The translations under genes and the position numbers were made by a program. From NCBI GenBank assembly GCA_963829055.1, contig CAWHHI010000004.1:64001-128000 (forward strand): a DNA stretch of 64,000 nucleotides, written 5' to 3'. Shown here one piece after another: positions 1 to 64,000 of this stretch (position 1 is the first letter of the stretch; each line of letters opens with the position of its first letter). The notes beneath the pieces were generated by a model that did no database searches, was not told where the DNA came from, and worked only from the letters and a program-made list of their open reading frames with translations. This stretch comes from an uncultured Gemmatimonadaceae bacterium. GTDB taxonomy: Bacteria > Gemmatimonadota > Gemmatimonadetes > Gemmatimonadales > Gemmatimonadaceae.

Positions 1-363
1 AACCATGAGCGCGCCCATACCGCCGCGTCCACCGATGACGGCGACGGTTCGCGTTTGCGTCTCGTACGGCAACTCCGCGCGCAGTGATGCCTGGTGATCG
101 CGCCCCGCGCGCAGGAGCACCCGGAATACCGATTCCATCTCGCCGCTCGGCAACCCTAACGCTTCGGCGCGCTCGCAGCGGTCGGCGAGAAGCTCGCGTT
201 CGCGGGCCGAGTCGCGGATGCGGAGGCCGTGTTGCCGCTTGTACGCCGCGATCTCGCCAACGATGGCCATGCGGCGCGCGACGATCTGCAGCAGGTCCCG
301 GTCGAGCACATCGACCATGGCGCGAAGGACCGGGAGCGGTCGGGGGGTGGCGTCGTCAATCAT
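1..363 (-). CDS. tyrA: Bifunctional chorismate mutase/prephenate dehydrogenase, N-terminal part (runs off window edge)
   Basis: Manual translation from ATG at 363: MIDDATPRPLPVLRAMVDVLDRDLLQIVARRMAIVGEIAAYKRQHGLRIRDSAREREL (AroQ-type CM), then RTVAVIGGRGGMG (Rossmann motif of PDH). Not in the ORF track. Confidence 0.88.
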   Translation of the reverse strand, partial: MIDDATPRPLPVLRAMVDVLDRDLLQIVARRMAIVGEIAAYKRQHGLRIRDSARERELLADRCERAEALGLPSGEMESVFRVLLRAGRDHQASLRAELPYETQTRTVAVIGGRGGMGALMV

Positions 364-374
364 GAGCGGAAATG

Positions 375-507
375 TGTCATCCCGAGGAGCGCCAGAGCCT
401 GCCCTGAGGAGTGCAGCGACGAAGGGAGGGACCTTCTGTGGGGTACTCGTGGCCGGACTAGCTACGATGACGTTAAGCAAGATCCCTCGCTGGCGCTCGG
501 GATGACA
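375..507. repeat. GTCATCCCGAG-type palindromic REP/MITE-like element, copy 1
   Basis: TGTCATCCCGAG...GAGGGACCTT...inner hairpin...AAGATCCCTC...CTCGGGATGACA. Confidence 0.9.
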
Positions 508-598
508 ACTGACGTCGGGATGACGCATCTATCGCTCGGCCATCCACTTGTCCTGCAGCACGACGTCGACGCGAGAGGTGGTCGAGCTACGATTCGAG

Positions 599-1435
599 CT
601 ACTCGATGTGGGCCACGCCATTGCCGGGTTTGGCAAACCGGATGAACACTGCCGGGTCGTGTCCCGGGATAATGAGCCGCGGCATCGAGGCGAGGCGCGT
701 CATGCGTTCCTGCGCAGCGAGGTTCGAGAGCGAGTCGAGCGTCTGTGCGATCGGACGGTGCGTGTCGAGATTCTCGTACAGGTACGCATTGTCGGACGCG
801 ATGACGACGGTGCCGCCCTTCGTCGCCACGGTCGCGTACTGCGAGGCGAACGTGTGCTTGCCGCCGGTGAACACGGTGATGCCAGGGATGATCTGTACGG
901 AGTCGCCGTCGATCTGATTGACGCGACCGCGCTTCGCGAGATCGGCGAACATCTTGGCGTCGTCGGGATCGATGGCGCGGTCCAGTGCGCCGCCCATGGC
1001 GCCGACGTGATGCTCGTACTCTTCCTTCTGGATCCAGATGCGCGCGTTAGGAAACAGATCGGCGCCATCAGCGTGATCCCAGTGGATGTGCGAGATGATG
1101 ATGTCCGTGACATCTTCGGGCTTCACCCCAGCGCGCGTGACGGCGACCGCGGGCGAGACGAAGTCGACCGGCTTCCACCGCTGCACGAACTTGTCGCGGT
1201 AGAACCCGGCGTCGACGAGCACGGTGCGCCCGTTGCCGCGGAGAAGCCAGACGGTCATCGCGATGTCCATGCGGCGGCTGGTATCGGCGCCGGCAATCAG
1301 GCCACGAACGGGGAAGCCGGCGATGGTCGCGTAGCGGACAGCGTACACGTCGTACGTCGGCGCTTGCTGCGCGCTCACCGGCGTCGCGGCGGTGAGCGAG
1401 AGGGCGAACAGGGCACAGGTACGAAGCGGGCTCAC
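599..1435 (-). CDS. Exported metallo-beta-lactamase-fold hydrolase (N-acyl homoserine lactonase family)
   Basis: HIHWDHAD (HxHxDH), GGKHT, IPGHDP motifs; signal peptide; GTG start after AGGAG. Confidence 0.82.
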   Translation of the reverse strand: MSPLRTCALFALSLTAATPVSAQQAPTYDVYAVRYATIAGFPVRGLIAGADTSRRMDIAMTVWLLRGNGRTVLVDAGFYRDKFVQRWKPVDFVSPAVAVTRAGVKPEDVTDIIISHIHWDHADGADLFPNARIWIQKEEYEHHVGAMGGALDRAIDPDDAKMFADLAKRGRVNQIDGDSVQIIPGITVFTGGKHTFASQYATVATKGGTVVIASDNAYLYENLDTHRPIAQTLDSLSNLAAQERMTRLASMPRLIIPGHDPAVFIRFAKPGNGVAHIE

Positions 1436-1607
1436 GATACTCCTCACAATGAAATCGTTAGGCTCCCGGCGGCTGGCACAGGTACAACGCTGCGCAGACA
1501 TCGCCGCGGTGTAAAGGAAGCGTATCCCAGGTGCTTGGCGAAGCTTGACGCCACGGTCATGTCGGTCGTAGGCTCCCGCCTCTTTCTCTAGCGCGGAGTA
1601 GACTGCG

Positions 1608-2087
1608 GTGTTTTCGGGTGAGCAAGTAGCCAGCCTGCTGAAGGAGCTCGGTGTGACACATGTCATTACCGTCCCCGACAGCACCATCGGCCGGTGGGAA
1701 GCCGCCATCGAGCAGTCGGGCAGCGTGCGGCTCGTGCGCGTCTGCCGCGAAGGCGAGGCCTGGCAAGTCGCCGCCGGCCTGCACCTTGGCGGCGCGACAC
1801 CGCTCGTCATGATCCAGTGCACCGGCCTGTTCGAGTCCGGTGACGCGCTGCGCAACGTGCTTCACGACTGGAAGCTGCCCGTGTTCGCCATCATCGGCTA
1901 CCGCAGCTACCTCGATCAGGCGAAGCTGCCGGGCGACACGTGCCTCGTGTTCACGGAACCCGTGCTCGATGCGTGGCGGATCGACTATCGCCTCATCACG
2001 TCTCCATCGCAGCTGGACGTGATCCGTGCCCATTACCTCGATTGCCGCGACAGCGGACGCGCCGGTGCGGCGCTCATCGCCGAATGA
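1608..2087 (+). CDS. TPP-dependent decarboxylase alpha subunit (sulfopyruvate/phosphonopyruvate decarboxylase ComD-like)
   Basis: GVTHVITVPDS, CREGEA, MIQCTG; ATGA overlap with next gene. Confidence 0.72.
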   Translation: MFSGEQVASLLKELGVTHVITVPDSTIGRWEAAIEQSGSVRLVRVCREGEAWQVAAGLHLGGATPLVMIQCTGLFESGDALRNVLHDWKLPVFAIIGYRSYLDQAKLPGDTCLVFTEPVLDAWRIDYRLITSPSQLDVIRAHYLDCRDSGRAGAALIAE

Positions 2088-2743
2088 CCACAGTGCCCAT
2101 CGATCCGAACAGTGAAGCGCGCATGCCGCTCGTGCCCGCGCTCGAGACGCTCCGCCGTGCCCGCCGCGACGACGAGGTCGTGATCACGACCATGGGCTCC
2201 GCCCGCGAATGGATGAAGTTCGGCGCGCCGCACGCGCTCGACATCATTCTCGTCCCGTCGAGCATGGGACATGGCACGTCGATCGGGTTGGGGCTGGCGC
2301 TCGCGCGTCCGGACCGCCGCATCATCGTCTGCAGCGGCGACGGATCGCTGCTCATGAACCTCGGGTCGCTGGCGTCGATCGTCGCCGCGAAGGTCCCGAA
2401 CCTCGTCGTCCTCGTATTCGACAACGGCGTTTACGAGGTCACCGGTCAGCAGCCGACGGCGGCGGCATCGTCGGGTCGCGCGGACGGACGAGCGGCGGAC
2501 TTTCCAGGCATCGCCCGCGCCTGCGGCTTCGATTCGGTGCATCGATTTACGGATGCGGCCGAGTGGGCGGCGAACGCGCGCAATGTCCTCGATGCCGCGG
2601 GCCCGACGTTCGTTGCGCTGCATGTCGCGCCGGTGGTCGGCGGCATCGCGCCACATTCGCCCGGCCCCGCGCCCGCCCGGGCGCAGGCCTTCAGGAAAGC
2701 GTTAGGCGCGTCATCCCGAGCGCCAGCGAGGGACCTCCCGTGA
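2084..2743 (+). CDS. TPP-dependent decarboxylase beta subunit (ComE-like)
   Basis: SSMGHG, GDGSLLMNLG...DNGVYEVTGQQ TPP-binding motif. Confidence 0.78.
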   Translation: MTTVPIDPNSEARMPLVPALETLRRARRDDEVVITTMGSAREWMKFGAPHALDIILVPSSMGHGTSIGLGLALARPDRRIIVCSGDGSLLMNLGSLASIVAAKVPNLVVLVFDNGVYEVTGQQPTAAASSGRADGRAADFPGIARACGFDSVHRFTDAAEWAANARNVLDAAGPTFVALHVAPVVGGIAPHSPGPAPARAQAFRKALGASSRAPARDLP

Positions 2744-2880
2744 TGTCATCATAGCCGACTCTCGGCGACTACTGCCCACGATGACGGTCGAGAAGGTCCC
2801 TCGTCGCTGTCGCTCCTCGGGATGACACGGTTTTCTCCCGCCCTCCGCCTTCCGCCTTCCGCCTTCCGCCTCCTCCTTCC
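2710..2880. repeat. GTCATCCCGAG element copy 2 plus (CCGCCTT)n heptamer tract
   Basis: Terminal inverted repeats 2710-2826, heptamers ~2838-2880. Confidence 0.88.
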
Positions 2881-2889
2881 GGAGGCCTC

Positions 2890-3498
2890 TTACGTCAGAA
2901 CCGTCCGAAACGTGTTCTCGATGACTGCCTCGAGTGGCGCCGGGCTGCGGAGCAGTCGCGACCGCATGGCCGCGCCCTCCCAGCAGTCCAGCATCAGGTT
3001 CGCCGTCTGGAGCGTATCCGTTTCTGTCGGCATGTCGCCGCGACGTCGCGCTTCGTCGAGCGTTTCGGCCAGCCGCCCCGCGATGCCATCGAACGCCGCC
3101 TCGATGTGGCGCCTGAACGCCGTGTTGACCGCCGCCAATTCCTGTCCAAGCAGCCCAATCAGCGAGCCGAGGTAGCCCTGGCTCGCGTACATGGCCAGCA
3201 GTCGTTCGAAGAAGAGACGGACCCGCTCCAGCGGTGCACGTTCCTGCTCGGATAGCGATTGGTCCAACAAGACATGGACCTCCGCGAGGTACCGCCCCAC
3301 CACGTGGAGCGCAAAATCTTCCTTGCTCGCGAAGTGGTGATAGAACGACCCCTTGGGGACGTTCGTCGCTACCAGGAGATCCTGAATGCCGGTCGCGTTG
3401 TAGCCGCGCTCGAGGAGCGTGGCGAGGCCGACATCCAGTAGCCGGCGCTTCGTCGCGTGCAGGGAATCATCGGCGGGTAGAGCAAGCGGTCCAGTCAT
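2890..3498 (-). CDS. TetR/AcrR family transcriptional regulator (NemR-like)
   Basis: GYNATGIQDLL...VPKGSFYHHFASKEDF HTH; WEGA motif. Confidence 0.9.
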   Translation of the reverse strand: MTGPLALPADDSLHATKRRLLDVGLATLLERGYNATGIQDLLVATNVPKGSFYHHFASKEDFALHVVGRYLAEVHVLLDQSLSEQERAPLERVRLFFERLLAMYASQGYLGSLIGLLGQELAAVNTAFRRHIEAAFDGIAGRLAETLDEARRRGDMPTETDTLQTANLMLDCWEGAAMRSRLLRSPAPLEAVIENTFRTVLT

Positions 3499-3651
3499 GG
3501 TTCGAAAGTGGGGCAGGGACCAAGCGAATCATCGCCGAGCTGAATGGGCTCGACGCGCGGTACGGTGCTTACGATGACTCCCGAACCCTGCAACCCACTC
3601 CGCCGTCACCCGTTCGCTACTGGAATGGCTCGCGAATGGGCACAGTATCGC

Positions 3652-4101
3652 TCACGCGTGTCGACCAGCCGAGGGTCCGGATCCCTCCGTACCCGCGTCG
3701 GCCCGTCGAGTTCGCGTGGCGAAGCGAAGTCGAATTGCGGCCGCGAGAAATCCGAGGAGCGCGCCGGCGAGTCCGGCGGGTAAGGACGTGAGGGACGGAA
3801 GGCCGACGCTACCGAGGACAAGGCCGACTGCCGCGCCCGCGGTCGTGCCAATGGAGGTCTGAGCGAGCGCTCGACCCAGCGGCACGCGTCGAAGGAACGC
3901 CCACGCGGTGATCGGCGCGAGCACTGCCCCCAGACCCGCGCCCACCCCGGCGCCAACGCCCGCGCTCGCGAGAAAGTCGGTTCCACGTACGCCGAGTCGC
4001 AACGCCCACACGGCTAGTAGCGCGGCACCGAGCGCGCCGCCGATGATGGCACCGATGGCGGCGATGCTGAGTGTGACAGCGGCGACTCGGCCGATGCGCA
4101 T
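3652..4101 (-). CDS. Hypothetical Gly/Ala-rich membrane protein
   Basis: About four hydrophobic segments from MRIGRVAAV. Confidence 0.6.
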   Translation of the reverse strand: MRIGRVAAVTLSIAAIGAIIGGALGAALLAVWALRLGVRGTDFLASAGVGAGVGAGLGAVLAPITAWAFLRRVPLGRALAQTSIGTTAGAAVGLVLGSVGLPSLTSLPAGLAGALLGFLAAAIRLRFATRTRRADAGTEGSGPSAGRHA

Positions 4102-4279
4102 TTCAGAGCGGTTGAACGGTGGGCGGACGACAAGATGAAAGCTCATGCCGTGCCGCGGCGCACGCCAGTCGGCCGGTCACATCACTGCAGCGCAATGAAA
4201 AATCCACCATCGCGACACCATGACCCGAACGCTACCGTAGTTGTCGAACCACCAACCCTTTCATCGAGGACATCACTGA

Positions 4280-4681
4280 ATGTCGCTTCATCTGATCACG
4301 CGTGTCGCGGCCGTCGCTGCGGTCGCCGCCAGCACCGCTGCGTTCGTGGCGGCCGACCTCAAAGGCGACTACAACATCGAACTCGTCGTCGAGGGAACCA
4401 CGTACACCGGTACGCAGAAGACGACGTCCGGAACCAAGGGCGCGTACACCGGCAAGATGGAGTTCACGTCGCCGTCCTCCATTCTCGCTGATGTGACCGG
4501 AAAGACGGCGGGCGACTCGGTGACCTACGAGGCGAAGTACGAGGACAAGGGCCGCGGTTGTACCGGTACGCTCGTCGGGGAGAGGCACTGTCGAGAAGGA
4601 CGGGAGCAAGGCGGCTGGCGCGCTCGCGATCAACGACAGCTGCGCGGGAGAGCTGACGGGCACGTTCCGCCTCTGGCGGTA
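4280..4681 (+). CDS. Exported hypothetical protein (frameshift near 4575)
   Basis: Signal peptide; alternative frame continues GTVEKDGSKAAGALAINDSCAGELTGTFRLWR-stop. Confidence 0.6.
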
Positions 4682-4852
4682 GCGCGTCGGGACCTGTCGC
4701 CATGGTTGTAGTGCACGAGCCGGTGTGGCTCGTGCCGACATCCGAGGGGTATTCGTCATTCGGCGTCGCATGGCTATCATGACAGGCTGTGCGACGCGCG
4801 CGCATCGTCCGGTGGCGCATCAGCCGCATTCCCCTCACGTCGAGCTCGAGCA

Positions 4853-5945
4853 GTGCAGTCGTCGATCGTTCTACTCTTCGCGTCCGCCATCATCGCGGCG
4901 CCCGTGCTGGGCCAGAGCCCACCCCCGTCGAACACCGCCAGCAAGTCTGCCGCGCGTGCCGATTCGTTAGGCACCGGAGCAAAAAAGCCGGCGAGCAAAG
5001 GCTCAGTCCGCCAAGACTGACACGACTCATAAGGCAACTTCGTCCACCACCACGCCCTCGAAGCCAGCGCGGAAAACCTGGACTGGAGGCCGGAACGGGT
5101 TTGTGGTCGACAGCGCCGAGGCAGCGAGCCTGTGGCCGGTGAAAGGTCCGACGCCGCTGGCTGGTGCCGTGGTCCCCGCAAAGCGAATCATCGCGTACTA
5201 CGGCAATCCGCTCGTGAAGAAAATGGGCATCCTCGGCGAGCTTCCGCCCGATGAGATGCTCGCGAAGCTCGATACGGAGGTCGAGCGCTGGCGAAAGGCC
5301 GATCCCAGCACGCCTGTACAGCCCGCGCTGCACGTCATTGGCGTCGTCGCGCAGGGGAGCGCCGGCCGTGACGGCATGTGGCGCGCGCGCATGAGCGACT
5401 CGCTCATCGAGCGGGTCTACAGCTGGGCACAGCGAAAGAACGCGCTGCTGTTCATCGACGTGCAGGTCGGCCATAGCACGTTGCAGGCGGAGCTGCCGCG
5501 TCTCGCGAAATTCCTCAAGCGTCCCGACGTGCATCTCGGGATCGATCCCGAATTCTCGATGAAGACCGGAGCGAAACCGGGCACGAAGATCGGGACGTTC
5601 GATGCCGCGGATGTGAACTACGCGACGAAGTTCCTGTCGGAGCTCTCGGCGTCTGAGAACATCCCGCCGAAAGTGCTCGTCGTGCATCGCTTCACGCGGC
5701 CCATGCTCACGAACACGCAGAACATCCGACTCGATCCGCGGGTTCAGATCGTGATCAACATGGACGGCTGGGGCCCGCAGTGGATGAAGCTCGATTCCTA
5801 CCACGACTACGTGTACCTGCACCCGGTGCAGTACACGGGGTTCAAGCTCTTCTACCACAACGATACGAAGAACGGCAACAAGCTTCTGACGCCAGAGCAG
5901 GTGCTGAAGGTGCTGCCGAGGCCGGTGTACATCCAGTACCAGTAG
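4853..5945 (+). CDS. Conserved exported hypothetical protein (probable frameshift near 5005)
   Basis: Signal peptide MQSSIVLLFASAIIAAPVLGQ out of frame with strongly coding ORF 5103-5945 (IIAYYGNP, HLGIDPEF, DGWG, GFKLFY). Confidence 0.7.
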
Positions 5946-6061
5946 GGACTGGGGATCAGGGACTGGGGACTGGGAAAACCCTCGGGACGCTGCTCTTGCG
6001 AGAGGAGCCTCCCGGGGGTTTGCCGTCGCCCAGTCCCCGGTCCCAGTCCCCAGTCCCCAGT
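5945..6061. repeat. Inverted heptamer arms (GGGACTG)n/(CCCCAGT)n around a hairpin core
   Basis: Seen directly. Confidence 0.88.
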
Positions 6062-6125
6062 CTAGCACGACAGTTGAATAGGAGAGCAGTCAGGACCGTA
6101 CGTCACCAACCCCAGTCTTCCTGAC

Positions 6126-7589
6126 ATGCACCCCTTCAAGTCCGCCCACCGCAGCACCCGATGGATCGCGCTCTCCTTCATGGTTGCCGCGTGCGCGACC
6201 AACCCGGTTACCGGGAAGAGGGAGCTCTCGCTGGTCTCGGAACAGCAAGAGATCCAGATGGGCCAGGAGGGCGCGCAGCAGGTCGCCCAGGAGATCGGGC
6301 TCATCAACGATCAGGCCCTCCAGCAGTACGTGCAGGGTATCGGCGCGGCCATCGCCGCCAAGTCCGAGCGCCCGAATCTCCCGTGGACGTTCCGGGTCGT
6401 CGATGATCCAAGCCCCAACGCGTTTGCGCTGCCAGGTGGCTTCATCTTCGTCACGCGCGGACTGCTCGGCCTCATGAACAACGAGGCCGAACTGGCGTCG
6501 GTCGTCGGGCACGAGATCGGGCACGTGACGGCGCGGCACTCCGTTCACCAGATGAGCGAGCAGCAGGTTTCACAGCTCGCGCTCGGCGTCGGTGCGATTC
6601 TGTCGCCCACCGTCGCCCAATTCGGCAACGTCGCGTCCCAGGGGTTGGGACTTCTGTTCCTCAAGTACGGGCGCGACGACGAGCGCCAGGCGGACGACCT
6701 CGGATTCCGCTACGCGCTGGGGCAGGGGTACGACGTCCGCTACATGGACGATGTCTTCCGCTCGCTGCAGCGGCTGGGCGAGCAGAGCGAGCAGAGCCCA
6801 CTGCCGACGTGGCTGGCCACGCACCCGGGCGAAGCCGAGCGAATTCAGACGATCGATCAGAAGCTGGCGAAGCTCGATCCGAGCCAGCTCGCGAACGCGA
6901 AGGTGAATGCGCAGGGCTACATGCAGCGCGTCAATGGGCTCGTGTACGGACAGAACCCGCGCAACGGCTTCTTCCAGGGCAACACGTTCTATCAGCCCGA
7001 CCTTCGCTTCCAGATGACGTTGCCCAGCGGTTGGCAGGGTCAGAACCTGACGCAGGCCGTCGTCGCCGTGAGCCCGCAGCAGGACGGCATCATTCAGCTC
7101 ACGCTCGCGCAGGGGAATTCACCTGAAGTCGCGGCGAGAACGTTTCTGTCGCAGGAGGGCATTCAGGCAGGACAGGCATCGAAGGAGACGGTGAATGGCG
7201 TTCCGGCGGTCGCCAGCACGTTCCAGGCGAAGACCGAGCAGGGCGTCATCCAGGGCATCGCCGCGTTCTTCACGTACAACGGCACGACGTACCAGGTCAT
7301 TGGCTACGCGCCGGCGCAGAAGTACGGCGCCTACGATCCGGTCTTTCGCCAGGCGCTCGGCAGCTTCGCTCCGGTGACCGATCCGCGGATTCTCGACGTC
7401 CAGCCGAACAAGGTGAATGTCGTGTCGTTGCCGCAATCGATGACGCTCGCGCAATTCGCGCAGAAATATCCGTCCGCCGTCGACGTGACCGAGCTGGCGA
7501 TCGTGAATCAGATCGAGAACCCGAATGCGCCGATCCCCGCGGGAACCGCGGTGAAGCAGATCGTGGCCGGGCGATCACCCAAGGGATGA
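6126..7589 (+). CDS. M48 family zinc metalloprotease lipoprotein
   Basis: Lipobox VAAC, PNAFALPGG, HEIGH, ERQAD, THP. Confidence 0.92.
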   Translation: MHPFKSAHRSTRWIALSFMVAACATNPVTGKRELSLVSEQQEIQMGQEGAQQVAQEIGLINDQALQQYVQGIGAAIAAKSERPNLPWTFRVVDDPSPNAFALPGGFIFVTRGLLGLMNNEAELASVVGHEIGHVTARHSVHQMSEQQVSQLALGVGAILSPTVAQFGNVASQGLGLLFLKYGRDDERQADDLGFRYALGQGYDVRYMDDVFRSLQRLGEQSEQSPLPTWLATHPGEAERIQTIDQKLAKLDPSQLANAKVNAQGYMQRVNGLVYGQNPRNGFFQGNTFYQPDLRFQMTLPSGWQGQNLTQAVVAVSPQQDGIIQLTLAQGNSPEVAARTFLSQEGIQAGQASKETVNGVPAVASTFQAKTEQGVIQGIAAFFTYNGTTYQVIGYAPAQKYGAYDPVFRQALGSFAPVTDPRILDVQPNKVNVVSLPQSMTLAQFAQKYPSAVDVTELAIVNQIENPNAPIPAGTAVKQIVAGRSPKG

Positions 7590-7674
7590 GTGGATGACGG
7601 CACGACAACGACGGGGCGACGCTTCGAAGCGTCGCCCCGTTTTGCGATCTGCCCCCGAGGGCTAGCTTTCGCGC

Positions 7675-8452
7675 ATGACGCCCTGGGTCAAGCGACTGCT
7701 GATCGCCAACGTAGCAATTTTCTTCGTGCAGCTCACTGTGCCGGGAGCAACGCAGTTCCTCGCGTTTCTTCCGTCATACGCGCTCGTGCGACCGTGGTCG
7801 TTTCTGACCTACATGTTTGCGCACAGCACGTCGCAATACACGCACATCCTGTTCAACATGCTGGTCCTGTACTTCTTCGGGCCACGCGTTGAAGAGCGAC
7901 TGGGCAGCACCCATTTCATCCGGCTGTACCTGTTCAGCGGAGTGATGGGTGCGCTGCTCTCGATCGTGTTCAATCAGGGCGGCTCCATCATCGGTGCATC
8001 GGGAGCCGTGTTCGGCGTGCAGCTGGCGTTCGCCAAGTACTGGCCGCGCGAGCGCATCTACATCTGGGGAATCCTTCCGGTCGAAGCGTGGCTACTCGTG
8101 GTGGTCACGACGGTGATCGCGCTGTGGGGCGGTTTCGCCGGTGGCGGCGGTGGGGTAGCGCACTTCGCGCATCTCGGGTGGGTACCTCGGCGCGTGGGTC
8201 TATCTCCTGTGGTCGGATCGACGCTCGCCGGCTCGGCAATGGAAGTCGAAGCTCGAGAAGCCGGCGAAGAAGGCCGAGATCGGCAACTGGAAGACGATCA
8301 ACACGCAGTCGATTCACGAGGTCAACCGCGCCGAGGTGAACCGGATCCTCGACAAGATCAGCGCGAACGGCGTGGACAGCCTAACGCCGGCCGAACGGAC
8401 GTTCCTGAGTCACTTCGCGCCGCCGGACGATCGGCCCGTCAGGCCGACCTGA
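7675..8452 (+). CDS. Rhomboid family intramembrane serine protease (frameshift near 8178)
   Basis: HILFNM, GASGAVFG, AHFAHLG; C-terminal EVNRILDKISANGVDSLTPAERTFL in shifted frame. Confidence 0.88.
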
Positions 8453-8978
8453 AGCAGCTTCGCGCACCCTCAGCTGGGTGGCTGCGGCTCCACCGGTCCG
8501 ACGGTGATCGGTGGAGTGCCGTCTCGACGAATCGGCCCAGCACGAGCACCGCCAGCGCCAGTCCAGCGGCCATGCCGGCAATGTGCCACTGGCCGATGCC
8601 GCATGAAATACCCAGCGCAGCCGCCACCCAGATCGTCGCCGCCGTCGTGAGCCCCTTCACGTCGCGACCTTCGGAGTGGAGAATGACCCCGCCGCCGATG
8701 AACCCGATGCCCGCGATGAGGCCCTGAATGACTCGTGAGGCGGCATCGGCGTGCGTCTGGCCGCCAGCCACACCGAGTTGCAGCGCGGTGACCGTCACGA
8801 GGGCGGCACCGAGTGCCACGAGCGCATGTGTGCGAAGACCGGCAGGCTTCTTCGTCAGCTCACGATTGAGGCCGATCGCGCCGCCAATTCCAGTGGCGGC
8901 CAGCAGACGAAGGATCGCCTCGCTCCAGTCGGGCACAGTGTCGGGCACAATCATGTCCCAATCATACGGCTGTCGCAT
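8439..8978 (-). CDS. MgtC/SapB family membrane protein
   Basis: IGLNRE, AGLRTHALV, GIGFIGGGVI, GLTTAATIW. Confidence 0.92.
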   Translation of the reverse strand: MRQPYDWDMIVPDTVPDWSEAILRLLAATGIGGAIGLNRELTKKPAGLRTHALVALGAALVTVTALQLGVAGGQTHADAASRVIQGLIAGIGFIGGGVILHSEGRDVKGLTTAATIWVAAALGISCGIGQWHIAGMAAGLALAVLVLGRFVETALHRSPSDRWSRSHPAEGARSCFRSA

Positions 8979-9065
8979 CCATTCCGCTTGAGCGATGGGC
9001 GCGCATCCCCTACCTTGTCGCTCGACTGCGCAGAGGCGCGCGACTCCCGCTGCATCGGTGATGCG

Positions 9066-9302
9066 TTGAGCGAACGAATCCTACAGCTCGAGATCTTTCC
9101 CGAGGTCCGGCACATCGAGGCCCTCGACCCACGTGTGGCGATCGGACCCGATACGCGCGTCGACGCGTTGTTTCGCGTGCGCTACGGCGAGGCTCGGCAG
9201 GTCCATCAGGTCTATCGAGACCGTCACGGCTGGTATTGCGCGGAGCACGGCCCGGCGTGCACGGCGGTGTCCGACGCGGTCAACGCCGCGAGTCCGCGTT
9301 AG
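9066..9302 (+). CDS. Small hypothetical protein with WYCxxHGxxC motif
   Basis: Coding-like tail of ORF 8751-9302; TTG start assumed. Confidence 0.55.
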   Translation: MSERILQLEIFPEVRHIEALDPRVAIGPDTRVDALFRVRYGEARQVHQVYRDRHGWYCAEHGPACTAVSDAVNAASPR

Positions 9303-9419
9303 GCTCACCCATGAGGACGACCGGCGAGTCGCTGACGAAAGCTGGTGGCCATTGCCCAGCGTGCGATCGACGCCGAGCGTAAGGACACCGAGTAGATCAC
9401 CGTCACCAACGAGGCCGAC

Positions 9420-10733
9420 ATGTGGAAGGGTAGTGTGAGGATGCTGGCGTCCGTCGCGATGCTGGCGTCGATTGCCGGCATAGCTGGCGCGCAACAGCCG
9501 ACTGATCCCGCGCTCGAGGCAAAGGCCCGGGCCATTCACGATCGCGTGATCGCGCTCGACACGCACGTCGACATCGATCCGAAGAACTTCACGACCGCGC
9601 ACCCGAATTACACCGACCGACTGAGCACGCAGGTCAATCTGCCGAAGATGATCGAGGGCGGGCTCGATGCTGTCTTCTTCAGCATCTACGTGGGGCAGGG
9701 TCCGCTGACGGCCGAGGGGTATCAGCGCGCGTACGAGGCCGACATGGAGAAGTTCGCGGCCGTGCACCGTCTCGCCGAGGAGCTGGCGCCCGACAAGATC
9801 GAGATCGCGTACCGCGCGGACGACGTCGCGAAGATCTCCGCCAAGGGAAAGAAGGTCGCGCTGATGGGTGTCGAGAACGCGTACGGCATTGGCACGGACC
9901 TGACGAACATCAAGAAGTTCTACGATCAGGGCGCGCGGTACATGTCGCTCGCGCACAATGGCCACAGCCAGATGTCCGATTCGAACACCGGCGAGCGCGA
10001 CGGCGTGTGGCTGTACCATGGCCTGTCGCCGTTAGGCAAGCAGGCGGTGGCCGAGTTGAACCGGGTCGGCATCATGATCGACATCTCGCATCCGTCCAAG
10101 GAGTCGATGATGCAGACGCTGGCGCTGACGAAAGCGCCGATCATCGCGTCGCACTCGGCCGTGCGGGCGCTGTGCAACGTGAGCCGGAATCTCGATGACG
10201 AGCAGTTGCTCGCGCTCAAGAAGAACGGCGGTGTCGTGCAGATGGTCGCGTTCTCGGGCTACGTGAAGTTGCCGCCAGCTGCATCCCCGGAGCGCCAGCA
10301 GGCGCTCGGCGCATTGCGCACGGAGTTCGGTCTGCCGGCGCCCGGCGGCGGCGCCGGTGCTGGTGGGGCCGGCGGAGCGGGCGGTGGTGGTGGTCGCGGC
10401 GGATTACAGGGCCTAACGCCGGAGAAGCGCGCCGAGTATCAGCGTCGCATGGCGCAGATCGACAGTCAGTTCCCACCGCCGCCGCGCGCGACGGTCAAGG
10501 ACTTCGTCGATCACATCGACTATGCCGTGAAGCTGATCGGCATCGACCACGTCGGCATCAGCTCCGACTTCGACGGCGGCGGTGGCGTCGAGGGCTACAA
10601 CGACGCGACCGAGGCGATCAACGTGACGCGCGAGCTCGTGCGTCGCGGCTACACGGAGGAGCAGATCTCGAAAATGTGGAGCGGCAACCTGCTGCGCGTG
10701 ATGCGCGCCGTGGAGCGAGCGGCGAAAAGCTAG
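9420..10733 (+). CDS. Membrane/renal dipeptidase (peptidase M19)
   Basis: DTHVD, GVEN, IDISH, IASHS, RNLDD, VGISSDFDG; Gly-rich insert. Confidence 0.93.
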   Translation: MWKGSVRMLASVAMLASIAGIAGAQQPTDPALEAKARAIHDRVIALDTHVDIDPKNFTTAHPNYTDRLSTQVNLPKMIEGGLDAVFFSIYVGQGPLTAEGYQRAYEADMEKFAAVHRLAEELAPDKIEIAYRADDVAKISAKGKKVALMGVENAYGIGTDLTNIKKFYDQGARYMSLAHNGHSQMSDSNTGERDGVWLYHGLSPLGKQAVAELNRVGIMIDISHPSKESMMQTLALTKAPIIASHSAVRALCNVSRNLDDEQLLALKKNGGVVQMVAFSGYVKLPPAASPERQQALGALRTEFGLPAPGGGAGAGGAGGAGGGGGRGGLQGLTPEKRAEYQRRMAQIDSQFPPPPRATVKDFVDHIDYAVKLIGIDHVGISSDFDGGGGVEGYNDATEAINVTRELVRRGYTEEQISKMWSGNLLRVMRAVERAAKS

Positions 10734-10737
10734 GCCG

Positions 10738-10903
10738 TAGGAAGGAGGCCATAGGAAGGAGGAGGCGGAAGGCGGAGGCGGAGGCGGACGGCGGAGGAGA
10801 AAAGCCTGTCATCCCGAGCGGCAGCGAGGGATCTTCGACCTCATCGTGGCTCGGCCAGCCACGAGATCCCTACAGAAGTCCGTCGCGGATGCTCGGGATG
10901 ACA
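10738..10903. repeat. (AGGCGGA)n heptamers plus GTCATCCCGAG element copy 3
   Basis: TIRs 10807-10903. Confidence 0.87.
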
Positions 10904-10909
10904 CCGGTT

Positions 10910-11436
10910 CCCGCCCTCCGACATCCGTCGCCTCCTCCACGTCTGATCGATCGCGAACTGGAACGGCGGGCTCTGGGCGATGCGGCCCGACGGATCGTCG
11001 ATCACGAAGTTCGGGATGAACACCGGTCCCGACGAAGTTGATCAGCTTCGATGTGTCGATGTCCGACGGGGCCGTGCCCGGACGGTAGACGTTCACGCGG
11101 TGAAACGGGTCGATCGCGAACTGCACCTGCCCGCCCGCGTCGATGACCACCGTGCGCGGTACCAGAAGGTCTTTCGCCTGCGACGAGTGGTCGTGTCCAG
11201 CCGCGGGGGCGAACGGCGAGCCGTGCTCGTTGATGCCGAACTGCACGAGCGGGATCTACTCTGATTCGCCGCGCTGGCTCCGGCTGCCCGAATCGTCGCA
11301 CGCCCGTAGGAGCCGGTGCCTCGGTGACGGCCGGCTCGTTGCACGCGGCCAGGAACAGGCTCCCCGCGACGATCGTGGTTGGGGCGAGCAGTGCTGCACC
11401 TGCGCGTGCGAGTTGTCGGCGGTAACGAGCGGCCAT
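10910..11436 (-). pseudogene. Frameshifted, apparently truncated lipoprotein with cupredoxin-like N-terminal half
   Basis: Lipobox LAAC; LVPRTVVIDAGGQVQF..FHRVNVY; pieces in three frames, ends at repeat. Confidence 0.45.
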
Positions 11437-11529
11437 GGAAGTCTCCAGACGATTTGGATCGGGGATCGTCGTTCGCGGCGGCGCGGCGCATCGCTCAGGT
11501 CCAGCGTCACCTCGGTACCGGTACCATCG

Positions 11530-13080
11530 TTAGGCGCGCCGTACCGCTGGCGCGCTGACCGGCGGCCGCCGACCGAACCAGGGTCGTGCGACTTCGAGCT
11601 GCGACGCGAGCCGGAATAGCGTCGCCTCATCGCCCCACTGCGCGGCGAAGTGCATGCCGATCGGGAGCCCGGCGTCATTCCACACGAGCGGGACAGACAT
11701 TGCCGGCTGCCCCGTGACATTGAACAACGGCGGGCATGCGATCCACTCGAACACGCGCTTGGCGGCCTTCTCGAGCGCTCCGCCCAGTCGAAGGACTCCG
11801 CCCGCCCGCAGACGACCGAGCGCCTTGAGTGCGAGCACCTCGTGCGCGGGCGGCTGCAACGCCCCGGTGATGAACGGCGGCGTGGTCAGCGTCGGCGTGA
11901 CGAGCGCATCGATCTCGTAGCCGTCGAACCAGCGGCCAACCGAACGCGCCGTTCGCTCCAGATGCCGGCGCGCTTTTGCCATGTCCCCCGCGGTGTACGA
12001 CCGACCAAGCAGCGCGAGCGCCCATGTCGAGATCTCGACGTTCGCCGGCGATGCACGACGACCCGTGGCCGCCTCGGCATCGGCCAGATCGGCATCCGCC
12101 TGCGCGCAGACCATCAGCAGAAACGCGTGCAGAAACTCGTCGCGATCGAGCGGCGGCGAAGCCTCGACGACGGTGTGTCCGAGCGATTCCAGCAACGCGA
12201 CGGTGTCGCGCAACGCTGCCTTGCAGTCGTCGTCCATGTGCTCGCCCAGGAGCGGACGATCCGTGAACGCGATGCGCAGGCGACCCGGGTCGGCGCCGAC
12301 CTCCTCGAGGAACGGGCGAGCGGGAGCCGGCGTGATGTATGGCGCGCCCGCCTCGGGTCCGGAGACGGCGTCGAGCATCGCGGCACTGTCACGCACCGAA
12401 CGCGTGAGCACGTGCTCGATGACGGCGCCTTCCCACAGCTCGCCCTCTATGGGCCCCGTCGGCGTCCGACCGCGTGTGGGCTTGAGACCGAAAATGCCGC
12501 AGCACGATGCCGGAATACGGATCGACCCGCCGCCGTCTCCGCCGCCGGCCATGGGCACCATCCCCGCCGCAACAGCGGCAGCCGATCCACCGCTCGATCC
12601 ACCGCTCGTCCGGGTGGTGTCCCACGGGTTACGCGTGGGGCCGAACAGCTCCGGTTCCGTGAACGGCGTTAGGCCGAATTCCGGCGTGTTCGTCTTGCCG
12701 AGCACGATGACGCCGCTGCGGCGGTACCGACGGACCATCTCCGAGTCGTTCGGGGCGATATACCCATCGAGGATGCGGCTGCCGCTCCGGATGGGCGCGC
12801 CGGCGTACGATGACAGAAGGTCCTTGAGAAGGAACGGAACGCCGGCGAACGGGCCGTCACCCGGAGGTGCGTCGGCAGCCTGCAGCGCCTCGTCGTACAG
12901 CCGATGAATGACCGCGTTGAGCTGCGGGTTGATGGTGTCGATCCGCTCCATGGCGGTGACGACAAGCTCCCGCGGAGAGACATCTCCACGCCGCACGAGC
13001 TCGGCCAGCCCGAGCGCGTCGTACTGATCGTAATCCGCGAACGTACTCCCACTTCCGGTTGTCGGCGCGGTGCTGGCCAA
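11530..13080 (-). CDS. Amidase signature family protein
   Basis: [40 protein letters not shown]. Confidence 0.93.
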
Positions 13081-13444
13081 GAGGACCCATCCGGTTCGGA
13101 TACCGAAAGATGCCGGTACATCCGAACGGTCGCCATGACGCCCCATCCGGCTCGTTTGGACGACCAGGGTGGCGTCAGCGGAAAACGTGTGACGAACCGG
13201 AGCCGGTATGGGTTTGGCGCGGTGAATCGAATACGAACACCGTACCAGCCTGGAGCCGAAGCGTGGTCTCGAGAACTCGAACGTCGGCTATCTTTTTCCG
13301 CAACGGGCGTTTGGGTGGCTGTGGCCGCTCCCGGATGCCCGCGGCAGGTTCCGCATGATGACCGCTCGTGATGCGCGGCAGCCGTCGGCCGAGGTGTCGA
13401 CACCGCCGTCACTTACGCTACTAGATGGGCGAAACGGACGCGGC

Positions 13445-13984
13445 ATGAGCACTATCGACATGTCGATCGTCCAGCGAGCGAAGCGCGGCGACCGTGCCGC
13501 ATTCTCTGCGCTGGTCGATTTCTACTACGCGCGCTGCCTACGCTTCGCGATCCACATGCTCGGCAATTCGCAGGACGCCGAGGAGGCGGTCCAGGACACC
13601 TTCGTGCGCGTGCACGGAGCCCTCAACCGCTACGATGAGTTCGACCGCTTCGAGTCGTGGCTGTTCCGCATACTCGCGAATCGCTGTCGAACCATGATGG
13701 GGCGTGAGGCACGCCGGTCGCGCGTGCTCGTGTACGGTGACCTGCCGCATGACCGCGGGACGCCCCCCGATGTGGACGCGATGGTATGGCGCGAAGAGAT
13801 CCAGACCGCGTTGGGTACACTACCCGCCGCGCAGCGGGAAGCATTCCTGCTGCGACACATCGAAGGACTCGAGTACGAGGAAATGGGACGGATCACTGGT
13901 GCCGGCGTGTCGGCGCTGAAGATGCGAGTCAAACGCGCCTGTGAGTTTCTGCGGATGCGTCTCGCGGAGGTGGAACGTGCGTGA
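13445..13984 (+). CDS. ECF-type RNA polymerase sigma factor
   Basis: DAEEAVQDTF, FESWLFRILANRC, region 4 LEYEEMGRITG..ALKMRVKRA. Confidence 0.92.
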   Translation: MSTIDMSIVQRAKRGDRAAFSALVDFYYARCLRFAIHMLGNSQDAEEAVQDTFVRVHGALNRYDEFDRFESWLFRILANRCRTMMGREARRSRVLVYGDLPHDRGTPPDVDAMVWREEIQTALGTLPAAQREAFLLRHIEGLEYEEMGRITGAGVSALKMRVKRACEFLRMRLAEVERA

Positions 13985-14684
13985 GGAACGAGACGAGATG
14001 ATCGACCGCATCGTGGATGAGTTGAAAACGCTGCCGGCGGTTCCGGCGGACGCGACGGCCCGCGTGCTCGCACGCGTGGACGCGGCGCGCCGCGAAGACG
14101 GGCCGGGCGCGTCGGCGACCGACGACGATGACGTGATCTATTTTCCGACGAACACGGAAGAGATGCGCGCCGTGCAGATGCCGGCGGGTGGATCGCGCGT
14201 CGGTGGCGGCTTGCGCCGCCGGTTCGTGGTATCGCTGCCAGCAGCGCTCGGCTACGCGTTGGCCGCGACGCTGGCGGGGTTCCTGATTCGCGGTGCGTTA
14301 CCGCGCAAGGCGACCGCTGTCGCGGTCGCGCCGAGCGCCCCCGTGGGTGAGACGTCAGGCGTCACGACTCCGCTCACTCGGGTGGCCGCCACGAAGCGCG
14401 ATCAGCAGGATGCGCCGGTTCCGGTGCAGTTCGTACTCGATGCGAAACGAGCCGCGAGTGTAGCGGTCGTGGGCGACTTCAACGCCTGGGACGGGACGGC
14501 GACGCCACTCGTAAAGGACTCCGTGAGTGGCGTATGGAGCGGTCTCGTGAAGGTGAACCCGGGCCGGCATGTCTATGCGTTCCTCGTGAACGGTCGTGAG
14601 TGGACGCTGGATCCACGAGCACCACGCACGAAGGACTCGGACTATGGCACCGAGCAGTCGGTCATGATCGTGGGGCTCCCATGA
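13977..14684 (+). CDS. Putative anti-sigma membrane protein with C-terminal CBM48/AMPK glycogen-binding domain
   Basis: Overlaps sigma stop; one TM helix; VAVVGDFNAWD...GVWSG...PGRHVYAFLVNGREWTLDP. Confidence 0.8.
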   Translation: MREERDEMIDRIVDELKTLPAVPADATARVLARVDAARREDGPGASATDDDDVIYFPTNTEEMRAVQMPAGGSRVGGGLRRRFVVSLPAALGYALAATLAGFLIRGALPRKATAVAVAPSAPVGETSGVTTPLTRVAATKRDQQDAPVPVQFVLDAKRAASVAVVGDFNAWDGTATPLVKDSVSGVWSGLVKVNPGRHVYAFLVNGREWTLDPRAPRTKDSDYGTEQSVMIVGLP

Positions 14685-15367
14685 CGGGTGCTCCCGTTAC
14701 AGGTGGCATGATGCGGGTTGCCCGTTGCGCGGTGCTGCTCGCGGCGACGGCAGTCGTCGCGTGGCCGGGGCAGGGCAGGGCGCAGGGTACCTCGGTCCCG
14801 CTCGACTCGGCCACCGCGGCGGTGATTGCGCCGATCATCGAACAGGCCAGGGCGGCGCGTCTACCCGTCGACCTGCTGTACGTGAAGGCGCGCGAAGGAC
14901 AGGTGCGTCGAGTGCCGCTTACGGCAATCGAATCCGCGGTCCGGGCGCTCGCACAACGGCTGTACGCAGCCAACGAGGCACTGGCGCCGAATCCCAGCGA
15001 GCAGGAGCTGCGGGCGGCGGCGGACGCGATGAAGGCGGGCGTGCCAGTCGAGACGCTCCGCGCCATGCGTAAGGCGGGCAGGGACGGGTCGCTCGCGGTG
15101 CCACTCGGCGTGTTGACGGAGCTCGTCGTGAGTGGCGTACCGGTCGAGAAGGCATCGATGCAGGTCGTCGACCTGTTGAACCACGGTGCGGTTCCGAAGA
15201 ACTTCATCGCGCTCAACGAGCGTGTGCAGCAGGACGTGTTGGCGGGCCGACGTCCGGAAGAGTCATTGGATTTGCGGTTAAAGGGTATCTTCCCCACTCT
15301 TCCTCAACCGGCACAAGCGACCGGCAATGGGTTCATCCAGTCTTCGACGCCCAAGCGCCCGCGCTGA
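14681..15367 (+). CDS. Exported alpha-helical hypothetical protein
   Basis: ATGA coupling; signal peptide ending GRAQ. Confidence 0.7.
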   Translation: MTGAPVTGGMMRVARCAVLLAATAVVAWPGQGRAQGTSVPLDSATAAVIAPIIEQARAARLPVDLLYVKAREGQVRRVPLTAIESAVRALAQRLYAANEALAPNPSEQELRAAADAMKAGVPVETLRAMRKAGRDGSLAVPLGVLTELVVSGVPVEKASMQVVDLLNHGAVPKNFIALNERVQQDVLAGRRPEESLDLRLKGIFPTLPQPAQATGNGFIQSSTPKRPR

Positions 15368-15415
15368 ACTCCTACCCAACCGCTGCACCACTCACGTGCA
15401 TCGCTAGGGTTCATC

Positions 15416-16559
15416 ATGTCGTTCGCCGTCTTTGCGGGCCTGGCCTGCGCGGAGACGGCGAATGCGCAATGGGCCCGGCAGACGACCTTCGATGTCGGCG
15501 CTATGCGCCTGACGAGAGACGACTTCGCTGACACTGGTGGCATCACCGCCGCCGCGCTGTGGGGTCGTTGGAGCGACCGCGTCTCCCTAATCGGGAGCGG
15601 CGCCGTCACGCGTATCGCTGACGGCCGTGCGACAGGCGTAGGCCTCGGCTCCGCGTCGTATAGCGTGCCGATTCGCCACGCGCGCATCGAGGCTGGCGGA
15701 ACCGGCACGATCCTCGGGACGAGCAATCAGGGCCCCACTTCGAGCTGGCTCGGATTCGCGCGGGCACACTGGCTCGGCAACCGATGGGGGACGTGGATCG
15801 GCGCGGGTGGTGGCGACGTGCATGTGAGCGCGACGACGTTCGGGGCGGGGACGGGAGAGCTCGGGACGTGGTTGCGGCGCGGCGATCAGCGCCTAACGCT
15901 GAGCGCGACCACTGTCCGCACCTCGCTCGTCTCGACGGTGATTTTCAGTGACGAGACGGTGCTTCGTGTGCGCGAACCAGTGCAGTACGCCGACGTTGCG
16001 CTGAGCGGTCACGGGGCGTGGCGTCGCTTCGAGGTCGATGCGGCCGCGATCACGCGTCACGCGTGGAAGGGTGAATTGGCGTCGACGCCGACCGGGGCGC
16101 TCAGTGTGGCGTGGTGGGCGACACCGTACGTCGCGGTCGCCGGTGCGCTCGGCCGCCAACTCTCGGATCCGCTGCGTGGTACGGCTCGGACTCGTTATGC
16201 GACGGTCGTGTTGCGCTTTTCGGCCGAGCGGCATGGGCCTGCGCCGGTGGTGCGTCCGCTACCGGCGGTGCCGGCGGGCGAGGCATCGCTGATCGCCGTA
16301 CCCGGTGGCGGAGGAAGAACGCTCGTGCAGGTGCGGGCTCCCGGCGCCGCTCGCGTGGATCTCATGGGCGACGTGACCGGCTGGGCGCCGCTCGCACTGG
16401 AGCGTCGCGGAGATCTGTGGGAGGCGCGCCTAACGATGGTCTCCCGGCTCGCATCACGTCGTGGTGCGTCTCGATGGCGGCGCCTGGGTCGCGCCGGCGA
16501 ACCTGGCTCGAATCGACGACGAATTGGGTGGGCGGGTCGGTCTGATTGTAATCCCCTAA
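15416..16559 (+). CDS. Putative outer-membrane beta-barrel protein with C-terminal CBM48 domain (frameshift near 16440)
   Basis: Signal peptide, amphipathic beta strands, RVDLMGDVTGW..GDLWEA, shifted tail PGSHHVVVRLDGGAWVAP. Confidence 0.7.
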
Positions 16560-16612
16560 CGAGAGCGCAGGGGCGATCAGCGCGCATCACGTGCGCGTGC
16601 GCACGTGTGAAT

Positions 16613-16628
16613 GGTGACGTACATCACA
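16613..16628. promoter_or_regulatory. CRP/FNR-like palindrome
   Basis: GGTGA-N6-TCACA. Confidence 0.35.
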
Positions 16629-16795
16629 CACTGCGACAAATATCGGTCAAATTGCCGAAGAGCTCGCGGCATTGTGACCGATGTGGCCCCGATCCTGCTT
16701 CGCTCCCCCGATGGCCCAAGTTGTCGTTTCAACGACGCGCGATTTAGCGGTGGTCGGGCCGAGCTGCCGCGTGTCACCTGGAAGGAGTACTACAT

Positions 16796-17245
16796 ATGCA
16801 GAAACGCACTTTCCTCGCTGCTCTTGCCACGGCAGCCGCCGTTGCTGTCGTCACGCCATCGATCTCGCAGGCACAGGACACGACGCGCGCGACGTCCAAG
16901 GGCGAAGTCGCGTTGGCGCCAAGTTTCACGTCGCTCATGACCGCCATTAGCTCCACGTCCGCGAATACGGCCAAGCTCAAGGCGATGACCGATATCGCGG
17001 CCGCGAACGTGCAGCTCGTGAACGTCCAGGATCTACTCAAGGACAACAGCTCCGACTCGCTGACCGCCACGCTCAAGCAGAATGACGCCGACATTACGGC
17101 GCTCCGCACCACGTTAGGCACGAACACGGCCCTCACGGGTGTCCTGACGGCGAACACAACTCCGCTCACGGCGAACGACGTCGTAGCAGCCGATGTCACC
17201 GCGGACGGCAAGGTGGTCCTGTACTACTGGAAGAAGTCGTCGTAA
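16796..17245 (+). CDS. Exported Thr/Ala-rich hypothetical protein
   Basis: AGGAG RBS, signal peptide, downstream terminator. Confidence 0.78.
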   Translation: MQKRTFLAALATAAAVAVVTPSISQAQDTTRATSKGEVALAPSFTSLMTAISSTSANTAKLKAMTDIAAANVQLVNVQDLLKDNSSDSLTATLKQNDADITALRTTLGTNTALTGVLTANTTPLTANDVVAADVTADGKVVLYYWKKSS

Positions 17246-17298
17246 GCACGGAGGAACGGGGAACCGGGAACGGGGAACCGAGCACTGAGCAATGACGG

Positions 17299-17331
17299 AC
17301 CCGGGGCGCTCACGAGCGCCCCGGGTTTCTT
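17299..17331 (+). terminator. Intrinsic terminator
   Basis: ACCCGGGGCGCT-cacg-AGCGCCCCGGGT then TTCTT. Confidence 0.8.
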
Positions 17332-17345
17332 GTTCTCGACCATGG

Positions 17346-17515
17346 TGTCATCCCGAGCACCCGCATGTGTCATCCCGAGCGTCAGCGAGGGATCTCCCGT
17401 AATGTCATCGTGGCCGGCCGCGCCACGAGTACTTCACAGAAGATCCCTCGTCGCTGGCGCTCCTCGGGATGACACACCGCGACCAGCGACCAGCACGAGC
17501 GACCAGCCACCAGCG
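17346..17515. repeat. GTCATCCCGAG element copy 4 (duplicated left end) plus (GCGACCA)n heptamers
   Basis: TGTCATCCCGAG at 17346 and 17368; right TIR ends 17474. Confidence 0.88.
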
Positions 17516-17538
17516 TCTGCGGTGGCGTGTGACTTCTC

Positions 17539-17590
17539 TTGACATCCTACAGAAGCCATTGCATTCTCCTGTAGACAAACGACAGGAGAG
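17539..17590 (+). promoter_or_regulatory. Sigma-70 promoter and inverted-repeat operator of padR
   Basis: TTGACA-17-CATTCT; CTCCTGT-N9-ACAGGAG. Confidence 0.65.
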
Positions 17591-17593
17591 CGC

Positions 17594-17926
17594 GTGGCCG
17601 CGAATAATGCCGACGTCCTTCAGGGGACGCTCGATATGCTGGTCCTCAAAGCATTGTCCCTCGAGCCCATGCACGGGTGGGGCATCTCGCAGCGCATCCA
17701 GCAGATCTCCCGCGACGTCCTGCAGATCAACCAGGGCTCGCTCTATCCCGCGCTTCACCGCCTCGAGCGGCGTGCGTGGATCGAGGCGGACTGGGGCACC
17801 TCCGAGAACAACCGGCGCGCCAAGTACTACCGCCTGACGTCGCTCGGCCGAAAGCAGCTGGCCGAAGAGCGTGCCACCTGGCAACGGTTCACGCTCGCCG
17901 TCGAGCGCGTCCTCCAGACCACCTAG
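17594..17926 (+). CDS. PadR family transcriptional regulator (acidobacterial type)
   Basis: LQGTLDMLVLK, HGWGI, GSLYPALHRLE, SENNRRAKYY. Confidence 0.95.
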   Translation: MAANNADVLQGTLDMLVLKALSLEPMHGWGISQRIQQISRDVLQINQGSLYPALHRLERRAWIEADWGTSENNRRAKYYRLTSLGRKQLAEERATWQRFTLAVERVLQTT

Positions 17927-17942
17927 CAACCACTCGGCGGCG

Positions 17943-19716
17943 TCATGGACGGACTCGCTCCACCCCCGACGCCGGTGGCATGCTCACGGCCGCCGGCGCT
18001 TCTGCGCAGCGGACGTACGTCTTGCCGACCCATTCCGTACCGGCCAGCGTGCGTAGGGCTGGCTGGTTCTTCGCTATGACGCGGCGCGCGGTCGCGGAAG
18101 CCGCGGTCCAACCGCGCCAATCCGTCGGAGCCGACGGCCCCCACGCCTCGAGCAGCTTGCGGGCGGCCCGACACCGCGCTGTGTAATCATTCCCCGACGC
18201 TGCGCGCGGGACCACTGGCGCCATCGACGCGTTAGGTGTGCTCGCACCCGGGGCCGACTGGGTCGGACGACGGCGACGCCCAGCCCGGCGGAGGCGTGAG
18301 CGGCTGACGGACGAGGTAGCTCACGAGCGCCGGCGCCGCGTCTGCGCCGAGCGACTCGATGTAGCGCACATCGAGATCCTTACCTCGATCGGCGCGCGCG
18401 ATGTTGGCGCGCGCCACGAGTCCCGCAGGATCCGCGACGTTGAGGGTGAAGAGCGTTCCCCATGCGGAGATGAGGACACCGGCCACGAATGGCTTGTCCC
18501 GCCCTCGTAGCACGGTGACTGAGAACCACACGAAGACGAGGGCGAGCCACGCCATGAACACGGTCGCGTCGAGTCGATCGGTGCTCAGGCCGTACACGGA
18601 TTGATACAGGCGCATCCGCGTGACGGCCGAGTACATGATGACCGCGAGTAGGACGAGGAGCGTCGTTGCAAGCCAGCGATAGACCTTCACGGCGCGCGGC
18701 GTATCGCGGCGCAGCAGCGCGTTCGCCGACAGCAACACCGGCAAGACGAGCGCGGAGACGGTCACGAGCTCGAAGAAGCCTCTCCGCGCATAATCGGCGT
18801 AGCCGAGGCCGGCGGTCTGCACGACGACCGCGTCGCCACCGAAGAAATAACGGAACTGCACCGCGACGAACGCTGCGAACAGCAGCACGAGCGAGCCTAA
18901 CGTGACCGACACCTCGGTGATCCCGAGCGCGCCGTCGGGGAAGGGAATCGTCGCCGGGGCTCGGCTACTCGAGAGCAGCGCCGAGCGCAGAAACCCGCCG
19001 ACGATCCAGGCGAAGAATCCGGTCAGGACGAGGTGTGTCGCGACCTCCCCAGCGTCGACGGCGAACACGTCGCCGACGATGCGTGCGAACACGGGATCGG
19101 CCGACGTGAACAGTCCGCCGAAGACGAGCAGCAGCGGAATGGCGAGGAGCGCCGTACGGAGGCCAGTTACGATGCGAGCGCTGCCATGGCCCGTGGTAAC
19201 GTCGCGGAGCGACACGTCGACGACCACCAGACGAGGCATCCCGAACGCGGTTCCCAATCCAACGCTGAACAGGCGCTGCGCAACGTCGCGGACGCGGCTC
19301 GTGAAGAGCGCCTGATCCGGGCTCGCCCGCACGGCGGACGCGAGCAGGCCGAGTGTGCCCACGAGCGCGAGCGCGTTGTATGCGGCGAGCGATTCGGACT
19401 GGCGCCACGCGAACAGCAGTGCGATCGCGACTGTCGGGGCCAGCAGCCATCGCGCTTCCGCCGGCATGGCATCGTGGCGGCGGCGCGCGAGCGTGATGAG
19501 CGCGAGGACCACAGCGACCGTCCAGACACTCATGTTCGCGCCCAGCGTAGACGACCGCATGATCGCGTCGCCGACGATACCGAGCAGGATGGCGTCGCCG
19601 AGGACGCGAGTGGCGAGGTGGCGGCGCTCGTCAGATACATCGAGTGACGTCGCGGCAGGGACGGCTGGCATGGCCGTGGGCGACAGTTCGGGGGTGGAGG
19701 ACGGGGTGGACGGCAT
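17943..19716 (-). CDS. DUF4153/DUF4173 multi-pass membrane protein (frameshift near 18250)
   Basis: LFTSADPVF, YADYARRGFFEL, RMRLYQSVYGLS; DWRGWT tail in ORF 17943-18224. Confidence 0.8.
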
Positions 19717-19788
19717 GAGATGGCGGACGAGAGGGTCGGCTCGAGACGGGCTCCGATCATGAATACGCAAAATAGTATTCTATGACAA

Positions 19789-19809
19789 GTACTTCATAAT
19801 ATAAAGTAC
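19789..19809. promoter_or_regulatory. AT-rich palindromic operator between divergent genes
   Basis: GTACTT-cataatata-AAGTAC. Confidence 0.55.
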
Positions 19810-19914
19810 GTTCGGGTTCGTCTGTGCGCTTCGGCACATCGGCGCGCATCGTGGGCTTCCGTGTTGGCGCGCGGTTCCGCATTGTTGGTCGAGTCGTCGC
19901 GGATCGAGGTGCCC

Positions 19915-22233
19915 ATGTCGATCGCCAAGTGGTTCTCCCGCCGTGCGTTGCTCCCCGTCGTCAGCATATCGCTGGCGGGCGGGGCGTTGCCTGGTATCGC
20001 ACTCGCGCAGGTCGTTCGGGGTGTGGTCGTGGACGAAGCGTCGGGGCGTGGCATGCCTGGCATTGTCGTCGTGCTCCTCGACTCCGCCGGAAAGCGCCTG
20101 GCGGGCGTGCTCGCCGACGATGACGGCCGGTATGCCATCCGCTCGTCCGTTCCTGGCCGCTATTCGTTGCGGGCCGAGCGTATCGGGTATGTCGCCCAGG
20201 CGCCGACGCCGGTGGTGCTCAAGAGCGGCGAGACCGTCGAGCTGCGTCTCGTGACGCGTCCGGTCCCGGTCGTGCTCGGCGCCGTGCGCGTCATTGACCG
20301 AACACCGTGTGTGGCCGCCGCGGCCGACGGACGGGAGGTCTCGACGGTCTGGGATGAGACCCGCAAGGCGCTCTACGCGACCGATCTGACGCAGCGTCAG
20401 GAGCTGTTCACGGCTCGCGTGTCCCGCTTCGAGCGTACGCGCGATGCGCGTTCGGGCAAGATCACAGGCTATCAGACGCGGCAAAGTAACGGCACGACGC
20501 GCAGTCCATTCGTGAGCATGGCGGCCGCGCAGCTCTCCGCTGACGGATACGTTAGGCAGGACAGAGGCGAGACGATCTACTACGGACCGGACGCGAACGT
20601 GCTCATGTCCGACGAGTTCCTGCGCGACCATTGCTTCCGCCTGCGCGCAGGCGATGGGGGGCGCAAGGGACTGATCGGACTCGCGTTCGAGCCTGTCCGC
20701 GGGCGCGACAAGGCCGACATCGCGGGCACGCTCTGGATCGACCGACAAACGGCGGAACTTCGCGACCTCGAGTACGTGTATCGCCTGCTGCCGAATCTTC
20801 CGAGCGACGCGAAGAGCGAGGACTTCGGCGGCCACATCGAGTTCCGGCACATGCCGACCGGGGCGTGGATCGTCGAGCGGTGGGTGATCCGCATGCCGGT
20901 GCTCGTGGATAGGGGACCGCTCACGACGCGCCCTTCGGCGGTTGTTCCCGGGACCGCGCCGTCACGCGTCGAGCGGGTGCAACTCGCGGCCGTGCGTGAG
21001 GAGGGTGGCGAGGTACTGGAAACGGTGTCGCGCGGAGACCGACGCGTCGCGGCGGCGAGCGCGGTCGCGACCGTTCGCGGCATCGTATTCGACAGCACGA
21101 GAATGCTGCCGCTTCGCGACGCACGCGTATTCCTCGACGGGACGCAATTCTCGACGCGCTCGGGCGAGGACGGCCGCTTCGCCATTGGCCAGGTGCCGCC
21201 CGGCTCATACGGGCTATCGGTCATGCACGCGCGCTTCGATTCGCTGAACCTGAGGGCGCCCGCCGCGACCGTGACGCTGCGCCCGGAAGAGGAGACGGTC
21301 ACGCAGCTGACAACGCCGTCGATGGCGACCATTGTCGCGCGCGATTGCACGCCGGAGGAACGGGCGGCCGGCCCAGTCGTCGTGCGCGGTCATGTCCGCG
21401 ACGCGCTCAGCGGCGAGCCCGCGATCGACGCGACGGTGCGGATCACGTGGAACCGCCTGAACACGACTTCGGCTGCGGTGCGAGGTGTCGCCGAGCAACG
21501 GGCCGTGACACGGACGGATTCGGCCGGACGCTACGACGTCTGCGGCCTTCCGGACGGCGTTAGGCTGACCATGTCGGCGACGACCGCCGATCGCCGCTCC
21601 GCTCCCGTGCCGATCGTCTTGCCCGACGATCAGATCAACGTCGTCGACATCGTAGTCGGCACGCCGGCAGTCGCGGCGGTGGCGCCGACGACGTCTCACA
21701 GTACCGTTACGCGCGCGAGCCCGGCGCGGAATGTGGCCATGCGGGAGTTCGAGCGTCGACGGCGGCGAGGGAACGGCGCGTACCTGACGCGCGTCCAGAT
21801 CGATCGCGCGCACGCAGCGCGACTCACCGATCTGCTGCGCGTACTGCCTGGCGTGTCGGTGACGCCGAGCGAGAATGGGGGACTCGTGGTGGAGCTCACG
21901 CGGTCGCGGCAATACACGTTCAATACGATGGCCGGAGCGAAAAGCGACAGCGCTGCGCCGCCAACGCAAGCCATCCCGAATCAGGTGGCAGGTCCTCTCG
22001 CGACGAAAAAGTGCCCGGCCGCGTTTCACGTGGACGGCCTTCCGGTCGAGGGTGGAGCGACCGCCGATCTCGAGGTGCGTCCGGAGATGATCGACGCGAT
22101 CGAGGTCTACGCTGGTGGCCAGGTGCCCATCGAGTTCGCTGCTCGCAACGCCGATTGTGGCCTGGTGATGGTCTGGACGCGGGCGTTCGCGGACCGGCCC
22201 GATCTCACACCCGGGCGCGATGGCGGCCGTTGA
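19915..22233 (+). CDS. Exported protein with three carboxypeptidase-regulatory-like domains and C-terminal TonB plug-like domain
   Basis: Repeated RGxVxD...DGRY/F units; C-terminal LTDLLRVLPGV...IDAIEVY...CGLVMVWTR; no barrel. Confidence 0.75.
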   Translation: MSIAKWFSRRALLPVVSISLAGGALPGIALAQVVRGVVVDEASGRGMPGIVVVLLDSAGKRLAGVLADDDGRYAIRSSVPGRYSLRAERIGYVAQAPTPVVLKSGETVELRLVTRPVPVVLGAVRVIDRTPCVAAAADGREVSTVWDETRKALYATDLTQRQELFTARVSRFERTRDARSGKITGYQTRQSNGTTRSPFVSMAAAQLSADGYVRQDRGETIYYGPDANVLMSDEFLRDHCFRLRAGDGGRKGLIGLAFEPVRGRDKADIAGTLWIDRQTAELRDLEYVYRLLPNLPSDAKSEDFGGHIEFRHMPTGAWIVERWVIRMPVLVDRGPLTTRPSAVVPGTAPSRVERVQLAAVREEGGEVLETVSRGDRRVAAASAVATVRGIVFDSTRMLPLRDARVFLDGTQFSTRSGEDGRFAIGQVPPGSYGLSVMHARFDSLNLRAPAATVTLRPEEETVTQLTTPSMATIVARDCTPEERAAGPVVVRGHVRDALSGEPAIDATVRITWNRLNTTSAAVRGVAEQRAVTRTDSAGRYDVCGLPDGVRLTMSATTADRRSAPVPIVLPDDQINVVDIVVGTPAVAAVAPTTSHSTVTRASPARNVAMREFERRRRRGNGAYLTRVQIDRAHAARLTDLLRVLPGVSVTPSENGGLVVELTRSRQYTFNTMAGAKSDSAAPPTQAIPNQVAGPLATKKCPAAFHVDGLPVEGGATADLEVRPEMIDAIEVYAGGQVPIEFAARNADCGLVMVWTRAFADRPDLTPGRDGGR

Positions 22234-22245
22234 TGGCGGACAGTA

Positions 22246-23620
22246 ATGGCGGCTGCTGAAGTCGTGATCTGCGGCGCCGGTATTGCCGGCGCCGCTGCCG
22301 CGTATCACCTCGCCGTCCGCCAGCGCGTGCCTAACGTGGTGATCGTCGACGCGCGCGAGCCGCTGACGTTGACGAGCGACAAGGGCACGATGGGGTACCG
22401 CAACTGGTTCGACGGGCCCGACGACACCATGGCGCGGTTCGTCGGCCGGAGCGTCAGCATACTCGAGGAGATGGCGGACGAATGTGGCAACGCCTTCGAG
22501 CTATCGCGCCCCGGGTATGCGTTCGTGACCGCGGATGCGGGGATGCTGGAGCGGCTACGCGCGCAGGCGAGGCGGTTGGAGTCGTTCGGCGCCGGCGCCG
22601 TACGCGAACACCCGGGGCCCGTCCCGTACACGCCGGTGACCGGTTCAGGCGTGAACGGCCAGGGTTGGCGCGGCGTTCCCGATGGCGCTGACGTGCTGGC
22701 CGATCCACAGCTCGTGCGCGAGCACTTTCCGTTCGTCAACGAGGACGCGATCGCCGTCAGCCACGTTAGGCGGGCCGGCTGGATGGATGCCATGCGCCTC
22801 GGCAGGTGGATGCTGGATCAGGCGACCCGGAACGGTGCGCGCATCGTTCGGGATCGGGTGACGGGCATCGACAGCGCGGGCGGGCGGCTCCGCGGCGTTC
22901 GCCTCGAGTCAGGCGGTACGCTCTCGACCGGCGCGCCTCGCGATTGCCGCCGGCCCCGGACTCCCGGCCGCGCTCCGGATGCTGGGCCTCGACCTGCCCG
23001 TGTTTCTCGAGCTGCACGCCAAGTGTCGCTTCGACGACCGACTTGGCGTCCTGCCGCGGTCGGCTCCGTTCACGATCTGGACGGACCCCGTGCCCGATCT
23101 CGGTTGGAGCGCGGCGGAGCGAGCTCGATTCGCGTCCGATCCAGCGACGCGATGGTTGCTCGAGCCGCTCCCCGGCGGCCTGCACGTGCGACCGGTCGGA
23201 GAGGAGCGCGATGTCTGGCTCATCTGGACGTTCGAGAGCGCGGCGCACCCGTTCGAGTGGCCTCCCGTCTTCGATCCGCATCTGGGCGAGGTGCTGGTGC
23301 GCGGCTTCGCCCGCATGGCGCCGCGCGCGGAGGCCTACATCGGTGAGGGCGCGCGCGGATTCGTCGACGGTGGCTACTACGCGAAGACCCCGGAGAACCG
23401 GCCGATCGTCGGTCCGCTTCCGATCGAGGGCGTGTTCGTCACCGGCGCGCTGTCGGGTTACGGGATCATGGCATCGCACGCCGCCGGCGAGCTGCTCGCA
23501 GCACACATGACGGGTGGGTCGCTGCCGTCCTATGCCGACGCACTTGCGCCTGCGCGTTATGCGGACCCCGTCTACCAGCGTCGCCTGGAGAACTGGGACA
23601 CGAAGGCCGGGCAGCTCTGA
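22246..23620 (+). CDS. FAD-dependent oxidoreductase, DAO/sarcosine oxidase family (frameshift near 22935)
   Basis: ICGAGIAG; YYAKTPENRPIVGP, LSGYGIM in second frame. Confidence 0.85.
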
Positions 23621-23624
23621 TGCC

Positions 23625-23744
23625 TGTCATCCCGAGTGCGGGAGCCCGCGCAGCGGGCAGATGAGGGATCTTGTCGAACGTCATCGTGGCCAGGCCTGCC
23701 ACGAGTACCTCACGGGAGATCCCTCGCTGCCGCTCGGAATGACA
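23625..23744. repeat. GTCATCCCGAG element copy 5
   Basis: TIRs and inner GTCATCGTGGC/GCCACGAGTAC hairpin. Confidence 0.88.
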
Positions 23745-24380
23745 ACGATGACAACGCGCGCTACCACACACAGATCGGCAGACACGTACGACCGCGACTA
23801 CTTCGACAAGTGGTATCGCAACCCGCGCTTTCGTGTGAAGACGCCGCGCGAGCTCGCACGGCAGGTGACGTTCGTCGTGTCTGCCGCGGAGCACATCCTC
23901 GGACGCACGATCCGCACGGTGCTCGACGTCGGCTGCGGTGAAGCCAACTGGCTCGCCCCCCTCCGGCGTCTCCGGCCACACGTGCAGTACACCGGCGTGG
24001 ACGCGAGCGAGTACGCGGTCGCACGGTTCGGCACCAGCCGCAACGTTCGCCTCGGTACGATCGACGCTCTCGACCAGGTGAAGCTGAGGAAAGACTACGA
24101 CCTCATCCTGTGCGTCGGGATGCTCAACTACCTGCCGCCCGCCCCGCTTCGGACCGGGCTCGCGCACCTCTACGAACGCGCGCACGGCCTCGTGTATCTC
24201 GAGCTGTTCACGAGCGCCGATCGTGGCGTGTTCGGCGATACGCGCGGGACGCGACTGCGGTCGGCCTCCTGGTACCGTGCGCGCATCCGCGAGGCGCGGT
24301 TCGTATCGTGCGGACTGCATTGCTACGTTCCCGATTGGCTGCGCGAGCACACGGCGGTGATGGAGCGGTGTGGCCGATAG
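23739..24380 (+). CDS. Class I SAM-dependent methyltransferase
   Basis: VLDVGCGE, YTGVDAS, YDLILC. Confidence 0.85.
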   Translation: MTTMTTRATTHRSADTYDRDYFDKWYRNPRFRVKTPRELARQVTFVVSAAEHILGRTIRTVLDVGCGEANWLAPLRRLRPHVQYTGVDASEYAVARFGTSRNVRLGTIDALDQVKLRKDYDLILCVGMLNYLPPAPLRTGLAHLYERAHGLVYLELFTSADRGVFGDTRGTRLRSASWYRARIREARFVSCGLHCYVPDWLREHTAVMERCGR

Positions 24381-26319
24381 TCGTGCGCCGTTAGGCGGGA
24401 TCGCCGGCCGCGCCGCCGGCGACGTCGCCGCCGACTATGCGTCACGTGGCGCCGCGTTCGCCGCTACCGAAACCGCGCGGCGCCACGAAGCTGAGCGAAT
24501 CTCGCAGCTCCGCCTGCTGGCGTTCGGGGTCGGTGTCGGAGCCGCGATCACTCTCGCTGGCGGATGGGGACCGCAGGCCGTCCTGACGGCACTCCTCGTT
24601 GTGGCGATCGCCGCCTACCTCGCCGCGGCCGCGCGACACCGAGCACGCCGGCGTCTCGCGTCGTGGGCTGGCGTTAGGCGCGTCGTGTGCGAGCAGGGCG
24701 CGCTGCGAGTCGCGAGGAACTGGACCGCGCTCGCGTCCCCGCTCACGGAACCGCCTCCGCGCGACCATCCGTACGGCGCCGACCTCGACGTCACCGGCCA
24801 TGCGTCACTCGCTCGGCTACTCGACGTGACGAGCGCCGGGCCCGGTAGGCGCACGCTCATGGCGTGGCTGCTCGGGGATGTCCCGCCGGTGAGCGAGCTG
24901 CGGGCGCGCCACGAAGCGGTGCGCGAGCTCGCGTCGGCAGTCGAGTGGCGGGAAACACTCACTGCTCACGCATGGACCGCCGGCGTCGCTCGTCGCAGCG
25001 ACGTCGAAAGCTTTCTCACGTGGGCCGAGCGGAAGCCGTGGCTCATCGAGCGGCGCGGGATCCTCTGGGCAAGCCGGCTACTGCCGTTCGTGATCGTGCC
25101 GGCAGTGGTGCTGACGGTCGCCAGCGTCATGTGGGCGAATGGGGTCGCACCGCCGCCCGCGCCCTGGCTCGTCGCCCTCGCGACCGTCGCGCGCGCGTGG
25201 TGGATCGTGCCTTTCGGCGCCGGCGTGTTGCTCTCCGCGCTCAGCCGGCGTGCGCTCACTGACGGTATCCAGATGGCCATGGCCCATCTGAGCGGACTCT
25301 CCGCGTACGCCGCAATGCTCGCGCACGTCGAGTCAGCACCGTTCAGCGCGCCGAGACTCGTGGGCGTGAAGCAGCGGCTCGGCAGCGGACAGGGCGCGGC
25401 GCGTGAGCTCGCACGGCTCGGCGCGATCGTGCGTCTCGCCGAAGCACGGTACTCGCCCATGGCGCACATGGTGCTTCAACTGCTCGGCCTCTGGGATTTC
25501 CATGTCCTCGCCGCGCTCGAGCGCTGGCAGCGGACGTCGGGCTCGCACGCGCGCGACTGGCTCGCCGCGTTAGGTGAGGCCGAGTCGCTGTCGGCGTTGG
25601 CGACGCTCGCCTACGACAATCCCGATTGGGTGACTCCGGAGTTCGTCGACGGCGCCGCGCGCGTCGAGGCTCAACAGCTGGGCCATCCGCTGCTGGCGGC
25701 GCACGCTCGCGTGAACAACGACGTCATGGTCGGTCCGCCGGGCACGTTCGTGCTCGTGACGGGATCGAACATGTCGGGGAAGAGCACGCTCCTGCGGGCG
25801 ATCGGCACGAACGTGGTCCTCGCGCAGGCCGGCGGCCCGGTCTGCGCGGCGTCGATGCGCCTCACGCCAGTAGACATCTGGACGAGCATACGCATCGACG
25901 ATTCGCTCGAGGCCGGTGTCTCGCTGTTCATGGCGGAGCTACGGCGGCTCAAGCGAATCGTGGATGCCGCGCGAGACCCTGCTCGTTCGCGGCCGCTGCT
26001 GTACCTGCTCGACGAGATGCTGCACGGCACGAACACGGCGGAGCGACGCATCGCGGCGCGCCGGGTGCTCAACTACCTGCTCGCCGCGAAGGCCATCGGT
26101 GCGGTGACGACGCACGATCTCACGCTGGCCGAGGATTCGTCACTCGATGAAGCGGCGCAACGGGTCCACTTCACGGAGCATTTCGAGCAGCGCGACGGCG
26201 CGATGACGATGACCTTCGACTACGAGCTGCGCCCGGGGCTCGCGACGTCCGCCAACGCGTTGAAGCTGTTGGCGATGATCGGGTTGGGCGACGAGGCCTG
26301 CCGCGTGCCGGGCAAGTGA
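24370..26319 (+). CDS. Membrane-anchored MutS domain V ATPase protein
   Basis: TM helices; VTGSNMSGKSTLLR, SLFMAELRR, LLDEMLHGTN, TTHD. Confidence 0.88.
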   Translation: MADSRAPLGGIAGRAAGDVAADYASRGAAFAATETARRHEAERISQLRLLAFGVGVGAAITLAGGWGPQAVLTALLVVAIAAYLAAAARHRARRRLASWAGVRRVVCEQGALRVARNWTALASPLTEPPPRDHPYGADLDVTGHASLARLLDVTSAGPGRRTLMAWLLGDVPPVSELRARHEAVRELASAVEWRETLTAHAWTAGVARRSDVESFLTWAERKPWLIERRGILWASRLLPFVIVPAVVLTVASVMWANGVAPPPAPWLVALATVARAWWIVPFGAGVLLSALSRRALTDGIQMAMAHLSGLSAYAAMLAHVESAPFSAPRLVGVKQRLGSGQGAARELARLGAIVRLAEARYSPMAHMVLQLLGLWDFHVLAALERWQRTSGSHARDWLAALGEAESLSALATLAYDNPDWVTPEFVDGAARVEAQQLGHPLLAAHARVNNDVMVGPPGTFVLVTGSNMSGKSTLLRAIGTNVVLAQAGGPVCAASMRLTPVDIWTSIRIDDSLEAGVSLFMAELRRLKRIVDAARDPARSRPLLYLLDEMLHGTNTAERRIAARRVLNYLLAAKAIGAVTTHDLTLAEDSSLDEAAQRVHFTEHFEQRDGAMTMTFDYELRPGLATSANALKLLAMIGLGDEACRVPGK

Positions 26320-26398
26320 CGTCCTGACGCTCCGTTCCGTGACGGCTCGGTGACCGAGACCCGGAAACCAATCAAGAGTGCCCGGAGTATGTTTCGCC

Positions 26399-27895
26399 AT
26401 GCGCGTCGCCGTCATCGTCAGGCATATCCTGCCGTTCGTTTTTTCATTCCTCCGCGACCGGCGTCGCTGGATCGTGGCCGGCACCCCGGTGCCACGTACG
26501 GACGAGTTCCATCGGCGCCGTGCCGAGACGCTGGTCGCGGCTATCGGAACACTCGGCCCGACGTTCGTGAAGCTCGCGCAGGTGTTCGCGGGCCGCGCTG
26601 ATCTGTTTCCCGAGCCGTACGTCGTCGCGCTGTCGACGCTCACGGATCAGGTGCCGCCGGTTCCGCTCGAGGCGGTCGAGCGCACGATCGTCGAGAGCTA
26701 TGGGAAGGGGTCGGCCGAGCTGTTCGAAAGGTTCGAGCCCGTACCGATCGCCGCGGCGTCGCTCGGCCAGGTGCATCGAGCGTCGTATGAGGGTCGAGAG
26801 GTCGTCGTGAAGGTCCTGCGGCCGGGCATCGAACAGCTGGTCGCGTCCGACGTGAAAGCGGCGAAGTGGATTCTCAGCGTGCTCGAACGACGCTTCGCGA
26901 CGAATCCGCACGTACGCGGGCTGCGCGTGTCGGTCGAAGAGTTCGCGCTTCGCATTGGCGACGAGATGGACTTCCGCAAGGAAGCCGATAACGCCGAGCG
27001 GATCCGCGCGAACTTCGCGGGGAACCGGCGCGTGCTCATTCCACGCATCGAGCCCGACCTCGTTCGGCAGCGCGTGCTCGTGATGGAGTACATGGAAGGG
27101 GTGCGCATCGATCGCGTCGATTCGGCCGACGCAAGGCGTACCGCCGGTGCGCGACGCGCTCGGTCCTCGGACATCGTGGCGTCCGTCATGGAGCTCTACA
27201 TCCAGATGATGCTCGTGGATGGGCTCTTCCACGCCGATCCGCATCCGGGCAACCTGCTCGTGTCGGCGGATGGTCGGATCATCCTGCTCGACTTCGGAAT
27301 GGTCGTGCCGGTTCCGCGCGAAACGCGGTGGCACCTCATCCAGACGGTATTCGCGTCGATCAGAAAGGATGTGGACGGCGTCGTCGCGGGCTTCGAGGCG
27401 CTGGGTGTGATCGAGCCTGACGCCGATCCCGCCGTCGTGCGCGATCTCGTGCGCGCGCTGCTGGAGCTCGCGCATTCGAGGACGACGGTGCCGGAGCGGA
27501 TCGAGATGCTGCTCGCGGATCAGGTCATGGGCACGCTGTACGACTGGCCGGTGACGTTGCCGCGCGAGATGGTCTACTTCGCGCGGGCGGCGGCGCTCAT
27601 CGAGGGGCTGGGCGTGCACTACGACCCGCGCTTCAACCCGATCGTCTTCGCGGCGCCGATTGCCCTGCGACTGCGACGGCGCATCCTCGCGTCGCTCGGC
27701 GACCAGCCGACCCGCCGCGATCCTAACGAGTGGGTGTACACGCTCAGCGGCGTGCTCGGTGCGGTGGCCGGGGTCGTGACGCGAGCGGGCCGAAGCTTCC
27801 TCTCGCAGCTCGAATCGGAGTTCCAGGCGGCACGGCCGCTGAGCATCCCGACCCCCGAAGAGCGGCCACGGCTTCCGGCGGCGGTGAGCCAGTAG
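26399..27895 (+). CDS. ABC1/AarF/UbiB family kinase
   Basis: LGPTFVKLAQ, AAASLGQVH, VVKV, FHADPHPGN, LLDFGM. Confidence 0.92.
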   Translation: MRVAVIVRHILPFVFSFLRDRRRWIVAGTPVPRTDEFHRRRAETLVAAIGTLGPTFVKLAQVFAGRADLFPEPYVVALSTLTDQVPPVPLEAVERTIVESYGKGSAELFERFEPVPIAAASLGQVHRASYEGREVVVKVLRPGIEQLVASDVKAAKWILSVLERRFATNPHVRGLRVSVEEFALRIGDEMDFRKEADNAERIRANFAGNRRVLIPRIEPDLVRQRVLVMEYMEGVRIDRVDSADARRTAGARRARSSDIVASVMELYIQMMLVDGLFHADPHPGNLLVSADGRIILLDFGMVVPVPRETRWHLIQTVFASIRKDVDGVVAGFEALGVIEPDADPAVVRDLVRALLELAHSRTTVPERIEMLLADQVMGTLYDWPVTLPREMVYFARAAALIEGLGVHYDPRFNPIVFAAPIALRLRRRILASLGDQPTRRDPNEWVYTLSGVLGAVAGVVTRAGRSFLSQLESEFQAARPLSIPTPEERPRLPAAVSQ

Positions 27896-27921
27896 GGCGG
27901 CAGCGGTGCTGTCTCAGCTGG

Positions 27922-28143
27922 CTACACTCGGCCGGTTTGAAATGCGATGACGATGGTGACGAGCGCGGCGGTCGCGAGGACGAGGAACACGCCGAAGCCC
28001 GACAGGAGCCTGTCCCGGTTGGCCATCGCCGTGAGACCCGCCAGCGCCAGAACCATCGGCACGGCCCATGGTCCCGCCGCTTTTATAGTCGACGAGAGGA
28101 AGTCGTGGATGGCCGCGAACGCCTGTTCGAGCTGATAGCCCAC
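27922..28143 (-). CDS. Small membrane protein
   Basis: Two hydrophobic helices. Confidence 0.5.
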   Translation of the reverse strand: MGYQLEQAFAAIHDFLSSTIKAAGPWAVPMVLALAGLTAMANRDRLLSGFGVFLVLATAALVTIVIAFQTGRV

Positions 28144-28247
28144 CGCGGGTCCTTCGGGACAGGGTTCTCAGCTACGATACTGTCCCACGCGCAGTGTGTC
28201 CACAGTGGAGATGACGGAAGCAGGCGCCGTTACACGTTAGGCGAGCT

Positions 28248-28640
28248 TCACATCCCGAGCCGGACGTTGATGTCGACCATCAGTCCGCGCGGCGGCTGCG
28301 ACACGAACACAACGCGATCGGGCTCGGGCCGGATGACGATCCTCTCGATTGGCCCACGTCCTTTTCCGTGCCCCCTGTTGCCAATGCGGTAGTAGACGAC
28401 GCGCGTGCCCCGTACGACGTCCACGCGTACAACCTCGTAGCCGTGCGACACGAGCACGTCACGGGTAACGACGATCGCCTGGTCGGCGGTCACGACGCGC
28501 TTCTTCGCCTGACCTGGCGGTACATGGTCACCGTGAGACTTGCCGTTTCCTTTCCCTTGGGCGAGCGCGCCGCGGCCGGGGCAGATGAGAAAACCGGTTG
28601 CGAGCAGGCCGGCGGTGATGGCGATCCGATATCGACGCAT
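28248..28640 (-). CDS. Exported protein with PPGQAKK motif
   Basis: Signal peptide; GKGNGK..VPPGQAKK. Confidence 0.68.
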   Translation of the reverse strand: MRRYRIAITAGLLATGFLICPGRGALAQGKGNGKSHGDHVPPGQAKKRVVTADQAIVVTRDVLVSHGYEVVRVDVVRGTRVVYYRIGNRGHGKGRGPIERIVIRPEPDRVVFVSQPPRGLMVDINVRLGM

Positions 28641-28926
28641 GAGGGCTCTCTGTTCAGATGGGATGATGAGCTCCATGCAAAGTGGCTGATTGCTGCGTCC
28701 GGCGACGTACGCGAAATCACAGTTGACGTTAGGCGTCATCGACATCGTGATGCGTCGCACCGCAGCTCTGGCTGGTGAGTCACGTCCGGGGCTGCGTGCT
28801 GCATGCTGGAACAGCAACGGCATTCACCGCGAGGCCACAGAGGGCGCTGAGGACTGCTTCAACCACCATCTCAGACGGAGGGGCGAACGGATTCGTCTGA
28901 TCTGGCGGATTGATTCCCTTGTCATC

Positions 28927-29185
28927 TGTCATCCCGGCGCTCGCGGCCCGCCGACCGAGGGAAGCGACCACTCCGCGGCAGCGACCGGCACGGCAGGACG
29001 GTACGACCGACGGTAGACCGGGAAAAAACGCGCAAACCATCGGTGCCTAACGGTCGCCTGGCGCTCGTGTTGTGCAGCACCGGTCCCAGGAGCGGCAGCG
29101 ACGAGGGACCTTCTGTGATGTACATCGTGGCCAGCGAACCTACGAGTACTTCACGGGAGATCCCTCGCTGGCGCTCGGGATGACA
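28927..29185. repeat. GTCATCCCGAG element copy 6, interrupted by ~150 bp
   Basis: TGTCATCCC at 28927; rest of element 29085-29185. Confidence 0.7.
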
Positions 29186-29315
29186 CCGCTCCTTCCTCCG
29201 GCCTCCTTCCTAAGACCTCGTTGATTGCTCTCGGTTTGTTGTAATGCTCTAAAGCAACAGCCAGCGGCGGCCGTTCCCGGGTTGCGATGAGGCGCTCAGG
29301 GAGTCAAACGGATGT

Positions 29316-30884
29316 ATGTCCACCCCAGCATCTCCCGTCGAGTCGGGGGCCATTCTGCACGCCCTCGCGGGCGCGTTGTCGGACGTCGTGGTCGTCCTCG
29401 ATCGCGACGGGCGCTATCTGGATGTCGTTACCGGTCGCGGGGACCTGCTCGTGCGGCCCGCCAACGAGCTGCGGGGACGCCGGGTCCACGATGTCTTCCC
29501 GGAGCACACCGCCGACCTGTTCACGCGCTGGATTCATCAGGTCCTCGACGGCGGCCGACGTGTGGAGGAGGAGTACGAAGCGGAGATCGGCGGTCGGCCC
29601 ATGTGGTTCGCCGCGATCGTCGCCCCCATGTCCGAAACGACGGTCCTCTGGATCGCGCGCGACATCACCGAGCGAAAGGCGCTCGAGGCGCAGCTCCGGC
29701 AGTCGGCGAAGATGGAAGCCGTCGGGCGACTCGCCGGCGGCGTTGCGCACGATTTCAACAACCTGCTCACCGCCATCTCGACCAACGCCTATCTCGCGCT
29801 GACCGGCGTGCGGAACGCCCAGGACGTGACCGAGGAGCTCGGGCAGATCAAATGCGCCTCCGATCGCGCCGCGGGTCTGACGCGCCAACTGCTCGCCTTC
29901 AGCCGGAAGCAGATGCTGCAGCCCCGCGTGCTGCACATCAACGAGGCCGTCCGCGAAGCGAGTGGACTGCTGCAGCGCGTGATCGGCGAGGACGTACAGC
30001 TCGCGTGCGCTCTCGATCCGAGCACCTGGCCTGTTGTGGCGGACGAAGGGCAACTGAGCCAGGTCGTGATGAATCTCGCGGTCAACGCGCGCGATGCGAT
30101 GCCCAGCGGCGGCACGCTCGCCATCACCACCGGCAACATTGACGTCACGGATCGCCTCGCGGCGCGGCAGCGTGGGCTCCCTCGCGGTGAGTACGTCGTA
30201 CTGACGATGCGCGACACCGGGACCGGAATGGATCGGAGCACGCAGGAGCGCATCTTCGAGCCGTTCTTCACGACCAAGGAGCAGGGCAAGGGTACGGGGC
30301 TCGGGTTGTCGACGGTGTACGGGATCGTCAAACAGTCCAACGGCCATATCCAGGTGGCGAGCGCGCCAGGCCAGGGTACGGCGTTCTGGATCTTCCTGCC
30401 TCGCGCGGTCGCCGATCCCGCGCCAACGGCCGCCGCCGAGCCGCGCGGACCGGAGCGCACGTCGATCGACGCGACGGTGCTCATCGTCGAAGACGAGCCG
30501 CAGGTACGCGCCGCCGCTGCTCGCGTGCTGCGCCGGTACGGCTACACGGTGCTCGAGTGTCAGAACGGGCTCGAGGCTCTCGCCACCTGGTCCGAGCGTC
30601 GACACGACGTCTCGCTCATCATCACGGACGTCGTCATGCCCCAGTTAGGCGGCCGTGAGTTGGTGCGGCGTCTGCGCGACGAGGGCGCGACGGTCCCCGT
30701 GCTCTTTATTTCCGGGTACGCGGAGGGCGCGACGCCCGAGCGGATGGACGTGTCGGGACGAAGCGCGTTCCTGGCCAAGCCGTTCGACATTGGTGTGTTC
30801 GTGCGCCTCGCCGGCGAGTTGATCCAGGGGGTGGTGTCGCGCCACACCGGATCGCGGCCGCCGTTGCGGAGGATTCGGGCGTGA
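29316..30884 (+). CDS. Hybrid PAS sensor histidine kinase/response regulator
   Basis: AHDFNNLL H-box, [20 protein letters not shown], receiver with TDVVMP and KPF. Confidence 0.93.
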
Positions 30885-30899
30885 CTGCCGCGGTGCGCG

Positions 30900-31637
30900 A
30901 TGCGAGTGAGCCCAGTGACGCGCTCGATCGGCGACGTTGCAGCACCAGCTACGCCGACCGGCGTCATGGGTGAGTCGATCGACGAGCTTCGCGGTCGAGT
31001 GGTGCAGGAGGCGGCGAGCGCGCTCGACGCCGACCGTGGCTATGGGCTCGAGGCGGTCGTACTGATCCTGCTCGAAGCGCTGCTCCGGGGCGGCCCGTTC
31101 GACCGCGCGGTATTCGCGCTCGCGAACGCCGAGCGGACGATGGTCGAAGGTCGGCTCGGGTTGGGCGCCGGTGCGGACAAGCTGGTCGCGCGGCTCCGCG
31201 TGTCCACGCGGTCGGCGCCCGTGTCGATCGCGCTCGAGTGGCGCCGTGCGGCGTTGCGAACGGTGGAGCGCGCGTTGACGGACGACGAGGCGAGGTGGTG
31301 CAATGCCGTTGGTGCGACGGCGTTCGGTGTCGCTCCGCTCACCATCGACGGCAAGTTGGTCGGATGTCTCTATGCCGACTGTCTGAGTGCGTGCAAAGCG
31401 GCGGAAGCCACCGGCCCGTTCCTCGAAACCGTCGCCAGTCTCACGTCGCGGGCATCGCGTCGCGGCGGCGTCCCGAGGAGAAGGAACATCGCGTCGAGAG
31501 AAGAGTCCGTCGCATGCCCGCGCGCGGCGCGTTCACTCGCAGGAGCGCGGAGCCGGCGCGCGACACGGCGTCCGTCGATCAGAATGCAGGCGCGGTCCGC
31601 CGTCGAACTCGTCCAGCGGTCGCGTGCAGCGCCGTAG
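30900..31637 (+). CDS. GAF-domain protein, likely frameshifted at both ends
   Basis: FDRAVFAL..VEGRLGLG..APLTIDGKLVGCLYAD. Confidence 0.5.
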   Translation: MRVSPVTRSIGDVAAPATPTGVMGESIDELRGRVVQEAASALDADRGYGLEAVVLILLEALLRGGPFDRAVFALANAERTMVEGRLGLGAGADKLVARLRVSTRSAPVSIALEWRRAALRTVERALTDDEARWCNAVGATAFGVAPLTIDGKLVGCLYADCLSACKAAEATGPFLETVASLTSRASRRGGVPRRRNIASREESVACPRAARSLAGARSRRATRRPSIRMQARSAVELVQRSRAAP

Positions 31638-32011
31638 GCGCGGAGACCAGACCGGCACGTCGAAGCTCCGCTGCCGGCTGCGCGCGACGGCGCCCTCGTC
31701 TACCACCGGCCGGAAACGAAGCTCGTAGCCGACGTGGCGGCGCGTCGAGCGGTCGAGGAGGTTGACGGCGTCTGGAAGTGAGCGAGCACAAACGGCGTAC
31801 GGCCGTTTCGGTTGTCCCCGGAACTCCGCCTTCGAGTATCGGCCAGTCGGGGCCGGACATTCGCGTGGGTGGCGCGCGATTTCATCGTCTGCGCGCTGGT
31901 CCCGCCGGCTCGGTTTCTGCAAAACGACGTCGTCCAACTGACGGGCACATTCGGGAGCGCATCCCAGGCGAAGGCGACGAGGACACCGGCACCTATTGAC
32001 CAGCGATTGCG

Positions 32012-32305
32012 GTGAGCAACTACCTCTTCCGTCTGTTCATTGCGGGTGATTCCCTACGATCGAGGCAGGCAGTCGCGAACCTTCGGCGCCTGGGCGAGGA
32101 ACGACTGTCCGGCCGTTTTCAGCTCACGGTGATCGACGTCACCGCCGATCCCGCGAGCGCCGAGGCGGCCCGCGTGCTCACGACGCCCACGCTGCTCAAG
32201 GAAGCCCCCGCACCCCCTCGTCGGGTGACGGGCGATCTGACGGACGCCGGGCAGGTGATCGTCGCGCTCGGGCTCGAAGGCGATCTCAACCTCGGAATCG
32301 AATGA
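32012..32305 (+). CDS. kaiB: Circadian clock protein KaiB family
   Basis: LFIAG.SLRSRQA..NL, VIDV, TPTL, PPRRVTGDL. Confidence 0.92.
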   Translation: MSNYLFRLFIAGDSLRSRQAVANLRRLGEERLSGRFQLTVIDVTADPASAEAARVLTTPTLLKEAPAPPRRVTGDLTDAGQVIVALGLEGDLNLGIE

Positions 32306-33897
32306 CCGATACCTTCGACCGCGGCAGCGGCGCGGTGGACAAGATCGCGACCGGCATTCCTGGCTTCGACATCATTGCGGACGGCGGCCTGCCGCGCGGG
32401 CGAGCGACGCTCGTCGCCGGAACGGCTGGCAGCGCGAAGACGATCTTCTCCGCGCACTTCCTCGCCGCCGGCATCACGATGTTCGATGAGGGCGGTGTCT
32501 TCGTCACGTTCGAGGACACCCCCGAGGATATCCGCCTCAACGTGCGCGCGTTCGGCTGGGACATCGAAGCATGGGAGCAGGCCGGCAAGTGGGCGTTCGT
32601 GGACGTGTCGCCCGAACCGGAAGGTCCGCCACCTGTCGTGGGCGGATTCGATCTCGGCGCCCTGCTCGCGCGCATCGAGCACGCCGCGAAGCGAGTGAAT
32701 GCCCGCCGCATCGTGCTCGACTCCATGAGCGCGTTGTTCATGACGCTCGACGACCGCGCGTTGCTGCGCACCGAGCTCTATCGCATCTCGCTGGCGCTCA
32801 AGCGTGAGGGAATGACCGTCGTGTTCACGAGCGAGCGCATCGCGGACTACGGCGACATCACGCGGTTCGGCATCGAGGAGTTCGTCGCCGACAACGTGCT
32901 CCTGCTGCGCAACATCCTCGTGGATGAGAAGCGCCGGCGCACGATCGAGATCCTCAAGTTTCGCGGCGCGTCGCACCAGCGCGGTGAAGTTCCGTTCACG
33001 ATCACGGGCGAAGGGATCGTCGTCATCGCGCTCACGGCGCAGGAGCTGACGCAGGGATCGACGACCGTTCGTATCACGTCCGGCGTCGCCGAGCTCGATC
33101 GCATGTGCAACGGCGGATTCTTCCGCGACTCGATCGTGCTCGTGAGCGGCGCGACGGGAACGGGGAAGACGCTGCTCGTCACGCAATTCATTTCCGGCGG
33201 GTTCACGACGAACGAGCGGTGCCTGCTGTTCGCGTTCGAGGAGAGTCGCGACCAACTGATTCGCAACGCGCTCGCGTGGGGCATCGACTTCGCTCGCATG
33301 GAGCGCGAGGGCCTGCTCCGCATCGTGAATCAGTATCCGCACGCGATGCCCATGGAAGATCATCTCGTCCGCATGGGCGAGATCATCGAAGAATTTCAGC
33401 CGCAGCGCGTGGCGGTGGACAGTCTCTCCGCGCTCGAGCGCGTGTTCACGCTGCGCGCGTTCCGCGAATTCGTGATCAGCCTCACATCGACGCTGAAGCG
33501 CGGCGGCATCGCGGGTCTGTTCACGTCGACGACCGCCTCGCTGTTAGGCGGTGGGTCCATTACCGAAAAGCACATCTCGACGCTGACGGACTCGATCATC
33601 CTGCTGCGCTACGTCGAGATGTTCGGCGAGATGCTCAGAAGCATCACGGTGCTCAAGATGCGCGGCTCGCTTCACGACACGCGGTTGCGCGAGTTCACGA
33701 TCGATGGCGCCGGGATGCACATCGGCGAGCCATTCCGCCGAGTGAGCGGCATTCTTTCCGGCGTGCACACGTTCAGCGATGGTGATGCCCACGGCGATGC
33801 CGACGGCGCTGATGACGACGGCGACAACGGGAACCACGGGCACGAAGGGCACGAGTCCGCGTCGTCGCGTTCGGGGGAGGCACCGCGCGGTGTGTGA
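32302..33897 (+). CDS. kaiC: Circadian clock protein KaiC (double RecA-like domain)
   Basis: EEFVADNV, GATGTGKT, FEES, SITEKHISTLTD phosphosites, KMRGS, ILSG. Confidence 0.95.
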   Translation: MTDTFDRGSGAVDKIATGIPGFDIIADGGLPRGRATLVAGTAGSAKTIFSAHFLAAGITMFDEGGVFVTFEDTPEDIRLNVRAFGWDIEAWEQAGKWAFVDVSPEPEGPPPVVGGFDLGALLARIEHAAKRVNARRIVLDSMSALFMTLDDRALLRTELYRISLALKREGMTVVFTSERIADYGDITRFGIEEFVADNVLLLRNILVDEKRRRTIEILKFRGASHQRGEVPFTITGEGIVVIALTAQELTQGSTTVRITSGVAELDRMCNGGFFRDSIVLVSGATGTGKTLLVTQFISGGFTTNERCLLFAFEESRDQLIRNALAWGIDFARMEREGLLRIVNQYPHAMPMEDHLVRMGEIIEEFQPQRVAVDSLSALERVFTLRAFREFVISLTSTLKRGGIAGLFTSTTASLLGGGSITEKHISTLTDSIILLRYVEMFGEMLRSITVLKMRGSLHDTRLREFTIDGAGMHIGEPFRRVSGILSGVHTFSDGDAHGDADGADDDGDNGNHGHEGHESASSRSGEAPRGV

Positions 33898-35549
33898 ACA
33901 TGTCTGAACACAGCGCCAGCGAATCACCAGTGGAACGGGCGTCGGATCGAACCCGTTTGCGAGTGATCGTCGAACGGATGGCCGACGGCATCATCATCGC
34001 GGACCGCGAAGGTGTGATTCAGTTCGCCAATCCCGCCGCGGAGACGCTGTTCGGCCGACCCGCGGATGACCTCGTGGGCGAGCACTTCGGATTTCCGATT
34101 GTCCGCGAGGACACGAGCGCGATCGAGGTCGTGCGCCCCGGCGGTGAGGTGTTGCACGCGGAGCTTCGCGTGGCGGACATTGAGTGGGAGAGTGAGTCGT
34201 CGTTCCTCATCTCGCTGCGCGACGTCACCGATCGCAAACGCGCGGAGGAGCAGGCGCGTCAACTCCAGCAGGAGCAGGCGGCGCGCACGGAGGCCGAAGC
34301 GGCGAGCCAGGCGAAGTCGGAATTTCTCGCGGTCATGTCGCACGAGCTTCGCACGCCGCTCAACGCGGTCCTCGGCTACACGGACCTGTTGCAGCTTGGC
34401 ATCGCGGGCTCACTCAGCGACGAGCAGCGGCAGCAGTTGCGTCGCATCTCGGCGAGTGGGCGGCATCTGTTGTCGCTCGTGAACGAGGTGCTCGATCTCG
34501 CGCGCATTGAATCGGGGCGCCTCAATGTCGAGCGGCGTCCGATTCGTGCCGCAGACGCCGCCGATGCCGCGGTGGTGATGATTCAGCCACAAGCGGAAGC
34601 TCGCGGACTGACTATCGAGCGCGTCGACGGTGGGATGGAGCCGCTCTGTATCGGTGATCCGGATCGCGTGCGTCAGATTCTCGTGAACCTGCTCGGCAAC
34701 GCGGTGAAGTTCACGCCAGCCGCGGGAAGCGTCATCGTGGACATTGGCGTCGCGGACGCACCGGAGAGCGCCGCTCGTGTGCGTGGCGACGGATCGTGGG
34801 TGTACTTCCGCGTGACCGACACCGGTCCTGGCATTGCCGCCGATCAGCTCGAGTTGATCTTCGCGCCGTTCGTGCAGGCGCAGGGCGGGCGCACGCGCGG
34901 AAAGGACGGCACGGGCCTGGGTCTCACGATCAGTCGTCGTCTCGCGCGGCTGATGAATGGCGACGTCACCGTGCGCAGCAAGCTCGGAGATGGTGCGGTG
35001 TTCACGTTGTGGCTTCCCGAGGCGACCGATGGTGCGCCGCACGGGAGTGACGTCGAGTTGCCGCTGCGCGGACGAGAGCCCGCGGTGCAGGGGCTTGCCG
35101 ACATTGGCGAAGCGTTGATGCGCGATCTGGAGCCGGTGCTCGATGGCTTCGTCGCGCGACTGCGTGAAGCGCCGGGTGTGCCGGGCGCGGAATCGCTGCA
35201 TTTCTCCCAGCTCGCGGATCACGTCCCGAGTTTGATCGCCGACATGGCGGAGACACTCGTGATCATCGAGGAGTCGCGCGGGGAGCCGTCGTCGATCATT
35301 GCGGACGGCACGGCGATTCGTCGGATGATCTCCGACCGCCACGGTGTGCAGCGTGCGCGGCTCGGCTGGACGGTGGACGCGCTCCGTCGCGAGCACGCGC
35401 TGCTGCGCGCTGAAGTCGAGGGCGCGATTCAGCGCCGTTTTCTCGGTGAGCGCGAGGGTCGCATTGCGGAGGCGATTCGGGTGATCGATCAGTTGGTGAT
35501 GGATGCCGAAGCATGCGCCGTACGCGCGCTCGAACGAGAAAGCGGATAG
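33894..35549 (+). CDS. PAS histidine kinase with extra C-terminal helical domain
   Basis: MSHELRTPLN, NAVKFT, DTGPGI, GTGLGL; GTGA overlap with kaiC. Confidence 0.9.
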   Translation: MNMSEHSASESPVERASDRTRLRVIVERMADGIIIADREGVIQFANPAAETLFGRPADDLVGEHFGFPIVREDTSAIEVVRPGGEVLHAELRVADIEWESESSFLISLRDVTDRKRAEEQARQLQQEQAARTEAEAASQAKSEFLAVMSHELRTPLNAVLGYTDLLQLGIAGSLSDEQRQQLRRISASGRHLLSLVNEVLDLARIESGRLNVERRPIRAADAADAAVVMIQPQAEARGLTIERVDGGMEPLCIGDPDRVRQILVNLLGNAVKFTPAAGSVIVDIGVADAPESAARVRGDGSWVYFRVTDTGPGIAADQLELIFAPFVQAQGGRTRGKDGTGLGLTISRRLARLMNGDVTVRSKLGDGAVFTLWLPEATDGAPHGSDVELPLRGREPAVQGLADIGEALMRDLEPVLDGFVARLREAPGVPGAESLHFSQLADHVPSLIADMAETLVIIEESRGEPSSIIADGTAIRRMISDRHGVQRARLGWTVDALRREHALLRAEVEGAIQRRFLGEREGRIAEAIRVIDQLVMDAEACAVRALERESG

Positions 35550-35557
35550 TCGAACGG

Positions 35558-35676
35558 TGTCATCCCGAGCGTCAGCGAGCGTCAGCGAGGGATCTCCTGT
35601 GATGTCATCGTGGCGGGTTAGCTACGATGACTTTCGAGAAGATCCCTCGCTGCCGCTCGCTGACGCTCGGGATGAC
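35558..35676. repeat. GTCATCCCGAG element copy 7
   Basis: TIRs with a duplicated GAGCGTCAGC unit mirrored in both arms. Confidence 0.9.
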
Positions 35677-35932
35677 GAACGCTGATGGCTTTCGCTGTGA
35701 CTCGTTCGTGTTCTCGTGGGTCTAGCTGACGACGCGATGCTCGAACGCATTGTCGATCCGTCGCGGCGGAACGAATGGAACCAGGTCAGGCGAATCGCGG
35801 ACGGCGTTGCAGGACGCAACAGTAGTGTCGCTCTTCAGCAACGCTCACGACCGTTGTCCGCGTTAGGAGCAATGGTGCGTTTGAGAGGGAAGAGTCTGGG
35901 CCGCACCGATACTTCAGCATGTCGAACGCTTG

Positions 35933-35948
35933 CGGCACGGTTATCGCT
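35933..35948 (+). promoter_or_regulatory. Putative sigma-54 (-24/-12) promoter
   Basis: CGGCACGGTTATCGCT, GG-N10-GC, upstream of tRNA-like RNA and rtcB. Confidence 0.55.
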
Positions 35949-36047
35949 TTAATACGGAAGTGAGCTGGACGGTTGGGGTCGCGCGTGCCAGACGACGCGT
36001 GATGGGCGGGGATCCGACGCGTATGGGCTTTTGCCGCGTGTCGTCTG

Positions 36048-36210
36048 GGGACCGTAGTTCAACGAGAACGCGCCGACGCCGCAGGATTCCTTTGCCCGAC
36101 GAGGGCCGATGAACGCGGGGGGCCGGCGGCGAGATGCGGGTGACGTATATCGTGCCGACTGCATAGCGGTGAATGCGTGAGGCGCGGTGAGCGGAGTCCC
36201 GTCGGTCCTC
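36048..36210 (+). ncRNA. tRNA-like RNA with enlarged anticodon and T loops
   Basis: Acceptor GGGACCG/CGGTCCT, TA, D stem GTTC/GAAC, anticodon stem CGCCG/CGGCG, AGAT, T stem GCGGG/CCCGT in canonical order. Confidence 0.75.
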
Positions 36211-36227
36211 GGTAGCCCTCCTGTTTC

Positions 36228-36392
36228 GGGAATCGGGAATAGGGAATCGGGAATGGTGAAAGACCTCGGGACGCTTCGTGCGTCTCGAGGTCTTTGCCAT
36301 CCCGTCCACGTGACGGATATGCGGCCGTTCGCGACACGCGGGTTCGCCGGTTGCCCGATTCCCGATTCCCGATTCCCCATTCCCCATTCTCG
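36228..36392. repeat. Inverted heptamer arms (GGGAATC)n/(CCCGATT)n around hairpin core
   Basis: Seen directly; right arm abuts rtcB ATG. Confidence 0.88.
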
Positions 36393-37620
36393 ATGAAGAT
36401 CTTCGGCAATCACGATGCGGCGACCATCGCGCAGCTGGAGGATGTCGCCTCACGCGCCGCGGCCGCGGCGCTCATGGCGGACGGGCACGTCGGGTACATC
36501 ATGCCCATTGGCGGAGTGGCTGCGTACCACGAGCAGGTGTCCGTCGTCGGCGTCGGGTTCGACATCGCGTGCGGCAACGCGGCGATTCGCACCGACCTCA
36601 CGCTCTCGCAGCTCGGCGATACCCCCGACGAAGTTGGCCGCACGCTGAGCGGAATTGCCGACGACATTGCCGCCACGGTCAGTTTCGGCATCGGGCGGAA
36701 GAATCGCGCGGACGACGCGCCGGTGGATCATCCGCTGTTCACGGACGCCGCGTGGGACGCCGTGCCGCACAAGCATCGCGCTGCCTTACGCGACAAGGCC
36801 CGCGGCCAGTTGGGGACCGTCGGCAGCGGCAATCACTATGTCGATGTGTTCGCGGATGAGACCGGGACGATCTGGGTCGGCGTGCACTTCGGGAGTCGCG
36901 GCTTCGGCCACACGGTCGCGTCGAGCTTCATTGCTGTCAGCCAGGGCCAGGAGTGGGGAGCGCGTGCGCCCGAGCGCGAAGTGCTGCTCGACCTTCACGG
37001 CACCGATCGGTCACGACTACTGGCACCTCATGAACCTCGCCGGTCGTTATGCATACGCCGGCCGAGAGTGGGTCGCGCGGAAAGTGGTCGAGATCCTCGG
37101 CGCGAACGAGGTGGAGCTCGTCCACAACCATCACAACTTCGCGTGGCGCGAGTCGCACGGTGGGGACGACGTGATCGTCGTGCGGAAGGGGGCGACCCCC
37201 GCGTTCCCCGATCAGCGTGGCTTCATTGGCGGGTCGATGGGCGACGACGCGGTGATCGTCCGCGGCGTGTCGCCTAACGCCGTTTCACCCGATGTCGCGG
37301 AATCCCAGCGGGCCGCGCTGTACTCGACCGTGCACGGCGCCGGCCGCGTGATGTCGCGCACACAGGCTGCGGGGAAGCGGAATCGGAAGACGGGCGCGGT
37401 GATCAAGCCCGGTCAGGTGTCGCCCGAGATGATGCAGGAGTGGGTGCAGCGAAAGGGTGTGATCCTCCGCGGCGGCGGGCTCGACGAAAGTCCTCACGCG
37501 TATCGACGCCTCCCGGAGGTGCTGGCGGCGCAGGAGGGAACGGTCGAGGTCCTCCATACGCTGCGGCCGCTGATCGTCGTGATGGCGGGGGAGAATGAGT
37601 TTGATCCGTACAAAGACTGA
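36393..37620 (+). CDS. rtcB: RNA 2',3'-cyclic phosphate/5'-OH ligase RtcB (frameshift near 36997)
   Basis: DIACG, GTVGSGNHY, HFGSRG, HNHHN, RKGAT, GSMG, STVHGAGR, DESPHAYR. Confidence 0.93.
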
Positions 37621-37860
37621 CGGCCGGCGGCCGGCAGGCCGGAGGAAGGAGGCCTGAGGAAGGAGGCGAGGAAGGAGGAGGGCGGACGGCGGAGGGCGGA
37701 GAAAAGCCTGTCATCCCGAGGAGCGGCGGCGACGAGGGACCTTCTGTGATGTCATCGTGGCGAGGCCGGCTACGATGATATCACGCAAGGTCCCTCGCTG
37801 ACGCTCGGGATGACAACGCTTTTCCGCCCTCCGCCCTCCGCCGTCCGCCTTCCGCCTTCC
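37621..37860. repeat. GTCATCCCGAG element copy 8 nested in inverted heptamer arms
   Basis: Core 37709-37815 flanked by (AGGCGGA)-like and (TCCGCCT)-like tracts. Confidence 0.9.
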
Positions 37861-37938
37861 GAAAAAACGGCGTGTGACTTGCCTCACGATTCACAGCCAT
37901 TTGCGCGCACGCGTCACATACGCTGAGGTACCGGCTGT

Positions 37939-38310
37939 ATGTCGCAAAGGACTGTTCTCGTCATGGCGAAAGACCGCTTCGTAGCGGTGCTGTTGGGTGG
38001 ACTCGTCGAGCTCTCGGGCCGGAGCGCCGCGTTCACGAAGGATGATGAACCCGCCGACTTGGCGGTTCTCCGAACGCGTCCCGATCTCGTGTTGTTCGAC
38101 TGCGCTCTGGGGATGTCGGCGTGCACGCGGATCGCCGCGGTCGCACGGCTGGAAGCTCTCCCGGTGCTCATGTTCTCTGCCGCGCACACGGATCGCGAGG
38201 CACACGATATCGCCGGGCTGTACGGCGCACCGGTGTTCGTCTTGCCGATCAAGCCACGAGAGTTCCTGGGTCTGATCGACAGGACGTTGGCGGTGACGAC
38301 GCCTAACTAG
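37939..38310 (+). CDS. Degenerate receiver-domain protein
   Basis: RPDLVLFD, PVLMFSA, LPIKP. Confidence 0.65.
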   Translation: MSQRTVLVMAKDRFVAVLLGGLVELSGRSAAFTKDDEPADLAVLRTRPDLVLFDCALGMSACTRIAAVARLEALPVLMFSAAHTDREAHDIAGLYGAPVFVLPIKPREFLGLIDRTLAVTTPN

Positions 38311-38318
38311 GAGCCTCC

Positions 38319-38427
38319 GTCATCCCGAGGAGCGCAGCGACGAAGGGAGCGACCTTCTGTCATGTCATCGTAACCAGTGAGGCCACGATGACGTTCGAGA
38401 AGATCCCTCGCGGATGCTCGGGATGAC
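38319..38427. repeat. GTCATCCCGAG element copy 9
   Basis: TIRs and inner hairpin. Confidence 0.88.
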
Positions 38428-38700
38428 CGAGGCTTTCCGCGCGTTAGGGTTGAGCGTGCGCGCATACGCGGCCAGCGCCGTGCCGCGACTCCGCCGGCAT
38501 GGAGACGCGGACACCAGCGCGACAATCAGGAAGGGATGAACCGCTCGACGTCGGGACGAATCTCGGCTGATTCTGCAAGCGAGATCGGCGGGTCGCCTTC
38601 GGTCGCCGGACACAGACGTTCGGCCACGTCGCCGCACCGCGTTTGATTTTTCGGGCGCCGGGAGCCATAGCTTGGTGCGGAGACCCGAGACCATACCCCG

Positions 38701-39900
38701 TTGCCCGAAAAGCGCCGAGCTCAGACCGATCTGCCCGCCCAACGAAGCCGCTGGGTCGTTGCCGCCGCCATCGTCGGGCTCGCGGCATTCTGCGCGATCG
38801 TCGAAGCCAGTCAGAACTACATCGGCGCGATCAACTTTGGCCGGCCGGTCGCCTGGCGGGAGTCGTTCAGGCGCACGCTTCCGTCCTGGGCCCTCATCGC
38901 GCTCCTCACGCCGTTCGCGTTGTACCTCGCTCGGCGCTTCCCGCTGGACCGGGACCGGTGGCGGCGGTCGCTGGTCGTCCACCTGCTTGGCGCGACGGCG
39001 TTCTCGCTCGCGCACCTCGGCGGAACGGCCGTGTTCTATGCGACGTGGGACGGGTCGTATGCGAACCTGCCGCTGCTGCTCAACAAGTTCATCAGCGCGT
39101 ACTTCATTCTCGACGTCCTCATCTACTGCGGCATCATCGGCGCGTCGCACGCGCAGCGGTTCTACGAGGAAGCAAGGACGCGCGAGCTGGCCGCGTCTCG
39201 ACTTCAGGAAAGTCTGACCCAGGCGCGTCTGGCGGCGTTGCGCGGGCAGCTCAATCCGCACTTCCTCTTCAACACGTTGAACGCCGTTGCCACCATGGCG
39301 CTCAAGCGTGAGCACGACAACGTCGTCGTAACGCTCGGCTACCTGAGCGAGCTGCTGCGCGTATCGCTCGACGACCGCCTGCCGCAGGAAGTGCGTCTGG
39401 CTGATGAGCTGGAGCTCCTCGAGCGCTACCTCGAGATTCAGCGGATCCGGTTTGGTGATCGCCTCACAGTGACGTACGACGTCGACGACAACACGCTCGG
39501 CGCGCTCGTCCCCATCATGATCCTGCAGCCGCTGGCCGAGAACGCGATCGTGCACGGCATCGCGCCGGTGACAGGGCCGGGCGAGCTGCGAATCCGGGCC
39601 GAGCGGCGCGACGACGGGTTGGTGCTCGAGATATCGGACAGTGGGCCCGGGTTCGGCACGGTCGCTCGGCTCACTGCGTGCCGCGCCCACCAGGAGGATC
39701 AAACAGGTGACGACGGGCGCTCCAGCACGGGCATCGGTCTCGCGAACACGCGGGCCCGGATCGCGCAACTCTATGGAGAGCGTTCGGTGTTATGGGTGGG
39801 CGCCGGGGATACGGGCGGGGCGTGCGTGTCCGTGACTATCCCCTTTCGCGCCGCGCCGGCGGACACGAGGCGACCGCTGATGGAGGCTACCGCCACGTGA
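38701..39900 (+). CDS. LytS/YehU family sensor histidine kinase
   Basis: TM helices; GQLNPHFLFNTLN, LQPLAENAIVHG, GIGLAN. Confidence 0.92.
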   Translation: MPEKRRAQTDLPAQRSRWVVAAAIVGLAAFCAIVEASQNYIGAINFGRPVAWRESFRRTLPSWALIALLTPFALYLARRFPLDRDRWRRSLVVHLLGATAFSLAHLGGTAVFYATWDGSYANLPLLLNKFISAYFILDVLIYCGIIGASHAQRFYEEARTRELAASRLQESLTQARLAALRGQLNPHFLFNTLNAVATMALKREHDNVVVTLGYLSELLRVSLDDRLPQEVRLADELELLERYLEIQRIRFGDRLTVTYDVDDNTLGALVPIMILQPLAENAIVHGIAPVTGPGELRIRAERRDDGLVLEISDSGPGFGTVARLTACRAHQEDQTGDDGRSSTGIGLANTRARIAQLYGERSVLWVGAGDTGGACVSVTIPFRAAPADTRRPLMEATAT

Positions 39901-40757
39901 CCCGGGTGATCCGCACCGTGGTCGTGGACGACGAGCCGCTGGCACGCGACGGGCTCCGCGTTAGGCTCGGCCGGGAGGACGACGTGGAGATCGTTGGCGA
40001 GGCGGCGGACGGACCGTCGGCAGTCGACGCGATCCTCTCGCTGCGTCCGGACCTCGTGTTTCTCGATGTGCAGATCCCGGGGTTCGACGGCTTCGACGTC
40101 GTCGCGAAGACGGCGTCGACCCATCTCCCGACGATCGTGTTCGTGACGGCCTACGACCGGTACGCGCTGCGGGCGTTCGAGGTTCACGCGCTCGACTACC
40201 TGCTGAAGCCGATTGCGCACCGGCGCCTCCAGGAAGCGCTGCGTCGAGCGCGGCATGAGCTGGGTCGGAGAGCGCGTGAGGAAGAATTGGAGCGCGACCC
40301 TGAGTCGGCGAACGGAGAGAGCGATAGCTCGCCCAGTGCCGATCGACTGCGGAGCCTGCTAGACGAGCGAGAAGCGGCGCTCGGCCTGTCCCTGACGGCC
40401 GGTGCGCCGCACTCCGCGTCGCCTGTGCCCGCGCCACGCTATGCGCTGCGGTTCACGGTGCGCGACGGCGAACGCTATGTGCTCCTGCGTGTGGCCGACG
40501 TGGACTGGGCCGAAGCGTCAGCGAATTACGTGCGGCTCCACGTGGGCCCGAGGATGTTCCAGATGCGCACGACGATGTCGGAGCTGGAGCGGCAGCTCGA
40601 CCCTGCGCAGTTCACGCGCATTCACCGCTCGACGATCGTGAACCTGGATCGCGTCCGCGAGATCCGCCCGGAGTGGCACGGGGAGTACGAGGTGGCATTA
40701 GTGACGGGCACCACGCTCCGGCTGAGTCGCGGGTATCGAGATCGGCTGTTGGGGTAG
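39897..40757 (+). CDS. LytTR family response regulator
   Basis: VVDDEPLAR, FLDVQ, DYLLKP, FTRIHRSTIVN. Confidence 0.93.
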   Translation: MTRVIRTVVVDDEPLARDGLRVRLGREDDVEIVGEAADGPSAVDAILSLRPDLVFLDVQIPGFDGFDVVAKTASTHLPTIVFVTAYDRYALRAFEVHALDYLLKPIAHRRLQEALRRARHELGRRAREEELERDPESANGESDSSPSADRLRSLLDEREAALGLSLTAGAPHSASPVPAPRYALRFTVRDGERYVLLRVADVDWAEASANYVRLHVGPRMFQMRTTMSELERQLDPAQFTRIHRSTIVNLDRVREIRPEWHGEYEVALVTGTTLRLSRGYRDRLLG

Positions 40758-40761
40758 GGCC

Positions 40762-40992
40762 GGGACTGGGGACTGGGGACTGGGGACTGGGAGCTGCACG
40801 CTGGGTACCTCGGCCGTCGGCTGCATGCTGCGGCCGCACGCTGCGCCGCTGCGCGCAGTACGGCGCGCGGCTCACCACGCGCTGTTCGCTGCGCGCAGCG
40901 TGCGGCCGCAGCAACCAGCACGGCGGCAGACCAGCGCCCAGCGTGCAGTCCCAGTCCCCAGTCCCCAGTCCCCAGTCCCTACCCTAGTCCCC
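40762..40992. repeat. Inverted heptamer arms (GGGACTG)n/(CCCCAGT)n around a 21-bp perfect inverted repeat
   Basis: TGCTGCGGCCGCACGCTGCGC 40826-40846 and its complement 40893-40913. Confidence 0.88.
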
Positions 40993-41055
40993 ACGCAGTT
41001 CCGCGACCAACTTTCCCCTTCCCAAGAGCCGTCCCAACGCCGGAGTCCAATCGTC

Positions 41056-42756
41056 GTGCAGACAATATCGCTTCCCGCTTCCCCGGCAGCGCTCGCCGGT
41101 GCCAACTGGGCTGACATCTCGCCGTATTACGAAGAGCTCGCGACCGCACCGCTGTCCCTCGAGAACGTGGAGGAGTGGCTCAAGAGTTGGTCGCAACTCG
41201 AGGAGATCGTCGACGAGGCTGGAACGCTCGCCATGATCGCCTACACGGGCGATACCGCGAACGCCGAGAAGGAGAAGGCGCACCTGCGCTTCTCGATGGA
41301 GATCTTCCCGCAGGCGCACGAGCAGGGCGTGCGTCTGTCGCGTCGACTCATCGACCTCGGCTACACGCGGCCGGGCCTCGAGACCACCGTGGCCAGGTTC
41401 CGCACCGACGCCGAGATCTTCCGCGAGGAGAACGTGCCGTTGTTCTCGGAGCTGGAGGAGCTCAGCGCGCAGTATCAGAAAATCGTCGGCGGGCTGACGG
41501 TGCAGTGGGAAGGCGAGACGAAGACGATTCCACAACTGCAGCCGTTCCTCAAGGAGCGCGACCGTCAGGTGCGCGAGCGCGCGTGGCGACTCGGCAACGA
41601 AGGCTACCTCGCGCACCGCGATGAGTTCGCGGCGCTGTTCGACAAGATGTTCGTGGCACGCACGAAGGTCGCGGGCAACGCCGGCTTCCCGAACTATCAG
41701 GAGTACGCGTTCAAGTCCAAGCATCGGTTCGACTACACGCCTGACGACTGCGCGCGCTTTCACGCCGCGGTCGAGGCCACCGTGGTGCCGGCTGTGGCGC
41801 GTCAGCTCGAGTATCGTCGCGAGCGACTCGGCCTCGACCGCGTTAGGCCCTGGGACCTTGGTGTAGAGCTCGAGCGTGTGGAGTCACTCAAGCCGTTCGA
41901 GGACGTCGGAACGTTCGTCGATCGCGCGAAATCGATCTTTCATCGCCTGGACCCGAAGCTCGGCGAGGAGTTCGATCTCATGGCCGCCGAGGGGCTGCTC
42001 GACCTCGAGAGTCGGCAGGGAAAAGCGCCGGGTGGCTATTGCACGAAGCTCAGCTACCGCGGGAAGCCGTTCATCTTCATGAACGCCGTCGGCGTCGCGG
42101 ACGACGTGAACACGCTCGTGCACGAGGCCGGCCATTCGTTCCACGACTTCGCCGCACACAAGCAGCCGCTCATCTGGCAGCGATCGCCGGGCCATGAAGC
42201 GGCGGAGTTGGCGTCGATGAGTATGGAGCTGCTCGTGTCGCCCTACCTCGCGAAGCCTGACGGCTACTACTCGCCCGACGAGGCGCGGTCGGCGCGTATC
42301 GAGCACCTCGAGGACATCCTGTTCAGCCTTCCGCACATCGCGAGCGTCGACGCGTTCCAGAGCTGGATCTACACGAGCGGCGAGGGACACGACGCCGCGG
42401 CGCGCGACCGCGCGTGGCTCGAGATCCGATCGCGCTTCGAGCAGGGGATCGACTGGACGGGGCTCGACCGCGAACGCGCCGCGCGTTGGTATCGTCAGCT
42501 GCACATCTTCGAGTACCCGTTCTACTACATCGAGTACGGCATCGCGCAGATGGGCGCCTTGCAAGTGTGGCGTCACAGCCTCAGCGACCAGGCGAAAGCC
42601 GTGCGACAGTACCGCGAGGCGCTGGCGTTAGGCGGGACGCAGGGCCTGCCGGAGATCTATCGTGCGGCGGGCGCTCGCCTGGTGTTCGATGAGAAGACGA
42701 TGGGTGAGCTCGTGAAGCTCGTGGAGGATCGACTGATGGAGATGCGGGCGGGATGA
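41056..42756 (+). CDS. M3 family oligoendopeptidase
   Basis: GKAPGGYC, HEAGH, ELASMSME, HIFEYPFYYIEY. Confidence 0.93.
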   Translation: MQTISLPASPAALAGANWADISPYYEELATAPLSLENVEEWLKSWSQLEEIVDEAGTLAMIAYTGDTANAEKEKAHLRFSMEIFPQAHEQGVRLSRRLIDLGYTRPGLETTVARFRTDAEIFREENVPLFSELEELSAQYQKIVGGLTVQWEGETKTIPQLQPFLKERDRQVRERAWRLGNEGYLAHRDEFAALFDKMFVARTKVAGNAGFPNYQEYAFKSKHRFDYTPDDCARFHAAVEATVVPAVARQLEYRRERLGLDRVRPWDLGVELERVESLKPFEDVGTFVDRAKSIFHRLDPKLGEEFDLMAAEGLLDLESRQGKAPGGYCTKLSYRGKPFIFMNAVGVADDVNTLVHEAGHSFHDFAAHKQPLIWQRSPGHEAAELASMSMELLVSPYLAKPDGYYSPDEARSARIEHLEDILFSLPHIASVDAFQSWIYTSGEGHDAAARDRAWLEIRSRFEQGIDWTGLDRERAARWYRQLHIFEYPFYYIEYGIAQMGALQVWRHSLSDQAKAVRQYREALALGGTQGLPEIYRAAGARLVFDEKTMGELVKLVEDRLMEMRAG

Positions 42757-43529
42757 TGGCAGCGCGGGCGTTGGCGTTGGCGGGGACGCTGTCGCTCGCG
42801 CTCGCGGCCGAGGCGCGTGCACAGGCTGGTTCGGTCGCGTTGCTCGTGATCGATGACGCGACCGACGCGGCCGTTCCGGACGTGCGTGTCTCGGTGCTGG
42901 GACAGCTCGGAGAGGGCGTGACTGATGCGAGGGGCCGTTTCCTGTACGTGTCGCCTCACAGCGGCCGGGTCGCGTTCGTGCTGCGTCGCCTCGGTTATCT
43001 ACCGGGGACGCTCATGGTGGATGTCGGTGCCCCGGATACAGCGCGTGTCACGTTCGCGCTGACCCCCGCGACGCAGCGGCTCGCCACCGTGACCATTCGA
43101 GACACGATAGCTAGCACGTCGCCCTTCCTGAGAGGCTTCGAGCATCGCGTGCGAGCTCATGCCGGGAGCGCCACGTACATCACGCGATCCGACATTGAGC
43201 GTCTGCATCCACTTCAGGTAACCGACCTGCTCCGCCGAGTATCGAGTGTGACGGTAACTGGAGGTACGGTCGTGGCGCGCCGGATCCAACGGCCGGTCAT
43301 CAAGGGGAGTGGGACCTCCATGTTCCTCGACCTCGCAAACTGTCCACTCCGAGTGGCCGTGGATGGCGAGTTGAAGGAGCCCGGGTACTCGCTGAACATG
43401 GTGGCACCCGAAGAGATTCACGGCATCGAGGTCTACCCCGGGCCCTCGACGGTTCCGGCAGAGTACGCGACCACGGGTCCAAACGGCGCCTGTGGCGTGA
43501 TCGTCATCTGGACGCGTCGCGACAAATGA
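42753..43529 (+). CDS. Exported CarboxypepD_reg plus TonB plug-like protein, paralog A
   Basis: TDARGRF, RRLGY, TDLLRR, IHGIEVY, CGVIVIWTR. Confidence 0.75.
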   Translation: MMAARALALAGTLSLALAAEARAQAGSVALLVIDDATDAAVPDVRVSVLGQLGEGVTDARGRFLYVSPHSGRVAFVLRRLGYLPGTLMVDVGAPDTARVTFALTPATQRLATVTIRDTIASTSPFLRGFEHRVRAHAGSATYITRSDIERLHPLQVTDLLRRVSSVTVTGGTVVARRIQRPVIKGSGTSMFLDLANCPLRVAVDGELKEPGYSLNMVAPEEIHGIEVYPGPSTVPAEYATTGPNGACGVIVIWTRRDK

Positions 43530-43601
43530 CGACGTGCTGTACGTTAGGCGCTGCGCGAATTCGCTTTTTCGACCCACCCCTCACGTGATGACGTTCACGC
43601 G

Positions 43602-44198
43602 ATGATCCTTCGAGCTTTCAAGAAGTCCGGCGGCAGCGGCCCAACCGCGAACGTGGCGACGCCAGCTGCGTTCGGAGACCGGCCCGCCGATCGTGAGCGC
43701 CTCGATTGGGCGCTCTTTCAGAACGGCGGCGTCGTGCTCTATCACAAGCCGCAGGTGCTGGCCGAGCACTCGGCAGGGCTCGTACGCGAGGGTTATCAAC
43801 TGCGAGAGCTCGATGCCAACGGGTGGAAGGACGCGCGTGCATTTCACGAGGACGTGAAGCGCGTGTTCGCGTTCCCGAGCCACTACACGAACAACCTGGC
43901 GTCGCTCGTGGACGCACTGGCCGAGCTGGAGATCCCTCCGGGTGGCGCCATGGCGGTGCAGATGCGCCGCTACGATCGGTTCGTCAAAGCGGAGTCGCAC
44001 CTCGCGTGGTCGGTGCTCGACGCACTCGAGACGACGTCGCGGCGGCTCTTGCTCACCGGGCGGCGTCTCCTCACACTCGTGCAGTCGGACGACCCGCGCA
44101 TCAAGTTCGAGCGCGTCGGCGCAATGCCGGTGAACTGGAACCCCCGCGAATGGCTCGAATCGGATCGTGGCATTGGAGGTGGACCACCGCAGCTCTGA
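43602..44198 (+). CDS. Barstar (barnase inhibitor) family protein
   Basis: FHEDVKRVFAFPSHYTNNLASLVDAL resembles barstar FPxYYGxNLDALxD. Confidence 0.65.
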   Translation: MILRAFKKSGGSGPTANVATPAAFGDRPADRERLDWALFQNGGVVLYHKPQVLAEHSAGLVREGYQLRELDANGWKDARAFHEDVKRVFAFPSHYTNNLASLVDALAELEIPPGGAMAVQMRRYDRFVKAESHLAWSVLDALETTSRRLLLTGRRLLTLVQSDDPRIKFERVGAMPVNWNPREWLESDRGIGGGPPQL

Positions 44199-44966
44199 TG
44201 CGGCCAGCGTCTGGCCGCCGTCGTGCTGGGATTGTCGCTCGCCATGCCACTTGGCGCGCAGTCGGGCGTCATCGCGCTGCTGGTCATCGATGACGCCAGC
44301 GACGTCGGTCTGCCGGATGTCCAGGTTTCGATTGCCGGCCACGCAGGCGAGGGAGTCACGGACGCCCGTGGTCGCTTCGTGTATGCTGTGCCGAAGGCCG
44401 GAAGGGTCGTTCTGCTCATGCGGCGACTGGGCTACAGCCCGGGTACGCTCACGGTCGACGTTGCACCGGGCGACACCGCGCGTGTGACGTTCGCGATGAG
44501 CGTCGTGGCACAGACGCTCGGTACTGTCGATGTCCGCGATACGCTCACGAGCAATTCTCCGTTCCTGCGTGATTTCGAGCGGCGCGTCGCCAACCACGCC
44601 GGGAGCGCCACGTACATCACGCGGACCGAGATCGACAAGCGACGCCCGCCGCAGACGACCGACTTGCTCCGCCGGGTCAACTCGATCGTGATCGCCGACA
44701 GCCTCGGCATATTGATGGCCATCTCCCGGCGGACTCCGAAGCCGGATCTTCGAGGCGGCAAGGCCAGCCTCGCGAACTGTCCTCTCCAGGTCGCGGTCGA
44801 TGGCCAGATCAAGGAGTGGGGTTATGCCGTGAACAGCATTCCGCCAAGCGAGATCCACGGCATTGAGGTTTACCCGGGCCCGTCGACCATCCCCGCCGAG
44901 TATGCGAGCATGCGGCGCGACGCCGCGTGCGGGCTCATCGTCATTTGGACTCGGCGCGACAAGTAA
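44198..44966 (+). CDS. Exported CarboxypepD_reg plus TonB plug-like protein, paralog B (probable frameshift just after start)
   Basis: Clearly homologous to 42753-43529. Confidence 0.75.
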
Positions 44967-44994
44967 CGGTCAGCTTCTGACCGCGACCGTGCGC

Positions 44995-45718
44995 CTAACG
45001 TGTCGCGGCGACTGCCCGATGACGTGGAAGCCGCTTGTCCAGCCAGTGTATCGTCGTGGACGCCGTGGCGATCCCGATCACGGCCGATGCCGTCACGTCG
45101 CTCGCCCAGTGCTGATCGTCATAGATGCGCGACCACGCGACGACACTCGCGCCGGTGTAGCCGAGCGCGCCGAGCCCACGTACTCCTCGAGAGGATGGTC
45201 GCGCCAGCCGCGAGCGAGAATGCGTGCACCGCGTGGGATGACGGAAAGGAGTGTGACGACCCATCCGTCGAGAACGGGTCGAAGCGCCACGCGTTGTTGG
45301 TGCTGTCAGGGCGATGCCTGCCCACAACAGGCTTCAGCACGCTGACGATCGCGTTCGACGCCGCATAGCCGGCCGCAACGCGCAGTGTACCATCCGCGAG
45401 CGACCTGTGATGCAGCAGTCGCGCACCGACGTAGGTGATGGCGAGGCCTGCGATGAGATTGCGTCCAGTCCCGAGCCAGTTGCCCGCATCCGCTATGGAT
45501 GTCAACACGCCGGACTGGTGGGCCAGGGTCGCGGTACGAATGTGCTCATCCATGAGGGCGGCGCCCAGCAGCGCGACGCCAGCAGTGGTCCAGAATGTCG
45601 CGCTTGTGGGGCGCACCTCGAACTGTCCGCGAGCTTCGGCAGGGGAGTAGACACTGCACAGCGCGGCGAATAAGATGGAACCCAAACTGTTCCGTCCGTA
45701 TGTGCGTATGAGTGACAT
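44995..45718 (-). CDS. PAP2 family phosphatase (frameshift near 45175)
   Basis: KPVVGRHRP, SFPSSH, SRIYDDQHWASDV. Confidence 0.85.
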
Positions 45719-46232
45719 ATCGCGACGTGTCGAAGCGTGCTGGCTGGTCGCCAGCGGCATTGCCTCGAGCACACGACGGACCACGCGCTATCGGCCGAGC
45801 CTGCCATGCACGAAGTAAAATTGCCCGTGCACGGTCCTTGCGCAGGAACGTATGTTGAGCGAACGCATGCACGTCAGCATGCTTGGGTCGGCGGCGTGGT
45901 GATTCCGCGGACGAGACGAATCTGTCGTTCTGCGAGGGTGTGACAGTCCGTTGTCCTGGTGTCGTCCTGGCGAGGTCAACTTCCGAAGCCTTCGCGTGGT
46001 TGCGCCCTGCCACGTTGCTCGTCGATTCGCATGTACCCAGTGCGACAAGTCGTTGCTGTCCCAAGTGTCGCCCGCACGAACACGATGAGGCGCTCGCCAC
46101 CACGCAGGCCCTGCAGGCGGCGGGGACTCGTGCGACGTGACCTGCTTTTGTTCGACGACGACCGCGCCCTACCAGCCGACTTCCCGTAGCACGCCCCGTA
46201 GCACGTCGTCTCCAGCCCCAGTCAGGAGCCGG

Positions 46233-46475
46233 ATGCCGCACGCGGAAATTGTTCGACAGCTCGTCGCCGAGCTGGAGCGCGTTGGTGTTGACCCCGATCA
46301 CATGGTAGCCGGCTTGACCAGCCGAGCCGAGGATGCGCTGCGTGCGCTGCGAGCCCTTCCGGACGGAGCGGGACCAGCAGCATTTCTCGCAGAGTTGCGC
46401 AACCAGTCGACGCCGGTGGGGTTGCCCCATGCGGCGAATGACCCACCGTCCGGCGTCGGTCCGCCGGTAAAATGA
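46233..46475 (+). CDS. Small hypothetical protein
   Basis: AGGAG RBS; helical sequence MPHAEIVRQLVAELER. Confidence 0.5.
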   Translation: MPHAEIVRQLVAELERVGVDPDHMVAGLTSRAEDALRALRALPDGAGPAAFLAELRNQSTPVGLPHAANDPPSGVGPPVK

Positions 46476-46489
46476 ACTAACCGCCTGCC

Positions 46490-46984
46490 ATGAGCCGCTC
46501 TTCTCGCTCCACGCGCGTCGTCATTGGTGCGGTTGTGCTCGCGGCCGCCGACGCGTCGGCGCAGCAGCAAGGCCAACAAGCCAAGATGACCCCATCCGCA
46601 GTGGTGACCGTCGTGAGCGCGGCTGCGTTCGACTCCACTCTCGCCCGCCTCGAGCGCGCCGTGGTTGCCAAGGGCCTCACCGTAGCCGCGAAGATCGATC
46701 ACGCCGCCGCTGCACAGCGGGCGAACCTGACGCTTCGCCCCACTACGTTGGTCATTGCCGGCAATCCGGCGGCGGGAACGCCGCTCATGCAGGCCGATCA
46801 GACGATGGGCGTCGAGCTGCCGCTCCGCTTTCTCGTCTGGCAGGGCGAGGATGGGAAAGCGCGCGTGTCGTACGACCCGATCAAGTCAATCGCGGCGCGA
46901 CACTCGGTAGGTGGACGAGACGAGCTGCTCGCACGAATGACGACAGCTATCGAGGGAATCGTCAAAACGGCGACGGATCGGTAA
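46490..46984 (+). CDS. DUF302 domain exported protein
   Basis: IDHAAAA, GNPAAGTPLMQ, ELPLRFLVW. Confidence 0.88.
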   Translation: MSRSSRSTRVVIGAVVLAAADASAQQQGQQAKMTPSAVVTVVSAAAFDSTLARLERAVVAKGLTVAAKIDHAAAAQRANLTLRPTTLVIAGNPAAGTPLMQADQTMGVELPLRFLVWQGEDGKARVSYDPIKSIAARHSVGGRDELLARMTTAIEGIVKTATDR

Positions 46985-47030
46985 TCACCGCCCTCCGCCT
47001 TCCGCCTCTCCGCCTTCCGCCTACGAGAGA

Positions 47031-47915
47031 TCACTCCACCTCGTCGATCGATCTCGGCCAATCCTGCTTGAGGAGTCGCGACATCGCGCGATCGGCTAAC
47101 AGCCGGCCGTTCGTCTGACAGCGCGCGCAGTAGTTCGTCTCGTTGTCCGCGTAGCGGATCCGCTGCACGGGTGTCCCGCACACCGGGCAGGGAAGCTTGT
47201 AACGCCCGTGCACCGCCATGCCCTCGCGGAACGCGGTCACCTTCTCGGGAAATCCGTCGCCCACCTCGGCGCGCAGGCGATCCGTCCAGTCGATGAGCGT
47301 CGCTTTCGTCGCGTCGAACAGTTCCACGATCTGCTCGTCCGTCAGCTTCGACGTGAGCGTGAGCGGTGACATTTTCGCGCGATGGAGGATCTCGTCCGAG
47401 TACGAGTTGCCGATGCCGCTGAACAGGCGCGGATCGGTGAGCGAACGCTTGAGCGTGTGGTTCTCGCTCCGGAGTCGGGCCGCGAAGTCGCCGACGTCGG
47501 CGTCGAGGACCTCCAGCCCGCCACGATCGAACTGCGCGAGTGCGTCGGCACCCTGTACGACGTGGATGGACGCGCGCCGCTTCGACCCGGCCTCCGTCAG
47601 ATAGAGCGTTCCGCGCTCGAAGTCGAACGCGGCCTGCGCCAGCTTCCCGCCGATCGTCTTGCCGCCTTCACGCCATCGCAGCCGACCGGCGATCATGAGG
47701 TGAATGACGATGTACAGTCCGTCCTCGGCGCCGATCACAATGCGTTTTCCGAGTCGGCTGATGGATCGTACGCGGCGTCCGGCGGCTCCGGAGAGCGGCG
47801 GCGTCACAGTGCGCAGCACGAACGGATTCAGCACGCGCGCCGCGATGATCTCCCGTCCGAGAATCCGTGGGCGAAGCGTGTCGATGTAGACGGTGACGTC
47901 GGGTAGCTCGGGCAC
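47031..47915 (-). CDS. mutM: Fpg/Nei family DNA glycosylase
   Basis: N-terminal PELPDV, HLMIAG, GIGNSYSDE, CPVC..CARC zinc finger. Confidence 0.85.
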   Translation of the reverse strand: MPELPDVTVYIDTLRPRILGREIIAARVLNPFVLRTVTPPLSGAAGRRVRSISRLGKRIVIGAEDGLYIVIHLMIAGRLRWREGGKTIGGKLAQAAFDFERGTLYLTEAGSKRRASIHVVQGADALAQFDRGGLEVLDADVGDFAARLRSENHTLKRSLTDPRLFSGIGNSYSDEILHRAKMSPLTLTSKLTDEQIVELFDATKATLIDWTDRLRAEVGDGFPEKVTAFREGMAVHGRYKLPCPVCGTPVQRIRYADNETNYCARCQTNGRLLADRAMSRLLKQDWPRSIDEVE

Positions 47916-48098
47916 CGTCAGCGATCGGTTGATGATGGTGCCTGACTACGATCAGAGGCTGTCCATCTGGCCTGTGAAGAACCAGGTGGTGTAATTTCGC
48001 GCGCCCGCGAGGCACGCGGTCGCCAGGGATGGCTTCTGCTCGTCTCTCGATACGCTCTTCGACCACATTGTCATAGGTGCGCCGAACATGAAAGTGGG

Positions 48099-48569
48099 AT
48101 GGTAGCCCCGCCGCCGAAGCAGTTCGACCCGCGTGATCCGTCGTACGAGAGTCGGGTGCGCGCCAGCTTCGCGCGGCAGCGCGCAATGCACACGATAGGC
48201 GCTCGGCTCGTCCGCGTCGAGCCGGGCGAGGTGGAGCTCGAGCTTCCGTTTCGTGAGGACCTCACACAGCAGCACGGGTTCCTCCACGCGGGCATCGTGA
48301 CCACGCTCGTGGACAGCGCTTGCGGCTACGCGGCGCTCTCGCTCATGGATCGGGAGTCGGCGGTGCTGAGCGTGGAGTACAAGGTGAACCTGCTCGCGCC
48401 GGCGGTCGGCGAGCGGATGCGGGCCGTGGGGCGCGTGATCAAGCCGGGCCGCACGCTGCTGGTCTGCAGCGGTGAGGTGATCGCGGTCGCTGAGGGCAAG
48501 GAATCGGTGGTGACGCTCATGCAAGCGACGATGATGGCCGTGCGCGGCCGGCCAGAGTTGGTTGATTGA
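48099..48569 (+). CDS. PaaI family thioesterase
   Basis: QQHGFLHAGIVTTLVDSACG. Confidence 0.9.
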   Translation: MVAPPPKQFDPRDPSYESRVRASFARQRAMHTIGARLVRVEPGEVELELPFREDLTQQHGFLHAGIVTTLVDSACGYAALSLMDRESAVLSVEYKVNLLAPAVGERMRAVGRVIKPGRTLLVCSGEVIAVAEGKESVVTLMQATMMAVRGRPELVD

Positions 48570-48633
48570 GCTCCGGTGCCGCGTGCAGCGCAAAGGCTTT
48601 CACCTGCCGCCCTCTGTGGAGTACGATTAGCCC

Positions 48634-48861
48634 ATGGCGCATCGAACGTTCAGGGACGCCGACGGCCGCGAGTGGGAAGCGTGGGACGTCGTACCCAGTA
48701 AGTGGGTTGGCCCGACACTCGACGGCGGGTGGCTCGCGTTTCAGTGCGGAGCCGAGCGTCGCAGGTTGAATCCACTTCCACTGTACTGGGCCAGTGCGCC
48801 GGAGGCCGAATTGCGCGAGCTGCTGGCCCGCGCCAAGCCTGTATCGACACGCCTCGATTGA
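48634..48861 (+). CDS. Small Trp-rich hypothetical protein
   Basis: RTFRDADGREWEAW..GWLAFQ..ERRRL; TACGAT -10 box 6 nt upstream. Confidence 0.7.
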   Translation: MAHRTFRDADGREWEAWDVVPSKWVGPTLDGGWLAFQCGAERRRLNPLPLYWASAPEAELRELLARAKPVSTRLD

Positions 48862-48867
48862 CCAGTA

Positions 48868-50712
48868 ATGGCTGACGCCGTCCCCGTTGCACCTTCGCTC
48901 GAGCCCGTGCTGGAGGCCGTTCGGGCGCCTCGCGTCGACGACGCTCCCAATCGCCGCACCCTTCGCATCAGCGCGCTGGCCATCGTGGCCGCGTTCCTCG
49001 CCGGCTTCGCGGCGCAACTGCTCACTCGACTCATCGGCCTCATCACGAACGTCGCGTTCTATGGGCGCTGGTCGCCGTCGTTCGTGTCGCCGGCGGGGAA
49101 TACGTTAGGCCGCGGCGTGATCATTGTCCCGATCATCGGTGCGCTCCTGGTCGGACTGATCGCCCGGTACGGTTCCGCGGCAATCCGCGGCCACGGCATT
49201 CCCGAGGCGATGGAGCAGGTGCTGCTCAACGAGAGCCGCATTTCGCCAACGGTAATGCTGCTCAAGCCGCTGTCGGCGGCGATCTCGATTGGCACCGGCG
49301 GTCCGTTCGGCGCCGAGGGCCCGATCATCGCCACCGGCGGCGCGTTAGGCTCCGTGATCGGACAGCTCTTCCACATCACGGCCGACGAGCGCAAGGTACT
49401 GCTGGCGGCCGGTGCTGCCGCCGGCATGGCGGCTACGTTCGGCAGTCCCGTCGCCGCCGTGCTGCTGGCCGTCGAGCTGCTCCTCTTCGAGTACCGTCCA
49501 CGCTCACTCATTCCGGTGTCGCTCGCCGCGGCGACCGCGACGGGCGTGCGCATCGCGTTCGTCGGCGCGGCGCCGGTGTTCCCGATGCCCAACATTGCGC
49601 CGCCGAGTGGCGAAGCGCTGGCTACGTACATCGTCCTGGGCGCGGCCGTCGGTGTCATCGCCATTCTCGTCACGCGCGGGCTGTACGCGGTCGAGGACGC
49701 GTTCGAGCATCTCCCCATCCACTGGATGTGGTGGCCTGCGTTGGGCGCCGTCGTCGTTGGCGTGGTCGGCTATTTCGCGCCGCGGACGCTCGGCGTCGGC
49801 TACGAGAACATTGAGCAGATGGTCACGGGGTCGATCGCGGGACGCGCACTCGCCGTGCTCGTGACGCTCAAGCTGGTGTCGTGGATCGTCGCGTTAGGAA
49901 GCGGGACATCGGGTGGGACACTGGCGCCGCTGTTCACGATCGGTGGTGGGGCGGGCGCGCTTGCGGGCGGCTTCCTCGCGCAGACATTTCCCTCGCTCGG
50001 CGTCGACCCGCGCATTGCGGCGCTCGTGGGGATGGCAGCAATCTTCGCCGGGGCATCACACGCGGTCCTCGCGTCGGTCGTCTTCGCCTTCGAGACGACG
50101 CGGCAGCCGCTCGGGCTCCTGCCGCTGCTCGCCGGTTGCAGCGCTGCGTATCTGGTCTCACTCCTCGGGATGCGGCACTCGATCATGACGGAGAAGCTCG
50201 CACGACGGGGGACCCGGATTCGCTCGGAGTACGCGGCCGACTTTCTCGAGCAGGTACTCGTGAGCGAGATCGCGTCCACGGACGTCGTCTCACTTTCGGC
50301 CAATGAAGCCGTCGAGGAAGTCCGTGATCGCATCGCGGCACGCACGCCGGGCTCGCAGCATCAGGGGTTCCCCGTCGTGAACGGCCGTGGTGAGCTTGTC
50401 GGAGTCGTGACGCGCCGCGATCTGCTGGATCTCGATACGGAAGTGACAACGACGGTGGGCGAGCTCGTATCACGAGCGCCCGTGGTGATCTACGATGACA
50501 GCTCGGCTCGCGAGGCCGCGGATCACATGGTACACGAACACGTCGGTCGCCTCCCGGTTGTGTCGAGGTCAGCGCCACGGCGCGTCATCGGGATGATATC
50601 GCGAAGCGATCTGCTGGAAGCACACGAACGGCGCCTTCACGCGCATCACCGTGTCGAGCGCACCATTGATTTGCGGACATCACTCGGCTGGGCGCGCCCG
50701 ACCGAGCGTTGA
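48868..50712 (+). CDS. CLC chloride channel family protein with CBS pair
   Basis: GHGIPE, GAEGP, GTSGGTLAP, CBS domains. Confidence 0.92.
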   Translation: MADAVPVAPSLEPVLEAVRAPRVDDAPNRRTLRISALAIVAAFLAGFAAQLLTRLIGLITNVAFYGRWSPSFVSPAGNTLGRGVIIVPIIGALLVGLIARYGSAAIRGHGIPEAMEQVLLNESRISPTVMLLKPLSAAISIGTGGPFGAEGPIIATGGALGSVIGQLFHITADERKVLLAAGAAAGMAATFGSPVAAVLLAVELLLFEYRPRSLIPVSLAAATATGVRIAFVGAAPVFPMPNIAPPSGEALATYIVLGAAVGVIAILVTRGLYAVEDAFEHLPIHWMWWPALGAVVVGVVGYFAPRTLGVGYENIEQMVTGSIAGRALAVLVTLKLVSWIVALGSGTSGGTLAPLFTIGGGAGALAGGFLAQTFPSLGVDPRIAALVGMAAIFAGASHAVLASVVFAFETTRQPLGLLPLLAGCSAAYLVSLLGMRHSIMTEKLARRGTRIRSEYAADFLEQVLVSEIASTDVVSLSANEAVEEVRDRIAARTPGSQHQGFPVVNGRGELVGVVTRRDLLDLDTEVTTTVGELVSRAPVVIYDDSSAREAADHMVHEHVGRLPVVSRSAPRRVIGMISRSDLLEAHERRLHAHHRVERTIDLRTSLGWARPTER

Positions 50713-52007
50713 GCGAGCCTAACGTCGGATCCCGATCGGCTGGCACACGACACGTCGGGCGAGTCGCCGCCGCGCTGGTTGCTGGGCTCATCGTCGGTAT
50801 CGTCGTCGCGCGCGCCGGTGTTCCGTGGCTGTCCCGCGCCGTCGCCATGCTCGAGCCCATCGGCGCGATCTGGGTGAACGGCATTCGGATGACCGTGGTG
50901 CCGCTCGTGGTGTCGCTATTGCTCGGCGCCGTCGCGCGTGGCGGTGAATCCGCGCGCGTGGGTCGGATCGGCGGCCTGTCGTTCGCCGTCTTCGTCGGGC
51001 TGCACCTGTGCGCGGCCGTGCTCGCGCTGGCGGTCGTTCCGGCCATCATGTCCAGACTGCCGGTCGACCCCGCGAGCGTCGCACGGTTGCAGGCCGACGC
51101 TGCCGCGGCGAGCGCCGCGACCACGGAGCAGGTGCGCACGCTGCCCAACTTCGGGCAGTGGCTGGCGAGCCTGGCGCCGGCGAACGTCGTGCGCGCGGCG
51201 GCCGACGGCGCGATGCTGCCGCTCATCGTGTTCACGCTGTTGTTCGCACTGGCGCTCCGTCGCATCACGCCCGAGCGCCGAGACAACGTGCTTCGCGTGT
51301 TCGATGGCATCGGCGCGGCGATGCTCGAGATCGTGCGCTGGCTCATCGCGCTCGCGCCGATCGGCATCTTCACGCTCGTCACGCCGACCGCCGCGCGGCT
51401 CGGACTCTCGCTGGCCGGCGCGCTCGGGTACTACGTCGTGGCGTACGTGTCGGTGATGATCCTGCTGGCGGTGCTGTTCTGCATCGCCGGTTCGTTAGGC
51501 GGTCGCGTGTCGCTGCCGCGCTTTCTGCGCGCGGCGCTCCCGGCACAGGCGGTCGCGTTCAGCTCGAGCTCCTCGCTGGCATCGTTGCCCGCGCTCATCG
51601 ACTCCGCCGATCGACTTGATATTCCGCAGCCGCTCGCCGGTTTCGTGTTGCCGCTCGCGGTATCGTCCTTCAAGGTCGTGATCGGCGGATCGTGGCTCGT
51701 CGGGACGATGTTCCTCGCGCGGCTGTACGGCGTGCCACTGGGCGCTGCCGATTACTTCACGATCGTCGCAGCTGGCATGGCATTGAGCTTCGCGACGCCC
51801 GGCGTGCCTAACGGGGCATTCCTGCTGCTCGCGCCACTGCTGGCGAGCCTCGGCCTGCCGCCGGCGGGCGTCGCGCTGCTGATCGCGGTGGACGCTATCC
51901 CCGATCTGTTCGCGACGGCCTCGAACGTGACCGGCGATTTCGCGGCGGTAGCCATCGTGCGACGCCTGGTCACGACGACGCGGTTGGGCGCGACCACTTC
52001 ACCGTAA
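50709..52007 (+). CDS. Dicarboxylate/amino acid:cation symporter (DAACS)
   Basis: MTVVPLV, AFSSSSSLASLP, PGVP, NVTGD. Confidence 0.9.
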   Translation: MSEPNVGSRSAGTRHVGRVAAALVAGLIVGIVVARAGVPWLSRAVAMLEPIGAIWVNGIRMTVVPLVVSLLLGAVARGGESARVGRIGGLSFAVFVGLHLCAAVLALAVVPAIMSRLPVDPASVARLQADAAAASAATTEQVRTLPNFGQWLASLAPANVVRAAADGAMLPLIVFTLLFALALRRITPERRDNVLRVFDGIGAAMLEIVRWLIALAPIGIFTLVTPTAARLGLSLAGALGYYVVAYVSVMILLAVLFCIAGSLGGRVSLPRFLRAALPAQAVAFSSSSSLASLPALIDSADRLDIPQPLAGFVLPLAVSSFKVVIGGSWLVGTMFLARLYGVPLGAADYFTIVAAGMALSFATPGVPNGAFLLLAPLLASLGLPPAGVALLIAVDAIPDLFATASNVTGDFAAVAIVRRLVTTTRLGATTSP

Positions 52008-52034
52008 GACTCCACAGACTCCACGTAGAGGCGA

Positions 52035-52466
52035 ATGCGAATCGGTATCGGGTCGGACCATGCGGGCTTCGAGTACAAGCAGATGCTGATCACGGTGCTC
52101 CGGGAGCGGGGGCACGAGGTCGTCGACTTCGGCACGGATTCTCCGGCGTCGGTCGACTACCCGGTGTACATCCGTCCGGTGGCGCTGGCGGTGGCGTCCG
52201 GCGACTGCGAGCGCGGCATCGTGCTCGGTGGCTCGGGCAACGGGGAAGCGATCGTCGCGAACCGCGTGAAGGGCGTGCGCTGCGCGCTGTGCTGGAACGT
52301 CGAGTCGGCGCGACTGGGCCGGCTGCATAACGATGCGAACGTGATCTCGATCGGCGAGCGGATGGTCTCGCGCGAGGTTGCGGTCGCGATCGTGGACACG
52401 TGGCTGACGACCCCTTTCGAGGGTGGCCGCCACGTGCGTCGGATTCAGATGATCGACGATATCTGA
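52035..52466 (+). CDS. rpiB: Ribose 5-phosphate isomerase B
   Basis: GSDHAG, DYP, GGSGNG, HNDAN, FEGGRH. Confidence 0.93.
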   Translation: MRIGIGSDHAGFEYKQMLITVLRERGHEVVDFGTDSPASVDYPVYIRPVALAVASGDCERGIVLGGSGNGEAIVANRVKGVRCALCWNVESARLGRLHNDANVISIGERMVSREVAVAIVDTWLTTPFEGGRHVRRIQMIDDI

Positions 52467-52488
52467 GGGCTGCCTACTGCTGGCCGCG

Positions 52489-52527
52489 TGTCATCCCGAG
52501 CGCTCGGCGAGGGACCTTCTCGAAGGT
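52489..52527. repeat. Partial GTCATCCCGAG element (left half)
   Basis: TGTCATCCCGAGCG..CGAGGGACCTT without right TIR. Confidence 0.7.
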
Positions 52528-52571
52528 TTTAGTGGGTTGTGCCCTTCATGGAACACGGTTGGGTCGCTAGA

Positions 52572-52834
52572 TCCAACAGCGACGCAGAATACGCAGGCGG
52601 CCGCTCCGCGGCCGCAACGCAGACGGACGCAGAAAACGGCCGCTCGGGACACCGGCGGTGCGCCGAGCCTGTGAGAAAGGGGAACGACCCGGGCGGGCCA
52701 ATGCGTCCCGAGGCAGGTCCCCCTTGTTCACGGCCCCAGTGAAACGCGGCCTGCCTCCTCGCGGCGTTGCAGTTTTCTGCGGCCTTCTGCGTTGCGCGCG
52801 TCAGCGCGCCTGCGAATTCTGCGTCGCTGTTGGA
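52572..52834. mobile_element. MITE-like element with TCCAACAGCGACGCAGAA ends, copy 1
   Basis: Terminal inverted repeats, ACGCAGA-type subrepeats; second copy at 61067. Confidence 0.65.
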
Positions 52835-52860
52835 ATTGCGCGGCAAGACGTACTGACGCC

Positions 52861-53445
52861 TCAGCCAGCCAGTCGCTTGTACCAGAGGAGCTGCGTCTCC
52901 GTTGGGAGGCTCGGGTACGCGAACGGGTCCACCGATCGCAGCACGAAGCCGTTTCGCTCGTAGAACCGACACGCTGGCGCGTTGATGTTCTGCGTTTCGA
53001 CCTCGAGCCACCGAGCGTCGCGCGACTGAGCCCATGCCTCCGCCGCCCCCAGCAGCGCCCGGCCGACTCCGCGACCGCGGCTCGACGGCGCAACGCGAAT
53101 GTCCCAGAGCAGCGCGACGTCGGCGCGGCCGCCGAGCATGTCCACGTCAGGCGCGCGGAAGACCACGACGGCTCCGCCTACTCGCTCGCCGTTCACCCGA
53201 GCGCCGAAGAACGTCCAGAACGTGAGATCGAATTGCGATGCCCACGCCAGCGGCCCGTTGTCCACCGTGTCGTAGTCCTTCACCCACGGCACCGCCACCG
53301 GCCGTGGCGTGAGTCTGAACCGATCCGGACGCCCCGGCTCGACGCCAACGTCCAGAACTTCCCGCACCTGGAACGCGATGGGGATGCGCGCATACTCCCG
53401 CAGCACCGACGCGTTTTCCTCGACGATCTCGATCGACTCACTCAT
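52861..53445 (-). CDS. GNAT family N-acetyltransferase
   Basis: RGRGVGRALL, ETQNINAPACRFYERNGF. Confidence 0.88.
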   Translation of the reverse strand: MSESIEIVEENASVLREYARIPIAFQVREVLDVGVEPGRPDRFRLTPRPVAVPWVKDYDTVDNGPLAWASQFDLTFWTFFGARVNGERVGGAVVVFRAPDVDMLGGRADVALLWDIRVAPSSRGRGVGRALLGAAEAWAQSRDARWLEVETQNINAPACRFYERNGFVLRSVDPFAYPSLPTETQLLWYKRLAG

Positions 53446-53474
53446 ACGCGCTGCCCGCTTCCCTGCGCTCAACG

Positions 53475-54464
53475 TTAGGCGCGCCCTGGCCGCCGCACCG
53501 GGGCAGCCAGCGCCCGGATCGCGTCCACGACTGCCGCCCACGCCGTCGACTGGGGCGCCACGAGATCGAAGTGCCCGGCGCCCGGAACCTCGACGACGGT
53601 AATCGACTCACCGGCTCGTTTCGACCGGGCCGCCAATTCGCGACTCTGCGCCGGGGGCACGATTGGATCCGCCGCTCCGTGGACGATCCTCACCGGCACG
53701 CCGATCGGCAATCGCTCGACGGGACTCACCGCCCGGTAGCGTTCGGCGACTTCCGTCGCCGTGCCGCCTAACAACGGTGTCACCGCCGAGTTGCAGCTGC
53801 CGGTCCCGGCACCGTAGGCCGCCATGTCGGTGATGCCCGCAAGACTCACGACGCCCGCCACGTGCAGCGGCGCTCGCGTCGGAACCGCGCCGCTCCCGGG
53901 CCCACCTTCCGTGCGCGGCGCGCCGACCGCCGCGTCACCCGCTCGACGCGACGCAGCCCAGAGCGCGAGCTGGCCGCCAGCGGAATGGCCGGCGAGCACG
54001 ACGCGCGTGGTGTCGAGCGTCGGATAGCGAACCGCGAGCTCGCGTACGTGATCGACCGCCGCGCCGACATCCTCGAACGTTCCCGGCCATCCGCCGCCAC
54101 TGTCACCAACGCGCCGGTACTCGGGCACCCACACGGCGTAGCCGGCACTCGCCAGAGCCGCCGCGGCCGCTGCCACGTGCGTCAGATCGTACGCGGCACG
54201 CCAGCATCCGCCGTGAAAGAACACGACGACCGGCACGCGTCCCGTCGTGCCCCGCGGTAGCCGCAGCTCACCGAACTGCCGCGGATCCGAGCCGTACGAC
54301 TCGCGATGGTCCGCCGCTGGAGCCGGCGCGGCGGCGACTTCGGCGAACGAGATCATGGTGCGACCAACCGAGGTGGTGGAACCGGCGGCGGAGTTGGTGC
54401 GCGACGGACGCGGTGCCGCGCAGCCGAGGACGCAGCAGACCGCGAGACTGAATGGATCAGGCAC
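53475..54464 (-). CDS. Alpha/beta hydrolase (esterase/lipase)
   Basis: HGGCW, GHSAGG, HGAAD, GHF; start uncertain. Confidence 0.85.
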   Translation of the reverse strand: MPDPFSLAVCCVLGCAAPRPSRTNSAAGSTTSVGRTMISFAEVAAAPAPAADHRESYGSDPRQFGELRLPRGTTGRVPVVVFFHGGCWRAAYDLTHVAAAAAALASAGYAVWVPEYRRVGDSGGGWPGTFEDVGAAVDHVRELAVRYPTLDTTRVVLAGHSAGGQLALWAASRRAGDAAVGAPRTEGGPGSGAVPTRAPLHVAGVVSLAGITDMAAYGAGTGSCNSAVTPLLGGTATEVAERYRAVSPVERLPIGVPVRIVHGAADPIVPPAQSRELAARSKRAGESITVVEVPGAGHFDLVAPQSTAWAAVVDAIRALAAPVRRPGRA

Positions 54465-54486
54465 ATGATGGATGAGTGGACCAAAG

Positions 54487-55020
54487 CTACGACCGCGCGC
54501 TTCCAGCCGCACCCGGCTCGTCACCAAGGATCATCTCGAAGTACACGAGCGGATTCCCGCGGTACGACACGCGTCCCCGCTCCTGGAATCCGCACCGTGC
54601 GTAGAATCCACCCGCACCCGCATCGGCATCGTAGGCGTCGAGCCGAATCGCATCCGCCGGCCATTCTCGCGCGAGGACGATCATCTTCTCCACGCAACGC
54701 CGCCCAATGCCCTCACCTTGAAGGTCCGGGCGAACGGCCATATCCGTCAGATACAGCGGACGCGCACTCGGCGAGAAATACGACACGTCGATCGCCCACG
54801 GCTTTCGTGTCGCGAGGCGGAACGTGGCGGCCGGCTCGCGCCCGCGCAGCGCGAGCCACACCTGCGAGATGCGGAGGTCGTTCAGGACACCGCGTTCTGT
54901 TCCTTCGATGGACCAGTGGCCGCGGCCAAATCGCGCGGTGAGATCCCGCGCCGTCGCGACGCGAAGCCCCAGGACCGCCGCCGCATCGGCGCCCTCCGCT
55001 CTCCGGAACGTCAGGCGCAT
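54487..55020 (-). CDS. GNAT family N-acetyltransferase
   Basis: MAVRPDLQGEGIG, FYARCGF. Confidence 0.85.
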   Translation of the reverse strand: MRLTFRRAEGADAAAVLGLRVATARDLTARFGRGHWSIEGTERGVLNDLRISQVWLALRGREPAATFRLATRKPWAIDVSYFSPSARPLYLTDMAVRPDLQGEGIGRRCVEKMIVLAREWPADAIRLDAYDADAGAGGFYARCGFQERGRVSYRGNPLVYFEMILGDEPGAAGSARS

Positions 55021-55058
55021 GCACCCGTCATTCGCACGTCGATCACGTTCGAGGACTG

Positions 55059-57152
<2,094 letters not shown>

Positions 57153-57237
57153 CCGACAAACTTACTGGCTGCGCACGATGGGCATGAACCAGAAGACCGC
57201 GACGAAACCGACCTCGTCGTGATGCCAACGCGGGCAC

Positions 57238-57773
57238 TCATGGTGGGCCGGCGAGCGCCGCGACGAGGGATGCCCGGAGCGTCCCCTTGCTGGCGAAGTC
57301 CCACTGACCGCCGTACTCGATGTCGTCGATGACGTATCGACCGGCCTGCTGCGTCAGCACCACGTGATCGATCCACGTGACCGCGGGGTTCGCATCCGTG
57401 CTCGTCATGCGCACGGTGGCGACCCGCAGCGGTCCGCGCGCGGAATCCGGGAGCACCGCGACGGCGTTAGGCCCCTCGAACAAGCTCGAAAACAGATCAC
57501 CCTCGGCGAACGATGGCTTCGCGTCGGGTGCACGGGCGACGTCCGCTTCGCTGCGCTTCCGCGCGGCCGCCAGCAGCACGCGGAGCGTGTCGCTCAGGTA
57601 GGGCGCGATCGTCGCGAGCTGCTCCGCGGTAGGCGCACCGGACATGTGGCCGGTGATCGTCGCGGTATAGAACTCCTGTACGACCGTCGACGCATCGGCG
57701 CGAGGCGCCGACGTGCAGCCACCGAGAGCGAACAGGGCCGGTATCAGGGCAGCAGGCGGAATGTGGTGCGCAC
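57238..57773 (-). CDS. YbjP/DUF3828-like lipoprotein (frameshift near start)
   Basis: Lipobox LGGC; EGDLFSSLFEG; YVIDDIEY. Confidence 0.65.
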
Positions 57774-57845
57774 GAGCAATCTCCGGTCGGACGGTGGCGG
57801 AGAATCTCGCCTCCAGACCGACCGGAAAACAGGAGGCCGCTTGCC

Positions 57846-60560
57846 TTACTCCGCGCGTAGTGCGACCAGCGGATCGGCCTGTACTGCGCGACGGGCCGGG
57901 ACCAGGCTCGCGATGGTCGCGACGGTCAGCAGCAGACCAATCACCGTCGCGAACACGATCGGGTCCTTGGGCGAGGTCTGATAGAGCATCGGCGCGACGA
58001 GGCGGCCGCTGACCAGTGCGACGATCGTCCCGCCGGCGACGCCGAGCGCCGCGATGCGGAGGCCCTGCGTGAGGACGAGGCGGCGAATGTCCGCGGCCTG
58101 GGCACCTAACGCCACGCGGACACCCATCTCGTGCATCCGCTGCGCGACCGTGTACGCGACGACGCTGTACAGTCCGAGCGACGACAGCACGAGCGCGATG
58201 ACTCCGAACGCGGCGAACATCGTGGCCCCGAGCTCCCACGGACGCATCTCGTCATCGAGGGAAGCCCGCATGGGACGAACGTTGGCGAACGGTACTCCGG
58301 CCACCGTCGTCTGCATGACGCGGCGCACGGGCTCCACCAGCGCGTCCGGCTTGCTGCCGGTGGGGCGAACGATGAGCACTCGGGCGCGTGCGGTGGACGT
58401 GACGTGCGCGAGCGGCACATAGAGCTGCAGCGGATCCTTGTCCTGCACGATGTTACTCCGATGCGTATTCCGCGCGACGCCCACGATCTCGGCGCAGGGG
58501 TCGGTCTTCTTGCCAATGCGAATGCATCGTCCGACGGCCGATTCTCCGGGCCAGAGCCAACGCGCGATGGCCTCGTTCACGATCACCACCGGCGCTGCGC
58601 CGGTGTTCGCATCGGCGTCGCCGAACGCGCGGCCGGCCACGATCCGCGTCCCAACAGTAGAGAAGTAGTTGGGTTGCACGAACGATTCATTCGGAGACGC
58701 ATCCTGCCTGGGAAGCGAATCGCGGCCCGGGACCGAGATATCGGTGCCCATCGACCATTCGCCGAACGGGCTGGCGTCGGCCACAGTCGCCGCTGCCACT
58801 CCGGGCAACTTAGCGGCGGCGTCGCGCACGCGATCGAAGTACTCATCGGCTGCGGTACTATCGATTCCAACCGAGCGCAGGTCGATCGTCGCGATAACGA
58901 GTCGGTTCACGTCCACGCCGAGCTTCACGCTGTGCACGTTGCGGAGACTGCGAACAAACAGACCTGTACCAATGAGCAGGATCACCGAGACGGCCGCCTG
59001 AACGAGCAGTAACGCCGCCCGCGTACGTGAGCGGCTCAGCCCAGAGCCGCGAGTGCCCTCCCTGAGTGTCCGCGCCAGATGCGGGTCGCTGCCCTGCAGT
59101 GCGGGGACCAGGCCCGTGACCAGCCCGACGGCGATCGTCGCGAGTGCGGTGAACGCGAGCACGCGGCCGTTGATCGGTGCGTCAGGCCATGCGAAATCGC
59201 CAAGCAGCACGTTTTGGACGAGCGCGCTCCCCCAGTGCACCAGCGCCAGCGCCGCGAGGCCGCCGGCAACGGCGAGCATGACGGACTCGGTGACGAGCTG
59301 ACGCACCAGGCGCGCGCGCGAGATTCCTAACGCGAGCCGCACCGCGATCTCCCGGCGTCGACTGAACGCGCGAACGAGCAGCAGGTTGGCGACGTTCGCG
59401 CAGGCGATGAGCAGCACGAGGACCGAGACGCCCCCGAGCAGTGCGGCAACGCGGCGCTCCGGCGAAAGCTTCTTCTGGCGGGCCGGCAGCACGGAGACGA
59501 CCTGGCCGTGCGCCGTCGAGTCGTCCTTGGCGCGGCCTGCGAGCTCCCCCGCCCGATACGTCGACGTGATCTGCGCCTCGAGCGCGGAGGCACTCGTACC
59601 TGGCTTCACGCGCCCAATCACGGTCAGCCACGTGCTCGTGCGGTCCGTCGCCCAATTCGATCCCGCGAAGCGGAGTCCTTCCGCCGCGGTGACCGGAACC
59701 CAGACATCGACTGGCTCGCTGCCCGTTCCGACGAAGCCTTTACGTGCCACGCCGACTATCGTGTACCGACGCTTCGCCAGCGCGATGGTCTTTCCGATGG
59801 CGTCGCGGCTTCCCCCGAACTCCCTCTGCCAGAGGCCGTAACCGATCACGGCCACCGGAGAGCCATCCGGTGGAATATCGTCGGTTGGCTGGATCAGCCT
59901 GCCTAACGCCGCACTCGTGCCCAGCGTGCCGAAGTAGGTCCCGCTGATGATCACGCCGTTGATCTTTCGTGCCTCTGGCCCGAGCCCGAGCGAGATGGGG
60001 CTGGGGTACGTCTGCATGGCGATGCTGGTGAAGCCGGAGATCCGGTCGCGGAAGTCCGCATACACCGGGTACGAGAAACCGCTCGACGTGAATTCCTCGC
60101 CTTGCCATTTGCGTCGCAGTTCGAGGCGCAGGAGCTCTTCAGGGGCTCGTACATGTGCCGGCGGTCGGAGCAGCAGGCGATCGATGATGCCGAACATCGT
60201 CGCGTTCGCTCCGATACCCAGGGCGAATGTCGCAATGACCGCGACGGCGACCCCGGGGGCGCGCATGGTCTGGCGTAGCGCGTAGGACATGTCGTGTCGC
60301 AGAGCGTCGAGCTTGTCGGACATCGTCAGGATCTCCTCTCGGCGACGTGCCGCGTCGTGCAGGCTTCGGCGCATTTCGGGGAAGCGGCCGAACAGGCGCC
60401 GCGCTTCGGCAGTCGCGGCATCGCGACCCCACCCGCGTGCGACGAGTTGGGCGATACGCATGTCGATGTGGAAGCGGATCTCGTCGTCCATTTCGGCTAC
60501 CGCTCGCTCGGGGCGGCGGACGGCCAGTCGGAACAGGCGGCGAACGCGCGGACGAAGCAT
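57846..60560 (-). CDS. ADOP family duplicated MacB/FtsX ABC permease
   Basis: EMDDEIRFH, ALGIGANAT, LLIACANVANLLL, EIAVRLALG, PARRA. Confidence 0.92.
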   Translation of the reverse strand: MLRPRVRRLFRLAVRRPERAVAEMDDEIRFHIDMRIAQLVARGWGRDAATAEARRLFGRFPEMRRSLHDAARRREEILTMSDKLDALRHDMSYALRQTMRAPGVAVAVIATFALGIGANATMFGIIDRLLLRPPAHVRAPEELLRLELRRKWQGEEFTSSGFSYPVYADFRDRISGFTSIAMQTYPSPISLGLGPEARKINGVIISGTYFGTLGTSAALGRLIQPTDDIPPDGSPVAVIGYGLWQREFGGSRDAIGKTIALAKRRYTIVGVARKGFVGTGSEPVDVWVPVTAAEGLRFAGSNWATDRTSTWLTVIGRVKPGTSASALEAQITSTYRAGELAGRAKDDSTAHGQVVSVLPARQKKLSPERRVAALLGGVSVLVLLIACANVANLLLVRAFSRRREIAVRLALGISRARLVRQLVTESVMLAVAGGLAALALVHWGSALVQNVLLGDFAWPDAPINGRVLAFTALATIAVGLVTGLVPALQGSDPHLARTLREGTRGSGLSRSRTRAALLLVQAAVSVILLIGTGLFVRSLRNVHSVKLGVDVNRLVIATIDLRSVGIDSTAADEYFDRVRDAAAKLPGVAAATVADASPFGEWSMGTDISVPGRDSLPRQDASPNESFVQPNYFSTVGTRIVAGRAFGDADANTGAAPVVIVNEAIARWLWPGESAVGRCIRIGKKTDPCAEIVGVARNTHRSNIVQDKDPLQLYVPLAHVTSTARARVLIVRPTGSKPDALVEPVRRVMQTTVAGVPFANVRPMRASLDDEMRPWELGATMFAAFGVIALVLSSLGLYSVVAYTVAQRMHEMGVRVALGAQAADIRRLVLTQGLRIAALGVAGGTIVALVSGRLVAPMLYQTSPKDPIVFATVIGLLLTVATIASLVPARRAVQADPLVALRAE

Positions 60561-60573
60561 CGGTGCGATCGCG

Positions 60574-60906
60574 TTAGGCCGAGCGGGTCGTGAGAATGCC
60601 GGTGACCGCGGAGGCGTACTCGAGCCAGCGCGCCGTCTCGGCCCTGAGGTAGGCGCGTCCGGTGGCCGTGAGCTTGTAGTAGCGCGCGCGACGCCCGTTC
60701 TCGGTCTCGCCCCACTCGGCCTCGATGGACCCGCGCTCCTCGAGTCGCACCAGCGCGTGGTAGAGCGCTCCGTCCTCGACGCCGAGTGTGCCGGCCGAGC
60801 GCTCTTCGAGCCACGTCGTGATCTCGAACCCGTGCATAGGCCCCCAATTGAGGGCGCGCAGGACCAGTACGTCGAGCGTTCCGCGAACGAGCGGCATTCG
60901 TTGCAT
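60574..60906 (-). CDS. PadR family transcriptional regulator
   Basis: GTLDVLVL, HGFEI, ETENGRRARYY. Confidence 0.93.
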   Translation of the reverse strand: MQRMPLVRGTLDVLVLRALNWGPMHGFEITTWLEERSAGTLGVEDGALYHALVRLEERGSIEAEWGETENGRRARYYKLTATGRAYLRAETARWLEYASAVTGILTTRSA

Positions 60907-60912
60907 GTCGAT

Positions 60913-60973
60913 CCCCCAGTCTCTATCCCCAGCTTCTGGGGGGAAGCTGCCGATGCGACCACTGTCTTGTCAA
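60913..60973 (-). promoter_or_regulatory. Promoter/operator of second padR
   Basis: TTGACA on minus strand at 60968-60973; CCCCCAG...CTGGGGG inverted repeat. Confidence 0.5.
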
Positions 60974-61066
60974 GCATCCGGAAGGTGGATGGCGGCCGCA
61001 GGCCAGAGGAGGGAGGCCGGTGGCAGTACTGAGTCTCCTACCGGCAAGCGCGGCCGGTCACGCCAT

Positions 61067-61574
61067 TCCAACAGCGACGCAGAATTCGCAGGGCGCTGGG
61101 AGCGCGACGCAGACGGCCGCAGAAGAACTGCAGCTGCTATCACCGCGGGCGAACGCGGTGGACGCCGAGGACTGCTTCAGCAACCATCCAGAACCGAGGG
61201 TGTGAACGGAAACGGCCGGAAACAGCGGATCGAGCGGATGGGCCAGATGCCGGGAGAGTCGGTGCCGCAACGAGCCGTGATGAAAGGGGAACAACGGCCT
61301 CGTGGGGCCAATGCAGCGCGAGACCGTTCCACTCTTGAGACGAACCGCCTTCCACGCTCTGTCGGGGTCGCGATCGGATCGGGCCGTTTCAGTTGTTTCC
61401 GGCTTCTTCTCAAAAAACCTTCGCTCCGGATGGCGTGTCGAAGCGGTTCGTCCGGATGGTTGCCGGATCAGCCCTCCGCGCTGAAGAGCAGTTTCCGTGG
61501 CCGTTGCGGTTTCTGCGTCCCTCTGCGTTGCGGCCGCGAAGCGGCCGCCTGCGTCCTTCTGCGTCGCTGTTGGA
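61067..61574. mobile_element. MITE-like element with TCCAACAGCGACGCAGAA ends, copy 2 (longer)
   Basis: Same TIRs and shared core as 52572-52834. Confidence 0.65.
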
Positions 61575-61621
61575 CCTGCGCACAGGCCATGCTCCAGGGC
61601 ACAAGTCCAGCTACAGGGTTC

Positions 61622-62251
61622 TCACAGCGGTGCCTCATCGCCCGCACGCGGGATGACACGCGACTCCGCCTCACGTGCCCGCGCCTCCGTCTCGCGATCG
61701 AGGATCTCGCGAACCTGCGCGATGAGCGGGTTGTCCGCCGTATGCTGGCGACCGTAGCCGAGGTTAAAGCGGTAGTCGAAGTCCGCCGGGTTGAGTCCCT
61801 GATTGTGCTGCATGATCGTCTCGAGCTTGTCGAGCGCCTTGGCGAGCTTCGCCTCCGGCGATTGCGCGGCCTCGTACTCGTCCCACAGTCCCGCGATCTC
61901 GTCGCGACGCGCAGAGGGGAGCGGATCGAGCAACTGCATGAGGTCTCGGCGCTCCTGATCCGCCTTGCCGCCAGCTATGCCGAGTGCCGCGCGACGCGCC
62001 TGCTCCGGCGCCGACACGTCGCCGTGGATCGCTTCGCCGAGGTCGTGGATGATGCAGATCTTCACGAGCTTCGCGAAGTCCACGTCCGGGAACGACGGCC
62101 CGAGCACGAGCGCCATCAAGCAGAGTCGCCACGTGTGCTCGGCCACGCTCTCCTGCTGCCCGGTGGACGTGTAGCCTGTTCGCGTCGTGCTCTTGAGCCG
62201 CTCCGCAGCGCGGAGAAAATCGAGAACGCCGGTGAGCTCGGATGATTCCAT
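61622..62251 (-). CDS. HD domain hydrolase (HDDC2/YfbR-like)
   Basis: ESVAEHTWR, IIHDLGE, LDKLET. Confidence 0.88.
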   Translation of the reverse strand: MESSELTGVLDFLRAAERLKSTTRTGYTSTGQQESVAEHTWRLCLMALVLGPSFPDVDFAKLVKICIIHDLGEAIHGDVSAPEQARRAALGIAGGKADQERRDLMQLLDPLPSARRDEIAGLWDEYEAAQSPEAKLAKALDKLETIMQHNQGLNPADFDYRFNLGYGRQHTADNPLIAQVREILDRETEARAREAESRVIPRAGDEAPL

Positions 62252-62262
62252 GAGCGTCTGCG

Positions 62263-63332
62263 TCAGAACCCGGAGAGCTTCGTGATGCGGCCCTGCGTCC
62301 CGACCGCCCAACCGGCGCGCGGTGACGCGAATCCGACCGACCAGTAGTTGAGCGCGTCGATCGGCGTCCACGTTGCGCCCTCGTCACGCGACACGACCGC
62401 GCCGGCTGGTCCGACCGCTACGACGGTCGGCTTGGCCGCGCCGGGGACGTACACGCCGCCCCAGACTCCGGTCGCGAGCGGTGGACTCGTTCGCGGCGTC
62501 CAGGTGTGGCCGCCGTCGTTCGTTGTTGCGGTGAACTTGTCGCCGGCCTGCGCCGCGTTGCCGCCACCTAACGCGAATGCCGTTACGCGCGTCGCGGAAC
62601 CCGATGGACTGCGGGCCAACGCCCCCGCGCGTGGTGATCGGGAGCGTGTCGACCGACCACGTCTTGCCGAAGTTCGCAGTGTGCAGTACCCGCCCGTGAT
62701 CGGGGTTGCTGGAGACGATCCAGGCGTGACCGCCCGGCTTCGTCACCAGACACGTGCCGCTCGCGGCGAAGCTGCCCTCGGTAGGCATCGCGGGCGGAAG
62801 CGATGCCGACGGAACGCGGGTCCAGTGTGCGCCACCATCCGTGGTGGTCAGGATCGCGATGTTCTTGTCGATCGCATCGCCAATGACGATGCCCATGGCG
62901 GGCGTCCCAGAAATCCATGCAGTCGTAGAACCCGGCGGAGTCCGGATTCGTGAACTGGCGCGTCCAGTGGGATCCGGCGTCGGTGGTTTTGTAGATGCGT
63001 GACTGGTTACCGTTCCCGATGCTCAGGAGGTACGCGGTGTTGGCGTCGACGGCGTGAACGTCGCGGAACTGCAGCGAGTCGGCGCCCGGCACGCGGCCAG
63101 CGACCCACTTCGTTCCGCCGTCCGTCGTGCGGACGTAGGTGCCGAATGCGCCGCTCACCCACACCACGCGCTCGTTCACCGGGCTCACCGCGATGAGCAA
63201 CGCGGTCGTCCCGCTCGTCTGCGGCGTGTGCGTGACCTGAGCCGACGCGGACGCGGCGTGCACCGACAGCGCGAGGGCACCGACGGCGGCAACCGATCGG
63301 GCGGGAACGAGCAGGGAGAGTGGGCGGTTCAT
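62263..63332 (-). CDS. Exported BNR/Asp-box repeat beta-propeller protein (frameshifts near 62895 and 62580)
   Basis: Repeated TTDGG..W units; FAASGT. Confidence 0.78.
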
Positions 63333-63383
63333 TCAGAGGCCGTGTTGCTCGGGTGACGTGAAGTCGTGTGCGCGAAGTCGCGC

Positions 63384-64000
63384 CTAACGGTTTGCCGGAT
63401 CGGCGCTCAGCAGAACGATGCCCTCGGCGAGTCGCGGCCGCCACCATTCCGGGCCGTGATTGCCGCCGGGCACTTCCGTGTATGTGACGTCGTACCGCTT
63501 CGCGCGCAGGGCATCGCGGAAGCGACGCGTCGCCTCGAGGAAATTCGGACCTGAGCCGCCGAGCGTCGCGTGGTCCTCGAGCGCTCCGACGTCGAGCGCG
63601 AATCGTACCGGTTTGTGCTCGGCGCTCTGGTCACCTGCGTCGTCAGCCACTCGAACGGCGCGTCATTCGGACCCTCCGCACCGCGCCAGAACGCGCCGCT
63701 CTGGGACCACACGTTGCCGAACAGATCGGGGTGCACGAATGCGACGTACGCTGCGCCAAGGCCGCCAGCACTCGACCCGGTGACGATGACCTGGTGAGGG
63801 TCGCCGCGACGTGCCAGCCCTTCCGGACCCAGGGCATGAGTTGCTTCGCCAGGAAGTCGGACATGCGCTGGGCGTTCGCGAGGTCGGCTATCCGAATCGC
63901 GCCGTCGGAGTTGTCGATGAGCACGGCGACGAACGCAGGGGCACGCTTCGCGGCCAGCAGCGAGTCGAGCACCGCGGCAGCGGCATCGTGTCCGGTACTC
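63384..64000 (-). CDS. Fes/IroD-like alpha/beta esterase, C-terminal part (frameshifted, partial)
   Basis: GSSAGG, FGNVWSQSGAFW, DVGALE, GGNH. Confidence 0.72.

Follow-up and report, generated by a model that had tools for sequence, protein, structure and literature searches.

A conserved tRNA-shaped RNA upstream of rtcB in Gemmatimonadaceae with a predicted Rsr-binding helix at the anticodon position

Introduction

What is a tRNA-shaped RNA that lacks both an anticodon and a CCA end, directly upstream of an RNA ligase gene? The question is raised by the window, a 64,000-nt stretch of DNA from an uncultured Gemmatimonadaceae bacterium (genome G000), in which a first-pass annotation had placed a cloverleaf with two large insertions at 36048..36210, 5' of rtcB. 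The element was proposed to be a distinct tRNA mimic, set apart from Y RNAs, and an RtcB substrate that is possibly spliced or circularised. By the analysis below this RNA belongs to neither the tRNA nor the YrlA family and most likely works like a Y RNA.

Results

Extent and fold of the RNA

Comparison with homologues bounded the window RNA at about 36015-36212, or ~200 nt. The features of the RNA and of the adjoining gene are as follows.

36015..36043, + strand: 5' leader hairpin (8 bp, AUG bulge, 3 bp, 4-nt loop); three of eight outer-stem pairs with double changes
36045..36054, + strand: extended acceptor-like helix, 5' strand (10 bp with 36203-36212); 90.8% paired, five of ten pairs double-changed
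36057..36069, + strand: D arm, 4 bp with a 5-nt loop lacking G18G19; C-G to U-A change in 14 of 58
36071..36131, + strand: long helix at the anticodon position, with no anticodon; seven of eight basal pairs with double changes
36090..36109, + strand: predicted Rsr/Ro60-binding helix, CUUUGCCC (36090-36097), a 5-nt loop and GGGCCGA (36103-36109)
36136..36202, + strand: T arm, YrlA-type stem GCGGG/CCCGY and a 57-nt loop with a clade-specific hairpin
36203..36212, + strand: extended acceptor helix, 3' strand, not followed by CCA
36226..36388, no strand: arrays of an inverted GGGAAT(C/A) repeat that separate the RNA from rtcB; they lie outside the RNA and recur genome-wide
36393..37620, + strand: rtcB RNA ligase, with PF01139 on both of the halves into which a single extra base near 36999 divides it

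The MFE fold of the window RNA contained every stem of the first-pass annotation, and all of the cloverleaf stems were present and formed where they had been placed. While the cloverleaf itself was real, the true unit was larger (36015-36212), as the 5' hairpin had been missed. The acceptor stem, described as 7 bp, extended to 10 bp in full (36045-54/36203-12), and the stems within what had been called a 51-nt anticodon loop turned out to be one uninterrupted, irregular helix whose basal stem has 8 bp. The reported absence of an encoded CCA (nothing of the kind follows 36212) and of an anticodon, whose position is occupied by the long helix, was borne out. The MFE fold was not unusually stable (z -1.05, with 32 of 200 shuffles as stable), and support for the structure therefore comes from the homologues.

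No Rfam family reached its gathering score on the window RNA, the tRNA and YrlA models gave no match there even at E<=10, and ARAGORN made no call. The Rfam and ARAGORN checks suggested at first pass thus found nothing on it. Matches of miRNA models were rejected as repeat hairpins. No sigma-70 promoter or terminator consensus was found within 35550-36420.

Conservation and covariation of class A

We refer to the class of the window RNA, found in Gemmatimonadaceae, as class A. A leader-based search pattern returned at least 120 metagenome matches, and the family name rests on leader matches in four GTDB loci titled Gemmatimonadaceae. Class A was present in 19 of 351 family genomes, a tally that takes in one unpublished genome (G372), as do the other family-genome tallies below. 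In two metagenome copies 199 nt of the window RNA were identical. A phylum-wide model search gave strong matches confined to its own family (3 of 151 genomes); the weak matches were ordinary tRNAs, except for an array of class B RNAs (see below) in G175. No match to the RNA was found in plasmids and phages, and neither the class A nor the class B pattern occurred in viral contigs.

The class A alignment comprised 58 model matches from 57 chosen loci, with the T-insert clade and truncated and duplicate loci excluded and with one match being a class B-like copy. Across it 92.6% of cells were paired and 27 of 51 pairs were changed on both sides, a count reached in 0 of 500 shuffles, while slid controls were 27-46% paired; being model-fitted, the alignment leans towards the model. 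The covariation that the first-pass annotation had named as a check on its stems was thus found, with compensatory changes throughout. The window RNA is a real, conserved tRNA-shaped RNA.

The helix at the anticodon position covaries along its whole length, and its tip is a 4x1 motif (CWWU/C in 67, CAUG/G in 37 and unclassified in 4 of 108 distinct copies). Covariation prefers this 4x1 internal loop to the lone bulged C seen in Y RNAs of animals. The leader hairpin holds the 4x1-type motif once more, as YAUG/G; the core of this hairpin was part of the class A search pattern, so that its invariance among pattern matches is by construction. The elbow of class A was decayed: T loops measured 3-12 nt with a UUCRA T loop in 14 of 58 (T-insert clade excluded), D loops ranged from 5 to 64 nt, and CCA followed the helix in one of 58. 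The T- and D-loop counts were taken from alignment A2.

The Rsr motif and comparison with known RNAs

A Yrn1 homologue in locus L121 (RF01053, 84 bits) carries GGGCCGA at its 5' end and CCUUGCCC at its 3' end, and the window motif equals both strands of the Yrn1 Rsr helix except at one base. Rsr is reported in PMC4201824 to protect Yrn1 bases G7, G8, C9, G11 and A12. The strands of the Rsr helix in D. radiodurans Yrn1 (RF01053) are nearly identical to those of the window RNA; there, however, the helix is built from the 5' and 3' ends, at the acceptor position, whereas in the window RNA it is closed by a loop. The anticodon-position helix therefore looks like a docking site for Rsr (Ro60), as predicted from this match. 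A Ro60/Rsr-type helix with both strands, characteristic of Y RNAs, is thus present by sequence resemblance.

The window RNA also resembles YrlA (RF02553; Chen et al. 2014, PMC4201824), with which it shares D- and T-stem sequences, a Ro motif at the anticodon position and an rsr/rtcB neighborhood. The YrlA T and D stems are described by Chen et al. as nearly invariant (PMC4201824); the window T stem GCGGG/CCCGY fits the YrlA consensus, and so does the D stem with one compensated pair. The two differ in topology. YrlA has T before D, a looped acceptor and a Ro helix made from the two ends of the RNA, while in the window RNA the D arm precedes the T arm, the acceptor ends are open and it is the Ro helix that is looped, i.e. 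normal tRNA order rather than the permuted order with a closed acceptor. YrlA conserves the elbow, which class A has lost. In place of the YrlA 5'-end motif GNCGAAN0-1G, the window RNA has an internal GCCGAUG (36105-36111) that agrees at five of the first six bases. It went unmatched at the YrlA cut-off of 69 bits, and the best score in G000 (27.8 bits) lay elsewhere. As for tRNA (RF00005), the window RNA lacks a 7-nt anticodon loop, a UUCRA T loop, G18G19 and CCA. An intron-containing pre-tRNA is not indicated either, with no spliced product at the low depth available and no splicing endonuclease in the 86% complete genome.

The evidence speaks against the proposed separation from Y RNAs, since the window RNA bears the Rsr-type helix and the YrlA T-stem sequence. 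That separation had rested on domain order and on the lack of Ro60 in the window, and both a paralogue and relatives of the RNA adjoin rsr (see below). The broader description, a distinct tRNA-mimic ncRNA tied to RNA repair, was supported.

A paralogue beside rsr in the same genome

Contig C6 of G000 carries an 85%-identical paralogue of the window RNA that shares its leader, its D arm and its long helix at the anticodon position and has a normal 7-nt T loop. It scores 37.2 bits as a tRNA (RF00005), which points to tRNA ancestry, and shares its array with tRNA-Arg(ACG) and with another tRNA-like RNA, of class B (L002 1204-1332; about 108476-108604 of C6). An intact rsr/Ro60 gene lies about 1.1 kb downstream, adjoining the paralogue and not the window copy. 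The first-pass annotation was thus correct that the window contains no TROVE/Ro60 gene, although the genome does. The G000 Rsr is full length (553 aa), can be aligned with Xenopus, human and Deinococcus Ro60, and retains the His aligned to Ro60 H187, a residue reported to contact Y RNA (PMC4030889; PMC11277228). RtcR was not found in G000 (86% complete).

Two class A copies were observed in five of six other genomes of the genus, or six of seven in all. Three relatives carry a class A RNA, tRNA-Arg, rtcB and rsr in that order on one contig, and for this reason the window copy looks like a product of operon splitting.

Several smaller elements recur in these arrays. The tRNA-Arg(ACG), conserved and with an unusual D loop, accompanies rsr/rtcB arrays (L002 1120-1196; L015, L017, L033-L036, L041) and could be the b7a-tRNA of the literature. 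A motif GGGUCG..G(G/A)UUAUC was observed just 5' of rsr (L002 about 2366-2400; L037, L145, L177, L042), and 11 of 80 class A loci have it downstream; it may be a hairpin Y RNA resembling YrlB/Yrn2. Forty of 84 class A loci carry the motif CGCGACTCCC in the 700 nt upstream (L002 about 1060-1075, L020, L040-L042); in L041 and L042 a complementary GGGAGTCGCG lies further upstream, and the two loci share a terminator-like hairpin. These elements may form a leader RNA or antiterminator of class A/rsr operons. Truncated rsr remnants were seen beside intact class A RNAs in L018 (1972 onward; G045) and L163 (2758-3225).

Genes downstream of class A and co-occurrence with Rsr and RtcB

The first recognised same-strand gene within 1.5 kb was tallied for 118 distinct class A copies. 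RtcB (20) and an EF-Ts-like protein (20) were the most frequent, followed by Rsr (17), a small unknown ORF (11), cytochrome c (8) and a methyltransferase (1), with 12 others and 29 contigs that were too short. Rsr was observed in 8 of 19 class A genomes vs 34 of 351 family genomes overall, and RtcB in 12 of 19 vs 110 of 351, enrichments that are inflated by kinship (four of the eight Rsr-bearing class A genomes belong to one genus). The Ro60 vWA domain was not detected in 11 of the 19 class A genomes, and genus g31 had class A in 5 of 20 genomes and Rsr in 0 of 20 (85-100% complete). Class A was retained at loci that have lost rtcB (L012, L144).

The CAUG/G form (37 of 108 copies) drops the GGGCCGA strand from its usual place, and 27 of the 43 CAUG/G copies in the downstream-gene tally are followed by an EF-Ts paralogue or by a gene for cytochrome c. 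The EF-Ts paralogue is short (160-200 aa) and lies directly 3' of class A in L147, L149, L209, L217, L278 and L281, the last two being in genomes without detectable Rsr. The small ORF (about 102-105 aa, 11 of 118 copies; e.g. L019 1640-1954, L211 1724-2029) has no Pfam match and sometimes precedes rtcB.

Class B: RNAs in tRNA order beside rsr

A second set of RNAs, class B, lies beside rsr in tRNA order with canonical D and T loops. The search used an exact pattern for the 3' half that was derived from Gemmatimonadota, and the resulting 49 GTDB loci are biased accordingly. Forty-four of these were in tRNA order (49 distinct copies), three were permuted and YrlA-type with the class B signature (L095, L104, L127), and two were chance-like (L128, L131, with no D arm upstream and no Rsr). 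Record titles named Gemmatimonadota, Chloroflexota (6), Deinococcus (4), Armatimonadota and Myxococcota, i.e. at least five phyla (L095-L143 among the loci); L102, labelled Enterobacteriaceae and with no Rsr seen, was left out of this count. In 40 of 49 loci, and in 37 of the 44 in tRNA order, a same-strand rsr gene lay no more than 3.5 kb away.

A perfect 7-bp acceptor was observed in 43 of 49 copies, and CCA was encoded in 9. The 3' Ro strand, which lies outside the search pattern, was present in all 49 (shuffle mean 17, maximum 30). In 12 copies (B1) the Ro hairpin lies within the anticodon loop, while 31 copies (B2) keep a separate 7-nt loop 3' of it, with Y32 in 30, U33 in 30, R37 in 29 and 20 different anticodons. 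The modules of class B are those of YrlA, unpermuted. Of 114 classified class A copies, 101 are spaced from G[AC]GG as class B is, and from this spacing and the B1 layout we infer that class A is a derived B1. Together the two classes are apparently an uncatalogued, Y-RNA-like set in normal tRNA order.

Some relatives may already be in the literature. D. radiodurans RNA b, as drawn in PMC4201824 (Fig. S3), has a 7-bp terminal stem, a D-like arm, a long hairpin that holds an internal CCUUGCCC/GGGCCGAA helix, and then a T arm, and we are moderately sure from the figure that it is a class B RNA. It is described there as UV-induced, upstream of rsr and bound by Rsr 'less strongly', and in that account is neither defined as a family nor called a Y RNA; the drawing shows no class A leader, no T-loop insert and no extension of the acceptor. 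The b7a-tRNA of Burroughs and Aravind (2016), compared here by its description, is a tRNA-like RNA predicted close to rtcB and at times to rsr, and is said to resemble authentic tRNA strongly and to be paired with a Band-7 gene. It possibly overlaps with class B; no Band-7 gene was found near either class A copy of G000. The E-loop tRNAs of Mukai et al., as published, look unrelated. A term search of the tables of PMC4201824 gave no Gemmatimonas, Gemmatirosa, Thermomicrobium or Chthonomonas, and no description of a tRNA-order Y RNA family was found in the full texts searched, a coverage that leaves out the reviews likeliest to mention one. There is some chance, if a minor one, that such RNAs have been described before.

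The T-loop insert and RNA libraries

A T loop of 48-59 nt was observed in 23 variants, mostly from one clade. In the 20 that were aligned, 99.2% was paired, with double changes in only 3 of 19 pairs, a count matched by 40 of 500 shuffles and hence weak covariation. Other class A lineages carry different T-loop hairpins (L016, L017), and T-loop sizes across class A run from 3 to about 59 nt. No other copy of the insert was found in the genome, and its origin as a mobile repeat was rejected on that ground. Removing 50 nt gives a 7-nt T loop that occurs naturally in homologue L153, while removal of the anticodon insert leaves no U33 loop.

Of 24 sequencing runs listed, six RNA runs contained 6-12% of the words of 35900-37700, and contigs were compared for three RNA runs and one DNA run. 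RNA run X15 gave a 250-nt contig at 36009-36258, and two contigs from X16 span 35982-36060 and 36031-36202; all three are gap-free and agree with the window at every base. X17 covered 35900-36148 with five differences. The window RNA is thus present in RNA libraries, unspliced, in contigs that give no ends, strand or level and may include DNA carry-over. No splice joint across either insert was seen in the contigs of the three RNA runs, at low depth and in assemblies that drop rare forms. Near-identical RNA contigs cover the window RNA and not rtcB, which is not evidence of rtcB silence. The tRNA splicing endonuclease PF01974 was not found in G000 (86% complete), and 5 of 15 informative T-insert copies had no rtcB downstream.

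With no splice joint seen, no splicing endonuclease found and freely varying loop sizes, the T-loop insert is a clade-specific appendage and not an intron. The transcript and junction check proposed at first pass placed the element in RNA contigs and gave no joint at the low depth available. Gap-free contigs across both inserts speak against a spliced or circularised RtcB substrate; excision of inserts is further disfavored by the spread of T loops (3 to about 59 nt) and D loops (5-64 nt) and the lack of PF01974, and a role as RtcB substrate by the T-insert copies without rtcB.

Discussion

On balance we lean towards the window RNA being a Y-RNA-like scaffold or gate for Rsr in RNA-repair operons, a reading built on its structure, its motif match, its tRNA-order relatives beside rsr and its placement 5' of rtcB or rsr. 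A tRNA scaffold would bear, instead of an anticodon, a hairpin tipped by the bulged helix for Rsr, the bacterial Ro60. The RNA would be co-transcribed with rtcB and would escape RNase P cutting and charging, as the elbow is lost, CCA is absent and the 10-bp acceptor abuts the 5' hairpin. It would then bind Rsr made from the C6 locus and may gate or tether this protein while RNA is repaired and degraded. The insert of 50 nt in the T loop would be a later addition that the RNA tolerates since it has ceased to form an elbow, and may offer a binding site for a new partner. The main caveat is that 11 of 19 class A genomes have no detectable Rsr and that many copies precede the EF-Ts paralogue. Also counting against this reading are the CAUG/G copies without GGGCCGA in its usual place, the preference for a 4x1 loop over a single bulged C, the 'less strongly' bound RNA b of PMC4201824, and the fifth and sixth bases of YrlA GNCGAA, which are not both kept (GCCGAU).

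The varied genes downstream of the 118 copies, with RtcB, EF-Ts-like and Rsr at similar counts, and the persistence of class A in genomes without Rsr would also suit a cis-acting leader derived from a Y RNA, an alternative we consider possible but unlikely. Two 4x1 protein-binding motifs, one in the leader and one in the inner hairpin, would control a downstream stress gene (rtcB, rsr or the EF-Ts paralogue) with Rsr or another protein as ligand, and the decayed elbow, with UUCRA in 14 of 58, agrees with such a role. With RtcR not found in G000 another regulator would be needed. The RNA is, however, often found inside polycistronic tRNA/class B arrays or 0.5-1.1 kb from the gene, it is kept where the locus has lost rtcB (L012, L144), and there is no terminator-like site near the window copy; a weak hint in the same direction is that near-identical RNA contigs lie over the RNA and none over rtcB. 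That class A is instead a decaying class B relic, functionless after operon splitting, is quite improbable. Its lost elbow, variable loops and unremarkable MFE z-score would fit decay, as would the truncated rsr beside the G045 copy, yet covariation largely refutes it: compensatory changes occur throughout, a conserved leader was added, two copies are kept in six of seven genomes of the genus, and the RNA is found with 199 nt identical in two metagenome copies and in RNA libraries. A pre-tRNA-like substrate of RtcB, with inserts excised and religated or the RNA circularised, is highly improbable. It accounts for the position beside rtcB and for the 7-nt T loop left by a 50-nt removal, natural in L153, but not for the absence of a joint in gap-free contigs over both inserts (three RNA runs, low depth), the varying insert sites and sizes, the missing PF01974, the lack of a U33 loop after removal of the anticodon insert, or the covariation along the whole anticodon-position helix.

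The wider tRNA-order set to which the window RNA belongs may help explain how permuted bacterial Y RNAs arose. We tentatively propose, as an idea with a small chance of being right, that tRNA-order Y RNAs are the missing ancestor of YrlA, that some serve as Rsr-bound baits for anticodon nucleases, and that class A is a branch that gave up tRNA mimicry. A Ro-binding hairpin would have been inserted into a tRNA between the D arm and the anticodon arm, or in the anticodon loop, and permuted YrlA would have come from two tandem copies that each lost the outer half. Matches of the YrlA model already span neighboring class B copies, and the published cyanobacterial YrlAs shown in PMC4201824 bear the class B signature GGCCGA..GAGGGUUAUCG. 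The 'V' stem-loop of YrlA, whose loop is frequently CU-NNN-AA in the supplement of PMC4201824, looks like the remnant of an anticodon arm. B2 RNAs with their anticodon-like loops could be the Rsr-bound baits, with RtcB carrying out repair, while class A would have turned into a protein scaffold or regulator with two sites.

Chen et al. (2014) left a group of Ro60-bearing bacteria without YrlA and expected Y RNAs of other shapes there (PMC4201824). Class A and class B RNAs would fill that gap in Gemmatimonadota, Chloroflexota, Deinococcota and others, where they are overlooked by current tools or mislabelled as tRNAs. They would represent a third Y RNA topology and offer a concrete, testable origin for permuted YrlA that would refine the dimeric-tRNA model as published. 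The loop-closed Ro helix also lets one ask whether the Ro60 site works when looped, and the elbow-less class A which part of tRNA mimicry matters for Rsr/RtcB function.

Other features of the window

The extra base in rtcB was absent from the near-identical metagenome copy L200 and from a contig of DNA run X1, and the frameshift is probably strain-specific or a fault of assembly. On C6 a Band-7 gene also appears to be split in two frames, and the two splits suggest indel errors in the assembly. The GGGAAT(C/A) repeats form 70 triple arrays in the genome. A second genome-wide repeat consists of long TCATCCCGAG-bounded palindromes (487 arm matches), which in the window lie at 35560-35675 and 37709-37812. 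Just 5' of the window RNA, a kaiB-kaiC-PAS histidine kinase operon occupies 32012-35549.
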